Source of the DNA: Candidatus Aenigmatarchaeota archaeon | GTDB lineage: Archaea; Aenigmatarchaeota; Aenigmatarchaeia; QMZP01 | Direction of reading: 5' to 3' | Assembly: GCA_039091855.1 (NCBI GenBank) | Contig: JAWCLA010000012.1 | Span: 1-12,255, forward strand | Length of the DNA stretch: 12,255 nucleotides | Shown: positions 1 through 12,255 of the stretch, piece after piece | How the letters are laid out: each line of letters starts with the position of its first letter | Numbering within the stretch: the stretch's first letter is position 1 | Translations under genes and position numbers: made by a program | The notes under the pieces: generated by a model | Database searches by the model: none | What the model was told of the DNA's origin: nothing | Seen by the model: only the letters and a program-made list of their open reading frames with translations

Positions 1-1038
1 ATTATTTATTGCAACTTTGATGAACCTGAACTTCAGGAAAAAAGAATTGAAGATATTCTAAAAGAATATTCAACACTAACTGATATGGATTACAGAAAAG
101 AAAGGATTTACTTATTTTTGGACGAAGCACAAAAATCTAAAAGCTGGATTGACAGTGTTAAGCTCATTTATGACAACTTCCCAAAAATTAAAATTTTGGT
201 TTCTGGTTCAGCATCACTTAATATCTTATCGGAAGCTAAAAAAAATTTAGCAGGCAGGGCTGTTTATTATGAATTAAGGCCGCTGAGTTTTAGTGAGTTT
301 TTGGATTTGAAAGGAATTATAATTGAAAAGAAAAGATTCCTGCTGTATCAAGACCTGTTGGAAAAGGAATTTGACAAATTCCTTTTAAGGCCATTTCCTG
401 AAATTGTTTTCGAAAAAGACAAATCTTTTATTAAAACATATATAAGGAACTCTGTTATTGAGCCAATTATACTGAAGGATATTCCAAAGGAATTCAAGGA
501 AGTTGATGTGCTTCTGCTGGAAAAAATTGTCAATATATTCCTTACAAATCCTGGACAATACCTACGAATTGACGAATTGGCAAAGGAGCTAGGAAGGGCT
601 AAAACAACCCTTTACAAAGCTATTTTCTATCTAGAGTTTTCGTTTTTGATTAAAAGATTACTGAACTTCAGGATATCAATAAGATCTGCTTCCAGAAAAC
701 TTTCAAGGATTTATGCTTATCATCCCTGTCTGCTTCTGCCTTTTGATGTAAATGAGGAACGATTTGCAGAGAATCTCGTACTTTTTGAACTCGGTGCAAA
801 ATATTACTGGCGTGATAAGGATAAAGAGATTGATTTCTTAAAGGAATTTGTACCAATTGAAGTAAAGTTCAAAACAAAAATTAGCAAGGAAGATACACAC
901 TGTATAGAATTCTTTCTCAAAAAATATGGAAAGTCTCTAAATTTTAACAGGGGATATATTATTACAAAAAATTTAGATGAAAAAAGAGGTAATGTTCAAA
1001 TGATTCCTTTGTGGAAGTTTTGTTTCAAGGGCCTGTAA
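1..1038 (+). CDS. AAA_14 + DUF4143-type ATP-binding protein, 5'-truncated by the window edge
   Basis: Frame 1 is open from base 1 (IIYCNFDEPELQEKRIEDILKEY...), so the true start and Walker A lie upstream of the window. Family motifs present: Walker B YLFLDEAQ, VSGSASL, LAGR, LRPLSFSEFL, an HTH-like LAKELGRAKTTLYKAI, and a C-terminal EIDFL...IPIEVK segment (PD-(D/E)xK-like DUF4143 end). Confidence 0.88.
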   Translation: MIYCNFDEPELQEKRIEDILKEYSTLTDMDYRKERIYLFLDEAQKSKSWIDSVKLIYDNFPKIKILVSGSASLNILSEAKKNLAGRAVYYELRPLSFSEFLDLKGIIIEKKRFLLYQDLLEKEFDKFLLRPFPEIVFEKDKSFIKTYIRNSVIEPIILKDIPKEFKEVDVLLLEKIVNIFLTNPGQYLRIDELAKELGRAKTTLYKAIFYLEFSFLIKRLLNFRISIRSASRKLSRIYAYHPCLLLPFDVNEERFAENLVLFELGAKYYWRDKDKEIDFLKEFVPIEVKFKTKISKEDTHCIEFFLKKYGKSLNFNRGYIITKNLDEKRGNVQMIPLWKFCFKGL

Positions 1039-1052
1039 TTTTGCGGGCCGCG

Positions 1053-1244
1053 TCACTTTTTAGATTTTTTATTGCTCTCGTGCACCCCGTGCCTGTACAT
1101 ATACTTAAGCCCCATGTAAGGCGTGATGTTCTTTTTCAGGTCGGCCTCCATTTTTGCCCTGAGGCGGCGCATAGCAAGCGCTATTCCAAGGAAAAGCAGT
1201 GAAAGGACTGCAAGAAGCATGTCCATTATGGTAACCTCGCTCAT
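1053..1244 (-). CDS. Small single-pass membrane protein (63 aa), last gene of the coiled-coil operon
   Basis: Hydrophobic segment MLLAVLSLLFLGIALAM followed by basic RRLR. ATGA overlap with the stop of the upstream 447-aa gene; GAGG upstream of the ATG. Confidence 0.7.
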   Translation of the reverse strand: MSEVTIMDMLLAVLSLLFLGIALAMRRLRAKMEADLKKNITPYMGLKYMYRHGVHESNKKSKK

Positions 1245-2584
1245 AACACTGCCTCGCTGTTTATTGCTGGAGCAGAAGGTGCAGGCAGGCTTTCGTTTGG
1301 TTTTGCATCCTTTGGAATTTCAGGCGGAAGGGGTTTCTGTATTTTTTGCTTCTGGGTTTTTTTCCTCTCCTCCTTCAGCTCCTTTACCGCATCAGTGAGC
1401 ATCTTCATCGCTTCCATCATAGGTGTCAGCCCATCCTTCAACGCTTTCTCGACCGTTTCCATCCTGCTCCTCGCGTCCGCAACCGATTCGGCATAAACCT
1501 GTATCTTTTCCTCAAGCCTGTCCAAATCAGCAGGTTTTTGCACCTGCATCTTGGAAATGGCATTCTCGAGAGAAGCAATCCTTTCCGCTATAGAACTTAC
1601 GCTGTTGTTCATCTCCTCAACAGAACTCTTGAACTCCTCAACGTTTTCTTCCATTTTTGATGTTTTTTTTGCGGAATGTTTCTCTATAAGGTCGTCAACG
1701 TCAAAATCAATGTCGTCCATTTCGTCTGTCTCTGGGACAAACCTTGGAAAAAACTTTCTCGGTGCAGGAGAGCCGTGCGTGAATGGCGGCTCGGGAAGCC
1801 CTGAAACAGGCTCTATTTCAACTGGTCTTGAGAAAGTGCGCTCTGGCTGTGGAGGTGCAGGCAACTTCCTTTCTGTTTTTGTCTCTGCCTCTCCTGAATA
1901 AGATTTTTCAGGAACTGGCTTTTCGGTGCCAGCCCTTGAAACAAACTCCCTGAGCGTAGATAGCTTTTCATAAACCAGCTCTGCCTTTCTTGTCTCCTCT
2001 TCCATCTTATTTAATGCCTCGCTTATTTGAGAAAGAGATTTCTCGAGCTTTTTCTCGTAACCCCCTGAAAGAGAGTCTATCTGCGACTTTACATCAACCC
2101 TCAGCTTTCTCATCTCGCTGTCCCTTTCCTCAATTTTCTCCGAAAGGTTTTTTGCCATTTCAGAGAGTGATGATATTTTCTTGTCCATCAGCTTGAACAT
2201 TTCCTCATACTTGGAAGTGTTTATTTGGGATGAAAGCTCTGTTCTTGTTTTTTTGATTTCGGCGTCCTTTTCGCTCAGCTTTTCGGAAAGGTTTTTTGCC
2301 ATTTCAGAGAGCGATGAAATCCTCTTGTCCATAAGCCTGAAGCTCTCTTCTGTTTTCTTTCCAATCTTTGCGAGGGTTTCTTCCATCATCTCTATCCTTT
2401 CCTCGAAGTTTGCTATGGATTTCTCCATCTCCGACATTTTTTCAGAGTTAGAGTCAACAAGCTCCTTGAGCTGCTGGGCAAGTTCCCTGTATCTCGACTT
2501 CCAAAGCTCTTCCTTTTCCTTAAGGCTCAAAATCCTGCTCTCTATTTTTTTGTAAATGTTCCTTTCGCCTGCTTTCAATACCAT
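1241..2584 (-). CDS. Coiled-coil protein (447 aa): N-terminal coiled coil, Pro-rich linker, second helical/coiled-coil domain, Pro-rich tail
   Basis: Long ORF with E/K-rich heptads. Linker LPAPPQPE...PEPPFTHGSPAP and tail KPLPPEIPKDAKPNESLPAPSAP. Starts 1 nt after the stop of the 1020-aa gene, with GAGGG upstream. Confidence 0.88.
   Translation of the reverse strand: MVLKAGERNIYKKIESRILSLKEKEELWKSRYRELAQQLKELVDSNSEKMSEMEKSIANFEERIEMMEETLAKIGKKTEESFRLMDKRISSLSEMAKNLSEKLSEKDAEIKKTRTELSSQINTSKYEEMFKLMDKKISSLSEMAKNLSEKIEERDSEMRKLRVDVKSQIDSLSGGYEKKLEKSLSQISEALNKMEEETRKAELVYEKLSTLREFVSRAGTEKPVPEKSYSGEAETKTERKLPAPPQPERTFSRPVEIEPVSGLPEPPFTHGSPAPRKFFPRFVPETDEMDDIDFDVDDLIEKHSAKKTSKMEENVEEFKSSVEEMNNSVSSIAERIASLENAISKMQVQKPADLDRLEEKIQVYAESVADARSRMETVEKALKDGLTPMMEAMKMLTDAVKELKEERKKTQKQKIQKPLPPEIPKDAKPNESLPAPSAPAINSEAVL
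2142..2311. repeat. Intragenic 144-nt (48-aa) tandem duplication in the 447-aa gene
   Basis: GAAAGGTTTTTTGCCATTTCAGAGAG is identical at 2142-2167 and 2286-2311. Protein: FRLMDKRISSLSEMAKNLSEK versus FKLMDKKISSLSEMAKNLSEK. Confidence 0.9.
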
Positions 2585-2585
2585 A

Positions 2586-5500
2586 TCATTCGCCCTCTTT
2601 CAGCATCTCATAGAGTTTTATCTGCTCTTCCTTCCATTCCTTTATGCCGTTCTTGAGCTCTTCCATCTCGTTGACTATTCCTGATATCTCCGCTTTCATT
2701 GATTCGTGTTTAGATAAGATGGAATTTATCTCGCCTGAAATCCTCCTAAGTATCTCATCCCTTGACTCAGAAATTCTTTTTTCAAGCTTCTTGTCCTCAA
2801 TTCCCTCTGTCTCAATCATCTTCACAACTCTTGTAAGGACAGATTCCATTCCCTTTATGTATTCCTGTTGCGCGGAAAGCCTCTTCTCAATCTGACGGAT
2901 TAATCCTTCGTTCTTTGCCTGCTCCTTTGCCATAAGCTCAAGCGCTGACTGGTGCTTCTCAATCCTCGAGGCAATCTCAGAATCATATGACTGCATCTTC
3001 TTCAATGTAAGCCCTGCCTCTGAAATCATTTTCTGAAGTGATTGCCTTGCAGAATCAGCATCTTTAAGCTGTTTGGCAAGAGCTGATGTTATTGCCGGAT
3101 ATTTCTTCATCTCGCTTTCAAGTGACTTTATCCTTTCCAGAACAGCCTTTCTTTCTGAAAGTATTTTCGAGTCAGATGACTGCCTAAAGGTCAGGATTGA
3201 CTGCTCAACCTTCTTTATCCTGTCGGAGATCTCCTCCTCAGATTTCCTGAACCTTTCATCAAGTTGTTTGGACATCTCGTTAAGCTTTGATATGGTTTGT
3301 GTTATAGACCTTACGCTTTCAGAAAGCCTTGCCTTCTCTTCAAGAAGGGCTTTCCTTTCTCTTGATATCTGTTCAGACAGTTCTGCTGCCCTTCTCTCCA
3401 TCTGCTCTGAAAGTGATGCTGTTTTTTGAAGGAAGGCTCTTCTATCCTCCTTTATCTCCCTTTCGAGGATTTTTCTTGCCTCTGATAAACTCCTTTTCTC
3501 GGAAGCCACGTGCGAGTAAACCTGTGAGATTTTGTTTTCAAGCGATTTCTCAACTACTGACATCCTTGAAGAAATCTCTTTATGCGATTCCATAATCTTT
3601 CTTTCAATGTCAGAATCTGCCTTTTCCAAACTTTTTCTCTCCAAAGAAAGCCTGTCTTCAAGCTCCTTAAGCCTGCTGTCAAGTCCTTCCAAAACCTCAC
3701 TGATTTTTGAATCAAAATTCTTGGAAACGGATGAAATCCTGCTTTCAAGGTTTTCGGTTGTTTTTTCGCTGAACGAATTCATTGTTGAGTCAACGAGGTC
3801 GAGGTGTTTTTTCTGGCTCGCCAAAAGCCCTGCCCTGAACTGCTCAAGCCTCGTGTTTGTCTTTTCCTCGAACCCTTTCAGCGCATCGGAAAGCCTTTTC
3901 TCGAAGTCTCTGTCATTGATTTTTATACCCTCAATTTTTTTGGACAGTGTGGAAATTTTTGCATCAATATCCTTTACAAGCCCTGCCTTGAAATCTGAAA
4001 TTTTTGCTTCAAGAAGCTCTGCCTGCCTCTTTTGCCACAGCTCTGAGGAAGACTTTGTTTTTGTCATCTTAAGGTCAATTTCCTTTTCAAAATCCTTCAT
4101 TTTTTCTGCAAGCTTTTCCTCAAACTTCCTGTCCATTGACTTAAGCTCTTCTGTTTTTCTGGAAATAACAGAAATCTTTTCATCAATCATCCTTTCTATA
4201 TCCGATTTTTCAGAAGCAATTCTATCTGCAAGTTCAGATATCCTTGAATCCAAGCTCTCAGACAGAGAATCTATCTTCGATTGCGCCTGCTCTGCAACAG
4301 AGTTTATTTTTTGTTCTATTCGGCTGTCTTGATTCCTTAAAAGAGACTCTGACTTTTTTATGTGACCTTCTATCCTTTTCGTAATTTCTGACTCCCTTGA
4401 AGAAAATGATTTCTTAATTTCGGAAAGCTCTTTTTCAAACCTTGTCCTTTGCAAACTCTGCTCCTCGGAAATCCCTGAAACCCTTTTTTCAAGGCTGTCC
4501 GAAACTGCCTTGACTTTGGATAACAGGATTTCTTCGTGCCTTTTCTGGCTCTCTCGAAGCCCTGATTTCATATTTTCTGTTTTGCTGTCAATCTTTTCCT
4601 CGAACCCTTTCAGCGCATCGGAAAGCCTTTTCTCGAAGTCCTTGTCCTCGAGCTTTAGGGATTCGAGCCTTTTTGAAAGGGAAGCCAGCCTTGAACTCAC
4701 TTCGGAGGAAAGTGAGGAGATTTTTGAGTCGAGAAGTTGGGAGTGCTTTTTGTCTTGGGAATCAATAATGGATTTTAGTTTGACCTCCTTATCTGCCAGC
4801 ATTTTCTCATAGGAATTTCTTATTTGGGAAAGCCTTTTCTCAAGCCTTTCATCCTCAATACCTATGCTGTCAATTTTTCTTGTTATCTTACCGACAGAGG
4901 ATTCAAGCGCTCTTATTGCAGCCTGCTGGCTTGAAAGCTTCTTCTCTATGTTGGCATCAGAAACGCGGGAGTTCTCAAGGCTTTTTTTCAGGGAGGCTGC
5001 TGTTGCCTTCAACTGCTTTACAAAAAGCTCGGTGTCCGCGACCCTCTTTTTTGTCTCCTCGTAGGAGGCTGCAAGAGCCCTCAGCGAGTCCATGGAATCT
5101 TGAAGCACTTCCTCGGAGGATTCTGTTATCTTCAGGGACATCCTGTCTTCAAGGGTCTTCAGCCTTGAATCAAAATGGTTTTTAATTTCGGAGATTGCGG
5201 ATTCTACGTCTCCCTCCTCCTTTGACTCCCTTTCCCTTATCTTGTTTACTTGCTCTCTTAAAACAGAAAGGTTTGCACCTATCCTGCGGAGCGATTTCTC
5301 GTTTTCAGCTATCCTCTTCCTTGCCTCCTCGTCAGCCAACCTTGTCTTTGAAAGCAAGGAAGAGAGTCCTCTTATCTCCTGCTCAAGCTCCGATATCCTT
5401 CGCGCCTCTGCCCTTATCTCGGAGATCTGGTCCTTTATTGGGGTTATCTCCTTGTCAACAAAATCAAGGATTCTCTTTCCAGCCTCCTCGTAAACCATAT

Positions 5501-5648
5501 AAGCCTCGGCAAGCTTCTGGCCAAGAAACCTTGTCCTCTCCAAAAGGAAAGCCCTGTCCTTCTCGAGCTGTTCTATCATCTGCTTCTGGCTCTGAGAATT
5601 TTTTTTCAGCTTCTCTATCCCCGAGCTTAGCTCTTCAATCTCTTTCAT
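2586..5648 (-). CDS. Very long all-helical coiled-coil protein (1020 aa) with internal repeat modules
   Basis: Long ORF rich in S/E/K/L/I with almost no Pro. No Walker A, ABC signature or hinge is visible, so it is not a true SMC/Rad50. Confidence 0.9.
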   Translation of the reverse strand: MKEIEELSSGIEKLKKNSQSQKQMIEQLEKDRAFLLERTRFLGQKLAEAYMVYEEAGKRILDFVDKEITPIKDQISEIRAEARRISELEQEIRGLSSLLSKTRLADEEARKRIAENEKSLRRIGANLSVLREQVNKIRERESKEEGDVESAISEIKNHFDSRLKTLEDRMSLKITESSEEVLQDSMDSLRALAASYEETKKRVADTELFVKQLKATAASLKKSLENSRVSDANIEKKLSSQQAAIRALESSVGKITRKIDSIGIEDERLEKRLSQIRNSYEKMLADKEVKLKSIIDSQDKKHSQLLDSKISSLSSEVSSRLASLSKRLESLKLEDKDFEKRLSDALKGFEEKIDSKTENMKSGLRESQKRHEEILLSKVKAVSDSLEKRVSGISEEQSLQRTRFEKELSEIKKSFSSRESEITKRIEGHIKKSESLLRNQDSRIEQKINSVAEQAQSKIDSLSESLDSRISELADRIASEKSDIERMIDEKISVISRKTEELKSMDRKFEEKLAEKMKDFEKEIDLKMTKTKSSSELWQKRQAELLEAKISDFKAGLVKDIDAKISTLSKKIEGIKINDRDFEKRLSDALKGFEEKTNTRLEQFRAGLLASQKKHLDLVDSTMNSFSEKTTENLESRISSVSKNFDSKISEVLEGLDSRLKELEDRLSLERKSLEKADSDIERKIMESHKEISSRMSVVEKSLENKISQVYSHVASEKRSLSEARKILEREIKEDRRAFLQKTASLSEQMERRAAELSEQISRERKALLEEKARLSESVRSITQTISKLNEMSKQLDERFRKSEEEISDRIKKVEQSILTFRQSSDSKILSERKAVLERIKSLESEMKKYPAITSALAKQLKDADSARQSLQKMISEAGLTLKKMQSYDSEIASRIEKHQSALELMAKEQAKNEGLIRQIEKRLSAQQEYIKGMESVLTRVVKMIETEGIEDKKLEKRISESRDEILRRISGEINSILSKHESMKAEISGIVNEMEELKNGIKEWKEEQIKLYEMLKEGE
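3860..4640. repeat. Exact 49-nt direct repeat inside the 1020-aa gene (3860-3908 and 4592-4640)
   Basis: TCTTTTCCTCGAACCCTTTCAGCGCATCGGAAAGCCTTTTCTCGAAGTC occurs twice, 732 nt (244 codons) apart. It encodes DFEKRLSDALKGFEEK. Confidence 0.93.
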
Positions 5649-5668
5649 AACCGCTTAAAGGAGAGTAA

Positions 5669-7516
5669 CTATTCTGCCTTCAGCTCCCTCAGGAGCCCGC
5701 TTATCCTCATCCTTTCCCTTTTTATTTTCTCCTCGACGCTCTTCCTTTCAAGAGAGACCTGCCTTATTTCGGATTCAAGCCTTGCCCTGTCAGATGCAAG
5801 CTGGCTTTCAAGCTTTGACTGCCTTTCCTTAAGGCTGGAAATCTCGGAATCCATCTTCCTTACTTGTGCAGAAAGCCCTTCCTTTTCTGCAAGCTTCTTC
5901 TGAATGGCTTTCAGGGAGGCATCTGCCTGAGAAATCCTTTCCCTGAGTGATTTTATCTCAGCAATGCTTCTCTGCAGGCTTGCAACATTTTCTGAAACAT
6001 CATCAAACCTGCTTTCGGCATCCCTAAGATTTTGTTCAAGCAACACTATTCTCTCCCTGTCAGCAGCCATTCTCTGCTCTATTGACTTTATAGATGACGA
6101 TAAAATCTCCGCCCTCTTTGAGAAAACATCCCTGACATCAATAACCTTGTTGATTGTTGCTGCCTGGTCGCTCATCTTCTTGGAAAGTTCTGCCATAAAA
6201 GAGTCTGTTGACTTCTGCTTCTCCCTGAGGCTTGCTATCTGGTCAGAATTCCTCTCAGATGATTTCTTCAGTCCCTGAATGTCATAATAGAACTTTCTCT
6301 CCAGGTTCTTTGACTTTTCATCAATCCACCTTCTCAAGTTTTCAGGAGCCTCCATCTCCTCTACTGTCTCAAGAATCTCCCTGTCCTTTTCGGACAAAGT
6401 CCTTAACTTCTCGTCCACAATCATATTATGTTTCTCGAGCTCCTGAAACCTCGGCTCGAAAAGCTCGACAACTATGTCCTTCACATTTGACTCCAGAACC
6501 TTTGGTGTTGTGTACTGCTGCATCTTGACAAGCTGCTCGTGATATTTCTCCATCATCTTTTCCATTCTCTTTCTTATGTTCATCTTGAGTATCTCAAGTC
6601 CCTGAAGGAATCTTGCCTCCTCTTCTGCAAACTTCTTGTATGCCTTTTCCTTTTCAGCCCTGAGCTCGTTTATTGTCTCCCTGAACTTCTTCAGTTCCTT
6701 TACCTCGTCTTCAAGCGAGCCTGCCCTTTTCTCAAGCTCACTTATCATATCCCTGCTTGACTTCAGGCTGTTCACTATCGGTTCTATCCTCTTTTTAATC
6801 TTCCTGTTAACCGTTTCGGGTATCGCTTCCTCCATAAGCTCGTCAGCGGAAAATATAATCTTCTTGAGCTTCTGTATGTTCTCTGCGCCGAGCTTGTCGT
6901 TTATCTCCCTGTACTGGGTTTCGAGCTCCTTCAGCTTCTCAAGCTCCTTTACCTTGTCTTCCAGGGAGGAAAGCCTGTACTCAACCTTCTTGCTCATTGT
7001 TGCAATAGTCTGGTTTAACGTGTCTATTGACCTTTTCACTTCTGTGAGTTCGGTTTGGAAATCAATTTGCTCCCCAAAGGCAGCAAGTCCTTGTGACACA
7101 ACTCCCGGCTGCTTTGGCTGATAAAGAGGGCTGCTCAATCTCTCGTTAAGCTGCATCACCTTTTCACCTATGTCCTTTATCTTGTCAAGCTCCTTCAGCC
7201 TTTCTGATATTTCTGCAATCTTTGGGTCAATCTTTTCCTTCATTGCGGCAGCAACCTGCTTCTTAACCTCATCCTTGTCCTTGCCGGAGGCGGCTATGCT
7301 TTCCTCGAGCTTTTTTATCTTGGCGTCAAACCTCTCACCAATCTCTTTCAGAACTGATTCTATGTTTCCTGTGTCAGGCTTGTTGTCAGAAAGTGTTTCT
7401 ATTATTTCAGCAAGGCTTTTGCTCTTCTCAGTCAGCTCGGCCTTTTCCTTTTCCAGCTGCTCAAGCTTCTTCTTTGCTTCCTGAAGTTCCTTTTCTATGA
7501 GCTGCCCCTCTGCCAT
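5669..7516 (-). CDS. Long coiled-coil protein (~615 aa)
   Basis: E/K-rich heptad ORF. The ATG at 7516 is preferred over the GTG at 7525 because it sits 1 nt after the upstream TAA, the same spacing as the 1020/447-aa junction. Confidence 0.88.
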   Translation of the reverse strand: MAEGQLIEKELQEAKKKLEQLEKEKAELTEKSKSLAEIIETLSDNKPDTGNIESVLKEIGERFDAKIKKLEESIAASGKDKDEVKKQVAAAMKEKIDPKIAEISERLKELDKIKDIGEKVMQLNERLSSPLYQPKQPGVVSQGLAAFGEQIDFQTELTEVKRSIDTLNQTIATMSKKVEYRLSSLEDKVKELEKLKELETQYREINDKLGAENIQKLKKIIFSADELMEEAIPETVNRKIKKRIEPIVNSLKSSRDMISELEKRAGSLEDEVKELKKFRETINELRAEKEKAYKKFAEEEARFLQGLEILKMNIRKRMEKMMEKYHEQLVKMQQYTTPKVLESNVKDIVVELFEPRFQELEKHNMIVDEKLRTLSEKDREILETVEEMEAPENLRRWIDEKSKNLERKFYYDIQGLKKSSERNSDQIASLREKQKSTDSFMAELSKKMSDQAATINKVIDVRDVFSKRAEILSSSIKSIEQRMAADRERIVLLEQNLRDAESRFDDVSENVASLQRSIAEIKSLRERISQADASLKAIQKKLAEKEGLSAQVRKMDSEISSLKERQSKLESQLASDRARLESEIRQVSLERKSVEEKIKRERMRISGLLRELKAE

Positions 7517-7517
7517 C

Positions 7518-7799
7518 TTACTCACTCAATCCCTTTATCAACTTCTCTATAACAGCCTCCTGCCTTTCAATCCTTGCCTGAATCTCTCTCATTTTGAGCC
7601 CTATATCATCTATTTTTGTTTTAAGTTCTGAATTTATTGTATATTTGTCCAACTCTTTGGAAAAATCTGACATTCCAAGCCCTGGCAAAAAGCGATAGTA
7701 GTGAAGCCTTTCCTGATAGACCTTGTTTATTTTGTAAAACTCATACGTCAAGAAGCAAACAGAACCTACCAGGGCCACGAACAAGGCAAGTTCAAACAT
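7518..7799 (-). CDS. Small membrane-anchored coiled-coil protein (93 aa), first gene of the operon
   Basis: N-terminal hydrophobic helix MFELALFVALVGSVCFLTYEFY and C-terminal coiled coil KTKIDDIGLKMREIQARIERQEAVIEKLIKGL. Confidence 0.8.
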   Translation of the reverse strand: MFELALFVALVGSVCFLTYEFYKINKVYQERLHYYRFLPGLGMSDFSKELDKYTINSELKTKIDDIGLKMREIQARIERQEAVIEKLIKGLSE

Positions 7800-7993
7800 A
7801 TAAAAATATTGGAATCAGGGTTTATTAATGAAATTGTATAAATATAATAGTATAAATATATTAAAAAAATGGCAAAAAAAAATTTGCCATAAAATAGTGT
7901 GTCAGAACAAAATCGAGGGTGGTCGCTGCCATAACTTGCCTTTCGTCAAAAATCTATATTAGGAATGTACAATAATTTGAGGGATTGGTACTC
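7800..7993. promoter_or_regulatory. AT-rich divergent promoter region
   Basis: Lies between divergently transcribed genes. GTATAAATATA direct repeat at 7836-7846 and 7850-7860 (TATA-like). TTAATAAA on the minus strand at 7828-7821, about 22-29 nt upstream of the 7799 ATG, fits a leaderless archaeal promoter. Confidence 0.55.
7869..7890. promoter_or_regulatory. Perfect inverted repeat ATGGCAAA-N6-TTTGCCAT, candidate operator
   Basis: 8-bp arms at 7869-7876 and 7883-7890 with an A6 spacer, inside the divergent intergenic region. Confidence 0.45.
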
Positions 7994-8644
7994 ATGCCGA
8001 AACTTACTGACTATAAGAATTTCTGGCTTATCTGGCTTAGCGCTGCTGGAAGGCCTCAAGGCATATCGCTTTTCACCATACAGAATGAGTGGGGGATAAA
8101 GACGAACTACCTGTATCACGAGGAGGCAGGGTTGGGCAAGCCATTGTACGTGACTATGATAAGGGATGGGTATCTAATTAAGGAAGGAAGAAAGATAAAA
8201 GTAAAGTTTGACTGGATTACAGATTTCATTAAAGAAAGGTATCAGCCTTCAGGATTTGTTGACTATTGGATTCCTTACAGGATTATAGGCAGCAAGTGGC
8301 CTGATGTTCAGTCATTTATCGAAAAGCATTCATCTGTGCTCTTCGACCCGAAGAACCTCAGGATACTTTACAGGAATAACAAGGATATACTTGGTGATTG
8401 CGGCCAGCACATTTTCACTGACATATTTATATACGTTCTGTTCAGCAACCTGATAGTTTTCTGCAAGAAGTACAAGGCGGAAATCGTTTTGAGAATCCTT
8501 CTTACAGCCTTCTCGATGTTCACTGAGAGGGATATTATGAACTACATGAGGCAAATTCACAGCCAGATAGGAAAGGAAGTTCCCTTGATAATAAAGGATG
8601 AGGCAGAAATGAATGCTCTTATGAGTCCGTTTAACTGGGGCTAA
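7994..8644 (+). CDS. Hypothetical protein (~216 aa), possible N-terminal winged-helix-like domain
   Basis: Clean ORF. The ATG at 7994 has GAGGG ~10 nt upstream (the ORF track starts at TTG 7985). SLFTIQNEWGIKTNYLYH...LYVTMIRDGYLIKEGRKIKV has a helix-helix-wing-like pattern; the fold assignment is inference. Confidence 0.78.
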   Translation: MPKLTDYKNFWLIWLSAAGRPQGISLFTIQNEWGIKTNYLYHEEAGLGKPLYVTMIRDGYLIKEGRKIKVKFDWITDFIKERYQPSGFVDYWIPYRIIGSKWPDVQSFIEKHSSVLFDPKNLRILYRNNKDILGDCGQHIFTDIFIYVLFSNLIVFCKKYKAEIVLRILLTAFSMFTERDIMNYMRQIHSQIGKEVPLIIKDEAEMNALMSPFNWG

Positions 8645-8785
8645 AATTTGACTGGGTTAATTTTATATGAAAATTCGCTCAATAGCAGGTTTTTATTGCT
8701 TGGGGAGAATTATTATACAAGTGATTGGGTTCGGCAGGTGTTAAGTTCATATATCCTCTAAATCGCAAAGTTAAAAACAAGACAA

Positions 8786-8870
8786 TGACGACTTTGACCA
8801 ACTGAATCAGGTCGTCTTTCCAAAACCGGATTGACGAATTCGACCAACATAATAAATTCGTCTTTCCAAA
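8786..8870. repeat. Two 39-nt stem-loop direct repeats (8786-8824, 8832-8870)
   Basis: T-GACGACTT-TGACCAACTGAATC-AGGTCGTC-TTTCCAAA and T-GACGAATT-CGACCAACATAATA-AATTCGTC-TTTCCAAA. Confidence 0.85.
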
Positions 8871-8874
8871 TCCT

Positions 8875-9357
8875 GTCACAAGGCGAAGCGCAATTGGAAG
8901 GCAGTGTAACTGCCTTCTCCGTTGAGTAGCAAAGACAACCAACAACAATGTTAATTGTAACAAGGCGAATGTTAAGTGGAAGTTCCGAAGGAACTTCTCC
9001 GTCAAGTCACAATGTTAAACAATGGCAAAGCAAAATGTAACAAGGCGAATGTTAAGTGGAAGTTGGCGAAGCCGACTTCTCCGTCACTGTCGCTTTGAGT
9101 ATAAGTCACAAGGCGAAGCATAATTGGAAGTTCCGAAGGAACTTCTCCGTTGAGTAGCAAAGATAACCAATAAAAATGTGAACTGTAACAAGGCGAATGT
9201 TAAGTGGAAGTTCCGAAGGAACTTCTCCGTCAAGTCACAATGTTAAACAATGGCAAAGCAAAATGTAACAAGGCGAATGTTAAGTGGAAGTTCCGAAGGA
9301 ACTTCTCCGTTGAGTAGCAAAGACAAGCAACAACAATGTTAATTGTAACAAGGCGAA
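8875..9357. repeat. Array of ~46-nt hairpin repeats with mostly 34-nt linkers (CRISPR-like architecture, no cas genes in window)
   Basis: GT(A/C)ACAAGGCGAA starts at 8875, 8957, 9037, 9105, 9185, 9265 and 9345 (spacings 82, 80, 68, 80, 80, 80). Consensus unit GTAACAAGGCGAATGTTAAGTGGAAGTTCCGAAGGAACTTCTCCGT. The seventh copy is truncated. Confidence 0.95.
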
Positions 9358-9361
9358 GTAT

Positions 9362-10138
9362 ATGACAAGGATAACAGGCGTGGTTTCTGGAAAGGGTGGT
9401 GTTGGAAAGACAACACTTGTTGCAAATCTCGGAGCTGCCCTTGCCTCCTTCTACAAGAAGAGAGTGATAATAGTTGACTGCAATGTGACCACTTCTCACC
9501 TCGGTCTTTATCTTGGTATGTATTACCATCCTGTCTCTCTCAACCAGGTTTTGAGGGGAGAGGCGTCAATGGATGAGGCTATTTATGATTATACCATACC
9601 TGGATTGAAGGTGATACCAGCATCGCTTTCGCTTGATGAACTCAAAGGTGTGGACATAAGCGAACTCAAATACAGGATAAAGGACCTTTTTGGCAAGGCG
9701 GACATAGTCTTTCTGGACTCTGCACCCGGTCTGGGAAAGGAAGGTCTCGCAACCCTGAGGGCAAGCGATGAAATTCTTTTTGTTACAACTCCCTTTGTTC
9801 CTCACGTGATAGATGTGATAAAGTGCTACCAAATCGCAAAGGAGGTTGGAGCTAAACCACTTGGGCTTGTTGTTAACATGTCAGGGGAAGGAAGGCACGA
9901 GTTAAGCCCTCAGGACATAGAAAAATTAGTGGAGCTTCCTGTTATCTCGATAATCCCGAGGGACAAGCACATTCTAAGAAGCCTTGCATCTAAAATCCCT
10001 GTCGTCGACCTTAACCCAAACTCCCCTGCCAGCAGGGAAATCAAAAGGCTTGCGGCAGCCATACTAGGGGAGGAATACAAGCCTTACAAGCCAAAGAGGC
10101 TGGAGAGGCTGATAAGGGCGATGAGAATAAGGAGATGA
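9362..10138 (+). CDS. minD: MinD-family (MinD/ParA superfamily) P-loop ATPase
   Basis: Deviant Walker A SGKGGVGKTT, VIIVDCN, VFLDSAPG, GLVVNM and IIPRD. Lacks the DxDPQGN motif typical of ParA/Soj. Basic amphipathic C-terminus KRLERLIRAMRIRR resembles a membrane-targeting helix. Confidence 0.88.
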   Translation: MTRITGVVSGKGGVGKTTLVANLGAALASFYKKRVIIVDCNVTTSHLGLYLGMYYHPVSLNQVLRGEASMDEAIYDYTIPGLKVIPASLSLDELKGVDISELKYRIKDLFGKADIVFLDSAPGLGKEGLATLRASDEILFVTTPFVPHVIDVIKCYQIAKEVGAKPLGLVVNMSGEGRHELSPQDIEKLVELPVISIIPRDKHILRSLASKIPVVDLNPNSPASREIKRLAAAILGEEYKPYKPKRLERLIRAMRIRR

Positions 10139-10265
10139 TTACAAAGTTTTTACCATAGTGCCAATTTTTACATCAATCAAAGTTGCTGTTATAAAAAATC
10201 TTATTATACATTTAAACAAAATTATTATAGCAAACAAACATTCTGGCTTCCGTCAGGAGCTTCAT
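10139..10265 (+). promoter_or_regulatory. AT-rich promoter region and RBS of the KaiC-like/PAS gene pair
   Basis: TTATTATA at 10201-10208 and 10222-10229 with TTTAAA between them. AGGAG just upstream of the ATG at 10266. Confidence 0.45.
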
Positions 10266-10781
10266 ATGAAAGGACCCGTGGCCTCTGGAAAGGGTGAAAT
10301 AGAGGTGTTGGTTTTTTCTGACAAGGATTACTCCAAAAAAATCATTGAATTGTCGTCATCAGTCTCTTCGTCTTTCAGCAGGATATGCTATGTCACGCTT
10401 AACAAGCCGTTTTCTGTTGTTTCTGAAAGCCTTAAAAAGTCAGGCGTAAGCACAGAAAAATTCTTCTTTGTCGACTGCACAGGTAAGCCCGAAAGAAAAG
10501 AAGGGCAGGCAGTCTATGTGTCTTCTCCGAAGGCATTGACAGAAATGAGCATAACGATAACAAAGGTTCTGGAATTGGGAAAGGTTGATGCCCTTATTTT
10601 TGACTCGCTTTCCACTCTTATGATTTATGAGGAGCCTTCTGTTGTCCTGAAATTTTTCCATTCAGTTCTGTCATCCCTAAGGTCAAGGAGGGTGTCGGGA
10701 TTTTTCGTCTGCCTTAAGGGCGGAACGGGCTCGGGGGTTTTGAAAGACATCTCTATGTTTGCTGACAGGGTGGTGGAATGA
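10266..10781 (+). CDS. Inactive KaiC/RecA-fold ATPase-like protein (~171 aa)
   Basis: Motifs ICYVTLNKP, FFFVDC, SSPKALTEMSITI, LIFDSLSTLMIY and VLKFFHSV are typical of archaeal single-domain KaiC-like proteins. No Walker A GKT/S. Start placed at ATG 10266 (AGGAG RBS) rather than 10158. Confidence 0.75.
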   Translation: MKGPVASGKGEIEVLVFSDKDYSKKIIELSSSVSSSFSRICYVTLNKPFSVVSESLKKSGVSTEKFFFVDCTGKPERKEGQAVYVSSPKALTEMSITITKVLELGKVDALIFDSLSTLMIYEEPSVVLKFFHSVLSSLRSRRVSGFFVCLKGGTGSGVLKDISMFADRVVE

Positions 10782-12255
10782 GTGCTGACAACAGGGAACA
10801 AGACAAATTCCATGAACTGCTAAACAACATGCCTGATGCCATTGCAATTATTGACAGAAAAGGAACGCTTTTTGAGGCAAACGAGGCAGCCGAAAGGCTA
10901 ACAGGTTACAGAAAAAAGGAGCTTTTGGGAAAGAACATATTTGATACACAGATATTTGACAGGCACACAAAGATGCTTGTTCTGGAAAAAATGTCATTGC
11001 GCCTTTCCGGCAAGAAGGTTAGTCCGTATGAGATAGAAATCCGAAGAAAGGACGGGAAGTCAATACCAATTGAATTGAATGCCAGCCTTATTGATTATGC
11101 AGGGAAGAAGGCAGTTCTTGTTATTATAAGGGATGTGAGAGAGCGAAAGAAGGCGGAGCAAAAACTATATGATAGCGAGGAAAGGTTCAGGCAGATTTCT
11201 GAAATAGTGAAAGAATTTATATGGGAAGTTGATGCAAAAGGACTATATACCTACGCAAGCTCAAACGTAAAAGCGATCCTTGGATACAGTTCAGAAGAGA
11301 TTGTTGGGAAAAAACATTTCTTTGATTTTTTCCATCCTGATGAAAGGGAAAGCTTGAAAAAGAGTGCTTTTTCGGTTTTTGCCAAAAAAGAGGCTTTCAG
11401 GAGATTCATCAATAGGAATTTGCGAAAGGATGGGAAGGTTGTAATACTTGAAACAAGCGGGCTGCCTCTAATTGATAATAAAGGCAAGCTTATTGGGTAC
11501 AGGGGTGCTGACACAGACATAACAGAGCGCATAAAGACGGAAGAAAAATACAAAAACATAATCCAGACAAGCATAGATGGATTCTGGGTTGTTGACAATA
11601 AGGGTAGGTTTCTTGAAGTGAATGATGCGTACTGCAAAATGATTGGTTATACCCGCGAGGAACTGCTGAAAATGAGTATATCGGACATTGAGGCAGTTGA
11701 GAAGCCAGAGGAAACAGAAGCTCACATAAAGAATATAATGAAAATTGGTTCAGACAGGTTTGAAACAAAGCACAAGAGAAAAGACGGTAAGCTCATTGAT
11801 GTTGAGATAAGCGTCAGATATGAAAGGGAGACAGGAGAAATGTTTGTTTTTGCGAGGGACATAACTGAAAGAAAGCAGACAGAAAAGAAAATAACCGAAT
11901 CATTCGAGAAAGCAAGAATGATGGAGGACATTGTAAACAGAAGCCCTGTCGTCGCATTTCTGTGGAAGAACGCGGAGGGGTGGCCTGTTGAGTTCGTTTC
12001 TGAAAACATCAGGATGTTTGGATACGAGCCTGAGGAATTGATTTCAGGAAAAATACCCTACTCGAAAATTGTTCATCCCGAAGACCTACAAAGGATTGGG
12101 GAAGAGGTATCGAGATACTCAAAGATGAAAATAAAGGAATTCAAGCAGGAATACAGGATTGTGACAAAATCAGGCGATGTCCGTTGGATTGATGACAGGA
12201 CTTGGGTAAGGAGGGACCCAAGTGGAAAAATAACGCATTACCAGGGCATAGTAAT
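10778..12255 (+). CDS. Multi-PAS sensor protein (at least 4 PAS/PAC domains), 3'-truncated; absent from the ORF track
   Basis: ATGA overlap with the upstream stop; the frame is open to the window end. Translation includes MSADNREQDKFHELLNNMPDAIAIIDRKG...ANEAAERLTGY...RDVRERK, WEVDAKG...LGYSSEE...HPDE...DITERIK, FWVVDNKGRFLEVNDAYCKMIGY...RDITERK, and LWKNAEGWPVEFVSENI...VHPEDL...RWIDDR. Confidence 0.93.
   Translation, partial: MSADNREQDKFHELLNNMPDAIAIIDRKGTLFEANEAAERLTGYRKKELLGKNIFDTQIFDRHTKMLVLEKMSLRLSGKKVSPYEIEIRRKDGKSIPIELNASLIDYAGKKAVLVIIRDVRERKKAEQKLYDSEERFRQISEIVKEFIWEVDAKGLYTYASSNVKAILGYSSEEIVGKKHFFDFFHPDERESLKKSAFSVFAKKEAFRRFINRNLRKDGKVVILETSGLPLIDNKGKLIGYRGADTDITERIKTEEKYKNIIQTSIDGFWVVDNKGRFLEVNDAYCKMIGYTREELLKMSISDIEAVEKPEETEAHIKNIMKIGSDRFETKHKRKDGKLIDVEISVRYERETGEMFVFARDITERKQTEKKITESFEKARMMEDIVNRSPVVAFLWKNAEGWPVEFVSENIRMFGYEPEELISGKIPYSKIVHPEDLQRIGEEVSRYSKMKIKEFKQEYRIVTKSGDVRWIDDRTWVRRDPSGKITHYQGIV

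Follow-up and report, generated by a model that had tools for sequence, protein, structure and literature searches.

What is the function of three very long coiled-coil proteins whose genes lie between two genes for tiny membrane proteins in a tiny, symbiotic-type archaeon? The question is raised by a stretch of 12,255 nucleotides from a Candidatus Aenigmatarchaeota archaeon (GCA_039091855.1, JAWCLA010000012.1:1-12255), the whole of which is referred to here as the window. The original prediction, made from the sequence alone, listed five genes with their sizes and with intervals of 1 nt, 20 nt and 1 nt followed by an ATGA overlap, and all of this was recovered when the open reading frames of the window were read: the five are present on the minus strand as a co-directional set, A-B-C-D-E, encoding 93, 615 or 618, 1020, 447 and 63 amino acids, with 1 nt between the stop codon of A and the ATG of B, 20 nt between B and C, 1 nt between C and D and an overlap of 4 nt between D and E. 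The 615-residue form of B is the likelier one, because the B proteins of relatives start at residues following that ATG. The five-gene arrangement is not a product of chance, since the same layout recurs in relatives. Two further genes, p219 and a MinD-type ATPase, face the operon from just outside its coordinates (1053..7799), a context that we consider decisive and that had been passed over. The features are as follows.

A, 7799..7518, minus strand: bitopic membrane protein of 93 aa
B, 7516..5669, minus strand: rod protein of 615 aa from the ATG, or 618 aa with the GTG at 7525 as start codon
C, 5648..2586, minus strand: rod protein of 1020 aa
D, 2584..1241, minus strand: protein of 447 aa with two heptad regions
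E, 1244..1053, minus strand: bitopic membrane protein of 63 aa
Divergent intergenic region between A and p219, 7800..7984, no strand: 185 bp, AT-rich, 27% GC
p219, 7985..8644, plus strand: protein with a winged-helix-like N-terminal domain; a probable ATG start at 7994 would give 216 aa
MinD-type ATPase, 9362..10138, plus strand: TIGR01969 minD_arch, one of three paralogs in the genome
DUF7504 (KaiC/RecA-like) protein, 10158..10781, plus strand: PF24336, 32.3 bits, cut-off 27

The expectation that the large proteins would be mostly coiled coil holds. By a heptad score, which is a crude measure, the coverage is 62% for B, 74% for C and 68% for D; 20 shuffles of each protein gave 5-12% (maximum 24%), and p219 and MinD both gave 0%. 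The AlphaFold2 model of B is helical throughout, including residues 231-335 and 392-614 (mean pLDDT 71.3, pTM 0.22). B is the best conserved of the rods, with an N-terminal helix (LEKEK...LAxIIE), a non-heptad core at approximately residues 136-283 (GLAAFG, KLGxENxQKL, FSADEL and IPE) and a C-terminal tail, LLRELK. C has a conserved head of about 90 residues that includes YEEAGKRxLDFV, followed by a variable, repetitive rod with a looser version of the tail motif; an internal repeat of 66 nt is 91% identical at a spacing of 732 nt, and five close homologs of the head occur in proteins of 836-1632 aa. The heptad regions of D (6-222 and 302-387) are separated by a proline-rich, acidic linker and followed by a proline-rich C-terminal tail, and a 101-nt repeat is 76% identical at a spacing of 144 nt. 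When the heads were compared as profiles, that of C gave weak matches to those of D (59% probability, 25 columns) and B (36%).

The original prediction had recognized no named system here, and indeed the rods match no characterized family above threshold. Searches of B, C and D against Pfam and NCBIfam returned no curated family, only sub-threshold matches to coiled-coil segments of numerous unrelated families, led by ATG17_like (25.7 bits, cut-off 43) and SMC_prok_B (50.8 bits, cut-off 567). SMC, Rad50 and SbcC were rejected: the SMC_prok_B and Rad50 (36.9 bits, cut-off 700) matches fall at internal arm positions of the models, and neither an SMC_N nor an AAA head domain was found with Pfam. 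The labels "chromosome segregation ATPase" and "SbcCD ATPase subunit" given to homologs of B and C are thus unsupported, as the scores are far below the cut-offs, the alignments are confined to the arms and a head domain is missing. We also rejected intermediate-filament-like proteins (Filament PF00038, 20.9 bits for B and 16.5 bits for D, cut-off 40), crescentin (Rod_CreS PF19220, 19.8 bits against 100, and only in a relative's rod protein in the D position, locus L019) and EzrA (PF06160, 15 bits for D against 39.6); a membrane helix is absent from B, C and D, in which no Kyte-Doolittle 19-residue mean exceeds 0.42.

The two tiny membrane anchors could likewise be upheld from hydropathy. A and E each contain one N-terminal hydrophobic stretch (19-residue means of 1.97 and 2.48), located at approximately residues 4-21 in A, where it is followed by a basic membrane-adjacent stretch and a C-terminal heptad helix (about 54-89), and at approximately 9-25 in E, where it precedes a basic C-terminal tail. 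In both proteins the residues preceding the membrane helix carry a charge of -1 or -2 and those following it one of +3 or +4, and for this reason the positive-inside rule predicts that the tails of A and E, and hence the rods, are cytoplasmic. The C-terminus of A bears a LIKGLSE-type tail motif. The motif was defined after inspection of these mutually related sequences. Eleven of 12 A proteins and 14 of 16 B proteins carry it within their final 10 residues, compared with 2 in a background set of 184 proteins; the strict form occurs in 3 of 15 C proteins and none of 12 D proteins. An A-like gene, of which 17 products were included in the alignment, is located directly upstream of B in 12 of the 16 loci, and an E-type small membrane protein directly follows the last rod gene in seven; the likeness between the E proteins of genus g1 and family f6 is one of build and position and was not counted as homology. 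With A absent from four loci and an E-like gene from nine, the anchors are not universal.

The ATPase scores 223 bits against the archaeal MinD model TIGR01969 (222.4 bits in the genome scan; cut-off 201.75), which places it in the archaeal MinD family by sequence. Its deviant Walker A motif (S9 G10 K11 G12 G13 V14 G15 K16 T17 T18), including the signature lysine, is invariant in all 16 sequences compared. In 11 of these 16, the C-terminal window of 11 residues is the most amphipathic of the whole protein, with a net charge of 0 to +6, so that the C-terminus is predicted to be a cationic amphipathic helix and a putative membrane binder. A C-terminal amphipathic membrane-targeting helix is described as a hallmark of MinD in the available text of PMC13170346. 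In a tree built without haloarchaeal MinDs, the MinDs that adjoin such genes (26 of 26) form a single clade (100/98), apart from seven other MinD paralogs that include the other two of the window genome, and the tree of the B core agrees with the MinD tree at the family level. The sequences thus mark this MinD as a dedicated, rod-linked paralog.

On balance, we think it probable that the genes encode an internal, membrane-tethered scaffold governed by MinD and analogous to PomXYZ, ParA-Scy and MinD-MinJ-DivIVA. The membrane-tethered scaffold of the original prediction remains the best reading, but the five genes would be only the structural half of a module whose other half is the dedicated, membrane-binding MinD and p219. 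Taking the observed gene structure, conservation, co-occurrence, MinD clade and helical models as a basis, we infer topology, protein contacts, scaffold formation, control by MinD and cargo as follows. B, C and D would be cytoplasmic, all-helical rods of up to approximately 90, 150 and 65 nm at full extension. A and E, both bitopic with their tails in the cytoplasm, would hold the rods under the cytoplasmic membrane, and rods and anchors together would form a scaffold or landmark beneath it. The ATP-bound MinD paralog may bind to the same membrane by its C-terminal amphipathic helix and control where the scaffold assembles or sits. According to the available text of PMC13170346, activators of ParA/MinD ATPases are poorly conserved, and their action depends on short, positively charged peptides located at or near the N-terminus. 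One protein of the module may activate the MinD ATPase, and the best candidate would be B, whose N-terminus is rich in lysine and arginine in most relatives and less basic in the window's own B. The design logic would be that of the bacterial systems that combine a ParA/MinD ATPase with coiled coils.

In Bacillus subtilis, the MinD-MinJ-DivIVA system combines a membrane-binding MinD that has a C-terminal amphipathic helix with a membrane adaptor and a coiled-coil membrane landmark, and EzrA consists of a membrane helix at the N-terminus and, after it, a long coiled coil in the cytoplasm. The window differs from both in its much longer rods, which are separate polypeptides from the anchor, and the Pfam scan detected neither MinC nor a MinJ-like PDZ domain nor a DivIVA domain. 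PomZ of Myxococcus xanthus is described in PMC13170346 and PMC7993993 as a ParA/MinD-type ATPase encoded with and acting on the large coiled-coil scaffolds PomX and PomY, and its activators as poorly conserved and acting via short charged peptides (PMC13170346). Unlike the system proposed here, PomXYZ is a bacterial cell-division system in which PomZ binds to the nucleoid rather than to the membrane and PomX and PomY lack membrane anchors; B, C and D gave nothing above threshold in libraries that contain no PomX or PomY model. The Streptomyces polarisome, ParA-Scy with FilP and DivIVA, shares the very long coiled-coil scaffolds with variable, repetitive rods, whose interaction with a ParA-type ATPase takes place at a site on the membrane (available text of PMC3718342 and PMC6599971). 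However, Scy and FilP are not anchored by separate small bitopic proteins, their ParA segregates chromosomes, and no homology to them was detected with the filament and crescentin models given above. Among archaea, the paralogs MinD4 and MinD2 of Haloferax volcanii position or shape structures outside division, and MinD2 is encoded with a small partner, but the text available of PMC11588486 mentions neither a coiled-coil scaffold nor a small membrane anchor alongside them. Within the set compared, which had no haloarchaeal sequences, the MinDs of the Aenigmatarchaeota group in a clade of their own.

We also considered the possibility that the MinD paralog and A-E act on the placement of FtsZ, with the rods serving as a division-site landmark or inhibitor scaffold rather than as an envelope organizer, on the model of MinD-MinJ-DivIVA or EzrA in Bacillus or of PomXYZ in Myxococcus. 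EzrA and DivIVA-type regulators combine a membrane anchor with a coiled coil in the cytoplasm, and the window genome has two FtsZ genes. A precedent is provided by PomX and PomY, which partner a ParA/MinD ATPase as coiled-coil proteins and position the Z-ring (PMC7993993 and PMC13170346). Yet none of the four MinDs has a role in division in the one archaeon that has been studied, according to PMC11588486; strong matches to the B core (E<=1e-35) occur in just 42 of 371 genomes of the phylum, though all must divide; two further MinD paralogs in the genome could serve division; and scans with Pfam and NCBIfam identified no MinC- or MinE-like gene in the window. We therefore regard a role in division as rather unlikely.

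A DNA segregation system or nucleoid-membrane tether, in which p219 binds a centromere or DNA as an adaptor, the ATPase works as a motor like ParA and the anchored rods tie DNA to the membrane, is quite unlikely in our view. A ParA/MinD ATPase with a DNA-binding adaptor is the standard partition design, and p219 (pI 9.0) could fit it. The AlphaFold2 model of p219 (mean pLDDT 86.6, pTM 0.85) has a winged-helix-like domain (1-78) followed by a C-terminal helical domain, and the intergenic region 7800..7984, a putative divergent promoter with TATA-like boxes, contains a 7+7 inverted repeat at 7870-7889. However, the VIA matches to the model have Z scores of 6.3-7.7 (57-86 residues aligned, rmsd 1.8-5.0), and values below 8 may reflect a common arrangement only. 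The best 50 all align residues 1-78 or slightly beyond, mostly with transcription regulators of the winged-helix type or with further domains of that fold (Z-DNA-binding, RPA32, histone H1), and Foldseek returned nothing at E<=0.001. No sequence match was found in Pfam, NCBIfam or the PDB, and all 155 homologs are annotated as hypothetical. p219 could be just the transcription regulator of the operon, five reduced systems have MinD, A and B but no adjacent p219, and the ATPase is above the archaeal MinD cut-off with a predicted MinD-like, amphipathic C-terminal helix. p219 is a novel, lineage-specific protein that travels with the operon and, on the model, would be winged-helix-like.

A MinD-governed scaffold presupposes a joint machine, and it could be argued that the rods are fast-evolving coiled coils of separate or trivial function that have merely inherited their order beside MinD. 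Identity between families is low (25-36% for B, 22-26% for C), and D and E are recognizable mainly inside the genus, the clear homologs of D being from the same genus (E 4e-69 and 2e-60) with weak ones elsewhere. Moreover, the strong evidence all comes from one order, in which gene order is generally conserved, and a conserved neighborhood within one order can mean inherited gene order rather than shared function. We nevertheless find this very unlikely. Beyond the tightly spaced or overlapping genes, the dedicated MinD clade and the specific non-heptad motifs kept in B and C, the triad of MinD, a small N-terminal membrane protein and a B-like rod persists in reduced or rearranged form in other families (reduced loci L042, L050, L051, L052 and L053; variants L039, L043 and L044). 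The B-like rod is short in the reduced versions, and one genome, G322, carries a full and a reduced system together.

In the synteny survey called for by the original prediction, gene order is kept across three families of the order. All 15 related loci, which were picked because they matched C, have p219 and MinD next to the genes for B and C, and in eight of them p219, MinD, A, B, C and, where present, D are on one strand. The B core is rare, with 69 matches at E<=1e-3 among 1.84 billion representative proteins. p219 is present in 64 of the 371 phylum genomes, including 41 of the 42 with a strong B core, and in 40 of these 41 the two lie within approximately 3 kb on the same contig. The module is a conserved, undescribed and lineage-specific gene set of the Aenigmatarchaeota. 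Its distribution is patchy, with strong matches confined to three families of one order and one short outlier contig. Genome incompleteness accounts for some of the missing modules, as two genomes of the same genus that were missed by the B core have p219 on short contigs, near the contig end.

If the module is a membrane-tethered scaffold, its likely purpose would be to organize something at the envelope; giant surface proteins adjoin the module in relatives, and their cytoplasmic tails have a C-terminal motif in common with the relatives' short B-like rods. A SHOCT scan (PF09851 and PF20612) of seven such tails gave matches in two, both below the gathering score: the tail of a surface protein at locus L024 (14.3 bits, cut-off 27) and a short B-like rod at L051 (13.3 bits, cut-off 24). 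The link is missing in the window's genome, which is 84% complete and in which no tblastn match or motif was found. DPANN archaea attach to hosts, and the original prediction had included a host-contact stalk among its options, that is, an external fibre of exported rods anchored by A and E. The surface-protein neighbors would be in line with this, as would the large attachment organelle described in a Nanobdellota co-culture in the available text of PMC11420986. However, B, C and D have no signal-peptide-like N-terminus as judged from the hydropathy of the first 40 residues (10-residue maxima of 0.18, -0.29 and 0.04), the long tails of A and E are predicted from the charge pattern to be intracellular, and the partner MinD is a cytoplasmic ATPase. 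With the rods predicted to be cytoplasmic, this part of the prediction is unsupported and an external stalk highly improbable.

Just as improbable is a mobile or defence element with coiled coils resembling the arms of Zorya ZorA, Lamassu LmuB or Wadjet JetC, for which weak PADLOC matches (<=33.6 bits) and a low-GC candidate defence gene adjoining E (PDC-S01, E 5.5e-40) could be cited, since those matches lie inside the coiled coils, no ATPase, MotA/ExbB or nuclease domain was found for these proteins in the Pfam, NCBIfam and PADLOC tables, PADLOC identified no other anti-phage component in the window, no relative of the module was found in the viral contigs searched, the operon GC (0.38-0.47) is close to that of the genome (0.423), and the MinD and B trees are concordant at the family level.

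Finally, the DUF7504 gene directly follows that of MinD, and a homolog is located near MinD in 4 of the 15 related loci, all of family f1 (L010, L011, L016 and L022). The DUF7504 protein is only possibly associated with the module.

The contig whose first 12,255 bases were analyzed is 21,149 bases long and belongs to a genome of 689 kb in 38 contigs that is 84% complete. Five sequencing runs were listed as containing the 5000-9000 stretch of the window, all of them DNA runs with the label hot springs metagenome, contributed by two studies; RNA runs were not among them. The five-gene operon of the original prediction and its junctions were borne out; consecutive genes on the minus strand are separated by 1 nt, 20 nt and 1 nt, and the last two overlap by 4 nt. 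The operon is divergent from two plus-strand genes, the nearer of which (p219) lies beyond an intergenic region of 185 bp with 27% GC:

7799..7518, minus strand: A, small protein with one N-terminal membrane helix, 93 aa
7516..5669, minus strand: B, long helical rod protein, 615 aa from the ATG common to relatives (618 aa from an upstream GTG)
5648..2586, minus strand: C, long helical rod protein, 1020 aa
2584..1241, minus strand: D, long helical rod protein, 447 aa
1244..1053, minus strand: E, small protein with one N-terminal membrane helix, 63 aa
7985-8644, plus strand: p219, 219 aa, no family
9362-10138, plus strand: MinD-type ATPase, 717 bp beyond p219, matching the NCBIfam archaeal MinD model with 223 bits (cut-off 201.75)

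The claimed membrane helices and coiled-coil content also held, with a single hydrophobic N-terminal helix in each of A and E and none in B, C and D, and with heptad scores covering 62% of B, 74% of C and 68% of D, as against 5-12% in shuffled sequences. An AlphaFold2 model of B, built from a 37-row alignment, is helical along its whole length (mean pLDDT 71.3, pTM 0.22), with single helices that span 105 and 223 residues. Internal duplications were identified in C (a 66-nt stretch, 91% identical, spacing 732 nt) and in D (a 101-nt stretch, 76% identical, spacing 144 nt).

The rods had been described as unlike any named system, and our searches agree: in Pfam, NCBIfam, PADLOC and PHROGs, all matches were below threshold and fell on coiled-coil segments of numerous unrelated families; those in PHROGs were weak, to tape-measure, scaffold and SbcC-like families. 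For B, the ESM Atlas yielded nothing usable (best feature score 0.90, to unnamed bacterial clusters, with a structure TM of at most 0.28 by query), and a word-based homolog search was swamped by coiled-coil candidates and scored close relatives only. B is the best conserved of the rods, and its core (residues about 136-283) departs from the heptad pattern and includes invariant G, N and P. Matches of this core to PDB sequences were weak (at most 27.4 bits), to coiled coils in viral fusion proteins, GCN4 fusions and designed coils, and were treated as compositional. The names "chromosome segregation ATPase" and "SbcCD ATPase subunit" given to homologs in the source databases were likewise rejected as artefacts of coiled-coil composition, and hhalign (probabilities 59% and 36%) did not support paralogy of the heads of B, C and D, which look alike by eye.

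A search with C gave matches in 15 of 40 relatives, and the 15 loci were fetched and mapped by our own ORF calling and BLAST; since they were chosen by C, its presence in them is not a result. The survey of synteny called for in the original prediction showed that p219 and MinD are immediately adjacent to the rod genes in every one of the 15 related loci. In eight of these, from two families of the same order (f2 and f6), p219, MinD, A, B and C share a strand in this order, stop and start codons often overlap, and seven of the eight have a rod in the position of D; in the family of the window (f1), p219 and MinD are transcribed away from the rods. With the window included, 12 of 16 loci have an A-like gene immediately upstream of B, and in seven of 16 the last rod gene is followed by one for a small membrane protein resembling E. 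In one f6 locus (L021), opposite-strand ORFs, including one for a 396-aa protein with four predicted membrane helices, stand in place of gene C at about 10230-12219, with B and a D-like gene still present; an insertion or a fault in the assembly may account for this.

Of 371 genomes in the phylum, 63 contain a match to the B-core profile at E<=0.001. At E<=1e-35 there are 42, and these strong matches are all in f1, f2 and f6, save one on a 2.9-kb contig of another family. Among 1.84 billion representative proteins, 69 matched at E<=0.001 and 18 at E<=1e-30. The p219 profile matched 64 of the 371 genomes, including 41 of the 42 with strong B matches, and in 40 of those 41 the two genes lie within about 3 kb of each other. 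Two same-genus genomes without a B match carry p219 on short contigs near the contig end, which indicates that some absences are assembly gaps. Both families are rare and unnamed in public resources.

Where a source names any of the 155 p219 homologs found in a word index, the name is "hypothetical protein," and every organism name supplied is Aenigmarchaeota; Pfam domains are absent from all of the homologs. The fold is confidently predicted (mean pLDDT 86.6, pTM 0.85), with a helical C-terminal domain in the model; Foldseek against the PDB gave nothing at E<=0.001 and a search of PDB sequences gave no match. In a wide VIA search, the best 50 rows were mostly winged-helix regulators or other winged-helix domains, chiefly over residues 1-78 (Z 6.3-7.7, below the bar of VIA itself), which is suggestive of a winged-helix assignment for the N-terminal part of the modeled protein. 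Between A and p219, an inverted repeat at 7870-7889 (7-nt arms TGGCAAA and TTTGCCA, 6-nt A spacer) is a possible operator for such a protein; it is not kept letter for letter in L010, a related locus. A GC-rich block (consensus CAGAACRAAATCGAGGGNGGTCGC plus a following partner stretch) lies upstream of p219 at 7898-7950 in the window, at about 12195-12260 in L010 and also in L011. It is conserved in these three loci of the genus, with GC-rich islands at the same place in f2 and f6. A hairpin from the block is stable in L010 (z -1.9) and not in the window (z +0.97), and we therefore make no claim of RNA structure.

The genome has three MinD paralogs, and the two others are not adjacent to coiled-coil genes. 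Among the aligned MinDs of the module, the deviant Walker A motif is invariant. In 11 of 16 sequences, no 11-residue window elsewhere in the protein is as amphipathic as the C-terminal tail, and the tail is cationic in most. MinD binds the membrane through a C-terminal amphipathic helix (PMC13170346).

The first alignment for the search of related loci was too diverse and was replaced by eight f1 sequences. A second set of 18 loci, reached through weak B-core matches, contained a reduced system in five cases (L042, L050, L051, L052 and L053), consisting of MinD, a 56-97-aa protein with an N-terminal membrane helix and a 274-866-aa B-like rod that keeps the N-terminal helix motif of B and part of the core. 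These loci come from four f1 genera and one genus of another family; further variants are found in L039, L043 and L044, and the full and reduced systems occur together in one genome (G322). In a maximum-likelihood tree of 33 MinDs, all 26 that adjoin such genes group in a single clade (ultrafast bootstrap 100, SH-aLRT 98), to the exclusion of seven other paralogs, including the other two of the window's genome. The tree was midpoint-rooted for drawing only, and the split is independent of the root. The B-core tree is congruent with the MinD tree at the family level, which together with the MinD clade indicates that ATPase and rods were inherited as a unit. Judged from these sequence comparisons, the core of the module is the triad of MinD, A and B.

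The charges flanking the membrane helix of A and E (-1 or -2 before, +3 or +4 after) would, by the positive-inside rule, place their tails and the rods in the cytoplasm. We consider a membrane-tethered rod scaffold governed by MinD to be the most likely scheme, of which we infer the protein contacts, the scaffold, the control by MinD and the cargo. The A protein, and also E, would tether the rods under the membrane, possibly through common tails, and the rods would form a scaffold or landmark beneath it. The dedicated MinD in its ATP form would bind the same membrane and govern where the scaffold sits or assembles. One protein of the module may serve as the MinD activator, for which B is the best candidate because its N-terminus is rich in lysine and arginine in most relatives. 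The cargo is probably located at the envelope. Type IV filament systems could be such a cargo; the PilB/T2SSE ATPase family is matched five times in the genome (four at E<=3e-19), on contigs C1, C35, C34 and C13, and archaellin gave no match in this 84% complete genome.

Division-site control by the module is a possible alternative in view of the two FtsZ genes in the genome. However, the module was not found in most of the phylum, and in Haloferax there is a precedent of MinDs that position non-division cargo, namely the motility and chemotaxis machinery, and affect cell shape (PMC11588486). A role in DNA partition or as a nucleoid tether would fit the modest winged-helix match of p219, but is weakened by the MinD-type membrane helix on the ATPase and by the reduced systems that lack p219. 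An external, host-contacting stalk, one option of the original prediction, is disfavoured by the predicted cytoplasmic topology and by the B, C and D sequences, in which no signal-like N-terminus was found. A defence or mobile origin is also disfavoured, given a GC content native to the genome, the congruent trees and PADLOC matches confined to coiled-coil arms; relatives in viral contigs were not found. Gene order that is merely inherited accords poorly with the reduced and duplicated triads and with the dedicated MinD clade.

The MinD-governed scaffold would follow a logic seen in bacteria, for example in the MinD-MinJ-DivIVA/EzrA system. The same pairing of a ParA/MinD ATPase with a coiled-coil scaffold occurs in PomXYZ (PMC13170346; PMC7993993) and in ParA-Scy/FilP (PMC3718342; PMC6599971). 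The principle is known from bacteria; new are the protein families, the use of small anchors encoded separately, the partner with a winged-helix-like domain and the setting in a DPANN archaeon. We found no description of the module within the limited literature searched, and, if our interpretation is correct, it would be the first archaeal coiled-coil membrane scaffold tied to a ParA/MinD ATPase. According to PMC11588486, archaeal MinDs have been studied in Haloferax only, and their partners there are unidentified. The locus described here provides a MinD paralog with likely partners that are adjacent and co-inherited, namely a rod whose conserved core is specific and a small membrane protein, and what the paralog acts on is therefore directly testable with recombinant proteins.

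A short motif, [LIVM][LIVMA][KREN][EG][LFI][KGSRE] within the last 10 residues, was found in 11 of 12 A, 14 of 16 B, 3 of 15 C (12 of 15 in a looser form) and 0 of 12 D sequences, and in 2 of the 184 remaining proteins from these loci. It is a candidate for a common docking or bundling tail, although the pattern was written after the sequences had been seen and the rows are interrelated, which makes it a lead rather than a proven feature. A large protein adjoins p219 or MinD in 11 loci (1163-1621 aa when full-length; another three copies are truncated where the locus or contig ends). A membrane helix lies close to its C-terminus, identity between families is 35-40%, and the three copies scanned with Pfam contain NPCBM_assoc or MG2-type domains. 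The short cytoplasmic tails of these surface proteins carry the motif Y[KR]xG[LIV]I[ST], which was present in 11 of 532 proteins from all fetched loci, namely eight surface-protein tails and three C-termini of reduced B-like rods. Two of seven scanned tails matched SHOCT models in Pfam, below threshold (13-14 bits). In the 84% complete genome of the window, neither the surface protein (by tblastn) nor this motif was found, and the link to the envelope was seen in relatives only.

The Aenigmatarchaeota are a DPANN phylum, and the setting bears on the organisation of the envelope and of the host-contact site in very small cells. One conceivable, if rather improbable, hypothesis is that the module is the cytoplasmic organiser of a cell-surface or host-contact apparatus, in which a lattice of anchored rods, patterned by MinD, concentrates giant surface proteins in one part of the envelope via their cytoplasmic tails. 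In relatives, these tails share their C-terminal motif with the short B-like rods. Such an organiser would be the first polar organiser of the ParA/MinD-plus-coiled-coil type known in archaea. Plates of the "polar cap" type have been seen under the membrane in archaea, and the module would then be a candidate for the material they consist of.

Other genes flank the module:

1-1038, plus strand: AAA_14/DUF4143 ATPase gene, cut by the contig start; GC 31.8% against 42.3% for the genome; PADLOC PDC-S01, E 5.5e-40
10158-12253, plus strand: DUF7504 (KaiC/RecA-like) protein, then a protein with four PAS domains, directly after MinD

The low GC of the first gene and its match to a candidate defence family point to a probable foreign origin or a place in a defence island; the gene converges on the end of the operon. 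The genes after MinD are a possible sensory input to the module. Beyond the window, to about 14225 of the contig, a 608-aa protein has two predicted membrane helices, and in the related locus L016 a Cache-HAMP protein follows the DUF7504 gene.

Between p219 and MinD, a tandem array at 8870-9357 consists of about six 80-nt units (TRF: 9108-9357, period 80, 3.1 copies). Three relatives lack the array at this position, Rfam and tRNA scans covering the window, array included, gave nothing, and three overlapping minus-strand ORFs (8679-9005, 9002-9160 and 9230-9529) are probably spurious. A strict pattern search of the genome located 28 units on 11 contigs, including C38, C33, C12, C13, C23, C36, C6, C11, C34 and C37, and the array looks like part of a dispersed family of structured repeats. 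Each unit has a hairpin between constant flanks; the inner part of the hairpin occurs in 10 different sequences, and compensating changes allow every one of them to close a 3-5 bp stem.

Follow-up and report, generated by a model that had tools for sequence, protein, structure and literature searches.

Positions 8875-9357 of the analysed stretch of DNA (12,255 nt from a Candidatus Aenigmatarchaeota archaeon, called the window throughout) carry a real, non-coding and unusual hairpin repeat that lies, over about 480 bases, 5′ of an archaeal minD gene and is apparently constrained. The array comprises six full hairpin units of ∼80 nt and a truncated seventh. Judged by the comparisons described below, it is no CRISPR array and belongs to none of the families tested. 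The array is tentatively explained as a transcribed, modular, structured 5′ leader RNA of minD; on the evidence of the sequence this explanation is given a probability of about 0.4.

Organisation of the array

The elements of the array, in order along the window, are as follows.

8878-8922, + strand: core of unit 1 (U1), with 5′ box (8878-8887), 8 variable nt, hairpin 8896-8918 (10 bp, GTA loop) and CCGT tail
8923-8956, + strand: linker B1, 34 nt, A/C-rich, contains AATGTTAA
8960-9002, + strand: core of unit 2 (U2), with hairpin 8978-8998 (9 bp, GAA loop)
9003-9036, + strand: linker A1, 34 nt, the same as A2, identical to the B linkers at 19-20 of 34 positions
9040-9084, + strand: core of unit 3 (U3), with hairpin 9058-9080 (10 bp including one internal U.G, GAA loop)
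9085-9104, + strand: short linker C, 20 nt, carries an anti-box at 9090-9097
9108-9150, + strand: core of unit 4 (U4), with hairpin 9126-9146
9151-9184, + strand: linker B2, 34 nt
9188-9230, + strand: core of unit 5 (U5), with hairpin 9206-9226
9231-9264, + strand: linker A2, 34 nt, matches A1 at 34 of 34 positions
9268-9310, + strand: core of unit 6 (U6), with hairpin 9286-9306
9311-9344, + strand: linker B3, 34 nt
9348-9357, + strand: truncated seventh copy, 5′ box alone (19.1 bits with the covariance model), Shine-Dalgarno-like region of minD, 4 nt from its ATG

Every unit opens with a prefix of 4 nt, followed by the 10-nt 5′ box (ACAAGGCGAA), which is invariant, and by 8 nt that vary. Next come GGAAG, the inner stem with its loop, CTTCTCCGT and finally a linker. 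The box was found in seven exact copies, on the + strand only, at 8878, 8960, 9040, 9108, 9188, 9268 and 9348, and the units follow one another at start-to-start distances of 82, 80, 68, 80, 80 and 80 nt. When one mismatch was allowed, 8 sites were obtained (the extra one at 8472) against 0.81 expected, and none of 200 shuffled sequences reached 8; the full-core pattern of the unit occurred six times in the window and not once in 200 shuffles. A covariance model (R1) was built from the six unit cores and run over the 12-kb window. It recovered the six full copies with 64.3-80.6 bits as well as the truncated copy, and gave nothing above 10.6 bits in the rest of the window, so that by this model no unit lies outside the array. 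The exact box search, the full-core pattern and the covariance model thus confirm the six full copies and one truncated copy at 8875-9357 that had been described earlier from the letters (the sequence-only reading). Tandem Repeats Finder reported the 3′ part alone (9108-9357; period 80, 3.1 copies, 80% matches, score 297). The array is richer in A than the window (36.2% vs 26.4%). The motif AATGTTAA occurs eight times between 8947 and 9342, all within the array and against 0.55 expected, and is the source of every ATG in the array.

U1 and U3 have hairpin stems of 10 bp, that of U3 including one internal U.G; the hairpins of U2, U4, U5 and U6 have 9 bp and are mutually identical. The loop is always 3 nt long and of the form G-N-A (GTA once, GAA five times), and the outermost pair is G.T (G.U as RNA) in all six units. 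Nearly every position of the inner stem differs among U1, U3 and the U2 type, yet each stem is complementary throughout. The proposal that the hairpin is conserved as a structure and not as a sequence is borne out by these three distinct inner stems, all of which are paired and closed by a G-N-A loop.

The seventh box is read as Shine-Dalgarno-like since it sits where such an element is expected, with its end 4 nt short of the ATG of minD. In the gene that follows, by way of comparison, GGAG precedes the likely ATG (10266). The segment 9090-9097 of linker C is an 8-nt anti-box to the box segment 9041-9048 (seven Watson-Crick pairs and one G.U), and owing to this complementarity unit 3 is predicted to form a single long, extended hairpin (−27.4 kcal/mol with z −4.19, a level reached by 1 of 200 shuffles), and this hairpin also appears in the predicted fold of the whole leader. 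The anti-box could pair with any of the seven boxes, including that of minD itself. Estimated post hoc, a match of this kind would turn up by chance in the unique non-box sequence with a probability of about 0.02.

Linkers and growth of the array

Five linkers of 34 nt and one of 20 nt had been recorded in the sequence-only reading, with coordinates and lengths that are correct, as is the statement that the linkers recur, unlike CRISPR spacers: A1 equals A2, and the B linkers, none of which is identical to another, agree at 28-33 of 34 positions (B1 vs B3 33/34; B2 vs the other two 28-29/34). The further claim that the two 34-nt types are unrelated does not hold: in ungapped register the A and B linkers agree at the 19-20 positions listed above, a level matched by 15-36 of 20,000 shuffles. 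By this measure both types go back to a single ancestral linker, from which they have diverged.

A block of 151 nt (8914-9064) recurs at 9142-9292 with 97% identity, and the units are mosaic, as in U6, in which a U2-type core is joined to a B linker. By these identities, the array is one 80-nt tandem repeat with an old A/B split, later block duplications and mosaic units. Given the shared ancestry of the linkers and growth by block duplication, the equal length of 34 nt is inherited from the common linker. It had been taken earlier as a sign of constrained spacing, an argument that falls away on this account and also because the 20-nt linker of U3 breaks the spacing.

Signs of constraint

Over all 15 pairs of units, no difference was found at the 24 box positions, whereas a comparison of A with B linkers shows 14-15 differences in 34 positions (∼42%). 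Between U1 and U4, 8 of 45 positions outside boxes and stems differ. RNAalifold showed 3 of 18 pairs that were changed on both sides with pairing retained. At the divergence seen in the linkers, 24 unchanged box positions appear very unlikely without selection or gene conversion limited to the core (estimate ∼0.58^24). The main argument for a constrained, functional core is the invariance of the boxes next to linkers that differ at ∼42% of positions, taken with three different stems that are all complementary. Frozen boxes together with three different, fully paired stems at this one locus are suggestive rather than conclusive of a functional core under constraint. The support from covariation is thin as it comes from three distinct stems at a single locus, and palindromes can also be regenerated without selection by template switching.

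Intergenic setting, strand and coding potential

The array lies in a gap of 717 nt between the stop of the upstream gene (8644) and the minD ATG (9362); two thirds of this gap is hairpin repeat. DPANN archaea have small, tightly packed genomes, in which a gene-free gap of 717 nt is unusual. The features around the array are as follows.

7985-8644, + strand: upstream protein gene, 219 aa (TTG start; 216 aa from the first ATG), small unnamed family
8746-8753, + strand: TATA-like box, 1 mismatch to the archaeal consensus; a lead only
8786-8827 and 8832-8873, + strand: two tandem copies of a class-I hairpin unit directly 5′ of the array, 46-nt spacing, 81% identical
9362-10138, + strand: minD, 258 aa, archaeal MinD subfamily (TIGR01969, 223 bits, cut-off 201.75)

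Both genes flanking the gap are on the + strand, and no + strand ORF of more than 40 aa is present in the gap. The array is considered non-coding because its period of 80 is not a multiple of 3, because the longest + strand ORF has 40 aa and because the stem of U3, 2 nt longer, shifts the frame. Small ORFs within the units (23-40 aa) were considered as the purpose of the array and rejected: an ATG is missing in two of the six units, U3 brings a frameshift, and the start lies only 3 nt past the GG of the box.

TATA-like matches on the + strand of the gap are restricted to 8662-8669 and 8746-8753, both 5′ of the array and none within it; over the window such matches are not enriched (26 vs 27.8 expected). 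No terminator-like site was predicted on the + strand between 7400 and 9600, and thus none between array and minD, by a bacterial-type model that is weak for an archaeon.

Folded as RNA, the U3 hairpin reaches −13.2 kcal/mol on the + strand vs −8.7 kcal/mol on the − strand. For the whole leader, the + strand gives −166.4 kcal/mol (z −5.10, 0 of 100 shuffles as good) and the − strand −162.7 kcal/mol (z −4.18). The wobble pairs appear to fit the + strand only; the asymmetry between the strands consists of one internal wobble pair and the terminal G.U pairs. The class-I hairpins share a conserved GACCAAC loop segment and a TTTCCAAA tail, and their stems differ between the two copies by C-G to A-T, changed on both sides, and by U.G to U-A; as RNA they fold slightly better on the − strand. 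A helix masking the minD start codon is not supported: the best duplex between the leader and the minD initiation region (−22.4 kcal/mol) is no better than chance, as 87 of 300 shuffles reach that value.

Flanking proteins

The product of minD exceeds the cut-off of the archaeal MinD model and falls far below that of the ParA_partition model (48.6 bits, cut-off 180); by these scores the downstream gene is a bona fide archaeal MinD. A protein search with MinD gave 2,042 sequences with E ≤ 0.001 among 4,814 candidates, and the few named ones among the best 120 of the 2,042 are from Candidatus Aenigmatarchaeota (DPANN). The close relatives P0002-P0020 are 83-89% identical to the MinD of the window. 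One near-identical MinD (P0001), with a single substitution, is recorded as partial: on its contig of 3,682 bases the sequence starts only at residue 10 (9389 onward in the window), so that the other assembly broke ∼30 nt past the array. A break at this place fits a repeat that breaks short-read assemblies.

The 219-aa protein encoded upstream has no match in Pfam, NCBIfam or PADLOC and 23 relatives among 1.84 billion cluster representatives. Its structure is predicted with a pLDDT of 90.7. No significant neighbour was found in the PDB, and the weak top matches (E ∼0.5 and above) are mostly winged-helix proteins (MntR, VanR, PadR, MarR). A winged helix in the N-terminal part is a possibility, and no more than a lead.

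Searches for related sequences

Rfam gave no match at E ≤ 1 for the whole window; at E ≤ 10, the region 8640-9400 gave three noise matches of 12-16 bits, compared with gathering scores of 40-42. The Rfam comparison proposed in the sequence-only reading was thus carried out, and no family, CRISPR repeat families included, reached its gathering threshold. No tRNA or tmRNA was detected. By eye, K-turn, box C/D and H/ACA motifs were rejected, the required G.A pairs, boxes or pocket being missing. A blastn search with 8640-9400 against plasmid and phage collections gave no match.

A two-box pattern with variable gaps, run against 185,579 species-representative genomes, gave 45 single matches in unrelated taxa, with ∼10 chance matches estimated for uniform base composition. 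A second full unit accompanied none of the 45, a second isolated box lay within 600 nt in 3, and none had a fully paired triloop hairpin. The best of them scored 22.2 bits with the covariance model, compared with 64-81 bits for true copies; being single, lacking the hairpin and scoring 22.2 bits at most, the 45 were rejected as related units and are regarded as chance matches. A dispersed element of the REP/BIME or MITE type should be present in many copies over its genome; outside the array, no copy was seen in the 12-kb window or in these representative genomes.

The 108-aa antisense ORF over the array had no match at similar or shorter lengths among 5.8 billion predicted proteins. Two relatives of MinD with N-terminally over-called starts (P0009 and P0010, 86-87% identical) allowed their upstream translations to be compared with the array; no significant likeness was found, 187 and 405 of 500 shuffles, respectively, being as good. 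The translation upstream of P0010 has a colinear VP..L.R / NC / AK pattern, which is not significant. Among the papers found on tandem repeats of Aenigmarchaeota, none deals with such an array, judging from titles and the opening parts of the abstracts. The antisense-ORF search and the two upstream translations weakly point to an array restricted to this lineage.

Proposed role as a leader of minD

If the array is a leader RNA, the 717-nt gap would be transcribed on the + strand, from a promoter 5′ of the array or by read-through, as a long 5′ leader on the mRNA of minD. First in this leader would stand the two class-I hairpins (8786-8873), and after them six modules of ∼80 nt, each of them a stable hairpin of 9-10 bp capped by a G-N-A triloop and clamped by two invariant single-stranded boxes, with A/C-rich and weakly structured linkers joining the modules. 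The 5′ box of every module would copy the ribosome-binding box of minD, and the leader would thereby offer six extra copies of what the initiation region presents. In cis, the modules may act as iterated binding sites or as decoys for a factor that reads this box, candidates for which are the small ribosomal subunit and an RNA-binding repressor. In addition, the stable hairpins may shield the leader from decay, and the two effects combined would set the output of MinD. The anti-box at 9090-9097 could pair with any box, the real one included. Since each module repeats the ribosome-binding box of minD, an iterated binding or decoy platform is the most economical function that can be suggested. 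From the sequence features named here we infer that the gap is transcribed and on which strand, that it acts as RNA and that it does so through decoys or binding.

A leader is favoured by the + orientation of both genes, the TATA-like boxes 5′ of the array, the lack of a terminator-like site, the retained stem structure and the wobble pairs of the + strand; further points are the use of the seventh copy as the ribosome-binding region of minD, the invariance of the boxes and the non-coding nature of the array. Counted against it are the chance frequency of the TATA-like matches and the better folding of the class-I hairpins on the − strand, as well as the lack of any sign of the array in the upstream translations of relatives, the species-representative genomes, the antisense-ORF search and Rfam. 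Of the kinds of explanation considered, a role as structured RNA or as iterated binding sites, put forward in the sequence-only reading, is still the most reasonable.

RNAs with iterated protein-binding hairpins are known as sponges or leaders, for example CsrB/RsmZ and the TRAP-binding trp leader. The array resembles these in having many short motifs, similar to a ribosome-binding site, on or beside hairpins in what would here be a single transcript. It differs from them in that the motif stands beside the hairpin and not in the loop, and in that no CsrA-like or TRAP-like protein was seen. A bolder version of the leader would be a new class of modular riboregulator, in which six decoy ribosome-binding boxes and one anti-box titrate ribosomes or an RNA-binding protein and so set the dose of a MinD/ParA-type positioning ATPase of this genome-reduced DPANN archaeon, or which is cut into ∼80-nt hairpin RNAs working with that ATPase; this version is distinctly unlikely.

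Should the array function as a leader RNA, it would provide a rare instance of post-transcriptional control in uncultured DPANN symbionts, and one that concerns an archaeal MinD. We know of no established role of archaeal MinD outside the haloarchaea. In Haloferax, MinD proteins position the motility machinery and affect cell shape, according to excerpts of two reports (PMC11588486; bioRxiv 10.1101/2020.04.03.021790).

Alternative explanations

A young, fast-evolving minisatellite without sequence-specific function is somewhat unlikely, and would have arisen by replication slippage, or by unequal recombination, starting from the hairpin; its use would be at most that of a copy-number "contingency" tract that alters the distance from promoter to gene. 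Very recent duplications (A1 = A2, B1 and B3 alike at 33 of 34 positions, the 97% identical 151-nt blocks) and mosaic units such as U6 are what such a repeat would leave, and the absence of any trace in the two upstream translations, the antisense-ORF search and the species-representative genomes, together with the break ∼30 nt past the array in the assembly of the near-identical MinD, points the same way. Fast-evolving archaeal Borg tandem repeats, as far as excerpts of PMC9879509 describe them, are likewise archaeal, intergenic and A-enriched, with a flanking partial unit and a length that is not a multiple of 3, and recent duplication marks the evolution of both; some Borg repeats are predicted to form hairpins and have been suggested as regulatory RNAs. 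Borg units are perfect, with one intergenic example of 20 nt, and reside on extrachromosomal elements of Methanoperedens (PMC9879509, excerpts), whereas the units before minD are 80 nt long and imperfect (80% matches), combine invariant boxes with diverged linkers and stand at a chromosomal-looking DPANN locus and not on a Borg. A repeat without function also sits poorly with boxes that are invariant while homologous linkers differ at ∼42% of positions, and with three different stems that keep perfect pairing and the G-N-A loop. Were the array no more than a minisatellite, its main significance would be as a strain marker and a hazard for assembly. As a further alternative, the number of units or their order could have been introduced by the assembly. 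The 151-nt blocks at 97% identity exceed the usual assembly k-mers, and a second, near-identical assembly broke beside the array; U1, U3, U4, B1, B2, B3 and C are each unique and serve as anchors, and the copies are imperfect, unlike the usual collapsed or expanded repeat; an artefact is considered very unlikely.

Sites acting at the level of DNA, whether operator or centromere-like, for a DNA-binding protein that works with the ParA/MinD-type ATPase are unlikely. Some plasmid partition centromeres, such as sopC of F and the parC/parH types, consist of direct repeats that contain inverted repeats and lie beside a ParA-family gene, and the array likewise has iterated units with an internal dyad immediately 5′ of a gene for a ParA/MinD-superfamily ATPase. 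The invariant boxes could be the recognised sequence, and the 219-aa neighbour is one candidate for the protein, its model being confident and its nearest, non-significant PDB neighbours mostly winged-helix regulators. This assignment is non-significant, and the protein is without a Pfam or NCBIfam match. The ATPase is a conserved archaeal MinD, scoring above the MinD cut-off and far under that for ParA partition, and no gene of the ParB/CBP family was found in the window with Pfam and NCBIfam. The dyad varies in sequence among the copies and contains G.T mismatches as DNA, and a spacing of 80 bp would correspond to 7.6 helical turns, poor phasing for an array bound on one face of the DNA and a point in favour of the leader. 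A multimeric RNA that is cut into ∼80-nt units and acts in trans, in the manner of type III toxin-antitoxin repeats or crRNA precursors, is highly improbable. As in ToxI of type III systems, tandem structured units with a partial unit at the end stand directly 5′ of a partner protein gene. The ToxI repeat measures 36 nt, so that the unit is about twice as long. The partner is MinD and not an endoribonuclease of the ToxN, AbiQ, CptN or TenpN type, PADLOC found no match for it, the window encodes no processing enzyme, and array and minD are not separated by a terminator-like site (bacterial-type model). Type III antitoxins are described, in excerpts of PMC8860590, as multiple RNA repeats bound by their toxin.

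The description of the array as CRISPR-like holds for the layout, with palindromic direct repeats of 46-48 nt at regular intervals of 34 nt, and not beyond it; an orphan or degenerate CRISPR array is hardly credible. The intervals are homologous to one another and recur, the inner stems of U1 and U3 are wholly unlike those of U2, U4, U5 and U6, and the final repeat breaks off where minD has its ribosome-binding site. Rfam showed no match to a CRISPR repeat family, and the lack of a cas gene in the window, noted earlier, was borne out for its nine large ORFs (Pfam and PADLOC; NCBIfam on eight of the nine). CRISPR arrays, type III toxin-antitoxin systems, ParABS centromeres and Borg-type repeats each fail at least one of the defining features tested.

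Remaining genes of the window

Elsewhere in the window, Pfam identified an AAA_14/DUF4143 ATPase, three large coiled-coil proteins, a KaiC-like protein and a PAS-rich sensor. The ATPase gene (1-1038) is cut by the edge of the window, matches the PADLOC candidate defence family PDC-S01 (E 5.5e-40) and has a G+C content of 0.31-0.34, compared with ∼0.40-0.48 for the remaining window. On the − strand, 1241-7525 encodes three consecutive coiled-coil proteins (447, 1020 and 618 aa) and a protein of 93 aa; their matches to SMC/Rad50-type coiled coils are all below threshold, and no ATPase head domain was found in them with Pfam or NCBIfam. The gene for the 1020-aa protein contains an internal repeat of 66 nt (3860-3925 vs 4592-4657, 91% identical). 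The KaiC-like/DUF7504 ORF at 10158-10781 was listed from GTG 10158; its real start looks like ATG 10266, which is preceded by GGAG and has an AT-rich stretch upstream. The stop of this ORF overlaps the start of the PAS-rich sensor gene at 10778. The divergent intergenic region at 7800-7984 is AT-rich and contains a 14-nt tandem repeat (7832-7860) and, on the − strand, a hairpin followed by a T-run (7890-7869).
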